Below the pieces are notes generated by a model that saw only the letters and a program-made list of their open reading frames with translations, made no database searches and was not told where the DNA came from. From contig JBKHIT010000010.1 of assembly GCA_046538485.1 (NCBI GenBank), positions 32,001 through 96,000 on the forward strand: DNA of 64,000 nucleotides, given 5' to 3'. Shown here in pieces: positions 1 through 64,000 of this stretch (within the stretch, counting starts at the first letter, position 1; every line of letters begins with the position of its first letter). The DNA is from Candidatus Brocadiia bacterium. GTDB lineage: Bacteria > Planctomycetota > Brocadiia > SM23-32. The position numbers and the translations under genes are program-made.

Positions 1-39
1 CCGGATAAGCACCTTCACTCCGTTCTCGGTTCCGTCCAT
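1..39 (-). CDS. 5' end of a gene running off the left edge (MDGTENGVKVLIR...), product unknown
   Basis: ATG at 39 with strong SD TGGAGG just upstream on the minus strand; open to the window edge; co-oriented with coaC. Confidence 0.45.
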   Translation of the reverse strand, partial: MDGTENGVKVLIR

Positions 40-133
40 CACAACCTCCAGATGAATTACTTCTGTTCGCAAAATTTCCTGTTTTAAAGCTAATTGCGGC
101 CTTTTTCAGCTTAGCAAGAATCTACAATGAATT

Positions 134-691
134 TCACGAACTTACCAGGAAATGTATTTCTTCAACGATTTGCTCGACGGGGGCAAGGTGACCGGCACCG
201 TGTTTTCCGCTGGCGAGTTTTCCTTCCACCGGATCAACAATATGGACATCGGCCTGTTTTCCCAGCTTATGCACATTCCTGACAACAGCGAAATTTTTCC
301 ACATGCGGTCGTTCATAGCAGGTGCAACCAGTTTCGGGCAATCGCACGCGAGCCACGTCGTGCTGAGAATTTCGTCGGCAAAACCCCAGGTAATTTTGGC
401 AATAATATTAGCGGTCGCCGGGACGATCGCCACCAGGTCCACCCACTCTGCCAGTTCAATGTGCACGAGGTTAGCTTGGCCTTCAGGCACCCACAAACCG
501 GTGGTCACGGGCCGACCAGACAGAGAACGGAATGTGGTCGGAGTCACAAGTTTCTGGGCCGCTTCGGTCATAACAACCTTTACCTGATGTCCGCGATCCA
601 TCAGGCCTCTGAGGACCGAACATGACTTATAGGCGGCAATTGAACCACTGACGCCGAGAACAATATTTTTCCCGTTTTTATGTTGACCCAT
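134..691 (-). CDS. coaC: Phosphopantothenoylcysteine decarboxylase (CoaC, HFCD flavoprotein), without fused CoaB
   Basis: LGVSGSIAAYK, HIELA, PATANIIAK and APAMN..MW motifs; start moved to ATG 691 behind SD AGGAGG. Confidence 0.85.
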   Translation of the reverse strand: MGQHKNGKNIVLGVSGSIAAYKSCSVLRGLMDRGHQVKVVMTEAAQKLVTPTTFRSLSGRPVTTGLWVPEGQANLVHIELAEWVDLVAIVPATANIIAKITWGFADEILSTTWLACDCPKLVAPAMNDRMWKNFAVVRNVHKLGKQADVHIVDPVEGKLASGKHGAGHLAPVEQIVEEIHFLVSS

Positions 692-823
692 ATTTCTCCT
701 CCTGCTAATTCTCTCAAATATTACTCCTCCCCTGGCCATGACGCAAGCCGCGGCTCATATTCTCCCGCAGATAGACGACGGTGACAAAACCCTGCTGGGC
801 TGCTTCGGTCCAGAATACTTTAC

Positions 824-851
824 TTGACACAACTGGTATACGAGGTATAAG
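824..851 (+). promoter_or_regulatory. Candidate sigma70 promoter for the HEAT-repeat gene
   Basis: TTGACA (824-829), 16 nt spacer, TATAAG (846-851); SD AGAGGAGG at 931-938. Confidence 0.5.
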
Positions 852-948
852 GTAATCTCACTGATGAATTAACCAAAAAAAGAGAATCATACACTACCAG
901 CGGCTTGGTCTGCGGTTCTCATTACGCCATAGAGGAGGTTTTTCTCAG

Positions 949-3075
949 ATGCGAGGGAAGCCGGATAGATTTGCATCTTCAAATATAGAGCGGCCCTTGA
1001 ATTTAAGTTCAAGAACTGTTGCCCATATCACGGTTTTGATCATTGTAATGGCTGCGGCTCTGAGCGGTTGTTCCAAAGGCAGAGATCCCAAGGCACTTGT
1101 TGAATCTCTTGGCAGTTCCAGCAGCAAAGAACGCAAAACTGCCAAAAATGAGCTGATGCGAGATCCGGAAAAGGCTCTGGTTGAAATTAAAAAAGCCTTC
1201 AAGGCGGCGGAAGGTACTGAGAGAGGTCTTCGCATTATCAAGGGGACGGTAGCTGTGCTGGAAGCTACAGGTACGCCTGAAGCACTGGAAACAGTTGCCG
1301 AAAGAATCGATGATCCGAATCCCAAAATCCGCCAGATTGTTATAGACGCCCTGGGCAATCTTTCGCAAGCGCGGAAAAAATCCTCGGTTGAACATTTGAA
1401 AAAAGCTCTGCAGGACGAGAATACCGCATGTCAACAGGCCGCCGCCCAGGCCCTTCGCAATATGAATTACCGGATGGCAACCGATGCTCTTGAAGAAGCC
1501 TATCAGCGACGCGAAGGCGCGGACTCTATCTTCGCAGCCCAGGCTCTTTACAGCATGGACAGACGTTCCTCGGCGGCAATATACTTACTCAAAAACCTCG
1601 GGAGCAGGCGGGAAATTACTCAACAAGCGGCGGCACAGGCTGTTTTAAGCCTCGGTAAAAGCCGCTTCGTTGGCCGGCCTTTCATTGAATTGCTCGTCGA
1701 ATTTGTCAGGGGAAATCCTGATTCCGCCGCTTCTCGAAAGGCCCTCAGTTCCATACGCGATGCAATACTGAAAGAGTTTGAGGAAAAAGAAGCGCTTCCT
1801 CCGAAAAGAACGCGAGACATAATGGCCTCCCTCGGGATGATTGGCGACAAAAAAAGTGTGAATAAATTGCTATCGGTTTTGACAGAGAGCAAAAAAGATA
1901 TTACGGCCCGATTGGCAGCGGCTGAAGCACTTGGAAACGCGGCGCGGGGCGCCGGAGAGGCGGCCAACCTGGACTTCAAAGAAAAAATAATTCAATCGCT
2001 TCAAGAGGTGAAAAACCGCGAAGAGGACAAAGAAGATAAACGCGTTCAAATCGGCTGTGCGATCTCTCTGTGCCAGCTTAAAAATCCAGACGGCGTGAAA
2101 TATCTCCTTTCCCAACTCAGCCCGGAACAAGATAACGACAAGAAAGACACACAAGAGATGACGGATTTGCGAATACGAGCGCAGGAAGCACTTACATCCT
2201 CCGGCAAATTCGTCGTCCCCTATCTGATTACGGCTCTCGATAAGAAAACAGGGAGTAAAACTAGCTACTGGGCTGCGGCTACAACACTCGGGGAGCTGCG
2301 CACAGAAAAAGCTATTCCTCTACTTGCTGAACACCTTAATACTACTGTTTCCCCGCGGCGCGTAAAACCCGAACCCAGTGACCCCTCCGGTGAAATTCCT
2401 GTCGCTGAAGGTAGCATGATCGATGTGAAAGGAATACATGTAGGCCTGGGAGACGCACGGTGGGCGGGCGTATTGGTAAGGATATTTGCAACTCTCGTGG
2501 CCGCCGTTTTGCTGAGCTTGCTGGGTATTCTAATCATTTTAGCAGCGGACCGAAAAAGCATCACATGGAAGGCGATGTTGCCTTCGGGTATAGCCATAGC
2601 TGTCATTGCCCTCCTGATAGGCTTGCACTACGGAGCGAAAGCAGAAAGGAAACTCGAGCCAAAAGGAAGCGGTAAACAGGCACATGGGATGTTTTCGCCA
2701 ACGCGTCGGGAAATCTATAGCGCTGTTTTCCCCCGTGACGACGTAATCCCGGCCCGTTCGGTCGTGGTGCGAAAAGCCGCCGCCCTCGCGCTCGCTCGAA
2801 TCGGAACCGATGAAGCAAAAAAGGAGCTGCAACGCGCGCAAAAGATCCACAATAATGTTGCGGAAAAGCTGAAAGAATTCGTTCGTCTGCGTCAATACCT
2901 TAATCTTGTGCCGCAACGGGTGAAAGACCACAAAGCGCGTCACGAAGCCGGACTGTTGCTCGAAAAATTAGGGCAGCACTTGATCAATGAGCAGAGGGCC
3001 GTTCTCTTCTACATACAACAGGGAATCGGTTCAGAAACCGAACCCAAAACCCCGCCTGCCGGTGCAACCTTATAA
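949..3075 (+). CDS. HEAT/PBS-lyase repeat protein, probable lipoprotein with additional C-terminal TM helices
   Basis: Hydrophobic N-terminus with lipobox-like LSGC; repeated AAAQAL / ALG..G / AAALALARIG motifs; two hydrophobic segments near aa 505-560. Confidence 0.75.
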   Translation: MRGKPDRFASSNIERPLNLSSRTVAHITVLIIVMAAALSGCSKGRDPKALVESLGSSSSKERKTAKNELMRDPEKALVEIKKAFKAAEGTERGLRIIKGTVAVLEATGTPEALETVAERIDDPNPKIRQIVIDALGNLSQARKKSSVEHLKKALQDENTACQQAAAQALRNMNYRMATDALEEAYQRREGADSIFAAQALYSMDRRSSAAIYLLKNLGSRREITQQAAAQAVLSLGKSRFVGRPFIELLVEFVRGNPDSAASRKALSSIRDAILKEFEEKEALPPKRTRDIMASLGMIGDKKSVNKLLSVLTESKKDITARLAAAEALGNAARGAGEAANLDFKEKIIQSLQEVKNREEDKEDKRVQIGCAISLCQLKNPDGVKYLLSQLSPEQDNDKKDTQEMTDLRIRAQEALTSSGKFVVPYLITALDKKTGSKTSYWAAATTLGELRTEKAIPLLAEHLNTTVSPRRVKPEPSDPSGEIPVAEGSMIDVKGIHVGLGDARWAGVLVRIFATLVAAVLLSLLGILIILAADRKSITWKAMLPSGIAIAVIALLIGLHYGAKAERKLEPKGSGKQAHGMFSPTRREIYSAVFPRDDVIPARSVVVRKAAALALARIGTDEAKKELQRAQKIHNNVAEKLKEFVRLRQYLNLVPQRVKDHKARHEAGLLLEKLGQHLINEQRAVLFYIQQGIGSETEPKTPPAGATL

Positions 3076-3165
3076 GCAACGCCCAAAGCAAACTGCCCCG
3101 GCACGAATCAAATTTGTACACCTCGCCTGAAGAATTCTTTTCTGGCACCTGCAACGCAGCTCTGA

Positions 3166-3510
3166 TCATTCGCATCTGCACCCATCATTGGTCATCTCCG
3201 TTTCCTCTTCTGTTTTGTCCGGTGGTTCCACCGGATCGTATCCTCCTTTGCAAAAGGGGTTGCAGCGCATAATTCGCCATATCCCTTTTAACAAACCGAT
3301 GAGTGGACCTTTTTTGCGGAGTGCTTCGGCCATATATTCACTGCATGTCGGCGTAAATCGGCACACTGACGGAGTAATTCTTGAGATCGTCAGGCGATAG
3401 AGCTCCACGAGGGCAATTAGCAGCCACTCGACGGGCTTTCCTATTAGCCGAAGGAAACGCCCTACCTTTTTCCAAATCGATGTCTTTTCCTCGCCGTTCT
3501 TCACGCTCAA
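3166..3510 (-). CDS. yidD: Membrane protein insertion efficiency factor YidD
   Basis: CRFTPTCSEY...RCNPFCKGGYDPV signature; follows rnpA. Confidence 0.92.
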   Translation of the reverse strand: MSVKNGEEKTSIWKKVGRFLRLIGKPVEWLLIALVELYRLTISRITPSVCRFTPTCSEYMAEALRKKGPLIGLLKGIWRIMRCNPFCKGGYDPVEPPDKTEEETEMTNDGCRCE

Positions 3511-3562
3511 CCTTTGATCCGTTATCTACAGACCTTCCCCGTGGTTTCTTACACTGATCTTC

Positions 3563-3919
3563 TTAATTTGCATCCTGCAGAAGCTCGGTCAACTTTAGAA
3601 ATGCACCTTCCACACCGGCAACATCTTCTATTCTGCTTTCCCAGGCCACTCCAACCACAAGATCATACGCCGCTGGCAAACGGTTCCGGTACCGCCGGAA
3701 TGCTTCCCGGATCTTGCGTTTCCACCGGTTCCGTACGGTAGCCTTTCCCGTCTTGCGCCCGATAGAAAGTCCCAGACGACTATCAGAGCCGTCTCCACCA
3801 TCGCGCCGTAAGGCATGTACACGCAGAGGACCGACAACGTGCTTTTTCCCCTGGCGGTAAACCTTCTGAAATTGCCGGGATTGTCTCAAGCGTGCTTTCT
3901 TGGGAAACTTTGCCCTCAT
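3563..3919 (-). CDS. rnpA: Ribonuclease P protein component
   Basis: FPKKARL..F.KVY.QG, RLGLSIGRK.GKATVRNRWKRKIRE (RNR motif); start at ATG 3919 (TTG/alternative up to 3955). Confidence 0.9.
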   Translation of the reverse strand: MRAKFPKKARLRQSRQFQKVYRQGKKHVVGPLRVHALRRDGGDGSDSRLGLSIGRKTGKATVRNRWKRKIREAFRRYRNRLPAAYDLVVGVAWESRIEDVAGVEGAFLKLTELLQDAN

Positions 3920-3944
3920 TTTCGGTGCTCCAGCCAGCTCAGAA

Positions 3945-5072
3945 TTACTCCTCATCCAGAGTCTCCCCCATTACAAAATCGTTAAATCCCGATGAGCGCC
4001 TTAATGACACAGATTTCGGATTTTCCGATTTATTCCTCATGATAAAACATTCCACGCCATCGAGCGATTCCACAAGTTTGATCGCTTTCTCAGGTCTCAG
4101 AACACTGATGGATGTCGCCAGAGCATCGGCCATCATTGCATCGGGAGCGATAACCGTCGCCGACGGGACATTCTGCACCGGTTTGCCTGATCGAGGGTCG
4201 ATAATATGCGAAGATTTCTGCTCATCAATGCGAAAATATCGGGCGTAATCTCCGCTTGTAGCAACCGCTGCATCCGCCAGTCGGAGTACAATGGGAGGAT
4301 GATCTCCTGGGCGAGGGTCACGCACCTGAACTTTCCACTTCTCGCCGTCTTCCCGTCGGCCGATCATCCTCATATCCCCGCCGATATCGACCCATCCTTT
4401 TCCTGCTCCGGCTTTTTTCATAGCCAGGGCCGCCTGTTCGATGGCATAACCTTTGGCAATCCCTCCGAGATCGACCATCATTCCCGTTTTCTCAAACCTC
4501 GCCCCTTTTCCTCCGACAATCAGGTGCTCGCTTCCAACTCTTTTAAGCGCACGCTTTATCTCTTTTTCAGTCGGGATTTTTCCTTTTTCCGCACCTTCCC
4601 GCCACACCTTTCGTATCGGTGCATATGTCACATCGAATGCCCCCTCAGTGAGATCAGAAAAACGGAGCGCTGATTTTAAAACGTGTCGCGTTTCCGCCGA
4701 AAGAGAGACCTTTTTTTCTTTGCCGGCACGGTTCAGGCAACTCACTTCGCTGTCTGGTCGATAGGTGCTCATCAGTTTTTCGACGCGCTGGACGGCAGCA
4801 ACAGCCGGGGCAAACATCTTCCGTGCTGATTCGGCGTCATCGGCCACCACGATCAGGATCGCATCCGTGCTCATAGCATCGAAACGGTGGCAGAATCGTT
4901 TCGGATGACGGCTGTCCAGCTGTTCCACAACAAGGTTCTGCGGAGGATTCGAGGGCAATCCTCGCAAATTGAGCAGCAGAACTGCCCCACAAAAAACCAG
5001 AATAAGGACGACAAAGAAAATTTTATCTGTGGCTTTTGTTTCCATATGGGTTCCGATTGAAACCAGGACCAC
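3945..5072 (-). CDS. apbE: FAD:protein FMN transferase (ApbE family)
   Basis: GAFDVT, DLGGIAKGYA, ATSGDY, HIIDPRSG, ADALAT motifs; N-terminal TM; start may be ATG 5045. Confidence 0.92.
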   Translation of the reverse strand: MVLVSIGTHMETKATDKIFFVVLILVFCGAVLLLNLRGLPSNPPQNLVVEQLDSRHPKRFCHRFDAMSTDAILIVVADDAESARKMFAPAVAAVQRVEKLMSTYRPDSEVSCLNRAGKEKKVSLSAETRHVLKSALRFSDLTEGAFDVTYAPIRKVWREGAEKGKIPTEKEIKRALKRVGSEHLIVGGKGARFEKTGMMVDLGGIAKGYAIEQAALAMKKAGAGKGWVDIGGDMRMIGRREDGEKWKVQVRDPRPGDHPPIVLRLADAAVATSGDYARYFRIDEQKSSHIIDPRSGKPVQNVPSATVIAPDAMMADALATSISVLRPEKAIKLVESLDGVECFIMRNKSENPKSVSLRRSSGFNDFVMGETLDEE

Positions 5073-5087
5073 CGAGAAGAAAGAGTA

Positions 5088-6404
5088 TCAGCTACCGGAC
5101 CCGGCAACAACGTGGATGCATCCCCCCATTGACTTAATAATTCCCGGCAAACCTTCAGGAACTCTCACCCGCATTTGAGCTTTACCGTCGGTGTAAGATT
5201 CATCCAAAACAAGGCCATTCTCGTAGAGAAAAGAAAACAGACGTCCATTCCCCACCGCAAATTCTACATCTATTTCCACCTGTTTTTCGTCCAAAAAACT
5301 CTGCATAGTTTCGGCCAACTCTTCGAGGCCATGGCCGTTTCGCGCACTCATTGGTATGGCAGTTTCGGCTTTTTGTTCCAGTAATGGCAGGCGCATTTCG
5401 TCCTTCAGAATATCTGTTTTATTGAGAATAAGCACACGGGGTTTATTTCCGCATCCAATTTCCTCCAGAACATCATCGACAGCCTCAATTTGGGCCGCAG
5501 CCGTTTCCGCGGCGGCATCACAGACATGAAAAAGAAGATCGGCCTCCCGGGCCTCCTCAAGTGTAGCATGAAATGAAGCAACCAGGTGGTGGGGCAATTT
5601 TCGGATGAAACCAACGGTATCACTCAGCATCACGGACCGGCCGTCCGGCAGGTCCCACTCCCGGGTACGAGTATCCAGAGTTTCAAAAAGCTGATCTTTT
5701 ACCGTCACTCCGGCTTTCGTCAGAAGATTCATTAAGGTCGATTTGCCGGCATTGGTATATCCAACAAGTGCGACGGTAGTGAACATTTTATTTCGGTCTT
5801 CGGCGGCACGCTGGTGGCGATCCTCGATTTTCTCGAGTTTCTCTTTTAGCTCCGATATTCGCTTCTGCACAAGCCTTCTATCAACCTCCAGCTGCTTTTC
5901 GCCCGGCCCTCGCACCCCAATCCCTCCTGCGATTGTCCCACCGGCCATACGGTCAAGGTGAGTCCACATCTTTTTCAGCCGCGGAAAAGCATATTCCAGC
6001 TGGGCAAGTTCGACCTGTAGTTTTGACTGCATAGTGCGTGCATGCTGGGCAAAAATGCCGAGAATCAATTCGCTACGATCCACTACTTTTGTATCCAGCG
6101 AAGACTCCAGATTCTTAACCTGCGACGGTTTTAAATCGTCATCGCAGATCACAATATCAGCATCTTTCGCCTGACACAGAGCAGATACTTCGCGCACTTT
6201 GCCGCTGCCGATATAGTACCGGGAATCGGGATTATTGCGCTGCTGTCTTACTTCCCCTATTACATTCGCCCGCGCAGATCGAGCCAAATCAGCCAGTTCT
6301 TCCAGCGCAGAATTCGCGAGCGTTTCGCGGTCTTTTCGGTAAACCTGCAATAAAATCGCCCGCTCGGCGCGGACGGAAAGTTCCGTTCTCTTTAAGTCTA
6401 CCAT
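5088..6404 (-). CDS. hflX: GTPase HflX
   Basis: GPGEKQLEVDRR, GYTNAGKST, LFETLDT, DTVGFI, NKTD motifs. Confidence 0.96.
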   Translation of the reverse strand: MVDLKRTELSVRAERAILLQVYRKDRETLANSALEELADLARSARANVIGEVRQQRNNPDSRYYIGSGKVREVSALCQAKDADIVICDDDLKPSQVKNLESSLDTKVVDRSELILGIFAQHARTMQSKLQVELAQLEYAFPRLKKMWTHLDRMAGGTIAGGIGVRGPGEKQLEVDRRLVQKRISELKEKLEKIEDRHQRAAEDRNKMFTTVALVGYTNAGKSTLMNLLTKAGVTVKDQLFETLDTRTREWDLPDGRSVMLSDTVGFIRKLPHHLVASFHATLEEAREADLLFHVCDAAAETAAAQIEAVDDVLEEIGCGNKPRVLILNKTDILKDEMRLPLLEQKAETAIPMSARNGHGLEELAETMQSFLDEKQVEIDVEFAVGNGRLFSFLYENGLVLDESYTDGKAQMRVRVPEGLPGIIKSMGGCIHVVAGSGS

Positions 6405-6543
6405 GAGCCTCCTGAATGTTTCGTCTGCTGTTTAGTTCCTCTAATAATATTATAGGGCGAGCGGCTTGAACCTGACAACCTCTGTTTACGACACAATTAA
6501 AAGATATGTCCGGAGGAGGTTTTGCCGCCATTCCCCCTTGAAT

Positions 6544-8751
6544 TCAGTTCTTATCCGGTGAGAGTTTTCGCACTAACTCTGCTGCTTTTTTTGCATGTTC
6601 GCCGTTTAGCTCTGCGTGCCGAGCATAATGTATTGTGGCCCGTTCTTTCTGTTGCAATTCTCTGTGCAGAATCTCTGCAAGTCTCCACTCGAGCCAAGCG
6701 TCCCATCGGTCAAGCTCCACTGCTTTCAACCAGTATTTCACGCACTCTTCTGGCCTTTCCATTTCCAGGGCGATCTCCCCGGCCAATTTGAGTGCTGGTG
6801 GGCTGTGCGGCCTTTTCTGCAAAACTTTCTGTGCAAGGCCGAGGGCTCCCTCAAACTTTTTCTGTCCCAGTGCCAATTCGGATGCCACAATATATACCAG
6901 GGACGACCCGGGGAAGGTTTCAAGGGCCTTCTTTATCGTTATTTCAGCATTGTCCCAGGCTTCCGAAACAATGAAACTTCTCGCCAGAGCCGCGTACGCT
7001 TCAGGGCTTTCCTGGGCAATAACGGCAACCTGAGCATTGTGAACTGACTTTTTGTGTTCTCCGGTAAGGCGATAAAAATTCGCCAGCGCGATCCTGACAG
7101 GAACTTCCTTATCGGCCTGCTCAAGGGCTTTTTTCAGCACGCTTTCTGCCTCCTCAAATAACCCCTGTCCGATCATCGCTTCAGCCAGCGCAAGGCGGGC
7201 CGGCTCATAACCCGGATGTGTCTTCAGGGTTTTCCTCAAACCGGATGCAGCTCTCTTAAATTCCCGTTTCCGCATCAATATCTGTGCGTACCCCACGGCG
7301 GCACGCGCGAAACCATCCCCAATTTTCTCCGCACGTCGATACGCTTTCAGTGCCTTCTCAGTTTCCCACATGGAAGCTGCCATTTCGGCATAAGTCATAC
7401 GCAGTTCCGGCAAATCAGGCCGCGTCTGAGTGGCTTTTTGCAGAACACTCACAGCTTCCTCATAACGTCCCGCCTCTTTCAACGTGGCTGACAAATGGCG
7501 GGCCAGCGCTGCGTCACCAGGGTTGTCTCTAAACGCTTTTCTAAAAACCTCCAGAGCCTCTTTTGTACGATCGGACGCATCGAGAGCCATTGCATATTCA
7601 ATCAGAACTTTCTTCCCTTTTGCGCCGAACCTCAGTGCGCGTTCGTAATATCCAATAGCATCTTTCAACTCGGCTCTGTTCCAATAGTCGCGGGCAACTT
7701 TCTCCAGAACGAAAGGGCTTTTCGGCAAGGTCTCAACGGCTTTCTGCAGCGCCTGACGGCTCGCTTTGGCATTCTTCTGCTCCAGCGCAACGAGATACCG
7801 GGCAATCCAATAGTATCCTTCTCTTGCCACGTCGGATAGGCGTGCCTGTTCGACAAACAGCAGAGCATCTTTTGGAGATCCCTCGCTTAGTATCAACCAC
7901 GATTTTAATGCGTAAAGCGGGCCGCTGTCAGGCTGCAGTTGCAGAACTCTTTCCAAACGTTGTCGGGCTTCTTTTCCGTTTCCCGCCAGCTGCGAAGCGA
8001 CCACCCATTTGAGAAAAAACATATCCGGCTTTTCACTCAAGAACTTGTCGTAGCGCGCGGCAGCCGCTTTCCACAGCTGCAGTCGGAATAAAACACGTGC
8101 TTCGGCCAATTCCCACTTCTTCTCACCTTCGGATAACCCACATTCAGGAAATAACTTGCGCAGTAATTCCAGCCATCGTTGATCTGCCGAAGATATCTCC
8201 AGGGGTTTTGCCGTATCGAGAAAAGAAAGTGCATCCGGCAGTAAAAACGGTTCCTCAACAAAACGCACGATTCTCCTGTCGGGGAGCCGGCAAACCGTTG
8301 CTTTGAGCCGCGATGGCGCATCTTTCACCGACTCGACCCACAACACAACGGCTTCGTGCAAACCCCTCGCTTTCAAAGCTTCAGCGCCGATAACAGGACA
8401 TTTTCCGGTTGATCCTTCCCGCTCTACGTTTCGCGCCAGCGGCCCCACACTCTGGTTATTTCTTTCCTGAAGCCAGAAACGCAACATCCCTCCGCTGTAG
8501 CGCTCAATTGTCGATGCATCATCCGGAACAATAACAGCGATGTTGCTCCGCCTGTCGAGCGGAGACACCTTCTCGGACATAGCCTGGATGACAGTCCGCA
8601 ACGGGGAAGGCGTTTGGTCATCCTCAGCACCGTGCAGAGCGACAACTCCCGAAAGCCACCCCACCAGAAAAATGGCTGCATAAAGGGACAAACAACCCCT
8701 CACAAAGCCCAGGAAGGGTAAAAATCCGGGATTCCTCTCTTTTATTCCCAT
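6544..8751 (-). CDS. Tetratricopeptide-repeat protein, probably exported
   Basis: Many TPR-like repeats (A..Y.RAL...P); hydrophobic N-terminal segment; start trimmed to ATG 8751 to avoid overlap with ispH. Confidence 0.75.
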   Translation of the reverse strand: MGIKERNPGFLPFLGFVRGCLSLYAAIFLVGWLSGVVALHGAEDDQTPSPLRTVIQAMSEKVSPLDRRSNIAVIVPDDASTIERYSGGMLRFWLQERNNQSVGPLARNVEREGSTGKCPVIGAEALKARGLHEAVVLWVESVKDAPSRLKATVCRLPDRRIVRFVEEPFLLPDALSFLDTAKPLEISSADQRWLELLRKLFPECGLSEGEKKWELAEARVLFRLQLWKAAAARYDKFLSEKPDMFFLKWVVASQLAGNGKEARQRLERVLQLQPDSGPLYALKSWLILSEGSPKDALLFVEQARLSDVAREGYYWIARYLVALEQKNAKASRQALQKAVETLPKSPFVLEKVARDYWNRAELKDAIGYYERALRFGAKGKKVLIEYAMALDASDRTKEALEVFRKAFRDNPGDAALARHLSATLKEAGRYEEAVSVLQKATQTRPDLPELRMTYAEMAASMWETEKALKAYRRAEKIGDGFARAAVGYAQILMRKREFKRAASGLRKTLKTHPGYEPARLALAEAMIGQGLFEEAESVLKKALEQADKEVPVRIALANFYRLTGEHKKSVHNAQVAVIAQESPEAYAALARSFIVSEAWDNAEITIKKALETFPGSSLVYIVASELALGQKKFEGALGLAQKVLQKRPHSPPALKLAGEIALEMERPEECVKYWLKAVELDRWDAWLEWRLAEILHRELQQKERATIHYARHAELNGEHAKKAAELVRKLSPDKN

Positions 8752-8818
8752 TTTGACACCTCGAAGTTTCCTCATGTACAATTGTTGTGCTGAAAACAGA
8801 ATATTGCAAAGGAAAAAC

Positions 8819-10582
8819 ATGCCTTCCGAGAAGATGGAGATAGTTCTCGCGGAGAACGCGGGGTTTTGTATGGGCGTCCGTCGGGCCTTGAATCTCACGC
8901 TCGAAGCCGCGAATGATCCGCAGAATCCCCGTCCGATCGCCACCCACGGTCCTCTCATCCACAATCGTCAGGTGCTCAAAGTCCTTGAAGAAAAAGGAGT
9001 AAAAATACTCGATGGCAAAGCTCAAAAAGCGGGGACAGTCGTGATTCGAGCCCACGGGATCTCCCCTGGCGAAAAAGAAAAACTAAAAGAACGCGCCGAA
9101 AAAGTTATTGATGCTACTTGCCCTCGCGTGCGCAATGTTCAGAAAATCGCCGCGAAATACAGTGATCAGGGCTATCAATGCGTTATTGTGGGTGACCGTG
9201 GTCACGCGGAAGTTGAAGGTGTGCTGAGCTACACCGGGGACAGCGGATTTGTCGTAAGCGACCCCAACCAGGTGGAAAATTTGCCCGAATTGGAACGCGT
9301 GGTTGTTGTTGCGCAAACGACCCAGGATGAACAGCTGTTTGAGCGCACCGTCGAACGCATGAACGCTCGTTACGATGATTGCCTCGTTTTTAACACGATC
9401 TGTCGGGCCACTCACAGACGACAGTCGGAAGCGAAAGAACTGGCTGGTCTCGTCGATTCCATGATCGTTGTTGGAGGTTACAACAGCGCCAATACCTGCC
9501 GGCTCGCCCAGATATGCGCCGCCACCGGAGCCACAACGTACCATGTGGAAACAGATGAAGAACTGCCGATTGAAAAGCTCCTCTTCTGCCAGCGGATCGG
9601 TATAACGGCGGGCGCATCGACACCAAACTGGATGATCCGACGCGTAATTCAACGTATAAAAACGGCCGATGAGCGGCGGCGTCGATCGTTTCGCTATCTG
9701 CTCCGTGAGATTTTGGCCATTCCGGTTTGGACAAATCTTCTGGTTGGGGGCGGTGCCTCGGCCGTAACCTTCATGAATGCAAGACTGATGAAGCTTCCAA
9801 AACAGAGTACCGGCGTGTGTATGGCGCTCGCATTTTTCTTCGTACTCTCTCAGCACCTTTTCAACCAGTACGCCCGCGGAGACACCGTGCATCGTTATCT
9901 AAGCGAACCCGGACGGGGCCTGTTTTTCCGGGCCAACTCCCGGACATTGGTTGCCTTCGGCGCGGCCTCTGGCGCGCTTGCCCTTTTTCTATCCATCCTG
10001 CTCGGATGGGCCGCCTTCGCCGTTGTCCTTCTCGGGACAGCAGGAGGGCTGCTTTATTGTCTTCCGGCGGGATCACGTCCGTACGCCTTTCTTGGGCTCC
10101 GTGCACTGCAACGCTTCCCCGGATCAAAAGAAGTATTCGTAGGACTGGCGTGGGCTTTCACAACCGCTCTCGTTCCCGTCCTTGCCGTGAGAGCCATGCC
10201 TCTGGGATGGCCCGGACTTGCCGTCGCGGGTGTTTTCACGTTCACACTGGCATTCCAAAGAGCATTACTTACAGATCTTCGCGACGTGGAAGGAGACCAG
10301 CTCGTCGGTCGAGAAACACTCGGCGTGGTTTTGGGGGAACGCTCCTGCCGGATATTACTTTCCGCAATTCCCCCTTTTCAAGCACTCCTGCTGTTTGCTG
10401 CAGGCATTCTCAACTGGACACCACCGGTCGCTTATGTTATGCTTTTCGTGGCGGCCTACGGGGGCCTCAGTTTCCAGCTCTTCCGCAGGGGTAAGCTGCC
10501 CCGCGCTGAACTGGGCGAGGCACTCATTGACACAAAGTTCTACCTTTGCGGGCTTCTCGCTTTCCTCCATCCCGTCTGGTAA
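8819..10582 (+). CDS. ispH: 4-hydroxy-3-methylbut-2-enyl diphosphate reductase (IspH) fused to a UbiA-like polytopic membrane domain
   Basis: AGFCMGV.RA, LIHN, RAHG, DATCP.V, H.EV, QTT, NTIC.AT..RQ, SANT, TAGASTP; C-terminal ~290 aa hydrophobic with DLRDVEGDQLVGRETL. Confidence 0.9.
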   Translation: MPSEKMEIVLAENAGFCMGVRRALNLTLEAANDPQNPRPIATHGPLIHNRQVLKVLEEKGVKILDGKAQKAGTVVIRAHGISPGEKEKLKERAEKVIDATCPRVRNVQKIAAKYSDQGYQCVIVGDRGHAEVEGVLSYTGDSGFVVSDPNQVENLPELERVVVVAQTTQDEQLFERTVERMNARYDDCLVFNTICRATHRRQSEAKELAGLVDSMIVVGGYNSANTCRLAQICAATGATTYHVETDEELPIEKLLFCQRIGITAGASTPNWMIRRVIQRIKTADERRRRSFRYLLREILAIPVWTNLLVGGGASAVTFMNARLMKLPKQSTGVCMALAFFFVLSQHLFNQYARGDTVHRYLSEPGRGLFFRANSRTLVAFGAASGALALFLSILLGWAAFAVVLLGTAGGLLYCLPAGSRPYAFLGLRALQRFPGSKEVFVGLAWAFTTALVPVLAVRAMPLGWPGLAVAGVFTFTLAFQRALLTDLRDVEGDQLVGRETLGVVLGERSCRILLSAIPPFQALLLFAAGILNWTPPVAYVMLFVAAYGGLSFQLFRRGKLPRAELGEALIDTKFYLCGLLAFLHPVW

Positions 10583-10636
10583 GTTCGCTTGAACAACAGG
10601 CGGTAAAACATCTTTTTTGGAAAGGTTATTCGGCCC

Positions 10637-11092
10637 ATGAAAATCGCTATTGGAGCCGATCACCGAGGCGTAAAATACAAAAACATGGTCAAAAAGATCC
10701 TGCAACAGCAAGGACACCACGTAAATGATTTCGGTACGGATTCTGAAGTTTCAACTGATTATCCCGACCATGCGTGTCCGGTCGCCTGTGCAGTAGCCGA
10801 GGGGGAAGTCGACCGAGGTGTGTTGATATGCGCCAGCGGAATCGGCATGTCGATCGCAGCCAACCGTTTTAAAGGTGTTCGTGGCACGCTCTGCCTGTCA
10901 GAAAAAATGGCTGAGACCGCGCGAACTCACAACAACTCCAATTTGCTCTGCCTTGCGCAAGATCTCATCGACGAAAGGACGGTCCGCAAAATTGTCGATA
11001 CATGGCTGACCACTGATTTTGAAGGCGGACGCCACGAGCGACGCCTCATTAAAGTCGATGAGCTTTGCGGGGAAGTGATCCGAAAGGACTGA
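10637..11092 (+). CDS. rpiB: Ribose-5-phosphate isomerase B
   Basis: IGADHRG, DYPD, ICASGIGMSIAANR, ARTHNNSN, FEGGRHERR. Confidence 0.95.
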   Translation: MKIAIGADHRGVKYKNMVKKILQQQGHHVNDFGTDSEVSTDYPDHACPVACAVAEGEVDRGVLICASGIGMSIAANRFKGVRGTLCLSEKMAETARTHNNSNLLCLAQDLIDERTVRKIVDTWLTTDFEGGRHERRLIKVDELCGEVIRKD

Positions 11093-11128
11093 CCTCCCGC
11101 CGGCGTCTGCGAACAATAAAAACCTAAA

Positions 11129-12127
11129 ATGGAAAACCTAAACCAGCAGGAACAACTCACTGATACCGAATTGGCCGAGAAAGTAGTGAATGAGCTTGAA
11201 CAAGTGAGAACCCAGATCGGGAAGGTGATCGTTGGACAGGAAAGCGTGATCGAGCTCCTGATGATCTCGCTCCTCTGCCGGGGGCACTCCCTTTTCGTAG
11301 GGGTACCTGGTCTTGCGAAAACGCTGCTCGTCAGTACTCTTTCACAGGTGCTGGATCTGAGTTTCAGCCGTATTCAATTTACTCCGGACCTCATGCCAGC
11401 CGATATCACCGGAACCGACGTGCTGGAACGCGATCCGGCCACAGGTGACAGATTTTTCAAATTTATCAAAGGACCGATCTTTGCCAATATTATCCTGGCC
11501 GACGAGATCAACCGTACCCCACCTAAAACCCAGGCGGCGTTGCTGGAATCAATGCAGGAATACAAGGTAACAGCGGGCGGGGAAACTTATGAGCTGGAGC
11601 CCCCTTTTCATGTTTTCGCCACCCAAAATCCGATCGAACAAGAGGGAACTTATCCCCTTCCTGAAGCTCAGCTCGACCGTTTTATGTTCCAGATAGATGT
11701 CGATTACCCGAGCGAAGAGGAAGAGATCCAAATCGTCAAGACAACAACTGTCTCCCGCATTCCCGACCTCGACCCCGTTATCGAACCGGAGACAATACTT
11801 CAGATACAGGATCTGGTTGAAAAGGTCCCCGCCAGTGACAGCGTTGTTCGCCATGCCGTTCAGATCGTCAAAAATTCTCGTCCCCAATCCAGCGATCCCA
11901 CCGAAAAAGTGCACCAGATGGTCAACTGGGGCGCCGGTCCCCGGGCCTCCCAATATCTCATCCTGGGGGCCAAAGCGCGCGCACTAATTCACGGACGTTA
12001 CGCGGCCAGCAAAGAAGATGTAAATGCCCTTGCCGTTCCGGTCCTTAAACACCGTATTATCACAAATTTCAGGGCCGAAGCAGAAGGTATTGGGGCCGCC
12101 GATATCATCAACGAACTTGCCCGTTGA
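11129..12127 (+). CDS. MoxR family AAA+ ATPase
   Basis: GVPGLAKT, RIQFTPDLMPADITG, LADEINRTPPKTQAALLE, ATQNPIEQEGTYPLPEAQLDRF. Confidence 0.93.
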   Translation: MENLNQQEQLTDTELAEKVVNELEQVRTQIGKVIVGQESVIELLMISLLCRGHSLFVGVPGLAKTLLVSTLSQVLDLSFSRIQFTPDLMPADITGTDVLERDPATGDRFFKFIKGPIFANIILADEINRTPPKTQAALLESMQEYKVTAGGETYELEPPFHVFATQNPIEQEGTYPLPEAQLDRFMFQIDVDYPSEEEEIQIVKTTTVSRIPDLDPVIEPETILQIQDLVEKVPASDSVVRHAVQIVKNSRPQSSDPTEKVHQMVNWGAGPRASQYLILGAKARALIHGRYAASKEDVNALAVPVLKHRIITNFRAEAEGIGAADIINELAR

Positions 12128-12189
12128 GCCGGGGCCTTGGCATTCCGCATTTCAACTCAATGGATAAGGTCGGCCGGCACAGTCTATAG

Positions 12190-12285
12190 CCCGGATTTTA
12201 CGGATAATTGGAAGGCATTCTTGCCCAATCAGGGTAGAATCTTTATTGAACACCGTTCATAACCCTTCTCAGCCAAAAATCCGGG
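12190..12285. mobile_element. MITE-like element family B, copy 1 (96 bp)
   Basis: Terminal inverted repeats CCCGGATTTT...AAAATCCGGG; its reverse complement aligns along its length with 47043-47139. Confidence 0.75.
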
Positions 12286-12388
12286 CCAGCATAAAACCCT
12301 CAGGCAGTTTTTGAAACGAGATAACTCCGACGCAAAAATCGCCCTGCCCAGGAGCTTATTGTCGACCTTACCTCAAGCGTCCAAAAGA

Positions 12389-13864
12389 TCATCGGCCTCG
12401 AATGTAAAGAAACTTAGCATGGCCGGTTCTTTGAGAAAGCACGCGCAACAATGCGCCTTTTTGGGGAGTGGTCTTGGCCACGAGTTTCTGAAACTCCGCC
12501 ACGCTTCGCACGGGTTTTCTCTGGATGCTCAGGATAACATCGCCGGCTTCGAGCGCGCGGGCAGGCCCGGCCTCCTCGACTTCAGCAATCACCACTCCGT
12601 GCAGATCCTCACGGCCGTAGGCTTCCTTAACCTCTTCAGTAACGGGCTTAACCTTAATGCCAAGCCAGTTATCCTGCGCTGTCTCCTCATACCGGGATAA
12701 CCTGGCAACTTCAATAGTAATGGTCTTGTGTTCCCCTTCTCGCCATACTTTGACCTTAACCTTCTGACCCGGTTCGGTGGCTGCCACAAAGCGACGTAAG
12801 TGGCTGAAATCCTTAACGGTTTCCCCATTCCACCCCACAATAATATCCCCCGCTTTCAGGCCAGCCTTCTGAGCCGGCGTATCGTCGAACACCTCGTTAA
12901 CAAGCGCTCCAGTATTGCCTTTATAGTCAAACTGTTCGGCCAATTCCGGCGTGAGGGAATCCCCGATGATGCCCAGGAAACCTCGCTCGACTTTTCGCCC
13001 CGCCATAAGGTCCTTGAGAATCGACTTGGCCATATTGACAGGGATTGCAAGCCCTATTCCCATATAGCCGCCGGTGCGGCTGACAATCGCCGTGTTAATG
13101 CCAACGATTTCCCCCTGCAGATTCACCAACGGTCCTCCGCTGTTACCGGGATTGATTGCCGCATCGGTCTGGATCATATTCTCGTATTTAGCAATCCCGA
13201 TGCCGCGCCCCTTTGCGCTCACAATGCCGGCACTGACGCTGTGGCTGAGGCCGAGGGGATTCCCGATCGCAATCACCCATTCGCCAACATGGAGCTTTTC
13301 GGAATCGCCCAGTTCGGCGACGGGAAGATTTTTGACTTTATCGCCCTGCAGTTTAATTACAGCCAGTTCGGTATCTGGATCCGCACCAGCCAACTTGGCT
13401 TTGAAGGTTCGCCCATCGGCCAGTTTAACTTCCAATTTGTCGGCGCCTTCCACCACATGGTTATTGGTAAGAATGTAACCTTCCGAATCAAAAATAACCC
13501 CCGAACCGAGTCCGCGTTTGCGGTATTCACGTTCCTGTGGTCCAAAAAAATCACGGAATTCGGGGCCGAAAAAACGACGGAACATAGGATCGTCCTGCCC
13601 GAAACCGGGCGTGCGATATTTAATAATTTTTTCAGCCTGAATCCAGACAACTGACGGCTGGACTTTCCGGGCTGTATAGCGGAACAACTGACTGAATTTT
13701 CGGGCGAATTCCCGTAACTCTTTAACCTCTTTTTCCGGGAGGACATCTTCCTGTTGAGCCGGAGCAGAACTGGCAGATTGTGGTGTCCGAAAAATGCCTC
13801 CGAGAGCCAAACCAAATGCAAGCACGATACTGATCAAAATCGCCACACCAAGATTCCTTCTCAT
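12389..13864 (-). CDS. degP: DegP/Do (HtrA) serine endopeptidase with two PDZ domains
   Basis: [29 protein letters not shown] catalytic motifs; signal peptide; two PDZ-like C-terminal regions. Confidence 0.92.
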
Positions 13865-14042
13865 CGCAAGTCTCCCTCACAAAAACGAACATTTTGATGG
13901 GTTATCGTCGATTCATGTCAAAAGCTTGAATAGTTCCTTCGCAAGGAAAGAGATCTCATATTTTAACCCATGAACCACCGGCCTGTAAAGCCGACTTAAG
14001 CCGCCAGCCGCCGGAATTTATCAGGATTTCTCTCTTTACTCG

Positions 14043-15098
14043 TTATTCCTGGCCTTCCTCGCCGGTGCCCTCGTCCAAAACTTCGTCGCTTTTCTCCGCC
14101 GCGTTTGATGATGCTTCTTGCTGTTTTTCTGAAACGGGATCTTCATTTTCGCCCGGCTCCTGCTGATCCCCTTCCATAGTTTCTTTGGCGCCTTCAGGCT
14201 TTTCGCCAATGGTCGACGTCCGACTTCTCCGACGATGAACCTTCCTTGGTGGTCGGTTCAGAATTTTATTCATAACAATCAAGACGACGACAACAATAAC
14301 CCCAAAAGCAATATAGGTAAGCCAGGGCGGGAATTTCTCCGCCAGCTTGGTAGTCGCCGGAACATGGTGTTTATACCGAACGCCACCGGTGATTGTTCGA
14401 GCCACGATAAGCGGATCGATTTGCCTCTTCCCCCCAACGCTTTTATAGCGGGTCAATTTGTAAAAGACACCGGTCAAGACAGCCTCCTGGCGGTCCGCAA
14501 GCTTCTCGGGTTTTCCCAAACAAATAAAAGTATATGAACGGTTGAATCTATCGTGTATCTGTCCTTCCCAGAGAAAATCAATACCCAGCTTTGAAAATTC
14601 GCCACTTTCATTTTTTTCCACCCGTCGGAGCGTGCCGCGCACCTCACAGACCCGCCCTCTGATCTGTTCTCGTCGTTTCTCCGTGGCAAAATCTTCGAAT
14701 TCGATGCTTCGATCGACCATCGCTTCCAGCTCTTCCTGAGTTTTCTCCTGCAGAACCTTCAGAACCTGAGCCATAATCCCTTGATCGACCCCCGTAGCCC
14801 CATCGATAGGTGGGGCTCCGTGGCGGTCCGGGTAAAGGACTATCGGTGAAATAAGCTGTGAGGGATGATCCTCGGCCTCAAACGCCATTGGCTGGGAAAG
14901 TTCATTGGCAGGAACATTCTGAGGGACAGAAATAGAAGTGACACGCCCCCCCCCGAGGACAAACTTATAGATAAAAACCGCCAGCAAAATAAGACCGGCA
15001 GCCACAATAATAATCATAATGTGACGGACTTTACGATTGAAACTGCGATTTTCATTTTCCAGCTTCTGCCGCAACTTATCCATTCGAATATCCTCCAA
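14043..15098 (-). CDS. Hypothetical membrane protein (2 TM, periplasmic domain, acidic tail)
   Basis: Long ORF with SD GGAGG; two hydrophobic helices; no recognised family. Confidence 0.65.
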   Translation of the reverse strand: MEDIRMDKLRQKLENENRSFNRKVRHIMIIIVAAGLILLAVFIYKFVLGGGRVTSISVPQNVPANELSQPMAFEAEDHPSQLISPIVLYPDRHGAPPIDGATGVDQGIMAQVLKVLQEKTQEELEAMVDRSIEFEDFATEKRREQIRGRVCEVRGTLRRVEKNESGEFSKLGIDFLWEGQIHDRFNRSYTFICLGKPEKLADRQEAVLTGVFYKLTRYKSVGGKRQIDPLIVARTITGGVRYKHHVPATTKLAEKFPPWLTYIAFGVIVVVVLIVMNKILNRPPRKVHRRRSRTSTIGEKPEGAKETMEGDQQEPGENEDPVSEKQQEASSNAAEKSDEVLDEGTGEEGQE

Positions 15099-15251
15099 AT
15101 AATCCCCGCTTCAATCGCGGGACTCGGGTCTCCACAGTTTCACTATACCGGATCGCGCCACAAAGGCCAAAGGGCGGAAACATACAAACTGTTTCAAAAT
15201 CCTCTTCGCGTGGGCCCCGTCCCCAACAACAACCCAAGAGGGCCAAGAACC

Positions 15252-15279
15252 TTGAAAGGCTTAAAAATACAAGTATAAT
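15252..15279 (+). promoter_or_regulatory. Candidate sigma70 promoter for the large TPR gene
   Basis: TTGAAA, 16 nt spacer, TATAAT in the divergent intergenic region. Confidence 0.45.
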
Positions 15280-15399
15280 AAAGGCGAAGATACGATTGTC
15301 TTTTTCTACGTGAGTATTGAAATACTGACTCGCGATCTTCTCTGGAAACCAATCTCTGAAAATATGCAGCCAAAAAAATAAGATTCAGGAGGGATTCAA

Positions 15400-18300
15400 A
15401 TGCGTCACCCTTCGCGGTTGATGTTGGTCATCATCGTGGCGGCCGGTTTCTTTTTGCCGAGCATTGCCCGAGCAGGCAGCGGGACAGATCAGCCTCACCC
15501 TGAGCTTCTATTTGCACTGGAGCTGGAACGAATGGGGTACGGCGATTTCGCTGTAGATCAGCTCGTACGGACCCGGACGCGGGAGTTTGTCCCAAAACTG
15601 GTGAGAATAAAAGCCTCAAAATGGTTGGGGGAAATCTGTAAAAATCTGGCCGAAAAAGCCGAGCAACAGGGACGATTTCCAGACAAGAAAGATTATCACG
15701 AAAAGGCAATAAAGTGGTATGGTAAATACCTCAGTGAACATCAAGCTTACCTCAAAAACAACAATCAGGAACAGACAACAAAACACCGAGAAGAATACGC
15801 TCTCGTCCGCTACGAGCGGGGGACCATCGGGGCGGATCTCGGCGGTGACGCTATCAAAAGCATGAAAGGCACCACCGATGAAGAAGAAAAACTGCAGTAC
15901 AAAAGCGAGGCGATCGACTATTTCGGACAGGCTGTAGAGGACCTGAAAAAGGGCAAAGATTATCTCGTAAAATGGCGGAAACAGATCGATGAGGGGGCGA
16001 AAAGCGACGCCCAGAAAGAACTCCTTCACCAGATCCGTCAAAAAGCAGGCCGAGCCCAGATGCAATACGGGCAAGCGCTCTATGAATATGCCCGGTTGTG
16101 GGAAGGCGAAAAGAAAAAGAAAGAGCATGACAAAAAGTTAAAAGAGGCCATCGAGGTTTTTAAAAGTGTAGCTGATTACTACCGGTTGTTTGCAATCCGT
16201 TACAAGGCCTATCGGCAGATGGGATTGAGCTATTGTGAACTCGGCGACTTCAAAAAATCCGTCGAATACCTCAATAAAGCTCTCAGCGTATCGGAAATCC
16301 CCGACACGATTTGGATTATCCGCCTCGCCCTTTTCAATCTGGCTCAGACATATAACGCCTGGGGCAAACAGGTCAAAGAAACCAAAAAAAACAAACCAGG
16401 CGAGTGGGGGGAAAAATACAGCAAAGCCGATATTGCCTGTGCCAGTGGTATCCAAAAAATAAATAAAGACATCTGGCAAAAAGAAGTGCAGGGAACCGGA
16501 ACACGAGATCTTCGAGATATGCTCTTTGCTTTTTGGCTCGAAAAAGGCACTGCCAATGTGGGCCATTCCCTGTACATGCTCACAAAAGCCGAAGACGCGA
16601 AAAAGAAAAAAAGAAAAGTCCTCTACAAAAAATATCAGGATCAAGCAAAACGAGAATTCCGGTGGGCCGTGGAAAAAGCAATGGAAGTTTCAAAAACCAG
16701 AGGTACCCGCTGGTCCCGGAATGCAGAAGTAAAATACGACAAATGGCTCGAAATGAGCAAGACGTTCTTCCCGCCCGACGGTATAAAAATCCGTCCCAAC
16801 ATCCATACCTACATGGCTGAAGGCCGACGGTTGTTCGAAAACGAAAAGTACATGGAATGTATTCCGAAATTCCAGGAAGCCATTAAAAGAGGTAGCGCAG
16901 CTTACTATAAGACCCTTTTACCGGAAGCCTGGTACCAGATGGGGGTCGCTTATTACAACCTCTCAAAACCGGCACACACCGGCGGACAATACACCTACTA
17001 CTACGAAGCAGGTTTGTGTTTCGACCATATTGTGGACAAATACGAAAAAGCCAACTTCGCCTCCGACGCTGCCTACTACGGCGCCCAAATATACGGAGCA
17101 ATCTATAAAAACACCCGTGAGAAAGTCTCCAAAGGTTACCTGCAAAAAACGAAAGAGATGACCGAGCAACTGGCTGATGATGCCTTACGTTACGACGGTG
17201 TCCGTTACTACCGTGCGTTGCATAATTTTATTGACAAATTCCCGGATGATCCACGCAGGAACCGTACGAGGTTCCAGGTCGCAGAACTCGCAAGAACACT
17301 TGAAAACTACCGGGAAGCCAGCACGATGTATGCAAAAATTAAGAAAGAACACCCTAAGTTCTACGAAGCCCGGTATCGGGCCGGACTGTGTCTCTATCTG
17401 CAATCCCTCAAAAGCTACGAAGAAACTGTCAATCCTCGTAAAGAAGACCGGCGAGAAACGCTGAAACAAGAAATACGAAAAAAGAGAGAAAAGCTCTCGC
17501 CGGAAGATCTCCAGAAAGCTGTCGAAGAAAAACTCAAGAAATTGCCCGAGATCAAACTGAAAGATGTGGAAGCAGAAAAACTGGGCGAACTAATGGACCG
17601 GGCAGTCACCCGCTATCAAGATTTCATTGCCTGGTTCGATAATAACAAAACCAGACTCGGGGTCGAAGGGCTCCAGACGGCTAACAAATGGGTCGCGCGG
17701 ACAAAAGTTTCGCTGGGCAAGCTGCTCATTCACAAAGTTTGGGGCTTGACCCACGATGCCAAAAAAGGCGCCGAACAGGCTCTGGAAGTCCTGCAGGATG
17801 TCCGGAGTAAACATTTCGAAGGGGCCGGGCGGGACAAACTCCGGGAAGATTACCTGCCCAAAGCCTATATGGTTATTATTCAAGCCTACCGTCGACTCGA
17901 CAAACTCGGTGGTGCCGAAAAATTCGTGGACGGATTAGTCAAAGAAGCCAGAGACAACCCGGGAAACGACAATCTTAAGAAAATTGCTTCACAGGCGTGT
18001 AGCCTGCTTGGGTATGCCTATCTGCAAAGGCGAAAAGACTACGAGAAAGAGGGACCAACAGGCATCAAAATACGGGACGCTGCCGAGAAAGCAGGAACAT
18101 TCCTCCAGAAAGCCCTCACACTCGATCCCGAACAGGATATAACTGTCTACCGCGACACGGCTTCACAGCTGTACCAACTTGAAGAATACAAACATGCCGT
18201 GAGACTCCTCGAAGAAGGACTCAACCAGTATAAAATCGACGAAGACAAAGGCCCCACCGGAGCACAACAAGACGTCCTGGTATTGCTGGAAGATTGTTAT

Positions 18301-18882
18301 CTACAAATGGAAGACTGGTTTAAGGTTGAAGAAAAGGCCAAAGAGCTCCTCGAAATTGAAAAAGCAAAAAACGAAAAACGCGAAGCAGCAGGGGAACCTC
18401 TCCTGCGAAATGTGGACTTCCGCTATGATCTCGCTTTCGCCCTTGAGAACCAAGAAAACTACGACGAAGCCGTCGAGTGGTGGCGCGAAGTAAAAACCAT
18501 CGCTAAAAATATGGAAGGCGCCGAAGGGGAAAAAATAAAATTCCAGTCCACTACGCATCTGGCAAAATCTTATGCCGCGGGAGGTAGAATCGATAGAGGT
18601 TACAAAATACTTGCCTGGTATCTGATCGCTTCCGCAGAATGGCTCAGCCATACGGACTGGAAGAATGAAATCGAACGACTCTTCGACCTGTACTTCCCAG
18701 ATAAATACGGGAAACTTAAGGAATACACATTCAATAAAATCAGAGCCGACAAGAAACTCTTGCTGCGTAAAGACAGCAGAAAAATCATCGATCAATTGGT
18801 TAATGACCACTGGCCAGAAGAGAAAAAGACAATCGAACAGTGGCGTAAAGAAGTCGGCGGAGAATTGGGGACCGGCGAATAA
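15400..18882 (+). CDS. Large exported TPR/alpha-solenoid protein (1160 aa, Lys/Glu-rich)
   Basis: Signal peptide ending ARA; SD AGGAGG; multiple TPR-like motifs (AWYQMG.AYY, ARYRAG.CLY). Confidence 0.75.
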   Translation: MRHPSRLMLVIIVAAGFFLPSIARAGSGTDQPHPELLFALELERMGYGDFAVDQLVRTRTREFVPKLVRIKASKWLGEICKNLAEKAEQQGRFPDKKDYHEKAIKWYGKYLSEHQAYLKNNNQEQTTKHREEYALVRYERGTIGADLGGDAIKSMKGTTDEEEKLQYKSEAIDYFGQAVEDLKKGKDYLVKWRKQIDEGAKSDAQKELLHQIRQKAGRAQMQYGQALYEYARLWEGEKKKKEHDKKLKEAIEVFKSVADYYRLFAIRYKAYRQMGLSYCELGDFKKSVEYLNKALSVSEIPDTIWIIRLALFNLAQTYNAWGKQVKETKKNKPGEWGEKYSKADIACASGIQKINKDIWQKEVQGTGTRDLRDMLFAFWLEKGTANVGHSLYMLTKAEDAKKKKRKVLYKKYQDQAKREFRWAVEKAMEVSKTRGTRWSRNAEVKYDKWLEMSKTFFPPDGIKIRPNIHTYMAEGRRLFENEKYMECIPKFQEAIKRGSAAYYKTLLPEAWYQMGVAYYNLSKPAHTGGQYTYYYEAGLCFDHIVDKYEKANFASDAAYYGAQIYGAIYKNTREKVSKGYLQKTKEMTEQLADDALRYDGVRYYRALHNFIDKFPDDPRRNRTRFQVAELARTLENYREASTMYAKIKKEHPKFYEARYRAGLCLYLQSLKSYEETVNPRKEDRRETLKQEIRKKREKLSPEDLQKAVEEKLKKLPEIKLKDVEAEKLGELMDRAVTRYQDFIAWFDNNKTRLGVEGLQTANKWVARTKVSLGKLLIHKVWGLTHDAKKGAEQALEVLQDVRSKHFEGAGRDKLREDYLPKAYMVIIQAYRRLDKLGGAEKFVDGLVKEARDNPGNDNLKKIASQACSLLGYAYLQRRKDYEKEGPTGIKIRDAAEKAGTFLQKALTLDPEQDITVYRDTASQLYQLEEYKHAVRLLEEGLNQYKIDEDKGPTGAQQDVLVLLEDCYLQMEDWFKVEEKAKELLEIEKAKNEKREAAGEPLLRNVDFRYDLAFALENQENYDEAVEWWREVKTIAKNMEGAEGEKIKFQSTTHLAKSYAAGGRIDRGYKILAWYLIASAEWLSHTDWKNEIERLFDLYFPDKYGKLKEYTFNKIRADKKLLLRKDSRKIIDQLVNDHWPEEKKTIEQWRKEVGGELGTGE

Positions 18883-18899
18883 GCCAGGAGCAATAAATT

Positions 18900-19739
18900 A
18901 TGGACCGTTTCCCGCGAACAACCGTCGGCGGCGTCTCACTCCCTCGACTCATTTGTGGCAGCAACTGGTTTCTCGGGTTCTCCCACACCAGCCAGGCAAA
19001 AAACCGTTTCATAAAAGAACTGTTCGACACCTCGGACAAAATCGCCGACCTGCTCGAGGTCTTCGCGCGACATGGCTGCAACGCCGTCATGGCCGGCCCC
19101 GTCCAAATGCTGTCGGACGCGATTGAAAAGGTCGAACAACGCACCGGTGAACCGTTCATCTACATCTGCACCCCCAGTTACAAAGACATGTCCGACCCTG
19201 ACACGTGGAAACCAGCCGTCGAAGAAACCAAAAAGATGAACGCCACATTCTGCTTTCCCCACCAGTGTGTCACCGACCCACGCCTCGACCGGGTCAACAA
19301 AAGTCTATCCCCCCAGCTCGAAGAACACCTCCAGTTCGTTCGCGAAATGGAGATGATCCCCGGACTCAGCACCCATAGCCCCGAAGCTATCGTCTGCTCC
19401 GACCAGAGCGGAGCCGACGTCGAATCGTACGTCCAACCCTACAACGCCGCCGGGTTCCTCTGTCAGGTCGAAACCGACTGGGTGCAGGAAATAATTCAAA
19501 ATGCGGAAAAACCGGTCATGACCATCAAACCGCTCGCCGCCGGACGCCTGCTCCCGCCGACCGGCCTGAGTTTCGTCTGGAATACAATTAGAGACTGCGA
19601 TATGGTCACAGTCGGCACCCTCAATGAATATGAGGCCGAGGAAGATATCGAAATCAGCCTGGCATGCCTGGAAAAACGAAAGGCCAGCGTTGAACTCCAA
19701 ACCACCCGAAGCAAAAAATCCATCCAGAAAGACCAATGA
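18900..19739 (+). CDS. Aldo/keto-reductase-like TIM-barrel protein
   Basis: PRTTVGGVSLPRLICG.N.F.G.SH, PGLSTH, KPVMTIKPLAAGRL typical of truncated AKR-like family; SD AGGAG. Confidence 0.65.
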   Translation: MDRFPRTTVGGVSLPRLICGSNWFLGFSHTSQAKNRFIKELFDTSDKIADLLEVFARHGCNAVMAGPVQMLSDAIEKVEQRTGEPFIYICTPSYKDMSDPDTWKPAVEETKKMNATFCFPHQCVTDPRLDRVNKSLSPQLEEHLQFVREMEMIPGLSTHSPEAIVCSDQSGADVESYVQPYNAAGFLCQVETDWVQEIIQNAEKPVMTIKPLAAGRLLPPTGLSFVWNTIRDCDMVTVGTLNEYEAEEDIEISLACLEKRKASVELQTTRSKKSIQKDQ

Positions 19740-20730
19740 GTTCCACCACTGGCTCCACCCCTCTGTTACCAACCTCGTCGGTCAACAGTCGCCTCGCCTG
19801 GTCGTCTTTCGCAGCGGGGCTCTGGGCGATACAATTCTTCTGCTTCCCACGATCGAATTCCTGCGGCAAACTTTTGACGATCCGGAAATTACAATTGTTG
19901 GCTCCCCCTGGGCCAGGCGCCTGATTCCTCTGATGCCCGCGCCGTGGAATTTCTTCCCCTACGAATCGTCCGATCTGCTGCCGCTTTTTACCGACGAATC
20001 CACCACCCCCGACATTCCCCGAAACATCGCCGAAGCGGATCTGTGCCTGGTGTATACGGGCAAGCCAGGCGACGCTATGGTCCGCCGACTGGAACGGTCA
20101 GTCAAAGGGCTCGTCCTCGCGTCCTCATCCGATCCCCCTGCGGAAAATCACGCCGCCTGTCATTTTGCGGAAGCCATTCTCCAACAACCCATCTCGCCCG
20201 GACAACTCCCCTGCTCCCCCCTTCGGGCCCCTCCCAAAGCCCGCCAGGAGGCCGAAAATTGGGTGAGGAAAAGACAGCCGCGATGGGCAAAAGGAACACT
20301 CATCGTCCACCCCGGAAGCGGTTCCCCCCGCAAATGCTGGCCCGCGGATCGGTTCGCTTCTGTGATCCGGACCGTGCGAGATAAGGATATCGAACCCATT
20401 CTGCTCGAAGGCCCCGCCGACCGAAAACCCAGCGAGGCCGTCTGCAGGAACCTCGCCCGGAGCCCATCCGTCTGCCGGCACCGCGACCTCAAGTCCACCG
20501 CCGGGTTGCTCTTAACCGCAGGATGTTGCCTGACCAACGACAGCGGGATCGGTCATCTGGCAGGGGCTCTCGGAATCAGAACCCTATCAATATTCGGTCC
20601 CACCAATCCGACTGTCTGGAAGCCCCTGGGCCCCGCTGTCAAAACCATCCGGGCCGGATCGCACTCCAAGTGGCCCGAGTGTTCAAGGGTAGAACCGCAC
20701 CTGAACTGGCTGCTGGGGGCAACAGCTTAA
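19736..20730 (+). CDS. Glycosyltransferase family 9 (ADP-heptose:LPS heptosyltransferase-like); start problematic, possibly frameshifted
   Basis: RSGALGD.IL, HPGSGS..KCWP..RF, NDSG.GHLA.ALG..T..IFGPT.P..W.P; no in-frame ATG/GTG/TTG between the upstream stop and the first motif (see findings). Confidence 0.8.
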
Positions 20731-20915
20731 AAGCCGTTTTTATCCCGTCCCGCAAGTCGTGTATACTCTGATGCAGGTCGTTTCCTGGTTTTCCGCGGCG
20801 GCAGCTCGCGCCCCGTCGGCCACCAGCCGACGGACTCCAGGAACCGCTCAGCGGTAGGCGGAGAGGCAACGCTTGATTCCGAAGTTATTCCCAATTGATC
20901 GAAGGAGGCTACACC

Positions 20916-21893
20916 GTGTCAGTCAAACGCATTCTGGTTTCAGGGGGAGCTGGATTTCTGGGGTCGCATCTCTGCGAACGGTTGGTGGAAGGTGGGAACG
21001 ACATTATTTGTCTCGACAATTTTTTCACTTCTCAGAAGACAAACGTCTCCCATCTTCTGGATCGACCGAATTTCGAGTTGATCCGCCACGACATCACGCG
21101 GTCCATCTTCCTCGAAGTGGATGAAATCTTCAACCTCGCCTGCCCGGCTTCGCCCGTCCATTACCAGTTTGACAGCATAAAGACTGTAAAAACATCCGTG
21201 CTTGGCTCGATCAATCTTTTGGGGATGGCGAAACGCTGCCGGGCCAAAATCCTGCAGGCCTCGACCAGTGAGGTTTACGGAGATCCGGACATCCATCCAC
21301 AACCGGAAGGTTACCGTGGAAACGTCAACCCAATTGGACGGCGGGCCTGTTACGACGAGGGGAAGAGATGTGCCGAAACGCTTTTTTTTGACTACCACCG
21401 TGCCCATAACGTCAATATTCGCGTCGTGCGCATATTTAACACCTACGGTCCGCGGATGCACCCCTTCGACGGACGGGTCATCAGCAACTTTATCGTTCAG
21501 GCGCTTAACAACAAAAACATCACAATTTACGGCGACGGCCAGCAAACCAGGTCTTTCTGCTACGTCGATGATCTGATTGACGGGATAATTCGCATGATGA
21601 ACGGCCCTGACGATTTCGTTGGTCCGGTAAATCTCGGAAATCCAACCGAATGCAGCATCCGCGAACTGGCCGAAACTGTTATTGATTTGACAGAAACAGA
21701 TTCGGAACTCACTTTCCATCCCCTGCCCCAGGACGATCCTCGAAAACGGTGCCCCGATATCTCCCTGGCCACGGAAACACTCGGCTGGCGGCCCGCCATT
21801 TCGCTCGAAAACGGGCTCAAGAAAACCATCGACTATTTTCGCGAAATCGACCTGTCGCGGTTCCGCCGCCCACCCGGGAATCGAGAGTCTTAA
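20916..21893 (+). CDS. UDP-glucuronate decarboxylase (UDP-xylose synthase; extended SDR)
   Basis: [48 protein letters not shown] 20916 behind SD AAGGAGG. Confidence 0.93.
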
Positions 21894-21971
21894 AGGAGCT
21901 CTGGTGAAATCTGCGGGACTCTGTGCCGGCAAATCAGCTTCCGAACAGAATGCTGGAGGCGGACGAGACGT

Positions 21972-22121
21972 GCGGATTTGTAAACGGGCCGGAAACCCGC
22001 GAGCGGACTGGACTTCAGAACCGCTCTGCGGGGCTGGAGTTCAGAACGCGGACCAGTTCGTTGGAATTTTCAAGCCGATTTGCATTTTCCGGCGATTGTC
22101 CGCCTCAAGTCCAGTCTCGCC
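21972..22121 (+). repeat. Dispersed repeat family A, short copy
   Basis: GCGGATTTGTAA.CGGGCCGGAAACCCGCGAGCGGACTGGACTTCAG...GCTGGAGTTCAGAACGCGG shared with 24989; tail shared with 40766-40866. Confidence 0.8.
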
Positions 22122-22127
22122 GGCAGC

Positions 22128-22332
22128 TGTACGTATTTAGCCCGGAGATACCGCTTCATGCCTCATTGCGAGTGGAGCGAAGCAATCCTGCTGGGCCCCG
22201 TGGTCTCGCGCGGAGGAGGCTCGTCATTTTTTCAGTCCCACAGCGAGATCCCCGCGGCGTCCCGCTGCGCGGAACGCCTCGCAATGACATTGTGAGCGTG
22301 GACGGCGATATAACGCACGCTAAACCCATACA
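22128..22332. mobile_element. MITE-like element family C, copy 1, containing a TCATTGCGAG...GAAGCAATC...CTCGCAATGAC REP-like hairpin
   Basis: Ends TGTACGTATTTAGC / GCTAAACCCATACA form an imperfect inverted repeat; left end aligns without gaps to 38608. Confidence 0.65.
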
Positions 22333-22388
22333 TCCGTAAGACGCCCCTGCTCCGCTTGCGGGACGATTCCTGGAAGGATTGTCCGGGG

Positions 22389-24608
22389 TCAGCTGTGCAC
22401 CTTCCCCACTTTCCCTGAGACCTCGCGGGGAGTCTCTTCCGGCTGCTTTTGGTGCAACAGCCGCAATCCATTGAATATCACTAACAACGAGACCCCCATG
22501 TCCGCCGCGATCGCCATCCACAAAGTGGCAGCTCCGAAAACCGCGAGGATGATGAACAGAATCTTTATACCGAGAGCCAGCGCGACGTTCTGTTTGATGA
22601 TAGCCAGAGCCTTGCGGGAATGGCCCACCAGCTAGGGGACCTTAGCAATTTCGTCGGACATCAGCGTGATGTCCGCGGTTTCGATGGCAACGTCGGAGCC
22701 AATCGATCCCATGGCTATGCCAAAATCAGCCGCGGCCATCGCCGGAGCATCATTCACCCCATCCCCGGCCATGGCAACTCCCTCCATCCGCCGGGAGAGT
22801 TCTTTGACAGCTTTCACTTTGTCTTCGGGCATCAGACCGGCCTGCCACTGATCGATTCCGGTGGCTTCGGCAATGCTCCTGGCAGTCGCTTCATTATCAC
22901 CGGTCAGCATGAGAATGGGCTCCACGCCCAGCCTTTTGAGTTCACCGACGACTTCCGCCGCATTTTCCCGCAACCCGTCCGCCACGCTTATCAGTCCGCA
23001 GACATGGTCTTCAGTGCCCACCGCCACAACTGTATGTCCGGCATCTTCGATTCCAAGTGCAGTTTCATGGGCTTGATCGCTCTCCTGGCCTTTATCATGC
23101 ATCATCCGGTGGCTTCCAACCCAGAACAGTTGCCCATCGACCACACCCTCCACTCCCAGCCCGGATATATTCCGGAACCGCTCGGCCCGTTCAGCCACGA
23201 TCTCCCCCCGGGCCGCCTTTTGCATAATAGCATCCGCGAGCGGATGAGTGCTGTCGGCCTCAACACTGGCCGCTGTGCGCAGAAGCTGTTCGGACGTATG
23301 ATCGTCCAGAGGAATGACATCTTGCACGCGCGGCTGACCGTACGTCAGTGTCCCGGTTTTATCGAGTGCCAGCGCGTTGAGTCGTCCTGCGGACTCGAGG
23401 TAAATCCCGCCCTTGATCAACACGCCGTTACGGGCGGCGCTGGTGAGAGCGCTGACTATAGTGACGGGAGTCGATATGACGAGTGCGCAGGGGCATCCGA
23501 TTACGAGCAGGACGAGGGCGCGATAGAACCATGGGGTCCAGGCCGCCGCGACGAGGAGGGGCGGCACAATAGCCACGGCCGCCGCCAGCGCCATCATAGC
23601 CGGAGTGTAGTAACGCGCAAATTTTTCGATCCATTTCTCGCTCTTGGCGCGCCTTGACCGCGACTCTTCCACCATGTGAATGATGTTCGCCAGGGTTGTT
23701 TCACCGGCAGGATGGGTCACTTCAAATTCCAGTGTCCCTCTCTGGTTGATCGTTCCGGCATACACCTGGTCCCCTCGGGCCTTGGGAACCGGGACCGATT
23801 CTCCCGTAATGGGAGCCTGATTGACAGTTGACTGGCCCAGCAACACTTGCCCGTCAAGGGGAATGCGGTCGCCCGGTCGCACCACAACCTGCCGTCCCCG
23901 TGAAACGGCTTCGACAGGCCGCTCTTCCGGCTCTCCGCCTTCTTCGGGCACGACCAAAGCCGTCGGAGGAGAAAGTTCCAGCAATGCAGAAATCGCCCGG
24001 CGAGCGCGGTCTACGCTCCAATGTTCCAGCATGAGAGCAACCGAGAAAAGGAACACAACCATCCCCGCTTCAAGCCACTCGCCGATTCCAATCGCGCCCA
24101 AGACTGCCACCGTCATAAGCACATTCATGTCCGGGCGTAACCTCCTTATGGCACTCAGTGCCCGAGGCAAAATGTAGAACGCCCCCGCCAGAATTGCCCC
24201 TCCGTAACAAAAGACCACGATCAACGGCAGCTTATGGTTCTCCCCTGCCCCGGTTAGAAAAGCCTGGGTAATACTCCCGTGAATGACCCAGTGGCTGAAA
24301 AAACCCACAAGCATCAGGAAGCCGCACAAAATTGTCATTACGAGCCGACCGTGATTTCCCCACCATCCGGCAGCCGTCGCCGTTCCGCGATCTTCCCATG
24401 GCACTGCCGTCATACCCGCTTCGGCGACGCATTCCACAATCCGCTCTGAATCGATCTTTTCCGACTCAAAAAGCACCGTCATTCGCGCATTGAGAATATT
24501 GAAGTCCAACTCCTGAATGCCCTCGTGTTTCTCAAGTGCCTTCTGCAGTGTGTTGACTTCATCGGCGCAATCCATCTCCATCACTTTATAAGATCGGGTT
24601 TCCGCCAT
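22389..24608 (-). pseudogene. Heavy-metal translocating P1B-type ATPase (CadA/ZntA-like) with one in-frame TAG at 22632-22634
   Basis: MDCADE metal-binding N-terminus, TGES, CPCAL, DKTGT, HP, TGDN, GDGVNDAP; frame continues through the TAG (KVP*LVGHSRKAL...QNVALALG.K...ADMG.SLLV..NGLRLL). Confidence 0.85.
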
Positions 24609-24988
24609 CAGACTCCTCGCGGGCAGCAGCATGTCACCCCGGTCGAACCGAGAATCGGTCCCCCGGCGGATCAAAACAATGAGCTTCTTTCAGAAAGGGG
24701 TATGGTTTCCTGGATAACCCATCTCCTTCTCCATTGTGCGGCCATCGGGATGGCTTTGCAACCACGCTTGATTGTCCGCGGGTTACGCCCTGCACACGCT
24801 CCCTTTTGCGAAAACCTGAATTCCCCGGAGATGGTCCTGGCATCGGGAATTTGACACAACGCAAATCCCATTGTTCCGAGCCATTTGCGTTGATCAGAAA
24901 TATTGGCACAGTCGAGACTTAGCATGGCAAAAAAAGTTTTTACCCCACAATTGCAGGTTGAATCCTTAAGCACGCCGGGACAAGCCCG

Positions 24989-25317
24989 GCGGATTTGTAA
25001 GCGGGCCGGAAACCCGCGAGCGGACTGGACTTCAGCCGGAGGCTGGAGTTCAGAACGCGGTCCAGAAACCTGTGAACCCCGCAGCACAAAGACCAACAAC
25101 GAACGGCAGGTCCGCCTCGGCGATGCGGACCGACAGCTACCTGGCATTTTCCGGCATCTGTCCGCCTCAAGTCCAGTTTCGCCCGCCGGGGCGGGCTCAG
25201 CTGAACTCGAGTCTGCAGGATACGCGGTCGAGAAGCGGGGTTGCAAGCTTACAGAATGATTGAGACCAGACATAAGTTTATGTTACAACAACCTTTAACG
25301 ACTTTTCCGAAGGAAAC
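24989..25317 (+). repeat. Dispersed repeat family A, long copy (~330 bp)
   Basis: Colinear with the reverse complement of 42300-42606, from CCCGCGAGCGGACTGG to GACTTTTCCGAAGGAAAC. Confidence 0.85.
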
Positions 25318-25555
25318 TTGAGGAATTTGCGCTCGGTGTAATGGGAACAGGCAGCACGATTTTCGGGAAATGTCCGGCTACCAGCATCCGGAGGGACCCA
25401 CAGCGCAAATTCCTTTCGTCCCGAAAAAGGCTTGCAAGACTTTGCTCTGTGCCTGTAGAATTATAGGTCTTCTGGGGTGGCATTCACGGCAACAATTGTG
25501 CTGGTTCACGTCACACCTGGACCTTTGCAGGGCAGTTTCAAAATGGAGTAACACG

Positions 25556-26824
25556 ATGGGAATGACGCTCACGGAAAAAATCTTAACCGATCACTGCGAT
25601 GCCAGTTCTCTCGCCCCGGGCGAATATATTTTCGCCGAGGTTGACCTATGCCTGGGCAACGACATCACGGCACCGATTGCTATCGACGAATTTGAGAAGG
25701 CGAGTTTTGAAGACGTCTGGGACCGGACACGTATCGCGCTTGTGCCCGACCATTTTACGCCCAACAAAGATATCAAGGCGGCCACATTGGCCAAGCAACT
25801 ACGGGATTTTGCCCACAAACACGATATCGAACACTATTTCGAAGTGGGCCGCGTCGGGATCGAACATGTCCTGCTGCCCGAAAAGGGCCTTGTAGGTCCC
25901 GGCGATCTCGTGATTGGAGCCGATTCCCATACCTGCACTTACGGGGCGCTGGGAGCCTTCAGCACCGGCGTGGGGAGCACCGATCTGGCGGCGTGTTTTG
26001 CAACAGGAAAAGCCTGGCTCAGAATCCCTGAGTCGATACGATTCAATTTCACCGGTTCGCTCCCTCGCTGGGTCGGCGGGAAAGATTTGATACTCTATAC
26101 AATCGGCCAGATCGGCGTTGACGGTGCATTGTATCGGGCGATGGAATTCTGCGGCCCCGTCATCGAGAACTTACCGATGGACGACCGTTTTACCATGTGC
26201 AATATGGCCATTGAGGCCGGAGGAAAAAATGGGATTATCGCCCCGGATGACAAAACAGAAAATTATTGCGCGGGTCGGGTTGATCAGATCCGAAATGAAT
26301 ACGCGAGCGATCCTGACGCCGAATATATCGAGGAATACAACTGGGACGTATCGGATCTGAGCCCGCAAGTCGCGGAACCTTTCTTGCCATCAAACGCCCT
26401 TCCAGTTGAAAATCTGTCAGGGATCGAACTTGACCAGGTTGTCATTGGATCGTGCACCAACGGGCGTCTCAGTGACCTGCGTATCGCGGCAGAAATTCTT
26501 AGGGGCAAAAAAATTGCCTCCAATATGAGGCTTATTATTTTGCCTGGAAGCCAACAAATTTATCAAAAAGCCATGGAAGAAGGGCTACTGAAAATATTCG
26601 TGGATGCCGAAGGCGTTGTCAGCCCCCCAACGTGCGGGCCGTGTTTGGGCGGACATATGGGTGTTCTGGCCGAAGGTGAACGAGCTCTGGCAACAACAAA
26701 TCGCAATTTCCGCGGTCGCATGGGCCACCCCGACAGCGAAGTATATCTGTGCGGACCAGCGGTTGCTGCAGCCAGCGCAATTACGGGTTGTATCACTCAT
26801 CCCGAAGAAATAGATAAAGCATAA
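25556..26824 (+). CDS. leuC: 3-isopropylmalate dehydratase large subunit (short LeuC/HacA-type aconitase family)
   Basis: MGMTLTEKIL, PDHF, GADSHTCT.GA, IGSCTNGR, CGPCLGGHMG, TNRNF.GRMG; SD GGAG before ATG 25556. Confidence 0.9.
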   Translation: MGMTLTEKILTDHCDASSLAPGEYIFAEVDLCLGNDITAPIAIDEFEKASFEDVWDRTRIALVPDHFTPNKDIKAATLAKQLRDFAHKHDIEHYFEVGRVGIEHVLLPEKGLVGPGDLVIGADSHTCTYGALGAFSTGVGSTDLAACFATGKAWLRIPESIRFNFTGSLPRWVGGKDLILYTIGQIGVDGALYRAMEFCGPVIENLPMDDRFTMCNMAIEAGGKNGIIAPDDKTENYCAGRVDQIRNEYASDPDAEYIEEYNWDVSDLSPQVAEPFLPSNALPVENLSGIELDQVVIGSCTNGRLSDLRIAAEILRGKKIASNMRLIILPGSQQIYQKAMEEGLLKIFVDAEGVVSPPTCGPCLGGHMGVLAEGERALATTNRNFRGRMGHPDSEVYLCGPAVAAASAITGCITHPEEIDKA

Positions 26825-26885
26825 AACGCAATCTCTACAGGGGTAAAAGCAGTTTTGCAGGATTGCAGGAAAGAGAGTAATCATT

Positions 26886-29800
26886 ATGTCTTGCTACATC
26901 GGACTTGACGTGGGATCAATCAGTGCTGACTTTGTGGTAGCCAACGAAAAGGGGCGGGTGCTCGACTCCAGTTACATTCGGACATTCGGCCAACCCCTCC
27001 CTATTGTTTTAGAGCAGCTTAAGGCTCTTGAACAAAAACACGAGGTCAGCGGGGTCTGCGTGACCGGGAGTGGAGCCAAAATTGTCGCTGAACTCCTCGA
27101 TGTGCCCTTCATCAATGAAATAGTCGCCCAAAGCAAAGCTACAATGGAATTGCATCCTGAAGTGCGTACTATCATGGAAATCGGAGGCGAAGATTCCAAA
27201 CTTATCCGCATTGAACAAGGGGATGACGGTTCACCCCGTGTGGTCGACTTCGCCTTGAATAGCATGTGCTCCGCGGGAACAGGATCTTTCCTCGATCAAC
27301 AGGCTTCACGCCTCCTCGTCAGCATTGAAGAATTCGCCGAACTGGCGTTGAAAAGCGATCACCCGGCACGAGTGGCCGGTCGATGCTCCGTCTTCGCAAA
27401 AAGCGATATGATTCACCTCCAGCAGCAAGGCACACCGGATTACGACATTATCGCCGGTCTCTGCTTCGCGATGGCAAGGAACTTCAGAAGCACTCTCGGG
27501 AAAGGCAACGATTTCGCCCGGCCCGTCGCTTTCCAGGGAGGTGTGGCTTTCAACCCCGGTATGCAACGGGCTTTCAAAGAAGTCCTTCAACTCAAAGACG
27601 AGGAGTTCATTATCCCGGAGAACCCGGGGTGCACGGGCGCTTACGGAGCCGTTCTGGATGCGCTGGAAAAAGACCTCGATTGTTCGGTTTCCGATTTCAG
27701 TGCCATCGAAAAACACATGGATGAATACACGCATGAAGCCGAGCGCCTCGATCAACTCATTGATGACGGGTATGGAACCGATACCTCCTGTCATAAGCTC
27801 CCGGATCAGAACGAAATAGCGGAGGTGTATGTCGGGGTCGATATCGGTTCTATCAGCACAAATGCCGTGGTAATTGACCCGAATATGAATGTTATTTCCC
27901 GCTGCTACCTGATGACCGAAGGTCGGCCCATTGAAGCGGTCAAAAAAGCCCTCTACCAGGTCGGACAAGAAATCGGCGACAAGGTAGAGGTCAAGGGAGC
28001 CTGCACAACGGGCAGCGGACGCTATTTGATTGCCGAGTTCATCGGCGCCGATCTGGTGAAAAATGAAATCACCACACACGCACGGGGAGCCATCGCCATG
28101 GACCCCGAAGTTGATACAATTTTCGAAATCGGGGGCCAGGACGCAAAATATATATCGCTGCAGGATGGCGCGGTGGTGGATTTTGCAATGAACAAGGTCT
28201 GCGCCGCCGGAACAGGCTCCTTCCTTGAAGAACAAGCCGAAAGGCTCGATCTCAATATCGAAGAAGAATTCGGCCAAACCGCCCTCTCAAGCGAAGAACC
28301 GGTCAAACTGGGTGAGCGCTGCACGGTCTTCATGGAAAGCGATTTGAACTACCACCAGCAAAGAGGAGTCGCTACACCCGATCTCGTCGGCGGACTCTGC
28401 TATTCGATCGTCTACAACTACTTGAACCGCGTCGTTGAAGACCGCAGAGTCGGAGATAACATATTTTTCCAGGGCGGAGTGGCCTTCAACAGGGGTGTGA
28501 AAGCGGCCTTCGAACAGATCACCGGCAAAAAAATTACCGTTCCCCCCCACCAGGATGTCATGGGCGCCGTGGGAGCCGCGATCATCGCCCGAGAAGACAG
28601 CCCCGAGACATCCACGTTCCGCGGGTTCGATTTGCGAGATGTGCAATACGAACTCACCACTTTCGAATGTAAAGGTTGTTCCAACCGCTGCGAAATCCAT
28701 AAAGTATCGATTGAAGGCCAAAAACCACTCCACTACGGCAGTCGGTGCGGCAAATACGACGATCAGAAAAAATACAAAAAGGGAGAGGGACTTCCGAAAC
28801 TTTTTGAAGAACGTGAAGAAGCGCTCCTCAATACATATTCCAAAAACCAGCCTGACGATCCGCTCAACGTGCGTATCGGGATTCCCCGCGCTCTCACATT
28901 TTTCGACCTTTACCCGCTCTGGAAAGCCTTTTTCACCGAGCTCGGATGCGAGGTTGTTCCCTCAAAACCTACGAACCGCCAGGTCATCAGCCAGGGATCC
29001 GAGCACACCACCACCGAAACCTGCCTGCCGATCAAAGTGGCTCACGGCCATGTCGCGAATCTGCTCGAAAGGGATGTCGATTACATCTTTGCTCCGAGCG
29101 TGATAAATATGGAACATGAGGCCGAGGAGATTGTGCATAGCTATCTATGCCCGCTGGTGCAAAGTCTCCCCTACCTGTTACGGGTGGCTTTTGCGGAACA
29201 GGTGGAAGCGGGCGAACTGCCGCTGATCGCTCCGGTTATGCATTTCGAAAACGGCCGCAAACATATCGACGGAAAGCTGAGAGATCTGGCCCAGATGTTC
29301 GAAGTCCCCTCCAGCCGAGTTAACCGAGCTATTGAAAAAGGATGGGAAGCACTCGATCGCTTCCATGCAACATGCCAAAAGCGAGGGCAGGAGATACTTG
29401 ACGGACTGGGAGAGGACGAAATTGCACTGGCTATCATGAGCCGTCCGTACAATGGTTGCGATCCTGGCATCAACCTCGCCATCCCCGATAAATTACGCGA
29501 TCTGGGCGTTCTGGCGATTCCCATCGATTTCCTCCCGCTCGACATCCGCGGCATCCAGAACGACTTTCCACATATGTACTGGAAATACGGCCAGAAGATC
29601 ATCGCCGCCGGAAAATATATCGCCGACAAACCGAACCTCCACGCAATTTACATCACGAATTTCCGCTGCGGCCCCGATTCGTTCATAACAAAGTTTTTCG
29701 CACGCGTCATTGGGAAACCCTATCTCACACTCGAAATCGACGAGCATAGCGCCGATGTCGGCGCCATAACACGCTGCGAGGCGTTTATCGATAGTCTCCG

Positions 29801-31091
29801 AAGCTCCAAATCGCGCCATAGCAAGAAAAGGGCACGCGGAGAAGACTTATTTTTCGACATCCGGGAATGCGAAGAAGATGTCACAATTTATATTCCTTAC
29901 ATGGATGATCACGGTTTGATGATGCAGTCAGCACTCCGCGCAAACGGCATCAACGCCGAGGCCCTGCCGGTATCCGATGCCGAAAGCGTTGAAATCGGCC
30001 GATCCTTCACAACCGGAAACGAATGTTTCCCGTGCATTCTCACAACAGGAGATATCGTTAAAAAAACCCGGGAAGAGAGTTTCGAGCCCGACAAATCGGC
30101 ATTTTTCATGGCGCAGGCCAACGGACCCTGCCGGTTTGGCCAGTACCATAAGTTCCACCGAATGGTGCTCGACGACCTGGGGCTTGATCAGGTAAAGATG
30201 GTGGTCCTTGATCAGACAAACGATTTCTCCAATTGCCTCCAGAGTTTTGGCCCCGATTTTTATAAAACCTGCTGGGAACTGCTTGTGATCGTTGATTACA
30301 TGCAGAAGCTGGTTCGGGAAACCCGACCTTATGAAATCAATGAAGGCGAAACCGACCGGAGCTATAAAGAATGTCTTCACCAGCTGGCCGAAATTGCGGA
30401 AGAAAAAGCAAATTATTCCAGTTTCGTACCGGAAATTTGCAGCCGACTCGAAAGTATTCCGATCGATGATTCCCAAGAACGGCCCTTGATCGGTATCGTG
30501 GGGGAAATCTACGTGAGATCGAACCCATACGCCAATAATTTCCTCGCCCGACGACTCGAAGAAAACGGCGCTCAGGTGATGTTGCCCCCCTTCCAGGAAT
30601 GGATCAACTACATTGCCGCTGACCGACGTGAAATCGCCTGGCAGGAAGGCAAAATCTGGTCGTTCGTCAAAGAATGGATCACCGAGTTCGCCGCACGCTG
30701 GACCGAAGGGCGTATCAGCAAAAACTTCCAGGAGTCTATCAACCACATTCCCCGGGAAAGTAGCATCGGAGAAGTGATAAAACTCGGGGCGCGATACCTT
30801 GATCCCACGGTGAAAGGAGAAGCCATCCTCAGCATGGGGCGTGCGGTCGAATACGCCCATCACGGGTTCGACGGTATCATAAACGTCGCTCCGTTCGGAT
30901 GTATGCCCGGTGCAATTGTCAATAGCCTGCTGGAAAAATACCGACGCAACCACAACATCCCTGTTTTGAAACTCGATTACGACGGCCTGCAACAGTCAAA
31001 TGAGGGCACAGCCCTTGAGGCATTCATCCATCAGGCCCGACTCCACATGCGGCAGAAGAAACAAGAAGCTTACGCAGACCAATCACATTGA
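26886..31091 (+). CDS. Acyl-CoA dehydratase activase fusion (two BadF/BcrAD-type ASKHA ATPase domains plus DUF2229 / HgdC-associated domains)
   Basis: Two GxDxGS.S / EIGG.D.K / CxAGTGSFL..QA.RL / RC.VF..SD repeats; C..C.N.C; ETCLP.K..HGH; F.CGPD; GPCRFGQY; PFGCMP. Confidence 0.88.
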   Translation: MSCYIGLDVGSISADFVVANEKGRVLDSSYIRTFGQPLPIVLEQLKALEQKHEVSGVCVTGSGAKIVAELLDVPFINEIVAQSKATMELHPEVRTIMEIGGEDSKLIRIEQGDDGSPRVVDFALNSMCSAGTGSFLDQQASRLLVSIEEFAELALKSDHPARVAGRCSVFAKSDMIHLQQQGTPDYDIIAGLCFAMARNFRSTLGKGNDFARPVAFQGGVAFNPGMQRAFKEVLQLKDEEFIIPENPGCTGAYGAVLDALEKDLDCSVSDFSAIEKHMDEYTHEAERLDQLIDDGYGTDTSCHKLPDQNEIAEVYVGVDIGSISTNAVVIDPNMNVISRCYLMTEGRPIEAVKKALYQVGQEIGDKVEVKGACTTGSGRYLIAEFIGADLVKNEITTHARGAIAMDPEVDTIFEIGGQDAKYISLQDGAVVDFAMNKVCAAGTGSFLEEQAERLDLNIEEEFGQTALSSEEPVKLGERCTVFMESDLNYHQQRGVATPDLVGGLCYSIVYNYLNRVVEDRRVGDNIFFQGGVAFNRGVKAAFEQITGKKITVPPHQDVMGAVGAAIIAREDSPETSTFRGFDLRDVQYELTTFECKGCSNRCEIHKVSIEGQKPLHYGSRCGKYDDQKKYKKGEGLPKLFEEREEALLNTYSKNQPDDPLNVRIGIPRALTFFDLYPLWKAFFTELGCEVVPSKPTNRQVISQGSEHTTTETCLPIKVAHGHVANLLERDVDYIFAPSVINMEHEAEEIVHSYLCPLVQSLPYLLRVAFAEQVEAGELPLIAPVMHFENGRKHIDGKLRDLAQMFEVPSSRVNRAIEKGWEALDRFHATCQKRGQEILDGLGEDEIALAIMSRPYNGCDPGINLAIPDKLRDLGVLAIPIDFLPLDIRGIQNDFPHMYWKYGQKIIAAGKYIADKPNLHAIYITNFRCGPDSFITKFFARVIGKPYLTLEIDEHSADVGAITRCEAFIDSLRSSKSRHSKKRARGEDLFFDIRECEEDVTIYIPYMDDHGLMMQSALRANGINAEALPVSDAESVEIGRSFTTGNECFPCILTTGDIVKKTREESFEPDKSAFFMAQANGPCRFGQYHKFHRMVLDDLGLDQVKMVVLDQTNDFSNCLQSFGPDFYKTCWELLVIVDYMQKLVRETRPYEINEGETDRSYKECLHQLAEIAEEKANYSSFVPEICSRLESIPIDDSQERPLIGIVGEIYVRSNPYANNFLARRLEENGAQVMLPPFQEWINYIAADRREIAWQEGKIWSFVKEWITEFAARWTEGRISKNFQESINHIPRESSIGEVIKLGARYLDPTVKGEAILSMGRAVEYAHHGFDGIINVAPFGCMPGAIVNSLLEKYRRNHNIPVLKLDYDGLQQSNEGTALEAFIHQARLHMRQKKQEAYADQSH

Positions 31092-31227
31092 AGCAAAACG
31101 CGTTGAGCGTTTAACCGGTACAACAGCCCCCGGAAAGCGTGTACGAAGCATAACGCAAAAGAATACCAGAACATGCGTATAAACCGAGCGGATCGCGTCC
31201 GAAATAAAAACAAAAGGAGATGCTCCC

Positions 31228-31716
31228 ATGGAAGGTAAGTGCTGGATATTCGGCGACGATATCAATACCGACGAAATCATTCCGGCCCGATACCTGAATA
31301 CCACCGATCCCGAAGAACTGGCCGCCCACTGTATGGAAGACGCCGACGCCAATTTCGTCAGTAAAGCCGAACCCGGAGATATCATAGTCGGCGGCAGAAA
31401 CTTTGGTTGCGGTTCCAGCCGCGAACACGCCCCTATCGCTATCAAAGGTTTCGGAATCCAGTGCGTTGTCGCGGAATCATTTGCCCGCATATTTTTCCGC
31501 AACTGCATCAACATCGGCCTCCCCATTGCCGAATGTCCCGATGCCGCCTCCGAAGTGAAAGAAGGCGATGTGCTGGAAATCGATGTTGAAGAAGGACGGA
31601 TTACAAACACCAGCCAGGGCAAAACCTACGACTTCCGCCCCTATCCAGAAGAAATCCGCGGTATCATTAAAGCTGGGGGGCTGATGAATTTCGCCCGCCA
31701 GCTCAAGACAGAATAA
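31228..31716 (+). CDS. leuD: 3-isopropylmalate dehydratase small subunit
   Basis: GDDINTDEIIPARYL, NFGCGSSREHAP, SFARIFFRNCIN.G; SD AAGGAG. Confidence 0.9.
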   Translation: MEGKCWIFGDDINTDEIIPARYLNTTDPEELAAHCMEDADANFVSKAEPGDIIVGGRNFGCGSSREHAPIAIKGFGIQCVVAESFARIFFRNCINIGLPIAECPDAASEVKEGDVLEIDVEEGRITNTSQGKTYDFRPYPEEIRGIIKAGGLMNFARQLKTE

Positions 31717-32122
31717 GACCGTCAGGACGCTTCATAATTCAGCTCTATTCAAAGCTCCTTCTGCCGACTGCCCTCATGCTCCCAAAGTGCCCCGATAGCG
31801 CCTCCCCGCTAAACCGAATGTTTCATGAATTCAAGGGGATAATTATTGTAGGATCTTGCTCAAATACGCTTTACGTGAAAAAGTCAGGGTATGTTTTTTG
31901 TGCGCAGGGTGTACTGAGAAATCTAAAAAACGAAAGAAAGAATTTCAAAAATACTTGCAACAGGTCTTCTTTTATGTATCATTATGCTTAGTTGCTGGTA
32001 TGTTTTTGGCAAGCTCAGGAGACGGGATTTGGCAAAAAGAATGGAAATGGCAGATACAGGGTTTTGATAAGCTCCGCTTAATTCGCGGTGCGGGGCAAGA
32101 TTTTACAGGAGAGGAGAAGTCT

Positions 32123-33028
32123 ATGGTAGCAGCAATTATTGGGACTATTATAGCGGTCATTCTGGGTGTTGTAGCGATCATCGTCTATATCGTGGGAGCT
32201 CGTCCGCAGAAGCCCTGGGGCACTCCAGTAATGGCAATTTGCGTAATCGGTGCTGTCGCTGCCGTTTTTGCGCAGCAATTTGATCTTTTCGAGAAAGCAG
32301 GGCGACGGCGTGGTCCCCGTTACATGGAACTTCAAAAAATGGGTGAAGGCTTCAAGGGCCAACTGTCCGAAGGCGCCCGAGTGATAATTTTCCGCACTCC
32401 TTACGAGATGATGGAGCCGGGAATGATGCCTCCCCCCGAAGAAATGCCGGAAGGTACTTCATCGGAAGAGTACCGCAAAGAAATGGAGGATATGCGGGCT
32501 CAGATGGAAGAGCAAAAGGTCAAGCAGACCAAAGAGATGGAGAAAGCCTTCGAAAAAGGTCTCGGCGCAGATATCGAATTGGTAGCCTGCACGGCTCCTA
32601 AAGTTAAAGGTGCCAAGCCAGGGATGGAAATGGCTGATGCCGCCGGACCAATGGGCAATTTCCCCGCACCAGCATTCTCTCGAGTCCTGGACAAGTACAA
32701 AGATCAGGGGCTTGACGCCTGGATCTCAACCATTGGCCTTCCCCGGGCTATGGACGAAGAATTCTCCCCTCAACTCCAATACGTGAGCAGTTTTAAATGG
32801 AGCAATCCTCCGGCTGTCGGAGTGCATGTCGGCATGGCATACAACCCCGCTGAAATAAAGGGGTACATGGGCCACGACAAACTGGATGTTGCGGTGCTCC
32901 AGGATATGAAGGGAGAGGGCAAAAACGTCGAACGCATCTGGAAAGTTATAACTAAAGATACTCTTTCCGAACTACCCGCTGAACCTTCGGAACAGTATAA
33001 AAGTATGATGGGCACTGGTGCTCCATAA
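32123..33028 (+). CDS. Hypothetical membrane-anchored protein (2 N-terminal TM, Met/Pro-rich linker)
   Basis: ATG 32123 behind strong SD GAGGAG; two hydrophobic helices; followed by a terminator. Confidence 0.65.
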   Translation: MVAAIIGTIIAVILGVVAIIVYIVGARPQKPWGTPVMAICVIGAVAAVFAQQFDLFEKAGRRRGPRYMELQKMGEGFKGQLSEGARVIIFRTPYEMMEPGMMPPPEEMPEGTSSEEYRKEMEDMRAQMEEQKVKQTKEMEKAFEKGLGADIELVACTAPKVKGAKPGMEMADAAGPMGNFPAPAFSRVLDKYKDQGLDAWISTIGLPRAMDEEFSPQLQYVSSFKWSNPPAVGVHVGMAYNPAEIKGYMGHDKLDVAVLQDMKGEGKNVERIWKVITKDTLSELPAEPSEQYKSMMGTGAP

Positions 33029-33059
33029 ATAAAGCTGCTGTTCCAGAAAGATGCTTGCC

Positions 33060-33093
33060 GCCCGGATCGATTTGTCGGTCCGGGCTTTTTTTT
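33060..33093 (+). terminator. Rho-independent terminator
   Basis: GCCCGGATCGA / TCGGTCCGGGC stem followed by T8. Confidence 0.8.
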
Positions 33094-33268
33094 CTGAGCC
33101 TCACCGGGAAAACAGGCAAAACAATCATCTTTGACTGGCATATCCGATTCTCTTCCAAAGGGAATGAACTCATTTGTAAGCATCTCTGTGGTCGTGAAAT
33201 TGCTGTTTGCTTATCCTATAATGCGGGTTTCGCACATCAGTAAAAGGTACAGGAAGAGGATATAAGCT

Positions 33269-34261
33269 ATCGACAAAAACAGTGCCCATCAGATTTGGGA
33301 AACTCTAACCGACGGCACACCGATCGTTGTCACTTCCCATCAGAACCTCGACGGAGACGGTGCGGGCGCTGCCCTTGCGTTATGGAATGGACTCAATAAA
33401 AGCGCCATCAAATGTCTGACCTATTTCAAGCCTCCCATCCCGAAAGCTCTTCAATCGTTGCCGGGATTAGGAGAACACGTAGAAAATATCACAGAACTTC
33501 CGTCCCGCTTTCATCTTGTGGTTTTGGACTGCGGATCAATCGATAGAATCGGAGAACTCTCACGCGAAAAAACCCGATTCGTTAAGATTATCAATATTGA
33601 CCATCATCGAACCAATGATTTTTTTGGCCATCAAAATCTCGTAGAGCAAACGGTAAGCTCTACCGCAGAACTGGTGTACCGCATACTGAAAACCGGCGAT
33701 GTATGCTTCGAAGAATCTATTGCTCGCTGTCTGTATGCTGCGATACTGACCGATACCGGCTCTTTCACTTTCAGTAATACGACCCCGCAAGCATTCGAAA
33801 TTGCAGCCGAACTGGTTCATCTTGGCGTCGAGCCCTGGCGGCTTGCCGACAAACTATATTTTTCTCCTCCAGAAGAAGTCGTGCGCCTGAAAGGGCTTGC
33901 CATCAGCACTCTCCGGTTGGAGAAAAACGGCAGAGTCGCTACCATGAAAATAACCGAAGATATGTTTCGGCAAACAGGTGCATGCCCCGTTGATACACAG
34001 GGTTTCGCTGATATACCCATTTCCGTGCGAAATGTGGAAGTCTCAGCCCTGTTAAAAGAAATAAAGGGAAATCCAAAACCACCCTGCATAAAAATCAGTC
34101 TCCGTAGCCGTGCTGCGAGGCAGCCAGTTGACGTCTGTGCTGTCGCTGAGTCTTTCGGTGGCGGAGGCCACCGGCACGCGGCAGGGTGTGAAATGGAAGT
34201 CGATATTGATGAAGCACGCAAAATAATCGTTGAAACTCTGAGCCAGGAACTTGAACCATGA
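33269..34261 (+). CDS. nrnA: DHH/DHHA1 phosphoesterase (NrnA-like oligoribonuclease / pAp phosphatase); true start appears to be ATC at 33269
   Basis: IVVTSHQNLDGDG (upstream of the ORF-track start), VLDCG, NIDHH, TDTGSF, SLRS, GGGGH.HAAG. Confidence 0.85.
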   Translation: MDKNSAHQIWETLTDGTPIVVTSHQNLDGDGAGAALALWNGLNKSAIKCLTYFKPPIPKALQSLPGLGEHVENITELPSRFHLVVLDCGSIDRIGELSREKTRFVKIINIDHHRTNDFFGHQNLVEQTVSSTAELVYRILKTGDVCFEESIARCLYAAILTDTGSFTFSNTTPQAFEIAAELVHLGVEPWRLADKLYFSPPEEVVRLKGLAISTLRLEKNGRVATMKITEDMFRQTGACPVDTQGFADIPISVRNVEVSALLKEIKGNPKPPCIKISLRSRAARQPVDVCAVAESFGGGGHRHAAGCEMEVDIDEARKIIVETLSQELEP

Positions 34262-36159
34262 GTAATTTTCTGGATTCCATCGAATCGCCAGAGGATCTTC
34301 GGACTCTCACTCGCGGGCAACTCCGGAGACTCTCGGAAGAGGTGCGCGAGCTTATTATCGAGGTCATCAGCCAAAATGGAGGGCACCTGGCCAGCAACCT
34401 CGGAGTCGTTGAACTAACAGTCGCCCTCCACTACTGCTTCGATTTCCTGAAAGACGCGCTGATCTGGGACGTCGGACATCAGTGCTATACGCATAAAATC
34501 CTCACCGGTAGAAAAGAGTCATTCCACACTCTCCGCCAGGAAAACGGTATTAGCGGATTCGCTAATAAAGAAGAAAGTCCTTACGACAGATTTTCCTTCG
34601 GCCATACGGGGACAAGTCTCAGCGCCGCCCTCGGCCTGGCCTGTGCATCTGAAATTACTGACGAAGGCCGCCGAATTGTTGCCGTCATTGGGGACGGCGC
34701 CATCGCCAGCGGTATGCCCTTCGAAGCGCTGAACCACGCTGGAGATACTGAAAAAAACCTTCTGTTCATCTTGAATGATAACGAAATGAGCATTTCCCCC
34801 TCCGTGGGAGGCGTGGCAGGATATCTCAGTAAAATACGTTCCAGCACGCCTTACATGGGTCTTAAAAGAGAGATTCAAGAACTCACCTCCCGCTGGCAGT
34901 CGGCTCTTAAAGGCTTTAATACCCTCTACGGACGGCTTTCCGACGGCCTCCAGAGCGCTCTGACACCCGGCGGCCTGTTTGTAGAACTCGGATTTCATTA
35001 CTACGGGCCGGTCGACGGACACGACCTGGGAGAACTTATCGATGCCCTGAACCATATGAAACGTATCGAAGGGCCCGTATTGCTCCACGTGCTGACAGAA
35101 AAAGGGAAAGGGTTCAAGCCAGCCCATGAAGACCCAACCGGGTTTCATAGCAGCGGAACGTTTCGATTCGAAAACGGTAAAATCTGCACTCCCGAAGAAG
35201 ATATCGCCGAGAAAGACGAAGATGAAAACCAAATCCCGTCGTGGTCGGAGACAATGGGAGACATTATTCTGCGGAAAGCTCGGCAAAACGAACGGATCGT
35301 TTCCATCACAGCCGCAATGTGCCACGGAACGGGCCTCCGCGATTTTTCGGAAGAGTTTCCGGACCGCTTCTACGACGTCGGTATCTGCGAACAACATGGG
35401 CTGGGGTTCGCCGGCGGCCTGGCGGCCGCAAATCTCAACCCTGTCTTCTGCATCTATTCGACATTCCTGCAGCGGGCTTTCGATCAGCTCTTCCACGATA
35501 TCGCACTCCAGAAAGCACATGTCATCTTCGGAATCGATCGTGCCGGTCTGGTCGGTAACGATGGTCCAACGCACCATGGACTCCACGACATCGCCTGCTG
35601 CCGCTCTTTCCCGGGATTTGTGGTTATGGCTCCCGCGGACCAGCATGAGCTGGAAATCATGTTCAACCTCGCCCTCGATGCCGAACAGCCCTGCGCAATC
35701 CGCTATCCCCGGGAAAAAATGCCCCCGGAAAACTTCTCTACCGAACAGGATTTCGCAATCGGACAGGCCGAATACCTGGCGGAGGGCGAAGACGCAGCGA
35801 TTGTCGGCTACGGGGCTATGGTGAGTCGAGCCGTCCAAGCGGCGGCAATTCTTGAAGACCAAAATCATTCAATAACAGTTGTGAACGCCCGATTTGCCAA
35901 GCCAGTCGACAGGGAACTTCTGGTAGAAGTAGTCGAAAACCACAAAGCCGTCCTGCTTGCTGAAGACCATTCAGAAGCCGCGGGATTCGGTAGCGCGGTA
36001 ATGGAAACACTCTCGCGTGAAGGAATCAATGCTTCCAACGTGCGCATCGCCGGCGTGCCGGACCAGTTTATTCCACACGCCACTCGCGACAGTCAGCTCA
36101 CACACCTTGAACTGGATCCGGAAGGTCTCGCCCAACGAGTTCAACGCATGCTTGGCTGA
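34258..36159 (+). CDS. dxs: 1-deoxy-D-xylulose-5-phosphate synthase
   Basis: GGHLASNLGVVELT, WDVGHQCY.HK, GDGA...GM.FEALN, LNDN.MSI, DVGICEQH, YSTFLQRA.DQ, DGPTHHG. Confidence 0.96.
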   Translation: MSNFLDSIESPEDLRTLTRGQLRRLSEEVRELIIEVISQNGGHLASNLGVVELTVALHYCFDFLKDALIWDVGHQCYTHKILTGRKESFHTLRQENGISGFANKEESPYDRFSFGHTGTSLSAALGLACASEITDEGRRIVAVIGDGAIASGMPFEALNHAGDTEKNLLFILNDNEMSISPSVGGVAGYLSKIRSSTPYMGLKREIQELTSRWQSALKGFNTLYGRLSDGLQSALTPGGLFVELGFHYYGPVDGHDLGELIDALNHMKRIEGPVLLHVLTEKGKGFKPAHEDPTGFHSSGTFRFENGKICTPEEDIAEKDEDENQIPSWSETMGDIILRKARQNERIVSITAAMCHGTGLRDFSEEFPDRFYDVGICEQHGLGFAGGLAAANLNPVFCIYSTFLQRAFDQLFHDIALQKAHVIFGIDRAGLVGNDGPTHHGLHDIACCRSFPGFVVMAPADQHELEIMFNLALDAEQPCAIRYPREKMPPENFSTEQDFAIGQAEYLAEGEDAAIVGYGAMVSRAVQAAAILEDQNHSITVVNARFAKPVDRELLVEVVENHKAVLLAEDHSEAAGFGSAVMETLSREGINASNVRIAGVPDQFIPHATRDSQLTHLELDPEGLAQRVQRMLG

Positions 36160-36265
36160 TCCTCGCCAATGCCGGGTTGATAATGAATTCTGCCCTGCGT
36201 ACACTATGCTCCGACCGTAAAAATCATTCCACTCAGACCAAATACCGAAATGAGAGGACCTAACG

Positions 36266-37162
36266 ATGGAATTAAAAGGTGTCATGCCGGCTCTGCTGAC
36301 GTGCTACGACAAAAACGGCGATATTGCTACGGATAATCTGGAAGACTTTATCGGATTTTTTCTGGAAAGGGGCTGCAACGGTTTTTTCGTCGGTGGATCC
36401 TCCGGTGAAGGTCTCCTCCAGGATGTCGAAGAACGGGCTGAATATACCGCAGCAGTCGTTAGTGCCGTCGCCGGCGAAGTGCCGGTTATCGCCCACGTGG
36501 GTTCACTAGCGACTCAGGACGCCTGCGAGCTGAGCCGGCGCGCGGCAGAAGCCGGCGCGGACCTGGTCGGGTCCGTCCTTCCCATTTACTATGCCATCAG
36601 CACCGAAGGAACCGTCGATTATTACCGTAGCATCAGCGAAGCGGCCGATCTCCCGGTGCTCGTTTACTACCTTGCCCAAACCGGCGCCGTCCTCGAAGCC
36701 AAAGAGTTTGCCGAAACGATTGCCACCATCCCCGGTGTAAGTGCCATGAAATACACCTCCGCCGAACTGGAAACGTTCTGCAAAATCATCGATCGCACCG
36801 ACCATAGTCTCAGCATGATCATGGGATGCGACCAGCTCTTCCTCCCCGCACTCACCGTTGGCGCGGACGCCGCCATAGGTACGACCTATAACTTTATGCC
36901 CGAAATCTTCGTGGGGATCTACGAAGCTTACCAGGAAGGCAATATCCAGAAAGCCCAAACCTTGATGCAGCGCGGCTTTCAAATCATTTTTGCCTTGAAA
37001 CAAAAATATCCGGTACTGGAAGCGTCAAGAGAAATCCTCAGAATCAGAGGCTGGGATACGGGGCACTGCCGAGGACCGCTGGAAAAATTGACGGACGGGC
37101 AATGCGAAGAGTTGCGCGAGGATCTCGAACGAATCGACTTTTTCTCCGATCCAATTGTCTGA
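36266..37162 (+). CDS. DapA/NanA-family Schiff-base aldolase, NanA-like
   Basis: GGSSGEG, P.YY, KYTS Schiff-base lysine, AIGTTYN; closer to NanA than to DapA (GTTGE/KEA). Confidence 0.8.
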   Translation: MELKGVMPALLTCYDKNGDIATDNLEDFIGFFLERGCNGFFVGGSSGEGLLQDVEERAEYTAAVVSAVAGEVPVIAHVGSLATQDACELSRRAAEAGADLVGSVLPIYYAISTEGTVDYYRSISEAADLPVLVYYLAQTGAVLEAKEFAETIATIPGVSAMKYTSAELETFCKIIDRTDHSLSMIMGCDQLFLPALTVGADAAIGTTYNFMPEIFVGIYEAYQEGNIQKAQTLMQRGFQIIFALKQKYPVLEASREILRIRGWDTGHCRGPLEKLTDGQCEELREDLERIDFFSDPIV

Positions 37163-37208
37163 TCCAAAGCTCCAGCGGGACGAATAACAGTTTCCGGGAG
37201 GCGACATC

Positions 37209-38384
37209 ATGGAAAAGAGTTCTATACTCAGAGCAGGGTACGTCAGCAATGCCCGGAGAATCGTCGTAAAAGTCGGCACTAACGTGCTGACAGGGCCCGC
37301 ACAGTCCCTCGACGAAAGCCGCGTCGATACACTCAGCGAACAGATCGCCTGCCTGACCGATCAAGGCCGAGAAATCGCTCTGGTCTCCAGCGGCGCCATC
37401 GGCGCCGGTATGGCCGAACTCGCCCTCCCCGACCGACCACGTACACTGCCGGAACTTCAGGCCACCGCGAGCGTCGGACAGGGCCGGCTGGTCTCGCGCT
37501 ACGAACTGAGCCTCCATAAACACGGCATCCACGCCGGACAAATTCTGCTCACGCGAGATGATTTCGACTCCCGATCGCGTTACCTTAACGCCAGCAACAC
37601 CATTCACGCGCTCTTCGACGCCGATTGCTTACCCGTCATCAATGAAAACGATACTATCAGCACCGATGAAATACGCTTCGGTGACAACGATCTGCTCGCC
37701 GCTTTCGTCACACACATGATTCGCGCGGAATTGCTCGTGCTGCTCACAAGCGTGCCGGGACTCTGCGCCCCCGAACCCTATCCCAACGCTGTTCGCTCAG
37801 TCCACGATAATCTCAGCGGCGACCACGGAAACGTATTAGATGTCGTGGAGACGGTCGATGAGGACATTCAAAAACTGGCTCTGGACGAAACAAGCCCCGG
37901 CGGAACCGGCGGCATGCAGACAAAACTCGAGGCCGCACGTATCGCCACTGAAGCCGGCGAAGCGGCCCTGATTGCCGACGGACGAACCGACAATATTTTG
38001 CTCGATCTGATGAACGGGAAACGGCTTGGCACCTTGTTTCTGCCCGCGGACGAGCGGCTGGCCAGCCGAAAACGCTGGATCCGGTTCAGCCGGCGGCCAA
38101 AAGGCGACATCTTCGTCGACGAAGGCGCCCGCGCAGCGCTCGAAGAACGCGGCAAAAGCCTGCTTCCAAGCGGCATCACCACCGTGAAAGGTGATTTTTC
38201 CTCCGGGGATGTTGTGCGAATCAAGGGCCCGGATGGCGAAGAATTCGCCCGGGGACTGACAAATTACACCGCCGAAGAGGTGGACAGTATCAAAGGACTG
38301 AAGACCTCCCGCATCGAACCCACACTCGGTCACAAATACTACGACGAAGTCGTCCATCGCGATAACCTCGCCCTGCTGTCGTAG
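37209..38384 (+). CDS. proB: Glutamate 5-kinase with PUA domain
   Basis: VVKVGT, VSSGAI, ASVGQ, INENDT, FGDND.LAA, GTGGM.TK, SLLPSGI, VVHRDNL. Confidence 0.95.
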   Translation: MEKSSILRAGYVSNARRIVVKVGTNVLTGPAQSLDESRVDTLSEQIACLTDQGREIALVSSGAIGAGMAELALPDRPRTLPELQATASVGQGRLVSRYELSLHKHGIHAGQILLTRDDFDSRSRYLNASNTIHALFDADCLPVINENDTISTDEIRFGDNDLLAAFVTHMIRAELLVLLTSVPGLCAPEPYPNAVRSVHDNLSGDHGNVLDVVETVDEDIQKLALDETSPGGTGGMQTKLEAARIATEAGEAALIADGRTDNILLDLMNGKRLGTLFLPADERLASRKRWIRFSRRPKGDIFVDEGARAALEERGKSLLPSGITTVKGDFSSGDVVRIKGPDGEEFARGLTNYTAEEVDSIKGLKTSRIEPTLGHKYYDEVVHRDNLALLS

Positions 38385-38563
38385 GAACCGCAAATCCCAA
38401 TAGTCCGCGGTTCCAGGGAACTCCCAGTGAACAAAAACTCGTGTCTATCAGTATCCCCCTGAAGCACAGGCTTTCCAGCCTGTGGACCGGGTTTTCAGGC
38501 CCGGGTTTTGCACTGGATCCCTGGCGACGCAGACTCGCCACATGGCAGGGCCGCGCGCGGGGA

Positions 38564-38602
38564 AAACTGGACTTGAGGCGGAAAACTTCCGGAAAATGCC
38601 AG
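38564..38602 (-). repeat. Dispersed repeat family A, fragment
   Basis: Reverse complement CTGGCATTTTCCGG......TCCGCCTCAAGTCCAGTTT matches 25141-25179. Confidence 0.65.
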
Positions 38603-38607
38603 AAATC

Positions 38608-38762
38608 TGTGCGTGTTTACCCCAGAAATACCGCTTCATGGGTCATTGCGAGTTCATCGCAAGATGGGCGAAGCAATCCCGTCGTTTTGTTGGCCCAACA
38701 GCGGAATTGCCGCGCAATGAGGTGTGAGCTTAAATCCCACACGTAGAAGCTAAACTCGTACA
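38608..38762. mobile_element. MITE-like element family C, copy 2
   Basis: Ends TGTGCGTGTTTACC / GCTAAACTCGTACA; shares ATACCGCTTCATG..TCATTGCGAGT and CGAAGCAATCC with 22128-22332. Confidence 0.65.
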
Positions 38763-38884
38763 AACCCGGCGGCTCGAAACCTTCTTCTGATATTTACTTT
38801 TTGCCTTCCGTCCCGCCGCAAGATATTATACGAAACCGCATTTCAGTCGATCAAGACTAATAAACATAGGAGTTCAACCTCTTC

Positions 38885-40651
38885 ATGAACGCAAAAAACC
38901 CTAACGTTATTATTGTTATCACCGATGATCAGGGATACGGTGACCTGGGTTGTCACGGCAACCCCGTGGCGCATACACCCGAGATGGATGCACTTCACGA
39001 CGAAAGTATCCGCTTGACCGATTTCCACGCTGCCCCGATGTGCACCCCAACCCGTGGACAGTTGTTCTCCGGGCTGGATGCGGCCCGAAACGGGGCTGTC
39101 AATGTGAGCAGCGGACGGTCTCTGCTGCGGCCCGATCTCACGACAATGGCCGAGGTTTTCAAAAGCAACGGCTACCGCACCGGCATGTTCGGCAAATGGC
39201 ACCTCGGGGATAACTACCCATATCGACCCCAGGATCGTGGTTTCGAAGAATCACTGTGGTTCCCCTCCTCTCATATCAGCTCTCTGCCCGATTACTGGGA
39301 AAACGACTATTTCGACGACGTTTATTGCCACAACGGTGTTCGAGAACGGCACGAGGGATATTGCACCAGCGTGTTTTTCCAGGAAGCCATGGAGTGGATG
39401 AAACAGCGCATCGACGCCCGCGAACCTTTCCTCACGTATCTGCCAACCAACGCTCCTCATGCCCCGCTATGGGTCCCCCCCGAGGACCGAGAGCTGATTG
39501 AGGCTGAATTTGAGAAAAACGAGTCTCTTCTGCCCGCTCTGGAGGACGATCTCCGAACGAGGGTGATCCGATTCCTGGCAATGATCCATAACGTGGACCG
39601 GCATCTTGGGCAATTGAGAGATCTTCTGAAGAAAGAAGGCGCCAAACGTAATACAGTTCTCCTGTTTATGACTGATAACGGAAGCACTTTTGGGCCTGCC
39701 TACTACAACGCCGGTATGCGTGGGGCAAAATGTGAACTGTGGGAAGGGGGACATCGCGTGCCCTGTTTTTTCCACTGGCCCGAAGGCAATTTCGGCGAAC
39801 CCCGGGATGTCAGCGGCCTGACACAGGTGCAGGACATTCTTCCAACGCTGGTGGACATCTGTGATCTGCAGTGGAACGACGGGCCGGAGCTGGACGGGAT
39901 AAGCCTGGCTCCCGCGCTGCGTGGAGAGAAACCGGTGCCGGAGGAAAGGATGCTACCTGTTAATTACAGTCGCATGCCGGGGAAACTGGATTATCCTTCC
40001 CCGGAAAGTCCCTCCGTCGTACGTCGGGATGGAGCGGCCGTGCTCTGGAAACGCTGGCGGCTGCTCCGAGGAACTGAGCTGTATAACCTCGAGGATGATC
40101 CGGAGCAACAGGAGAATGTCATCGAGCAACATCCGGATGTGGCCAATAAAATGCGTGAGTATCTCGATGAATGGTGGGAAAGTGTCGAACCTCAGGCCAA
40201 CCAGGTTCAGCGGATCATCATCGGCAGCGAAAATGAAAATCCCCTGATGTTGTCCGCCTGCGAGTGGAGAGACGTGTTCGTCGACCAACAGCGCCAGGTT
40301 CGGGTCGGGGTGCGAAAGAACAGCTACTGGCACCTCGAGGTCGAACAAGCCGGCAACTACACTTTTGAACTCCGTCGCTGGCCACAGGAAAGCGGGCTGA
40401 AACTCAGGGATGCATGTTCGGCAACGACCCTGACCGACGGTGAGATGCGTGAAGGCGTTCCCCTGCCGATCGCCCGGGCACGGATGTTGATCGATGGCCG
40501 GTGGCATGAACAGGACTTAGAGGATGACGCCGAGGCTGCCGTGTTTTCCGTCGAACTCAATCCGGGTCCAACCCTCTTGCACACCTGGTTTGACGATGAG
40601 TGGGGCCAGCCCCTCTGTGGAGCGTATTACGTATACGTAACACGTTGTTAA
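38885..40651 (+). CDS. Arylsulfatase (formylglycine-dependent, S1 family), no obvious signal peptide
   Basis: PNVIIVITDDQGYGD, CTPTR, FGKWHLG, APHAP, TDNG, K..LWEGGHRVP, LYNL..DP.Q. Confidence 0.92.
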   Translation: MNAKNPNVIIVITDDQGYGDLGCHGNPVAHTPEMDALHDESIRLTDFHAAPMCTPTRGQLFSGLDAARNGAVNVSSGRSLLRPDLTTMAEVFKSNGYRTGMFGKWHLGDNYPYRPQDRGFEESLWFPSSHISSLPDYWENDYFDDVYCHNGVRERHEGYCTSVFFQEAMEWMKQRIDAREPFLTYLPTNAPHAPLWVPPEDRELIEAEFEKNESLLPALEDDLRTRVIRFLAMIHNVDRHLGQLRDLLKKEGAKRNTVLLFMTDNGSTFGPAYYNAGMRGAKCELWEGGHRVPCFFHWPEGNFGEPRDVSGLTQVQDILPTLVDICDLQWNDGPELDGISLAPALRGEKPVPEERMLPVNYSRMPGKLDYPSPESPSVVRRDGAAVLWKRWRLLRGTELYNLEDDPEQQENVIEQHPDVANKMREYLDEWWESVEPQANQVQRIIIGSENENPLMLSACEWRDVFVDQQRQVRVGVRKNSYWHLEVEQAGNYTFELRRWPQESGLKLRDACSATTLTDGEMREGVPLPIARARMLIDGRWHEQDLEDDAEAAVFSVELNPGPTLLHTWFDDEWGQPLCGAYYVYVTRC

Positions 40652-40765
40652 ATGGGGTTAAGCCACTAACAGGATAGCCGCCAGGTGGACACCCGGTGAA
40701 CCACTTTGTTGCGTGGCCCGTATCGCAGGCTTCCAGCCTGCGCGCCGAAGGGGGGAGAGCGCGCC

Positions 40766-40866
40766 AAGCGGGACTTGAATCGGACAAAGCAAAAATGCTT
40801 GAAAGTTCCAAGGAACTCGGCCGCGTTCTGAACTCCAGCCTCCGGCTGAAGTCCAGTTTGCTCCGG
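40766..40866 (-). repeat. Dispersed repeat family A, short copy
   Basis: Reverse complement ACTGGACTTCAGCCGGAGGCTGGAGTTCAGAACGCGG...AGTTC.TTGGAA.TTTCAAGC matches the 22 kb and 25 kb copies. Confidence 0.75.
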
Positions 40867-40946
40867 GAAATGCTTCGCCTTTCTATCTTATCTTTCTACG
40901 TAATCTGCCATTCGCTTTCCAGCGATTCGCAGGAGGTAACGTCGAG

Positions 40947-41960
40947 TTAGAGCGATCGCCCGAGCGCCTCGGCAACTCCACGCAGTTCGCACATCAGTTT
41001 TCCGAATCCGTCCAGTGTGAGCGACTGGCCTCCATCGACAAGAGCCTGTTCGGGGTTTGGATGGGTTTCCACCAGTAGGCCATCGGCTCCAGCGGCGATT
41101 CCAGCGCGCGCCAGCGCGGCCACCAGACTGCGTTGCCCGGCTGAATGGCTGGGATCCACGATAACGGGCAAATGCGTCGCCTGTTTAAGGTATGCAAGAG
41201 CTCCGATCGACAGTGTGTAGCGGGTCTGCTGCTCGAAAGTTCGGATACCGCGGAGACACAGAATGACCTCGGCGTTACCGTTTTTCAAAACATATTCGGC
41301 GGCAAGCAGAAGTTCATCCACCGTGGCGCTGATCCCCCGTTTCAGCAGAACGGGTTTATCGGTCTTACCGACTTCCTCCAGCAGGACATAATTCTGCATG
41401 TTCCGGGCCCCGATCTGGAGCACATCCGCGCATTCAGCCACTTCTTCCACATCGCGGGGCGCCAGCACCTCGGTCACCACAGGCAACCCCGTTTCTTCCC
41501 GCACGCTTGAGAGTATTTCCAGTCCTTTTCCCTGCAATCCCTGGAAGCTGTACGGGCTTGTGCGGGGTTTGTAGGCTCCCCCTCGGAGCGCCACGGCCCC
41601 GGCAGCTTTCACGCTTCGCGCCGCCTGCATCATCTGTTCCTCACTCTCCACAGCGCACGGGCCAGCAATTACCGCGATACGGTTCCCGCCGACCACCTGC
41701 CCGTCGATGTGCACACGCGTGGCGTGATCGGAGATTTCCTGACTGGCCAATTTGTAGCGAGACAGAATCGGCACAATGCGTTCCACTCCCGGCGTCGCCA
41801 GCCAGTAATCTTCGGGGATCTCACGTTTATCACCAATAGCTGCTATGACATTCCGTTTTTCTCCCCGCAGGAGAATGGCTTCCAATCCTTTTTCTTCCAC
41901 ACGGTCGATCGCATGGTGGATTTTATCTTCGTCCGCGTTCTGTTCCATGACAATTATCAT
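40947..41960 (-). CDS. aroF: DAHP synthase type I-beta with N-terminal ACT-like regulatory domain
   Basis: MIIVM.. ACT-like N-terminus, IAGPCAVES, RGGAYKPRTSPYSFQG, QIGARNMQN, LLKRG, DPSHSAG. Confidence 0.93.
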   Translation of the reverse strand: MIIVMEQNADEDKIHHAIDRVEEKGLEAILLRGEKRNVIAAIGDKREIPEDYWLATPGVERIVPILSRYKLASQEISDHATRVHIDGQVVGGNRIAVIAGPCAVESEEQMMQAARSVKAAGAVALRGGAYKPRTSPYSFQGLQGKGLEILSSVREETGLPVVTEVLAPRDVEEVAECADVLQIGARNMQNYVLLEEVGKTDKPVLLKRGISATVDELLLAAEYVLKNGNAEVILCLRGIRTFEQQTRYTLSIGALAYLKQATHLPVIVDPSHSAGQRSLVAALARAGIAAGADGLLVETHPNPEQALVDGGQSLTLDGFGKLMCELRGVAEALGRSL

Positions 41961-42025
41961 TTTCTGTCTCTCCTTACTTCGCTCTTCCTGAGCGCCCGGT
42001 GTACCAACCGGCTTTGAATTGCAAC

Positions 42026-42057
42026 AAAAAAACCCCGAAGCCAGCTGACTTCGGGGT
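42026..42057 (-). terminator. Intrinsic terminator (attenuator) upstream of aroF
   Basis: Minus strand ACCCCGAAGTCA-GC-TGGCTTCGGGGT followed by a U-tract; lies between leader peptide and aroF start. Confidence 0.88.
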
Positions 42058-42092
42058 AATAAATTGAAATCTCTCGTCAGGCTAATTACGGT

Positions 42093-42218
42093 TTACCCGC
42101 CGGCCAGCCTCCTTCCCTGAGGGGCAAAATAAAAATACCAAAACGCAAAGTATCGGCCCGCACGTACGGACTCACCGTACGCAACACTTTCAGGGGCGAT
42201 TTCTCTGTGTTCTGGCAT
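42093..42218 (-). CDS. aroF attenuator leader peptide, 41 aa: MPEHREIAPESVAYGESVRAGRYFAFWYFYFAPQGRRLAGG
   Basis: Hand-translated; SD GAGAGG 6 nt before ATG 42218; 8 of 9 consecutive codons aromatic; stop TAA at 42095-42093. Confidence 0.85.
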   Translation of the reverse strand: MPEHREIAPESVAYGESVRAGRYFAFWYFYFAPQGRRLAGG

Positions 42219-42253
42219 ACAATACCTCTCAATCAGAAGACCAACCACTTTCA

Positions 42254-42282
42254 ATCCTAGCGAAAGAAACGTCGTTTGTCAA
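42254..42282 (-). promoter_or_regulatory. sigma70 promoter of the leader-aroF unit
   Basis: TTGACA (42282-42277), 17 nt spacer, TAGGAT (42259-42254). Confidence 0.75.
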
Positions 42283-42299
42283 GGGTTTTGGGGAATAAG

Positions 42300-42606
42300 G
42301 TTTCCTTCGGAAAAGTCTTTTAAAGGCTGTCGTAATATAAACATCATGTTTAGTATCAATCATTCTGTAAACTTGCAACCGTGTTTATCGACCGCGTATC
42401 CTGCAGACTCGAGTTCAGCTGACCACGCACCAGCGGGCGAAACGGGACTTAAAGTGGGTAAATGCCGGAAAATGCCAGGTGGCTGTAGGCCCGCATCGCC
42501 GAGGTGGACCTGCCGTTCGTTGTTGGTCTTTTTTCTGCGAGGCCTGCGGGCTTTTGCGCCGCGTTCTGAACTCCAGCCTCCGACTGAAGTCCAGTCCGCT
42601 CGCGGG
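42300..42606 (-). repeat. Dispersed repeat family A, long copy
   Basis: Reverse complement colinear with ~25013-25317. Confidence 0.85.
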
Positions 42607-42907
42607 GCCTGGAAAGTAAGCTTGTTCCACTTCTCTTTTCGGCTTTTGGCACGCCCGGACTCCAGCAGAATTCCCCCACATTCCCGAGCGCTGCTCGGCA
42701 CAAACTCCTCTCGACAAACCGTTTATTCCTCCCCGGAACGATTTCCCATCCAATTGGCGACATTTGACATAGAGCTTCCGTGCAGTAGCATGTTGACAAC
42801 TTTTATGCCAGGCGGCGCTATGAGCATGTTTTGATCCAGAAAAAAGCCTGCCCGGAACTCGCTTAGCTCCGCGCACCCAGCGTCGAGACTCCAGATAGGG
42901 GAAAATT

Positions 42908-45900
42908 ATGGGACGTCTGCTCTCGTGCCGAAGGCTGTGGACGTATTTCATTCTGTCTTGCTGTCTGTTTCCCTTCAGCCTCTCTTGCGCCGCCCGACCG
43001 ACCGAGTTTACGGCTCGGCCCCAAGCTACGCTCGCAAAACTGCCGATGGCTCCCGAACAAACCAGGGCTGCATGGTCCGTCACGGGCAAGCTTGCGCCGG
43101 GGGAAGATGATATCCTCGGTAGTAAAACTTACGATGTGCTGGCCAGAGCTCGACTCGCGCTGCGTTCGGTTCAGGACTTTTCCGGCGCCTACACAGTGGA
43201 AGCTCTGGTGCGTTTCCCGGCAGCCTCGGGAAGACGTGGCCGCTCGGGGAACGCAAAACTCCGATGCGGAGTTACCCGGGAAGGTAAAAAAGTATCTTGG
43301 GACTGCCAGCTGTTTACCGCATGTGTAGGAAGGGCCGGATTTCGCGCCTCGGCACAGCTCAAACCGCACATCTTCAGTTCTCTGAATAACGGCTTACCCC
43401 ATCCGTTCAGAAGAAACGTGACCGCGCGTGAACGTTTCTCCGCAGATAAAATCTCCCCCGTCTGGCGCGAGCCGTTTCGCATCGAAGTGGAAAACGGCAT
43501 GGCGGCGCTTCCGCCCGCAAAGGAACTGTGGCGCCGCATGCGCATCGAGATCCGCCCGGGCGCCGTACGATTTTTTCTCGACGGTTTTCTCGTTGCGGCC
43601 TGTGATGATACGGGAGACGTGAAAGGCAAAGTTGATCTCATCGTGACCGGCGAGGCGCGCGTAGCATCCATCGAGGTCCAGAAACTCGAACAGGAAGAAG
43701 AACCGTTCATCCCCGTGCCCCTCGACTCAGTTTGCAACGCCACCGGCCCGGTGGATCTCGCATCGCTGCCGAGCGCCGGACAGGTGGCCGTGGCAGAGGG
43801 GATTCCGTTTGTCTTCCCACATAAAATGTCGCGCGGCGACCATGTTGACGTCGGCCAGAGCCTGTTTCGCTATCGCATGGAACGCGGCTACCGGCCGGCA
43901 GCTCAGCCCCGCTCAACCTGGCCGGATCCCGCCCGGCTCGACCCCGCCAGGATCATGCTCCGCGTGCCGAACAAAACCTACAGGCGCCTGTGGATCGTCG
44001 CCGCGTCCGACGGAGAACCAAACAGCACGCCCGTGCTGACCGTCCGGTTCTTCCGGGTCGCCAGGGGGTGGGGATTAGATTCGGTCGCGCGCGTCCCGGA
44101 ATTCACCGCCCGCACAGCAGCGGAGGACGCGCGCCGCATTCCCGTCAAAATGAAGGACGGCACCGAAGGAAACCTGTGGCTGCTACCCGTAGAAATCGAC
44201 CCTTTCGCGCTGTCATCCGATTTTCGCAACGAGAAGCTTCTGCACATCGAGCTGACGAAAGAAATTAAGGACTTCCGCGCGTTTCCGGATCCGTGTAACT
44301 ACGGCTCCTTCCAGGCCGGCTTGCCGAGCGCCGTGCGCGTTTATGCGCTGACTCTCGAGAAAGCTCCGATCTCCGTCATTGCCTCCTGCCCCCGCGCGGG
44401 AAATACCTACACCCATCCGGAGCGGCCGAAATGGGCCGTGACGGCCACCAACCAGACAGACCGCGCATGCACTGCGAATATCCAGGTTAAAATACGGGGT
44501 CCGCAAACCGCGGGACAAAACTTCGAAAAATCGGATACCGACCACACACGGCGGACAACGCTTTCCATACCGGCCGGTGGACGGACACGCGCGGAATTTG
44601 ACCTGCCCGTCCCCGCGTGGGGGCTCCAAAGGATCTCGACATCCGTCAGTTGCGCTGACTTGACTCAGACCCGCGAGGGCACTTACCTTGTTCTGCCGCC
44701 GGACGAACGTAAGGAAAACGCCAAAACCAGCCGCTGGGGACTCTGGTGCTGGATGGGGGCCCACGGCACCAACCCAAATGTGGACGATAACCTCCGACTT
44801 CTTTACCAGCTCGGGGCCCGTACGGGGGGCCGGGGTAACCACAAAGACCGCAAACGATGGGGAATTGGTCCAGATGCCATCCTCGCCCAACGCGGCACTG
44901 CTTCTTTTGCCACTGAGAACCCACACGACCCTGAGGAATATAAAAAATACAGTGAGACGTTCGGCCAGAAGGTCGCCGGGCTCAAGGAAAAGACCCCCGA
45001 CCTCGAATATATCAGCATCTTCGCCGAGCACAGCATCTCGCTGCGGGTGACCCACGGACCGCCATGCTACGCCTGGGGGGAGGAAGAATGGTGGGAATAC
45101 AACGAGAAGGAAAAGGCGCGTATCCGAAGCCACACCCTCGCCGCGAAAGCCGCCTTCGAAGGCGTCCGTAAATACGCCCCAAAGGTAAAGGTGTGTTTCG
45201 GCCACTGTGCACCGCAATTTGGAATACCTTTTATGCGCAAGAATTTCCCGAAAGAACTGTTCGATGCCTTCGGGATGGACAGCCCACAATTCGAGCGTAT
45301 GCCGGAGCGCCCACCACGGGCCGTCGAGCCCAATCTGTTGTACTTCATGGACCAGGAAATGAAGAACTGGGGCTACGAAGGCAAAGAACGGGTGCACCTG
45401 GAATCGTATTTTCCGTCCAGCCACCGGCTGGCGCTTGGACATCGCGTGGCAGCGGACCACATCGTGCGCACAGCGGTCCTATCGCTGGCGCTGGGCAGCG
45501 ACCGCTTTCTTAGCTGCTGGTCGCTGCACGACTGCGAGGACTACTGGGGCACCCAGCATTACGGGTGTGTCGGGCTGATCGGGCGTGGGCCTGAGTTCAA
45601 CCCGAAACCAGGCGCCGCAGCATTCGCCACGATGACGCAGTTGCTCGACTCATGCCAGTACGATGGCTGGCTGCCGACCGGCTCACGCTCGGTTTACTGC
45701 GTGCGTTTTAAAGGGCCGAAACGCCGTGTCTACTGTCTGTGGACGGTGCGTGGAAGACGGAGCATAACTCTGGATGCAACGCCGGAAACCGAGCTGACAG
45801 TTCTTGATGAGAACAGCAATGAGATTCCAGATCCCCCCGTGTTAACCCCCACACCGGTATGGATTATCGCAAGGGGAGGCAAAATCAAAAGCGCCCGGGT

Positions 45901-47014
45901 GAACCCGGCAGGAAAAGCAGGGGGAACTCCCGCTTCCAGCGAAAAATCATCTCCGCACCGGATACCGCTTGAAAATTTTGAGAACTTCCACTGGACCTCC
46001 AGCTCCAAACCCTACCCGCGCTTTGCAGAGAACCACTGGGATGTGCGTCGATATTCCGCCACAATGGATTCGGAGACGGTCATCTCCAGCCAGCGTGATG
46101 GCTCGAAAGTCTGGCGCCTGACGCTAAACGAGGCGCCCAAAAAGAAGCCCTTCGTCGGCTGGTACCAGGTCTTCACCCCGCCGAAACCAATCCTCATCCC
46201 CGGCAGGGCAGAGGCTCTTGGTATATGGGCAAACGGCAACTCGGGCTGGGGACGGATCGTCTATGAAGTGGTCGATGCAAAGGGCGAAACTTACCTGAGC
46301 TGCGGCACAAAGGATGCATGGAACTGCGACGACGTGCATTCCTGGTCGTATTTCAATTTCGACGGCTGGCGCTACATGGAATTCCCGCTCCCCTCGAACG
46401 AGCCCGGCGATAACTACCGCGATGCAGATTACGTGTGGTGGGGACATGATGGCGAAGGAATCGTTGACCTGCCGCTGAAATTATCCAAAATCATCATCGA
46501 AATGCCCACGCACCAGATCTACGTCGATCAGGTGCTGCCGGTTGACAATCTGAAAATTGAGTTGGACGACCTGATTGCCGTGTATGGTAGCGCGAAGATG
46601 ATGACCGAGGCACCCATTAAGATTCAGCGGGCAGCTGCCAGAACTCAAAAAATTGAAGCGCGAGGCACGATCCTGTCCAACCCGCTCGAAGATCTGAAAA
46701 AGAATGGCATCGGCAACCCCACAAAAATCGTAAAACTCTACCCGCCCGAGGAACGACACGATGGAACGCGCGTCCACGTGTCCATTGAACCCGTTGGTGG
46801 CGCGAAACAATACCAGGTATGGGTCTCAGCCTATCCGGACGGACGCGGCGCACAGATACTGGCGCGCACGAAAGACACCGAGCCGCTTGTCAGACGCCTG
46901 CGCCCAAGCGTGCCGTTCTATTTCTTCGTGACTTACAAGGATGCCGACGGCAAAACCTCGAAACCTTCACCCGCACGGAAGACTGTGCTCAAAGACGAAT
47001 TCCCCATGAAATAG
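42908..47014 (+). CDS. Giant secreted hypothetical protein (1368 aa), possibly carbohydrate-active
   Basis: Signal-peptide-like N-terminus; Trp/Tyr-rich beta domains; central segment ending YG..GL.......PKP...AFATMT..L reminiscent of clan GH-A barrel ends; no firm family. Confidence 0.65.
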   Translation: MGRLLSCRRLWTYFILSCCLFPFSLSCAARPTEFTARPQATLAKLPMAPEQTRAAWSVTGKLAPGEDDILGSKTYDVLARARLALRSVQDFSGAYTVEALVRFPAASGRRGRSGNAKLRCGVTREGKKVSWDCQLFTACVGRAGFRASAQLKPHIFSSLNNGLPHPFRRNVTARERFSADKISPVWREPFRIEVENGMAALPPAKELWRRMRIEIRPGAVRFFLDGFLVAACDDTGDVKGKVDLIVTGEARVASIEVQKLEQEEEPFIPVPLDSVCNATGPVDLASLPSAGQVAVAEGIPFVFPHKMSRGDHVDVGQSLFRYRMERGYRPAAQPRSTWPDPARLDPARIMLRVPNKTYRRLWIVAASDGEPNSTPVLTVRFFRVARGWGLDSVARVPEFTARTAAEDARRIPVKMKDGTEGNLWLLPVEIDPFALSSDFRNEKLLHIELTKEIKDFRAFPDPCNYGSFQAGLPSAVRVYALTLEKAPISVIASCPRAGNTYTHPERPKWAVTATNQTDRACTANIQVKIRGPQTAGQNFEKSDTDHTRRTTLSIPAGGRTRAEFDLPVPAWGLQRISTSVSCADLTQTREGTYLVLPPDERKENAKTSRWGLWCWMGAHGTNPNVDDNLRLLYQLGARTGGRGNHKDRKRWGIGPDAILAQRGTASFATENPHDPEEYKKYSETFGQKVAGLKEKTPDLEYISIFAEHSISLRVTHGPPCYAWGEEEWWEYNEKEKARIRSHTLAAKAAFEGVRKYAPKVKVCFGHCAPQFGIPFMRKNFPKELFDAFGMDSPQFERMPERPPRAVEPNLLYFMDQEMKNWGYEGKERVHLESYFPSSHRLALGHRVAADHIVRTAVLSLALGSDRFLSCWSLHDCEDYWGTQHYGCVGLIGRGPEFNPKPGAAAFATMTQLLDSCQYDGWLPTGSRSVYCVRFKGPKRRVYCLWTVRGRRSITLDATPETELTVLDENSNEIPDPPVLTPTPVWIIARGGKIKSARVNPAGKAGGTPASSEKSSPHRIPLENFENFHWTSSSKPYPRFAENHWDVRRYSATMDSETVISSQRDGSKVWRLTLNEAPKKKPFVGWYQVFTPPKPILIPGRAEALGIWANGNSGWGRIVYEVVDAKGETYLSCGTKDAWNCDDVHSWSYFNFDGWRYMEFPLPSNEPGDNYRDADYVWWGHDGEGIVDLPLKLSKIIIEMPTHQIYVDQVLPVDNLKIELDDLIAVYGSAKMMTEAPIKIQRAAARTQKIEARGTILSNPLEDLKKNGIGNPTKIVKLYPPEERHDGTRVHVSIEPVGGAKQYQVWVSAYPDGRGAQILARTKDTEPLVRRLRPSVPFYFFVTYKDADGKTSKPSPARKTVLKDEFPMK

Positions 47015-47042
47015 CCACCTGGTTTTTCCGTGTTACGGCTGG

Positions 47043-47139
47043 CCCGGATTTTTTGGCATAGAAGCGCTTTCAACGGTATCCAGAAAACAAGAGTCCTGCG
47101 ATTTGCAATAATCGGCTCATTTTATCCGTAAAATCCGGG
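47043..47139. mobile_element. MITE-like element family B, copy 2 (97 bp)
   Basis: TIRs CCCGGATTTT...AAAATCCGGG; homologous to 12190-12285 in opposite orientation. Confidence 0.75.
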
Positions 47140-47297
47140 CCAGTAGTGTATGACAATTGAATCTATGAGTCAGGCGCAATGACCATATAGCAGTTCAAAA
47201 TGTCATTGCGAATGGGCGGAGCCTTCGCGGCAATCTCGCTGTTTGGTGACGTCGTCCGCCCCCGTTTCCGCGAAAATCAAAAGTCTTGAACCACTGG
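47140..47297. repeat. Repeat family D element with imperfect inverted ends, carrying a GTCATTGCGA...GCAATC REP-like motif
   Basis: Left end CCAGTAGTGTATGACAATTGAATCTATG resembles 53502 CCAGTGGTCCATGACAGTTGATTTTATG; right end reads CCAGTGGTTC-N7-TTGATTTT on the minus strand. Confidence 0.5.
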
Positions 47298-47351
47298 TTT
47301 CGATTCAGTCGTGCTGTCGTGGTCCGAGCATACAAAAACCGGAAACTCAAA

Positions 47352-48740
47352 TCAGCTAATCCATCCGGGCGCCGAATCATCAGGAGTGCCGTAGGCGGCA
47401 AAAACTTTGTTGATCCCGGCGGCAATATTTTGGCAATCTTCTTCAGTATACCACTGGTTGAGAGAAACCGACACCATGCGGTCGAAAAGATCGTCAGCCA
47501 CCGGACATTCACCCCGGTCGTAATTCACCTCCCCGCCACGCTCTTTGTAAATCGGGCATTCAAACGGACAATTAACTTCCGTCGGCCCCTTCTTCAATGT
47601 TATCGGAAACATGTGCGAGTACTGATGCCAATCCGGACCGGCCTCAGGGCCGCGCATCCCACAGCCAATACCTTCAGCATTGAGGGCCTCAACAATTTTG
47701 GCGCCAAGCTCATGAGTTTCGGGATAGAACCGCAGCACATACCCCACTTCCCCGTCAGGATCATTGAGTTTCTGGGGGGTAATCTCCCGGAAACTCTTAA
47801 GATCCTTTAGAATACGTCGTTTCACCGTACGAAAACGGTTCACCGCATCGGAGAGTTTCGTCAGCTGGACGGCATCGATAGCAGCCTCCAGTTCCGACAT
47901 GCGATAATTCAGACCCGGAAAAAGCTCTCTCTGATATCGAGGAACCGCAAACCGCTCTGGCCGCCAGAGCCCGCCGCCTTCGGCCAGCTGGTTTGCGCGT
48001 TGCCAGACTTCTTTATCATTTGTGATCATCAATCCCCCTTCGCCGCCACCAACGATCTTGTACGCTGATATACTGAAACACCCGGCATCGCCGAACGTAC
48101 CGATGGCTTTGCCGTGAAACTCAGCGCCGCATGATTGAGCACAGTCTTCCACCACTTTCAGATCGTGCTCCTCTGCCACTGCCATCACTGATTCCATATC
48201 GCAGACGCTTCCGATCACAGCCGTGGGGGCGATCGCAACGGTCCTCGGTGTAATGCAATCTTCGATTTTTTGCGGATCGATGGACAGGGATTCGTCGACG
48301 TCGCAGAAAACGGGAATTGCTCCCGCCGCGACAACCGCCATGGCCGTGGCCATGAAACCGATCGCCGGGCAGATCACTTCCGTTCCGGGACCTGCGCCGA
48401 CGGCGACAAAGGCTGCGTGGAGGGCCGATGTGCCGGAATTCACGCCAAGCGCATAATCCGTGCCGAAAACCTCCCGCGCCGTTTTTTCAAATTTCTCCAC
48501 ACAGGTTTCTTCAAGACCGGAATAATAATTGGCCAGAAACGGACCGGCGCCCAAATCCTCACCTCTTATGATATCTTCTATCTGCTCGAGAGCGGACTCG
48601 CTGAAACCAAAACGACGCGCAACCGCCATGAATTCTTCGGGCCCTATTTTGGGCTCACCTTTGCCTTCAATACTGCTGACAGCTTTCATTCCTCCCTGAA
48701 GCGCAAGCCGCTGATCTTCCCGGTGGTTTGTCTCAACCAT
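47352..48740 (-). CDS. DegT/DnrJ/EryC1/StrS PLP-dependent aminotransferase
   Basis: NSGTSALH, GAIPVFCDVD, VEDCAQSCGA, FSISAYKIVGGGEGG (PLP lysine), NYRMSEL; SD AGGAG before ATG 48740. Confidence 0.88.
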   Translation of the reverse strand: MVETNHREDQRLALQGGMKAVSSIEGKGEPKIGPEEFMAVARRFGFSESALEQIEDIIRGEDLGAGPFLANYYSGLEETCVEKFEKTAREVFGTDYALGVNSGTSALHAAFVAVGAGPGTEVICPAIGFMATAMAVVAAGAIPVFCDVDESLSIDPQKIEDCITPRTVAIAPTAVIGSVCDMESVMAVAEEHDLKVVEDCAQSCGAEFHGKAIGTFGDAGCFSISAYKIVGGGEGGLMITNDKEVWQRANQLAEGGGLWRPERFAVPRYQRELFPGLNYRMSELEAAIDAVQLTKLSDAVNRFRTVKRRILKDLKSFREITPQKLNDPDGEVGYVLRFYPETHELGAKIVEALNAEGIGCGMRGPEAGPDWHQYSHMFPITLKKGPTEVNCPFECPIYKERGGEVNYDRGECPVADDLFDRMVSVSLNQWYTEEDCQNIAAGINKVFAAYGTPDDSAPGWIS

Positions 48741-49315
48741 GGAACCGACTCCTCTTGAAATAAGATATAATGGCACGACAAATTCTACGGGTTACAGCTC
48801 AAAGCAGCAACCAGATGCGGCGGTTCTCCAGGTTAAACCTGCGTTCGGGCGGTCCATTCACATCTTTGGGGCTTCTGTTTTTGCTGTATTTTCCACTCTC
48901 TACTTTCTCCTGCTCTACCGATTTCATCTTCGCAAAATGAATTCGGTTGCCCTACATCTACGTCGCGTCCCGGATACGTGAGGGCGGGGGATATTCCAGG
49001 AAATATTCCGTCTCCAGAGAGGTTGGATGCATCCTGAAGCCAGGTCTGTGGTGGACCTTCAGCCCACCATTTCTTCGCGCATACCCGTACCCCAGGGCGC
49101 CGAAGACTTTCAGTCCTCTGTACCCTGGGCTGTTATCTGCCGGGGCGTTGCCCCTGAGAATCGCTTTCCCGGAAATCCTGTCATTGCAATACGCCGTGCG
49201 GCGAGTACCTGTGTAGCCTTCTGCCGTACCGTGAGCTACAACCGCATGTGGCTGGCCAAACACCGGGCCAGCGCTCCGTGCCGGGGGACACCCAAATCCC
49301 GTCCCCCGGGATGTT

Positions 49316-50629
49316 TCAACATAACATATCGAAGGCCGGTTCAATTTCAGCTCTTTCCCGCTCCAGACGTCCCACCACATGATTGGGGGAAAGTTCGGCC
49401 GGAGTCGTGCCTTCCTCCAAACTCAGCGCCGCTGCCAGGCCGGCCGCTTCCCCGGTACTCTGGCACGTCTGCTGAATACGCAACGAAGACTGCGCATGAT
49501 GCTCCGCCGAGATGCAGCGTCCGCCCATCAACAGGTTATCAATTCCTTTTGCCACGATGGCGCCATAACGAATGTCAAAATAGTCCCCTTCTGCCGCCAG
49601 CCGGCGACGGGGGATATAGTTTTCATCTTGATAATCGACGACTTTACGGGACCCTTCTTCGGCACGATGAATGTCGATCTCCCAAGAAGAGCGGGCGATG
49701 GCGTCGGGATATTTGTTGAACTCCCACGCATCGTCAGCCGTCGCCGTCGCCAGACCATGGATTCGCCGGCTGGACCGCACACCTGGTTCATCCGCAATGT
49801 TCGCAAGGTAAACATCATCGGAAGCGTCCTGCTGCTTCTTGCTCTGAAACCTTTCCCAGATCTGAGATCTCCCCTCGCGGACGGCACGCGTCAGATCGGC
49901 GGGATTGAGCGGATCGACCTCCAGCAAACGCAACAAACCGGCCTGGAATAATGGTGCGATGGCAAGACTCCGCCCCGTCCCACCAACGGGATTTGTCTGC
50001 CCCGGCTCGTATTCTTCTGAAGTCTTAACGCCCCCATAATACGCGTTCAGGGAAACGGCCATTGCCCAGGAATTCCCGTCTACACCATGATCAAATGGCA
50101 CACCGGCTGCTGCGCAAATCGTACCATCACCCGTCGCATCGACAATCCTCTTCGCAAAAAGTGCCGTCCGACCGCCTCTCGATTCGACCACAATTCCTCG
50201 TGCCGTATCATCTTCGACAATCGTATCAGTGGCAAGAACGAAATGCAGGATCTCAGCTCCGGCGTCGGTCAGCAGATCATCCCACGCAAACGGGACACGG
50301 GTCGGATCCAGCGATCCCACAATCCAGGGGAAGCCCTCTCGGTCCTGACGGGACAGGGACGATATTCCGTCGTACTTCTGAAGCTGTCGCGCCCAATCGT
50401 GCCAGATCCCCTGAAAATCTACGCCGTTTGTGCTGAGAACCGAAAGAACGTTCTGGGTCACAGGCGCACCGCCCAACGCACCATGTTTTTCAATCAGAAG
50501 GGTATGCGCACCCTGCCGGGCGGAGGCGAGGGCCGCTGCGCAACCTGCAGGGCCGCCCCCGCAGACGATAACATCGTACTCGCCGAGGACGGGGATTTCT
50601 CTTCCGGGTTCGCTGTAGGTTTCTGGCAT
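49316..50629 (-). CDS. FAD-dependent oxidoreductase (FAD_oxidored family)
   Basis: DVIVCGGGPAG..AA..SAR.GA, VDATGDG, GVRSSRRI.G, NLLMGGRCIS, R....CQSTGEAAG; SD GAGG before ATG 50629. Confidence 0.85.
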   Translation of the reverse strand: MPETYSEPGREIPVLGEYDVIVCGGGPAGCAAALASARQGAHTLLIEKHGALGGAPVTQNVLSVLSTNGVDFQGIWHDWARQLQKYDGISSLSRQDREGFPWIVGSLDPTRVPFAWDDLLTDAGAEILHFVLATDTIVEDDTARGIVVESRGGRTALFAKRIVDATGDGTICAAAGVPFDHGVDGNSWAMAVSLNAYYGGVKTSEEYEPGQTNPVGGTGRSLAIAPLFQAGLLRLLEVDPLNPADLTRAVREGRSQIWERFQSKKQQDASDDVYLANIADEPGVRSSRRIHGLATATADDAWEFNKYPDAIARSSWEIDIHRAEEGSRKVVDYQDENYIPRRRLAAEGDYFDIRYGAIVAKGIDNLLMGGRCISAEHHAQSSLRIQQTCQSTGEAAGLAAALSLEEGTTPAELSPNHVVGRLERERAEIEPAFDMLC

Positions 50630-50705
50630 CTTGCTGTTTCCTCTCTGGAACGGCAGGGACAGAAGGGACGTAAAGGACTTAAGGGACCGGGTTCTGAAAT
50701 ACCTT

Positions 50706-52043
50706 TTATTGCGGAACATTCCTTTCTGATTCGGGCTTTGGATAAAGAGCTACCTTGTTGGCATCCTTGACCACCAGAATCGGTTCGTCGCTTTCCTCCT
50801 GCCATCGATCGACGACTTTCTGCGGATCCTGCACAGGGCTCAGATGGGCAGCTCGAACCGTTTCCGGATCTAACTCGCTGTGAAGATAAACGGCCTTGAG
50901 CTTCTGCAACAAGCGGGCGAATTTGTAGGCTTTGTGCGAGTAAAGAACGTAATTTTCTTTAAGCCCGGCCAGCACCTCGGGGATGGGTGCGGTCAGACGA
51001 TCGTAAAAATTCTCCCTCGCCTCGTGTGTAGTCGCCACACCTTTCCGGCAGGCCGCCAGGAGCAACACTTCACCGGACTCGCGAATGCAGTTTTTCGCCA
51101 GCTCCAGTCCCCGCTGCGCATTGTAAAGGGTCTCATCCTGCGGATCACTCCCGGGGGCAACGATCACGCGGGAACGCGGTTCGCGATGGCAGCTCGCAAA
51201 CGCATCGACCCGTTTTATTCCTTCGCACACAACTTCCTGCATCTCCCCCGCCCCCGCCCATAGAACACCGTTTTCGGTCGTGATCGATCCCAGCACGAAA
51301 CAGGGCCGGGAACCTGCGATCATCTTCCAGGCTTCCATCATATCCAGCGCAACCGGATTAAAGCGACGGGCGGGGTCGGGATGCCAGGGATGTCGCCCGA
51401 ACGTGGAGGACGGTTTGAGGGCCAGAGAATGATTGCCCTCGATCGAGTTAAATGAAGAGATACCGGGCAAAAACGCTTTGAGAGCGTTGGAATACCCGGC
51501 GAAATAGTGATTCTTCATATCCGACGCAACCACAAAGACGTCGCAGGAGAGTGCATCCGGATTGGCCGCCACGATTGTGCTCCGCGTGGTCCTGCCGAGA
51601 TTCACCAGATCCGGACTATGGCAGTCGTGGATGGATATTTCAGCGGGAATTTCCATCTTCGCCGCTGCCTTGCGAAAACCCTCAATGATCTCCAGATTTC
51701 CCGAACTCTCCAGTTCGTGAGATCCCGTCGCAATGACAGCCGTCACGCTTTTTGCCCCCGTAAAACGCGGCAGACAAGCGTCGACGTAGGCATGGTGCGG
51801 TTCGGACCTCGTCGCATCGGCGAGAATCAAGCAGACTTTTTTATCCTCAACCAGGTTCGCAAGGGAGGTAAAACCGACGGGAGCAGCAACAGCATCTTCG
51901 AAAGCAGCGTTTGGCTCGCACAACTCTTGTGGGTAATTTATCCCGGCCATCTGACGGGACTTCTCTGGAATTTGCAGTTTGACAGACCCTTTTCCGCACG
52001 GAAGCGAAATGACACCATTCGAACCGTTTGTTTTTTCAGCCAT
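50706..52043 (-). CDS. Lactate racemase (LarA) superfamily protein, probable nickel-pincer alpha-hydroxy-acid racemase/epimerase
   Basis: D.TR, IATGSH, HDC, GRTT.ST, HYFAGYS...K..LPG, NH motifs characteristic of LarA. Confidence 0.75.
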   Translation of the reverse strand: MAEKTNGSNGVISLPCGKGSVKLQIPEKSRQMAGINYPQELCEPNAAFEDAVAAPVGFTSLANLVEDKKVCLILADATRSEPHHAYVDACLPRFTGAKSVTAVIATGSHELESSGNLEIIEGFRKAAAKMEIPAEISIHDCHSPDLVNLGRTTRSTIVAANPDALSCDVFVVASDMKNHYFAGYSNALKAFLPGISSFNSIEGNHSLALKPSSTFGRHPWHPDPARRFNPVALDMMEAWKMIAGSRPCFVLGSITTENGVLWAGAGEMQEVVCEGIKRVDAFASCHREPRSRVIVAPGSDPQDETLYNAQRGLELAKNCIRESGEVLLLAACRKGVATTHEARENFYDRLTAPIPEVLAGLKENYVLYSHKAYKFARLLQKLKAVYLHSELDPETVRAAHLSPVQDPQKVVDRWQEESDEPILVVKDANKVALYPKPESERNVPQ

Positions 52044-52372
52044 TGCAAGGATGCTTCAATTGCAGAGTGGAAAAAGTGCCGGCAACAATACCGTTTCAAT
52101 TCTAAAGGTTCTGACGGCACCGGGCGAATTGATGCCCCCTTAAAGAGTAGAAATAAGCCCTGAATGTCCCTGTCACCGCTACGAAAAATGAAGACTCATT
52201 AATGCAAATCGATGAAATCGACCCACGAACCGGCCATATTTGTACCCGTATGGGTGTGAGAGGTATAATTCGTACTAACGTCTGACAGGTCTGGTGCAGA
52301 AGAATCTTTTATCCACGCAACAGAATTGTCAACATACAAAACGTTGTGGCCATCGCAGCGTCGGCGGCTCGC

Positions 52373-53458
52373 TCATTGCTTTTCGTTTCGAACAACAACC
52401 CGCGGCTTCACAATTTCCACAGTATCTCCGATATCCTGTCCCGCCAGCGCTTTCTGAAGCATTCTGTGGGCGCGCACGGCGAGTTCCTGCAATTGCAAAT
52501 TGACACTTGTAAAGGGAGGTATACCGACCTGGCTCCAGGGGGTATCGTAGAAACCTGCAAATTCTACTTCATCCGCAAGTTCCGGGTGGTCTTGCCGGAG
52601 AAGACGCTGTGTGGTAAAGGATATGACGTCCAGTGTAGAAAAAACGACCGTAGGGTGCTTGTCCTGCTGGAAAGATGAAAGTATTTCTTCTTCATTGAGT
52701 CGAGGCAGAACCTCCACACTATGGGGCACACTCACGGGCTGAAACTCTCCTCCCAGCTTTCTCCATTCGTAGATGAAGGCCTCTCGAGGCTGCAAGGGAT
52801 CAAAAAGGCCGTCTCCCGATGAGGTTTCCTCGAGATCTTCCGAAACGGACCCATATCCGGCCGGTGCCATGACCAGCGCCCGCCGGTGGCCCCGCTGGAA
52901 CAGATAGCGCGCGAGCTCACGGGCCCCGGCTTCGTAATCCGAAAGCACTCTCATCATCCCCGGCAACTCCGGCCCCTGCCACTCTGCAATGCCCACTATG
53001 ATTTTATTGGCAAACAATTCGGATTCGAGGATAGAATACGGGAACCCTCCGGAACCCCGCACAATAAAAGCCTGCACCTCGGAGCGACCCAACCGCATCA
53101 ATTGTTGCCGTCCGTCCTCATCATCCGCATCGAAGAAAATGGGGATCCGTTCGTCGCTCTGCACCATTGTTCCCAGTAAATCTGCCAGCTCGCCCCAGAC
53201 GTGTTTACCGGCACCGAGTCCGACGGCAATGGTGCGAGAAAGTGTCACATGGGGAAGATCTTCAGTTACAAACACTTCACCTTTCTCGTTGATCTCCACA
53301 TATCCGAGTTGCTCCAATCGCACAATAGCCTCGCCGACCGGCCCGGAAGTCGTCCCAAATCGACGAGCCAGCTCCCCAACAGAGGGCAAACGCGCTCCAC
53401 TGCTTCGCTTGCCCGCCACGATTTCAGCACGGATTGTCTCACAAATATGTTCTTCCAT
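52373..53458 (-). CDS. Transcriptional regulator, GntR wHTH plus LacI-type sugar-binding domain (paralogue 1)
   Basis: G.RLPSV.ELARRFG....V..A..RL...GY; C-terminal D...GA..L...GHRR, GFYD.PWS....PPFTSV. Confidence 0.82.
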   Translation of the reverse strand: MEEHICETIRAEIVAGKRSSGARLPSVGELARRFGTTSGPVGEAIVRLEQLGYVEINEKGEVFVTEDLPHVTLSRTIAVGLGAGKHVWGELADLLGTMVQSDERIPIFFDADDEDGRQQLMRLGRSEVQAFIVRGSGGFPYSILESELFANKIIVGIAEWQGPELPGMMRVLSDYEAGARELARYLFQRGHRRALVMAPAGYGSVSEDLEETSSGDGLFDPLQPREAFIYEWRKLGGEFQPVSVPHSVEVLPRLNEEEILSSFQQDKHPTVVFSTLDVISFTTQRLLRQDHPELADEVEFAGFYDTPWSQVGIPPFTSVNLQLQELAVRAHRMLQKALAGQDIGDTVEIVKPRVVVRNEKQ

Positions 53459-53501
53459 ATTTTCCGATTAATCCCCCAATCTAAAAAAGCAGGTAAATTT
53501 A

Positions 53502-53575
53502 CCAGTGGTCCATGACAGTTGATTTTATGGGTTCAGCCGGTCGCTGGTAGTGCATGTGCAAGACGCAGCGACAAG
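53502..53575 (+). repeat. Repeat family D copy
   Basis: CCAGTGGTCC-N7-TTGATTTT.TGGGTTCAGCCGGTCG...TGCAAG..GCAG.GA matches the reverse complement of 56413-56486. Confidence 0.7.
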
Positions 53576-53667
53576 TTCAACCCAAACGGGTCCACGGCGA
53601 ACGGCAACGCAGCAGGTGGGCTGCCAGCGCCCGGCCCGCAGGGAGTAATTCTGCCGGGGCATTTCTC

Positions 53668-54750
53668 TCAATTGCCCTGCTTACGAATGACAAGCCTGGG
53701 TTTCACAACTTCCAGTTTCTGCCGCACCTCTTCCCCGTTCAACGCTTTCTGGAGCATTCGATGCGCCCGAACAGCAAGCTCTTCCAGCCTCAAATTGACG
53801 CTTGTGAAAGGCGGATGGCCTGCCCTGCTCCAGGGAGAATCGTAAAAACCCGCGAAATATATCTCTTCAAAAATTTCCGGTCGTTGTTCACGAACCCAAC
53901 GTTGTATGGCAAAAGATAAAACATCCATCGTGCTGAAGACCGCCGGACGCTCAGAATCGCCTCCGAAACAACGCCGATAGGCATCCTCAGGAACGGAGGG
54001 TAAGACCTCCATACCCAGTTCCACAATCAGGGTTTCATATTCACCACCCAGCCGTTTCCATTCGTCAAGGAGCACTTTTCCTGGTCGACGAGGAACAAAT
54101 TTCTGGTTCTCATCCGCATCGTCACCCAACACCGGCTGGAAATGATGTTCACCGGGCGCTACTGCCAGCAGACGCCGGTGGCCTCTATTGAACAAATGGC
54201 GCGCGAGAAGCCGCGCCCCCGCTTCGTAATCGGATAGCACACGCAACATGCCCGGCAGAACAGGCCCTTCCCAATCCGCAATACCCAGAATAATTTTATC
54301 GCTGAACAAATCATTTTGAAGAATCCTGTACGGAAACCCTCGAGTGCCCCTTATCACAAATGCCTCAACCTGAGAACCTCCCAGCCGTTCTAATTGCTGG
54401 CGCCCCTCCTGGTCCTCAACATCGAACACCACGGGCAGACGTTCGTCTTCCTGGAACATGGCCGCGAGAAGTTCTGCAAGATCACCCCAGACGTGACGGC
54501 TCCTTCCCAAACCCACAGCGACCGTATGCGAAAGCGTCAGGTCCGGTGGTGTCTGAACAAGATACGTGCCATCTTCCCCTTCAGGTTCCAAATAGTTGAG
54601 TCTTTCAAGCTTCTCGAGAGATTCTATGACTTCATCCTCCGTCGTTCCAAAACGACGCGCCAGGATTTCCACAGACGGAAGCCGCGATCCGGGGTTTCTT
54701 TCTCCCCCGGTGATTTCGTTCCGAATTGTCTGGACAATATGTTGCTTCAT
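53668..54750 (-). CDS. Transcriptional regulator, GntR wHTH plus LacI-type domain (paralogue 2)
   Basis: Same architecture; long near-identical blocks with paralogue 1 (RVLSDYEAGAR.LAR.LF.RGHRR; PPFTSVNL.L.ELAVRAHRMLQKAL). Confidence 0.82.
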   Translation of the reverse strand: MKQHIVQTIRNEITGGERNPGSRLPSVEILARRFGTTEDEVIESLEKLERLNYLEPEGEDGTYLVQTPPDLTLSHTVAVGLGRSRHVWGDLAELLAAMFQEDERLPVVFDVEDQEGRQQLERLGGSQVEAFVIRGTRGFPYRILQNDLFSDKIILGIADWEGPVLPGMLRVLSDYEAGARLLARHLFNRGHRRLLAVAPGEHHFQPVLGDDADENQKFVPRRPGKVLLDEWKRLGGEYETLIVELGMEVLPSVPEDAYRRCFGGDSERPAVFSTMDVLSFAIQRWVREQRPEIFEEIYFAGFYDSPWSRAGHPPFTSVNLRLEELAVRAHRMLQKALNGEEVRQKLEVVKPRLVIRKQGN

Positions 54751-55037
54751 CTTTTCTGGCTGCCAGCCTCTCTGTGTAAATACCCGGGATTTGCGCTTGA
54801 GTCATAAAATCCCCAAAGGAAATAATAACGTTTCCGGTCTTTTGCATCAACAACCAGCCGCGAACCGCGTGAAAAATGCCCCATTTCCGCGAACGGAATA
54901 CAGCAGCGCAGAACCTCCCCAAACGGTCGGACGAAAGCGAGCTTTCAAAAACAGTACCGGTGTCGCTGAGCCCACATGCGATCCCCTGGTGACCAAAAAA
55001 CCGCAATTCCCCGCCTCAAAGGCCGGAACAGGTTAGA

Positions 55038-56441
55038 TCATCTGGCCCTCCCCAGACGAAATAGTTCGGTCTGTGGCGGATCTATTTTCAGGTGCAATTT
55101 CTGCAGTGATTTCCCCAGCTCTTTTCCTTCCCGCAAATCCCAGACCTGGCGTTTTCCGGGCAACTTGATCGTGAGGTCGCCCGGGCAAACAGAATGCACA
55201 GTCAAACTGGTGGAATCGGCAAAAATCAGCGCGTCTTTTTCACAATACACATGGGTGCCGCTGGAGCGTGCCATCAGCGGCCACCCCAGCATCGTCTGTT
55301 TGAAGGCATCGAGACCGGCCAACTTATTCGGCGCTTCGGCCTTGATAGCCTTCAGGACCGTTCGAAAATTGTGTTCCGTCAGTTGTCGCATGCATTCGCA
55401 GTAATCTTTCACAGCGACCATTTCTTCGGGTTCAGGCCAGTGCAAGCGGTGGGGAGCGCTTTCATGCCGTCCGCCAAGCCGCCCAATTTCGCTTGCCACT
55501 GTCTCTCCCGCTTCATGCCATTCCTGATCCGATGGAACCTCGACCGACTCCAGAGTCACATCTTCGCTGGCCCATGCCGCCTGGAGTTTTTCGTCACTGC
55601 CGTATTTTTCTTTGAGAAAACGACGGAAGGCCTCCTGCATGACGGGACTCTGGTCAAACAAATATCCCTCACACGTCAGGTGGGTTGTCCCTTCGCCCAT
55701 CGGGTAATTGAGATATCCGATAACCCGATCGGCCCAGGGCCGTGATTCACAGAACGCCACCACATTCCGCACGAACTTTTTCATTTGTTCCTTACACAGT
55801 TCTGAAGCGAGCGAAGCCTCCCGGTACCGCTTACCGTAGCTGTTAAGCAACATATGGTCCGGATTGTTTCTCCTAAAATCGGACGGCGGCCGAGTGGAAA
55901 ACCGCACCCAGAGGCGTGCATCTGGGACGAGATCAAGCACAAAATTATCCATGTCTGAAGGGCTGACGTCCTCGGCCTCTTCGGGCGGGACTTTCGGAAA
56001 CGCCCCATCATCTGTCCAAAAAGCCGTCTTGCCCCATTCTCCATCCACGCCCCCTCGGACCGGGAGCATGAAAACTTTGCAATTATTCTTTGCAAACTTG
56101 CGCAGTATTTTTTTGCTTCCCGGAGCATCCAGATCGTAGCACAGATTGTAGCAATAGGGCGATGTCGGTTCACCGTCCTCAAAAACGACGGGTTTACCGC
56201 GGTAGTTTTCTACCTCATAATCCTTCTGCACTTCGTCCGCACTCACAGCTTTCTCCTGACCGGATAAGGGAACCACTCCGACGTTGAAAAAAATGATTAC
56301 CAGAACAGCAAGCAACGGGTATCGGATTTGCGCTGTTTTTTTGACCTTTGTAAAGATTTTGCCGATTGAATCGAAAATAATACCAACATTCCGTTGCAGA
56401 CCGAAAGCTCCATTTCTCACTGCACCTTGCATCTGAACCAC
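55038..56441 (-). CDS. Beta-galactosidase-like (GH42-related) protein, probably internally deleted; start uncertain
   Basis: ASLAS...KE, DRVIGY, F..FL..KYG....L..AW motif; C-terminal AR..GTHVY...H....G...I.LP....V.DL; ORF-track start falls inside a repeat. Confidence 0.55.
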   Translation of the reverse strand: MVQMQGAVRNGAFGLQRNVGIIFDSIGKIFTKVKKTAQIRYPLLAVLVIIFFNVGVVPLSGQEKAVSADEVQKDYEVENYRGKPVVFEDGEPTSPYCYNLCYDLDAPGSKKILRKFAKNNCKVFMLPVRGGVDGEWGKTAFWTDDGAFPKVPPEEAEDVSPSDMDNFVLDLVPDARLWVRFSTRPPSDFRRNNPDHMLLNSYGKRYREASLASELCKEQMKKFVRNVVAFCESRPWADRVIGYLNYPMGEGTTHLTCEGYLFDQSPVMQEAFRRFLKEKYGSDEKLQAAWASEDVTLESVEVPSDQEWHEAGETVASEIGRLGGRHESAPHRLHWPEPEEMVAVKDYCECMRQLTEHNFRTVLKAIKAEAPNKLAGLDAFKQTMLGWPLMARSSGTHVYCEKDALIFADSTSLTVHSVCPGDLTIKLPGKRQVWDLREGKELGKSLQKLHLKIDPPQTELFRLGRAR

Positions 56442-56486
56442 CGACGACCGGCTGAACCCACAAAATCAAATGGAACGGACCACTGG
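56413..56486 (-). repeat. Repeat family D copy
   Basis: Reverse-complement match to 53502-53575. Confidence 0.7.
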
Positions 56487-56534
56487 CTCCCGGTTTATCC
56501 TTTCTTGGTTCGGCCCGGGTTGGAAAGCCCGTCG

Positions 56535-59500
56535 TTACTCCACCTTTCGGGAAACATCTTCCAGAACCGGCTCAAACGGCCGTTCCCACCCGAGCGGGAA
56601 GACCATATCTTTGACGACCAGATCGTGTTCTCCCGCGGGGACTGTTAGACCAATCAAATTCGTGCGCGTCCATCGGCCGAAACCGCTGGCCGGCCAGTCA
56701 GTCCAACAGGGCATCCACTCTTTCCCATCGACCCAATACTGGGGACGGCGGATAAAATCGGGTCTGGTCACATGGAGCACGCGTTCCCGGCCTTCGGTAT
56801 GAATTTGGATTGTTTTTCCGTCCAGACTGGCTTCGAAAGGTCCTTCTCCGTAAACCAAAACGCCGTGCCCCAGACCAACCGATTTGTGGTCTCCCTTGCC
56901 ATTCGATCTGACTTCGAACATGTTTCTTTTAAGTTTTTTCCGGCCCACCACACGTTCGAATGGCGCTTCCCCTTCGTAAATATGTTCTTTGTAGCCGATC
57001 TTGCCTTCCCCGGCTGTTATCGAAAACACGATTCTGTCCCGGAAAATGCGAACTGATCCCGTGCGCGCGGTGAACACTACATCTTCTTTCTTGAAATCCA
57101 GCTTCCTGTCGCTGATAAAATTGTAATCCTTGAATTTATCCGCCCACACCTTTATGCAACCTCCCCCGATTTTTTGAAAAACAGGAAGCTTCTCACCGCT
57201 TTCATACGGCCAGACGACATAAAAATAATCCCGGCCCGGTTGCCCGACCGCTTCGACGATCGTTTTGGTTTCCGGTTTTAAATTTTCCCCAAATCCCAAC
57301 CCTGGCAAATCCGTATTGTGCGGCATTCTGATATTCACCGTAAATGTGAGGCGCGCACGCCACGGCAACTCTTGCTTCCCCGAAAACCAAAAATGAAGTC
57401 CGGCCCCATGGCCACTGTCCATCTCCACACGGCGACCGGAAACCGTTTTGAGTTTGCTCACATCGGGAACCTTGTCGTGGGGCGTAGATTTCGGATTGAG
57501 CTTTGTGCCGTCCACTTTAATGTGATCGGCCTCGCCCAGATTCAACCATGTCCACCACGTACGATCGCTGTCGGGATTACCGGGGAATGTATCTCGCATG
57601 ACAAAATAACTGGCCAGCTCTGGCTCAGAGCCCTTCACAAACAGAACGTGGCGCCGCCAATGACGCTCCTTTTTATCTTCGTAGAGTTCCGGCGGATAAA
57701 AACGGTCCGCCATCGCGTAATCCACGTTATCGCCGAATCCGTAATCCCGCACTGCGGCGTCAACGCGCCCGAAGATTTCTTTTTTGTCGTGTTTCACCAG
57801 CTTGACCTGGTTGTGATAGATCGCGTTGTTGGCACTGATGCAGGCAGGGCCATATGCGTAACCCGTCCCCGGGGAAAGTGGAGCCCCCTTCCCGTAGATG
57901 ATGACATTGAAGTAATCGGGGTCCCAGTGTGACCAATTCATACCCGCTCGGAATAGCATCGCCGTCTCGTGCGGAGTATTCGCATGATTCCGAAACATCA
58001 CGCCGTAGGTCGGGAAAAACTCTGTTTGCAGTGGCTTTTCACGCGGAGGAATAGCAGGCCGGAAATTGAACGCATTGAAAGGGGAATTTCCTCTGAATTT
58101 TGCCACGCCGTTGGCCCCGACGCATTCCTGGTGCATGTAACGCAGATAACCGGCCAGCTCTTCGTCATCACCCGCAGCCGCCCGCATTGCAAGCCCAAAT
58201 ATGGGTGTGACCCGGTCCCCGCTGTTGCCCATACCGGGAATAATACGGAGGTTTCCGAAACGCGGATCCTGCATTGTAAGATTCGCCAGATAGCGCAAAG
58301 TATCGCCATGGTAATCGGATTCCGTCAGATTAACTGTTCCGGTATTACGCAGAATATTGATCCCCGCATCGAGAAATCGGGTCGGTCCGTATAGTTGATA
58401 ATTCGGGCACGCGACCCACGTGCCATCAGGGGCTGTCTGCGTGGCCAGTTTGAAACGGGTGTAACGCTGCAACCGGTCCATCCAGTAATCATAGCGCGGA
58501 TGATCGGGAATCTGCGAAGCAAAATACCCCAGCGCCAGCGTTCGGTTGATCGTCATATTGTTGTTACCCAGATGAACACCGGCGCCCCGCGGATTGAAAT
58601 CGGGATCCGACAGCAGATATGACCACAAAGCAAGATAACGACGGATCTCATCCCGCATCTTTTCAGGCAAATCCGGACAGGCCAGAGCGTCCTCCGCCAG
58701 ATGTGCTCTCTTCAGCTGCCCCGCCTGGCGGTAATGTGAGAGACCTGTGACATGCCACTGACTCTTTTTTCGGCGGATCCAACCCAAAAATTGTTTCCCA
58801 TGCCGGACAGCGTCCTCCGTTTGCCCGCTGAAAACATAATAACTTTGCAGGACGTCACGATCCGGATTTTTCTCAATTGATTTTCCCAATTCCCTGACGA
58901 TCTCGGGCGTTATAAAGGCACGGGGATAAGTTTTCGCCGGAGATCTCCTTTGCCGCCAATCGAGCTGCCATTCTTTATACCGGTCGAGACCGATATGTCC
59001 GAAACGCCACTGTGCCCTGTGCAACTTGTCTCCGAAATAAAGGCCCCAAACGCGCCGGGCGTAACTTTTTTTCAAATCCCGGTCATGCTCGTGCGTTGAG
59101 AATGGCGATCTCTCATCGGCTACATCGTATTGCCACCAAATCCAGCGGGCGTCGAGGGGGAGTCCGACTGAAACCCCTTTGCCTTTCTGGAACCAGGCGT
59201 TCAGGGCCATTGTTCGGCGCCAGGATCCAACATGCAAAGGGATAAGTCCGACGCGTTGCGGGTCGTCTGTTTCGCCATTTGTCAGTTGAATACCGCCTTT
59301 CAAACCACCCCATTTGCCACCCGGAACGATGCGATCAAGCCGGAACATACCTTTAACAGGCACAATGGGCGGCGGAGCCGTGCCGGTCCCGCCAAAGGAT
59401 TCCGGCTTAAAATGCGCTTTGCGTTTCTTCTCAATATGCTTTTTGAAATCGTACAGCCCCGTTTTCACCGATGTCTCGCCCGCCTGCTGCACGTAACCAA

Positions 59501-60332
59501 CCGTCCCGGGCGACCAGCCCTCGTTGAGATCGAGCAGGAGAAAATTCGCATTGTTTTTCTTCAATACCCCCGCGTCCAGTTCCTCGGTCACGACTGCTAC
59601 CGGCATGCCTGGAGACATCTGCAGACGCCACACGTACCGGCCCCGGGGAGCAAAATGGTAACGGGCCTCGTACTCAAAACATGCGGGCCCTTTCCGCAGG
59701 ACCGTGATCGCCCCAAAGGTAATTTTCCATTCCTTGAGAACAAATCGGGCCCCACCCATCCACTCCCCGCCTTTCGGCCGCCAGGCCAAAATCGGCGGGA
59801 TCATCTTCTCGCCAGAGGCCGGCTTGTCAAACTGTATCGATCTCGGCTGTGGTATCCGCAAGGCAAAAAACTCGTTGCTTACTTCCAAACATTCTCCTTG
59901 CCTCTCCACATTGAGTGTGGTGTTTTCGCCTCGCCTGTCCTTTTCAGATTTCTGGAGTCGATAAACCGTTTGAGTCCCCTGCGCAGCCTCCGCAACGAAA
60001 CAAAGAATCTCATCTTTAATCTGAAAAGGAACCGCCTTGTCATTTTGATCCAGAAGAACGAGTGGATCTTTTTTCTTAAACCATTTCTTCAGACGAAAAT
60101 GCACGAGTTCAGGTCCCCAGTCCCTGTAGCCGTAATCCCTGAAGACAATCCGCCCATCCTTCGGTATCACTGAAAGGGTATCAGCAGCATTGGCGCTCCC
60201 GACCCCGAAGATCCCCCACGCCAGAGCAAACAACCATCCGGCAAAAAGCACCTGATATGGGCAGTGCAAATATCTCAAAATCCAGCCCTCTCTTTTGAAA
60301 AAGCGATCCAGGAATGTTTTTTTGTCGCTCAA
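56535..60332 (-). CDS. Large secreted protein with heparinase II/III-like (polysaccharide lyase-like) C-terminal half
   Basis: Signal/TM ending ANA; PDG.W...P.Y, YGVMFR...ET.MLFRAG, SHWDPD..NVIIYGKGAPL, YHN.V, W.RHVLFVK, YFVMRD; SD GAGG. Confidence 0.65.
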   Translation of the reverse strand: MSDKKTFLDRFFKREGWILRYLHCPYQVLFAGWLFALAWGIFGVGSANAADTLSVIPKDGRIVFRDYGYRDWGPELVHFRLKKWFKKKDPLVLLDQNDKAVPFQIKDEILCFVAEAAQGTQTVYRLQKSEKDRRGENTTLNVERQGECLEVSNEFFALRIPQPRSIQFDKPASGEKMIPPILAWRPKGGEWMGGARFVLKEWKITFGAITVLRKGPACFEYEARYHFAPRGRYVWRLQMSPGMPVAVVTEELDAGVLKKNNANFLLLDLNEGWSPGTVGYVQQAGETSVKTGLYDFKKHIEKKRKAHFKPESFGGTGTAPPPIVPVKGMFRLDRIVPGGKWGGLKGGIQLTNGETDDPQRVGLIPLHVGSWRRTMALNAWFQKGKGVSVGLPLDARWIWWQYDVADERSPFSTHEHDRDLKKSYARRVWGLYFGDKLHRAQWRFGHIGLDRYKEWQLDWRQRRSPAKTYPRAFITPEIVRELGKSIEKNPDRDVLQSYYVFSGQTEDAVRHGKQFLGWIRRKKSQWHVTGLSHYRQAGQLKRAHLAEDALACPDLPEKMRDEIRRYLALWSYLLSDPDFNPRGAGVHLGNNNMTINRTLALGYFASQIPDHPRYDYWMDRLQRYTRFKLATQTAPDGTWVACPNYQLYGPTRFLDAGINILRNTGTVNLTESDYHGDTLRYLANLTMQDPRFGNLRIIPGMGNSGDRVTPIFGLAMRAAAGDDEELAGYLRYMHQECVGANGVAKFRGNSPFNAFNFRPAIPPREKPLQTEFFPTYGVMFRNHANTPHETAMLFRAGMNWSHWDPDYFNVIIYGKGAPLSPGTGYAYGPACISANNAIYHNQVKLVKHDKKEIFGRVDAAVRDYGFGDNVDYAMADRFYPPELYEDKKERHWRRHVLFVKGSEPELASYFVMRDTFPGNPDSDRTWWTWLNLGEADHIKVDGTKLNPKSTPHDKVPDVSKLKTVSGRRVEMDSGHGAGLHFWFSGKQELPWRARLTFTVNIRMPHNTDLPGLGFGENLKPETKTIVEAVGQPGRDYFYVVWPYESGEKLPVFQKIGGGCIKVWADKFKDYNFISDRKLDFKKEDVVFTARTGSVRIFRDRIVFSITAGEGKIGYKEHIYEGEAPFERVVGRKKLKRNMFEVRSNGKGDHKSVGLGHGVLVYGEGPFEASLDGKTIQIHTEGRERVLHVTRPDFIRRPQYWVDGKEWMPCWTDWPASGFGRWTRTNLIGLTVPAGEHDLVVKDMVFPLGWERPFEPVLEDVSRKVE

Positions 60333-60419
60333 CTTCCAACCTCAATCATGACAGGCCGATAAAAACTTTTTAAACAAAAGCCGTGGTCCCACTGTGGTAA
60401 CCCGCATATTTTGCGGCCC

Positions 60420-61634
60420 TCAGCGGTAATTTCGTTTCGACACGTAAAGCAGGAGACCGGCAGCTTTGTGCGGATGGCTGTAAGTGCATCCAAGTCCAAT
60501 AAATACATTACCATTCACCACCACCATCGACGAGGCGCGTGTCGGGGAATACAGATGGAAAAGCGGCGTAAAGTCTTTCCCGTTCTCCGTGCGGAAGATT
60601 TCAATCCGATATCGCCTCTGACCTTTTCCTTTCTTCCGGCGGGTATTCGCCAGCACGTAGGCCGTTCCTTTTGAAACCGTCACGTCATCCGGGAGAACGC
60701 TAAGATCGCAATGGGTAACGTGAAGTTCAGCCCCCTCCCCCTCCATCGCTTCCGCGCGGAACAGGCCCAGCCCTCCGGTATGATCATTCCATGAACTTTT
60801 GCCGCGTCCAAGCCCGATGTAGAGAACCGTGTCCTCATCCAGGTTCACAGGACTTTTAGCGTAGGATTGCTCCGTGTACCCGGAGTACACATCGGGAATT
60901 TTGAGGAGGCCTTCCCCCTTGGATCCCCTTCCCCATGTGTCCATGCGTGTATTGACAAAAGTGTCGCCATTATAGTGTTTGATCCAGCCTTCATAACCGG
61001 TCATGTAGAGCTCTCCCCCGCATTCAAATAACGTTACAGTCCGTATCTTATCAAGCGCTTTTCCGCAGGAGCTCCATGTATTACCACGATCCTCAGAAAC
61101 AACGACCTCTCCCTGCCAGCGCGCGATAGCCACAAACAGCTTTTCGCCATATCGACAAACATCGAACACGTGGGCACCGTGCTGTTCTCCTTTTTGAGGA
61201 ACCAGGATTTTATCCCATTGGCCCCGGCGTTGTTGAACATAGATGGCCGTTCGGCCACTCCCGGTTGGATCAATGCCGGGGAAACACAACCGATCCCAAA
61301 TCACACAATATTTACTGATCATCTCCTCTTTAACGGTGCCCTCCGATCCAAACTGACCACTCCTCATATCATAATAATAGATCGGTGTCGGGCCGGTATT
61401 AATCGTAGCATCCCCGGACCCCAGATAAATACGCCGGCCAAAAACCGCCATATCGTGAACGGATCGAGCGTGAAGCCGTTTGCCCCCTTTATCGGTATAC
61501 TTATCCCCCACGGCCGATCCCAGAACTTTCAAACGGTTGGTCACATCCGGCGAATCAGCCAGAACAGCCGGACAGAGACCAAACAACAACATCAATATCA
61601 CAATCCTCCTCAACATTTCCCCATTCTCCTTCAA
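60420..61634 (-). CDS. Secreted beta-propeller-like protein with BNR/Asp-box
   Basis: Signal peptide (AVLA-D); SEDRGNTW Asp-box and a second TENGKDF; short beta-strand pattern. Confidence 0.55.
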   Translation of the reverse strand: MKENGEMLRRIVILMLLFGLCPAVLADSPDVTNRLKVLGSAVGDKYTDKGGKRLHARSVHDMAVFGRRIYLGSGDATINTGPTPIYYYDMRSGQFGSEGTVKEEMISKYCVIWDRLCFPGIDPTGSGRTAIYVQQRRGQWDKILVPQKGEQHGAHVFDVCRYGEKLFVAIARWQGEVVVSEDRGNTWSSCGKALDKIRTVTLFECGGELYMTGYEGWIKHYNGDTFVNTRMDTWGRGSKGEGLLKIPDVYSGYTEQSYAKSPVNLDEDTVLYIGLGRGKSSWNDHTGGLGLFRAEAMEGEGAELHVTHCDLSVLPDDVTVSKGTAYVLANTRRKKGKGQRRYRIEIFRTENGKDFTPLFHLYSPTRASSMVVVNGNVFIGLGCTYSHPHKAAGLLLYVSKRNYR

Positions 61635-61780
61635 ATTATAAGCCGAGTAATTGTACCGTGTAATCGGCCGTGTCCAATAGATGGTAAAGCTGGAACACTT
61701 CGGGAAAACAGAACACTTTCATCCTGATTATAAAGACACATCGGCGGGGACACAACACATTTGAGAGGCAAGCAATCCTG

Positions 61781-64000
61781 TCAGTTGTGGATAATTGGCG
61801 GTTGTTTCAGAATGCGAATTTCAAAATCGTGCTCACCCCCCAGAACGGGAACGATTAAAGTCTCTCCCGAGGTCCCCGGCGCATAGGTCTGTCCGTCAAT
61901 CACCAGCGTCGGCAGACGATCCAGGGCTGCCGGACGTGTCAGGTACAAAAACCGATCCTGGCCGGCGGTTCGTCCCGTAATGCAGTTTTCATCGAATGTA
62001 AGCGCGTAGGGCCCGCCTGCCCCCCAGGACTTAAGTTTCTTGTAGCTTACGCTCCTGCCTTTCTCCAGCACAAGACTCACGGCCCCCTTCTCGCGCACAA
62101 TAACCCCACCTCGTCGACCTTCAAATCGCACGCCCTGGCCTTCCCAGGTAGAGAGAGTGTTGAAATCAAAACCGTAAGCAAAACCTCCGTCGAACTCATA
62201 ACACATAACCCCATCCTGAACTCGCTGAGTTTGCGATCCTTGCGGGGCGGAAAACTTGATGTCATGCTCGGGCGCGGCCACTCTAATAGTTTCGGAACCC
62301 AGCTCATCTTTTGGGACCACCCGTATCGCGGGGATTTCGGCACGGAGCTTCGCGCCCTTGTAAGCAATCACTCCGCCGCCTTCGGCGATTACGAGATGAA
62401 CTTCCTCCGGGTACACGCGCACCGCTCCCGCGACGCCCTGAAAATCCACCTCAGGACCGTCATATTTCATCGGTTCGTGGTCGACAAACACATAATCGGT
62501 GGCTTCTTCTGTGCTTATTCGTGCTGCTCCCGGGCCAAGAACTTCATATTGAGGTCCGGATTCGCCATCTGCCCTGGGATATAACACGGTGACTATATCC
62601 TGTCCGGCTTCAACCGGGCCCACGGCATTGACCGTAATCGTCTCTTTAAAACCGGCCTTGTTCCTGTTCTTCTTTGATTCCTGTGTACCATGGGCTTTCC
62701 GCCAGTTTTTAGCCACAGCGTGATACATTGGACCGTGTCCGGATTCCTCCCGGGATTCAACCTCGATGGAATCCGGCTGGAGAAAGTGGACGTCAAGATA
62801 GTGACCAAAAGGGCTCTTATAAAGCAACTCGTTTTGTGTCGTTCGAACATTTGCTTTGGGCCCCAGTGTTCGAAGATACCACCATTTTTTCTGGAGTTCT
62901 TTGCCTTTCTTACGCGGAGAAAAACTGTCCCGGAACACAAAATAATTCGGCCCGGTAGCCTTTTTCCCTTTCAAGAAGATAATCTGGCGGGCCCATCGTT
63001 GCGGACCGTAATCCCCCAGACCGCGGATATAATCCACGCTTTCGCTGAAAAATTTCCGATGCACCTGTGAGGCAGGCCCACCTCCCGGCCAACCACCTGT
63101 ATTGCTCTTTCGCCCGAATCGCACCCGGCTGTGCCATCCAAACTGATTGTATAACTTTTTGTAGTTTTTGAGCTGCTGAATAGCATAAGCTCGCAGGCTC
63201 AGATTGATCAGGGGAGCGCCTTTGGAAAAAAGTGCGAAATCTCCCTGGTTTGCGTCACAATGGCTGGTCAGATATCCCTGTCGATATGAGAGGTATGTCT
63301 CGTTGGGGTCGCCAGCATGCGCCCTTAAAACAGCGCCGAACCCCGGCAAACGTTTGCTTTTCAAATATCCCGGGACCGAACCGGAATTCCCTTCTTTTGC
63401 CAGATCAGCGTGGACAGTAGCCCACTTCCCGAAATTGCCGCTATGGTGCGTTTTGAGGGGACGGTCCAACGCCTCCCACGCCCATGCCAGCGCCTGCGCC
63501 AACCGGGGATTGTTCCGTCGAGCCAGTGCCGCCGCCACAAGCCAATGCGCGCCGACTTTGACGCCTTCATGCCCCCATGCCGGGAGCACTCGCGTTCCGA
63601 ACCGTGGATCCTTGGGAGACAGGAGCTGCAGTGTAAACCGGGCGGGAAGGGTGCAAAGCCGACTCGTACGATCATCCAGTCTCCCGCCTTTTTCTAATAC
63701 CATACCTGCTTGCATTAAATGGGGCGCGCTTGCAGCGAAATACGTAATAAGTTCACTCCAGGCACCTTCCGGGGCGACGTTCATAGCCAGCTTATATTTC
63801 TCAAATTCTCCGATCATGTCCAGCCAATCCTGTGCTCGGGGATGCTCGGGGATCAGAGAAGCCGTAAAGGCCAGCGCCAGCGTCCGATTGATCGCCATAT
63901 TGGGAGTCCCAAGATGGATCATTGATCCTCGCGGGTTGAAATCGGGCTCGGCCAGCGCATGACTGACTGCTGCAATATAGCGGCGAAGCCGTTGACGTCT
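61781..64000 (-). CDS. Paralogue of the 56535-60332 lyase-like protein, 5' end beyond window
   Basis: Frame stays open to 64000 (RRQRLRRYIAAVSHALAEPDFNPRGSMIHLG.PNM.INRTLAL); SHCDANQGDF.LFSKGAPL, W.RQIIFLKG, YFVFRD. Confidence 0.7.
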   Translation of the reverse strand, partial: RRQRLRRYIAAVSHALAEPDFNPRGSMIHLGTPNMAINRTLALAFTASLIPEHPRAQDWLDMIGEFEKYKLAMNVAPEGAWSELITYFAASAPHLMQAGMVLEKGGRLDDRTSRLCTLPARFTLQLLSPKDPRFGTRVLPAWGHEGVKVGAHWLVAAALARRNNPRLAQALAWAWEALDRPLKTHHSGNFGKWATVHADLAKEGNSGSVPGYLKSKRLPGFGAVLRAHAGDPNETYLSYRQGYLTSHCDANQGDFALFSKGAPLINLSLRAYAIQQLKNYKKLYNQFGWHSRVRFGRKSNTGGWPGGGPASQVHRKFFSESVDYIRGLGDYGPQRWARQIIFLKGKKATGPNYFVFRDSFSPRKKGKELQKKWWYLRTLGPKANVRTTQNELLYKSPFGHYLDVHFLQPDSIEVESREESGHGPMYHAVAKNWRKAHGTQESKKNRNKAGFKETITVNAVGPVEAGQDIVTVLYPRADGESGPQYEVLGPGAARISTEEATDYVFVDHEPMKYDGPEVDFQGVAGAVRVYPEEVHLVIAEGGGVIAYKGAKLRAEIPAIRVVPKDELGSETIRVAAPEHDIKFSAPQGSQTQRVQDGVMCYEFDGGFAYGFDFNTLSTWEGQGVRFEGRRGGVIVREKGAVSLVLEKGRSVSYKKLKSWGAGGPYALTFDENCITGRTAGQDRFLYLTRPAALDRLPTLVIDGQTYAPGTSGETLIVPVLGGEHDFEIRILKQPPIIHN

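Follow-up and report, generated by a model that had tools for sequence, protein, structure and literature searches.

DAHP synthase is the entry step common to Phe, Tyr and Trp synthesis. Among known leaders, thrL and the ilv leaders are multivalent, and Das et al. reportedly observed in 1983 that the ribosome-binding site of the trp leader pairs with a distal segment. In Corynebacterium glutamicum, the aroR leader precedes aroF and carries Phe-Tyr-Phe control codons (Mentz et al. 2013, PMC4046766); it is reported to answer Phe, not Tyr (Neshat et al. 2014, as summarised in PMC11802643). As in the leader described here, aromatic control codons are located before a DAHP synthase gene, and in the accessible parts of these accounts ribosome stalling raises transcription. 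Compared by description, the C. glutamicum leader (Actinomycetota) has Phe-Tyr-Phe only, whereas the present leader has eight aromatic codons, Trp among them, and precedes the gene of a type I-beta enzyme. For Acholeplasma aroF, the uORFC-13-1 motif (Brewer et al. 2021, PMC8632094) is a prediction based on 24 sequences, some from Acholeplasma and some from environmental DNA, and is described as having at least one Phe codon; by its description in the accessible text it likewise consists of a uORF followed by an intrinsic terminator upstream of 3-deoxy-7-phosphoheptulonate synthase. The Escherichia coli trpL and pheL leaders, as far as the accessible text goes, resemble the present one in control codons, in protector, antiterminator and terminator segments, in footprint geometry and in termination when untranslated, predicted for the present leader (PMC4615214, PMC3082878; for the trp leader PMC4615214). 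However, each answers to one amino acid and has a short leader with a local protector hairpin, in contrast to the rod of 141–165 nt in the family described here.

Attenuators before aroF-type genes have been predicted in Shewanella (PMC2659441) and in Vibrio and Thermus (PMC1173090), and a trp leader peptide has been predicted in Chlamydia (PMC3937554), going by the portions of these papers at hand. A survey that counts leader genes in Planctomycetes (PMC4833913) names no aroF leader in its accessible text, though its tables may list the present ORFs, and the main text of PMC2965389 does not contain DAHP, aroF or Planctomyc. In the open full-text literature, covered mostly as titles and the starts of abstracts, with subscription journals outside that scope, no aroF attenuator in Planctomycetota was found, nor was a Phe+Tyr+Trp leader or such a whole-leader rod. 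The basic mechanism is textbook, and DAHP synthase leaders are already published for Corynebacterium and Acholeplasma. Together with the leader predicted in Chlamydia these narrow the novelty suggested by an earlier sequence-only reading of the locus, which knew of no such leader in a PVC-like lineage; its remark stands for planctomycete aroF, for which none was found. What appears to be new here is the multivalent aromatic run, its occurrence in a phylum for which no description was found, and a family-specific whole-leader protector.

The aroF locus and its product

The locus is located in a 64,000 nt stretch of DNA from a Candidatus Brocadiia bacterium, the whole of which is referred to here as the window. 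Promoter, Shine-Dalgarno (SD) sequence, 41-codon leader, YFAFWYFYF run, hairpin and aroF, all named by the sequence-only reading, were recovered at its positions by direct reading and scans (Table 1). Three promoter-like sites are present in 1.5 kb, compared with 0.5 ± 0.7 in shuffles, and transcription would start near 42247 on the minus strand. The locus has an SD-led aromatic ORF before a biosynthetic gene, with a terminator in between and a conserved antiterminator that excludes it.

Table 1. Elements of the aroF leader locus, in window coordinates
Element	Position	Strand	Basis or remark
Sigma-70-type promoter	TTGACA 42282-42277, 17 nt spacer, TAGGAT 42259-42254	(-)	Scan and direct reading
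5′ pyrimidine block of transcript, putative anti-antiterminator	42235..42247	(-)	Predicted partner 42113-42101 in untranslated rod
Leader SD GAGAGG	42225..42230	(-)	6 nt before ATG 42218; predicted rod partner 42126-42117, bases at the last control codon and immediately 3′ of it
Leader ORF, 41 codons	42093..42218	(-)	Direct reading and scan; 42218-42093 translates as MPEHREIAPESVAYGESVRAGRYFAFWYFYFAPQGRRLAGG, then stop
Control codons Y-F-A-F-W-Y-F-Y-F, codons 23-31	42126..42152	(-)	4 Phe, 3 Tyr, 1 Trp
Whole-leader rod, proposed protector	42100..42247	(-)	Predicted from fold, shuffles and family covariation
Antiterminator 5′ arm	42093..42109 (42109-42103 + 42098-42093, stop codon included)	(-)	Partner 42059-42043
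Competing-hairpin segment	42079..42085	(-)	Pairs with 42110-42104
Intrinsic terminator	42026..42057	(-)	11-pair stem 42057-42032, -19.8 kcal/mol, U7 tract to 42026
aroF SD AAGGAG	41970..41975	(-)	Outside terminator; terminator to ATG 71 nt
aroF, type I-beta DAHP synthase	40947..41960	(-)	PRK08673 above cut-off

The aroF product scores 470 bits against PRK08673 (cut-off 335) and 378.7 against TIGR01361 (cut-off 267.75). Residues 1–66 form a PF18152 ferredoxin-like (ACT-like) domain, and the protein matches PDB entries 1RZM, 1VR6 and 3PG9 over its full length, the N-terminal domain included. These entries are presumably the Thermotoga maritima type I-beta DAHP synthase, with its Tyr/Phe allostery; the likeness is to the regulated enzyme, not to the leader. 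Since the next gene is convergent, aroF stands alone, and the family match and N-terminal domain bear out its earlier description as a stand-alone ACT-type I-beta aroF. No other DAHP synthase was found in the genome, which is 88 % complete: the next-best match has 34 % identity and no counterpart of the N-terminal part, and no family match to class II or I-alpha DAHP synthases is present.

For a genome-wide null, 1098 U-tract hairpins were listed and 1093 scored for the presence, 30–110 nt upstream, of a short ORF that includes an aromatic run. Matches with at least four aromatic codons in nine numbered 42, falling to six at five or more and two at six or more; the aroF leader, with eight of nine, is at the top. 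The arrangement of leader and terminator is not due to chance. Searches with Rfam release 15 (Trp, Phe, His, Leu and Thr leaders, T-box and all other families) gave no gathering-score match in the window or 20 related loci. At E≤10 only sub-threshold hairpin matches were obtained (L10_leader, trpB and others), far below the cut-offs. By these searches the leader belongs to no Rfam family, and its peptide has no Pfam family.

Conservation of the leader in relatives

The 450 nt before aroF were scanned in relatives for a start codon, at least four aromatic codons in nine and a U-tract hairpin 30–110 nt after the run. A comparison of these regions had been proposed by the sequence-only reading, and the short aromatic ORF is kept: leader and terminator precede 17 of 20 aroF orthologues of the source organism's own family, source locus included, and 29 of 57 aroF loci in other families of the class, a sample drawn from 85 genomes with a match, partly from the best matches and partly to widen its spread. 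In one further own-family locus (L014) the aromatic run and terminator are present and the contig start falls inside the leader; in L005 and L112, of one genus, the detector finds neither leader nor terminator. The remaining 28 class loci have no detectable leader, though some retain the terminator, and six are degenerate, with a terminator and few or no aromatic codons (L116, L117, L139, L145, L153, L159). The best 80 named relatives, 49 of them labelled Planctomycetota, yielded 77 scored loci (three are without upstream DNA), of which 36 have leader and terminator: 31 of 48 in Planctomycetota and 5 of 29 in others. A few named loci are missed by the detector thresholds (L033, L058, L102), and L055, labelled Kuenenia, has no leader. 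The cultured planctomycete Roseimaritima sediminicola (L046) carries one. L077 (Photobacterium), a leader with a Trp run, was left out of the counts after detection, giving 35 named leaders. The second aroF paralogue has a leader in 0 of 23 loci, one having been skipped.

A promoter of the form TTGAC-16..18-xAxxxT precedes 16 of 17 own-family and 27 of 29 class leaders. In 12 of the 17 own-family leaders the first SD-led start opens the aromatic frame; only 13 of the 17 had an SD-led start by a scripted count that took the wrong promoter in two. The control run is kept among relatives through synonymous and F/Y/W exchanges. In own-family runs TTY is used 61 times and TTR never, TAY 38 times, and TGG nine times against no TGY, and named runs have 50 TGG to one TGY, counts that are inflated because the runs were delimited by aromatic codons. 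Selection evidently acts on the amino acids of the aromatic run. Phe is present in all leaders and Tyr in all but two.

Of 31 family genomes, 19 have a match at E<1e-18 to R1, a model of the leader. Two weak matches (G009:C13 and G013:C274) were rejected as leaders, being ordinary end-of-gene hairpins.

Terminator, antiterminator and whole-leader rod

Covariation of terminator and antiterminator in relatives, suggested as a check by the sequence-only reading, is seen as two-sided changes in both. In 18 own-family sequences the terminator has 99 % of cells paired and 5 of 12 pairs with two-sided change, and in 27 of the 35 named leaders (eight having been excluded from alignment A3 by eye as divergent) the values are 88 % and 8 of 12. 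The antiterminator is paired in 85 % of cells across the 27 named sequences, with two-sided change in 6 of 10 pairs (21 cells; 0 of 500 shuffles), and in 94 % across the 18 own-family sequences, with 3 of 12 pairs (14 of 500 shuffles); in all of these counts the sequences counted are the ones from which the structures had been read, and kin are not independent. In the source copy the antiterminator duplex can form as described earlier, with 7+6 pairs and -17.7 kcal/mol (p 0.015 against 200 shuffles). Its inner pair is kept by two-sided change, U-A in place of the C-G found in 16 of 18.

Own family, class and named leaders each carry their own version of both antiterminator arms. Median energies with own partners are -23.7, -14.4 and -23.8 respectively, and own-family arms with the partners of the other groups reach -10.8 and -16.6. 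The class arms are A/U-rich and beat only 36 % of foreign partners. Compared singly with shuffles, the duplex is significant (p≤0.05) in no more than 12 of 17 own-family, 14 of 29 class and 22 of 35 named leaders.

The antiterminator arm of the source copy spans +17 to +33 after the last control codon, the stop codon ending at +33; own-family medians are +15 and +24. This places its start 16–17 nt after the last Phe codon, close to the approximately 15 nt first estimated, clear of a stalled ribosome's footprint and within that of a ribosome at the stop. The pattern expected of a switch, in which the terminator arm is captured while a ribosome occupies the last control codon and is free once it stands at the stop, is shown by 8 of 17 own-family, 25 of 29 class and 30 of 35 named leaders, compared with 22 of 169 strong genomic hairpins; the own family is the group that shows it least often. 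In an equilibrium model of the source copy, the terminator arm is captured with a probability of 0.31–0.35 when a ribosome stands on any of the control codons, and of 0.11 when it has reached the stop. Given these values, equilibrium folding predicts an approximately threefold bias and not a clean switch. A local hairpin (42110-42104 with 42085-42079) is 2.3 kcal/mol better than the antiterminator (-18.9 versus -16.6), and a TAGCCT-like block corresponding to its 42079-42085 segment is found in most own-family leaders. When the 5′ end is included, the lowest-energy stalled folds keep the 5′-end helix, or the local hairpin if a second ribosome is on the SD. Folding both conformers, as had been proposed, shows that the antiterminator duplex can form but is not the lowest-energy fold of the source copy.

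Additionally, the own-family leaders are predicted to form a third structure, absent from the earlier two-structure model, of which terminator and antiterminator are otherwise supported. In the source copy 42247-42100 folds into a rod of -65.0 kcal/mol (z -6.05, 0 of 200 shuffles). Its 5′ end, 42247-42235, has the antiterminator arm at 42113-42101 as its partner and the start region is opposite the control run, so that the rod is predicted to conceal the leader's SD, start codon and antiterminator arm. Starting from the transcript 5′ end, rods are 141–165 nt long. A z of -2 or lower is reached by 15 of 16 own-family leaders (median -4.2), compared with 1 of 27 class leaders and 2 of 7 named ones, and a duplex between the 5′ UTR and downstream sequence (p≤0.05) by 13 of 16 own-family, 3 of 23 class and 0 of 6 named leaders. 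In all 16 own-family folds, 6–10 SD-region bases are paired at or after the control codons. The inner helix, within which the Trp codon of the source leader is located, was found by unguided RNAalifold; it shows 91 % pairing and two-sided change in 5 of 8 pairs (0 of 500 shuffles). The outer and SD helices were not predicted by RNAalifold; assessed by alignment columns they show 82.8 % pairing and two-sided change in 4 of 13 pairs (10 of 500 shuffles), with registers that slip in runs.

A candidate protector, which would lock the antiterminator arm when the leader is untranslated, is present, as this rod, in the own family only; 26 of 27 other class leaders show none. That the rod acts as a protector is reasonably probable. 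With no ribosome and the 5′ UTR included, capture of the terminator arm is 0.11 in the source copy; the family median is 0.56 and 2 of 16 are below 0.3. Because of this difference, termination is the predicted default for the source copy and uncertain for the family. Default readthrough in the source copy was considered and rejected, since the capture of 0.35 obtained on folding from the start codon falls to 0.11 once the 5′ UTR is included.

Proposed mechanism, alternatives and leaders elsewhere

A conserved ribosome-mediated transcription attenuator is likely to control aroF, in that the aromatic run, its frame, the SD-led start, the promoter, the spacing and a covarying terminator and antiterminator are all conserved. 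On established attenuation logic (PMC4615214), a model for how the leader would be translated, in what order it would fold, when transcription would end and how each amino acid would be answered is as follows. Polymerase would start near 42247, and a ribosome would load on the leader SD while the 3′ half of the leader is still unmade and the rod cannot yet close, and would then trail the polymerase. With charged tRNA-Phe and tRNA-Tyr (here also tRNA-Trp) ample, the ribosome would reach the stop and cover the antiterminator arm; the terminator would form, giving a transcript of approximately 220 nt and no aroF. Once the ribosome has gone, or if none has loaded, the rod would close, locking the antiterminator arm and hiding the leader SD and start codon, so that termination would be the default and the leader would be read about once. 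When an aromatic aminoacyl-tRNA is scarce, the ribosome would stall on the control run and keep the middle of the rod open, so that the antiterminator arm, 17 nt downstream, could pair with the 5′ arm of the terminator and the polymerase would read through into aroF.

Sensing of Phe and Tyr by this leader is very likely. For Trp in the source copy sensing is slightly favoured, and the same attenuator answering to Phe alone, or to Phe and Tyr, with the Trp codon neutral or kept for RNA structure, is a less favoured but serious possibility. Trp codons occur in 9 of 17 own-family and 10 of 29 class leaders, being missing from 8 and 19 respectively, with Phe or Arg at that place, and in the source copy the codon is part of the rod inner helix. 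By analogy with C. glutamicum aroR, which ignores its Tyr codon in the summary given in PMC11802643, a control codon that is present need not be sensed. On the other side, 33 of 35 named leaders, mostly without a rod, have Trp codons, with TGG so heavily preferred over TGY as noted above, and in the fold model a ribosome stalled on the Trp codon frees the same arm as one on Phe or Tyr. Likewise, the 450 bases upstream of trpE, pheA, tyrA and pheS in the source genome show neither a terminator nor an aromatic leader. Phe, Tyr and Trp codons are found together in 9 of 17 own-family, 10 of 29 class and 31 of 35 named leaders. The tri-aromatic sensor of the sequence-only reading therefore fits the source copy and most other Planctomycetota, but does not hold throughout the own family or the class.

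It is unlikely that the switch has decayed or been damped in the source organism, leaving a nearly constitutive terminator and aroF made by leak. Such decay would agree with an antiterminator that is not the lowest-energy fold and has precedent in the degenerate class loci that retain the terminator. However, the source copy has the longest aromatic run of its family (8 of 9) and an intact promoter, SD and frame, its inner antiterminator pair is preserved by the two-sided change described above, and aroF is the only DAHP synthase found.

TnaC is a nascent-chain arrest peptide. It is quite improbable that function lies in the present peptide or in the RNA that is released, through TnaC-like arrest by a free aromatic metabolite or as a trans-acting sRNA, with the ORF secondary. 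The leader is long for an attenuator, with 28–34 codons from the start to the last control codon in 16 of 16 own-family leaders, the RNA set free by termination would form a stable rod, and trans roles of a trp attenuator RNA and peptide have been reported in Sinorhizobium. Yet the codons upstream of the run, whose residues would fill the exit tunnel, vary freely among relatives, in other families the run comes only a few codons after the start, the peptide has no Pfam family, and a trans role would add to attenuation and not replace it. An ORF that lies next to an ordinary terminator by coincidence, or a leader bound by protein, tRNA or ligand (TRAP, T-box, riboswitch), is highly unlikely: U-rich DNA easily reads as Phe and Tyr, as the 42 hairpins with at least four aromatic codons illustrate, but amino acids are conserved here rather than bases, frame, spacing and covariation are also kept, Rfam gave no gathering-score match in the window or the 20 related loci, and no T-box was found in the source genome.

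The attenuator can tentatively be placed in a wider scheme, in which one switch would sum the charging of three aromatic tRNAs at the pathway entry while the branch genes trpE, pheA, tyrA and pheS are without an attenuator, such leaders would be the rule across Planctomycetota, where no described attenuator was found, and the own-family rod would make the leader self-closing, single-use and off by default. If the attenuator is real, classical leader-peptide attenuation extends to Planctomycetota, in which gene control is poorly charted. It also provides a route to ask whether one leader adds three amino acid signals, and why a codon may be present but unsensed, as C. glutamicum aroR illustrates. 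Some natural variants have Trp or the rod and others do not, and some have a second aromatic uORF; together they form a ready-made test series, and the leader family, though absent from Rfam, can already be modelled (R1).

Among other genes of the class, a hydrazine synthase alpha domain is found in one or two frames of 809–826 codons in three genomes from two other families; the source genome (G000) has none and G032 has 17 copies. With 17 copies in one genome, the domain was rejected as an anammox marker. The source organism is probably a non-anammox representative of the planctomycete class to which the anammox bacteria belong.

A Leu-rich leader with a terminator precedes leuA in the source genome and in 15 of 23 own-family loci scored, 3 of 26 being without upstream DNA. 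The lineage thus appears to use leader control more than once. The leuA attenuator of the own family may share the scaffold of the aroF leader and differ in its control codons, as weak model hits suggest. A single operon under a Leu/Trp leader was considered; leuA and trpE are separated by approximately 700 nt containing other short frames.

A leucine-rich leader upstream of leuA

A Leu-rich leader, MRNEQTQSRLWLLNLWLTSLWLSRPKRGR, lies 201 nt upstream of leuA in the genome carrying the window, accompanied by a promoter, a terminator and an antiterminator (-25.1). Among the family formed by this genome and its close relatives, 15 of the 23 leuA loci have a similar Leu-rich leader, with Trp codons conserved in most of them. 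A model built from aroF leaders matches three leuA leaders, albeit weakly (E 8e-6 to 4e-3).

Features at leuA and around aroF
Feature	Location	Strand
Leu-rich leader before leuA (loci L188, L191)	contig C51 of genome G000, about 54900-55070	minus
36-nt palindromic repeat	window 42561-42596, 40823-40857, 25023-25058	
ORF of 1368 aa, divergent from aroF	window 42908-47014	

Surroundings of aroF and the DAHP synthase paralogue

The ORF divergent from aroF had no match in an NCBIfam search. The aroF unit itself is bracketed on either side by copies of a REP-like palindromic repeat, for which 119 of 127 BLAST matches within the genome were at least 28 nt long.

Many genomes of the family (L028-L031, L163-L182) have an additional DAHP synthase-like paralogue, with about 50% identity, that is preceded by neither a leader nor a terminator; this paralogue was not found in the genome carrying the window.

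Variation in the region preceding aroF

In 2 of 82 leaders (locus L018 of genome G032 and L019 of G029), a further aromatic uORF with its own SD is located 3′ of the terminator, within the 92 nt preceding aroF; the stop of the uORF overlaps with the start of aroF. This uORF, MFGFGYYSFWRWARRGGMKS in L018, could possibly provide a second, translational layer of control on aroF. Elsewhere in the class, six aroF loci of other families (L116, L117, L139, L145, L153 and L159) retain the terminator with a weak or absent aromatic leader, and some of these 5′ regions are very short; leader decay or a different control of aroF are both possible.

Several planctomycetes (L038, L052 and L104) have a conserved structured element, including its own terminator, 5′ of aroF, for which Rfam returned zero matches at the gathering score. 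The same element lies further upstream of aroF in L033, L059 and L072.

Outside the Planctomycetota, short leaders whose final residues are an aromatic run and WRFS precede aroF in three Solirubrobacterales loci (L090, L093 and L107), with no U-tract terminator in these regions. An aromatic leader together with a terminator precedes aroF in Calditrichota (L092), Gemmatimonadaceae (L097) and two unclassified loci (L063 and L078).
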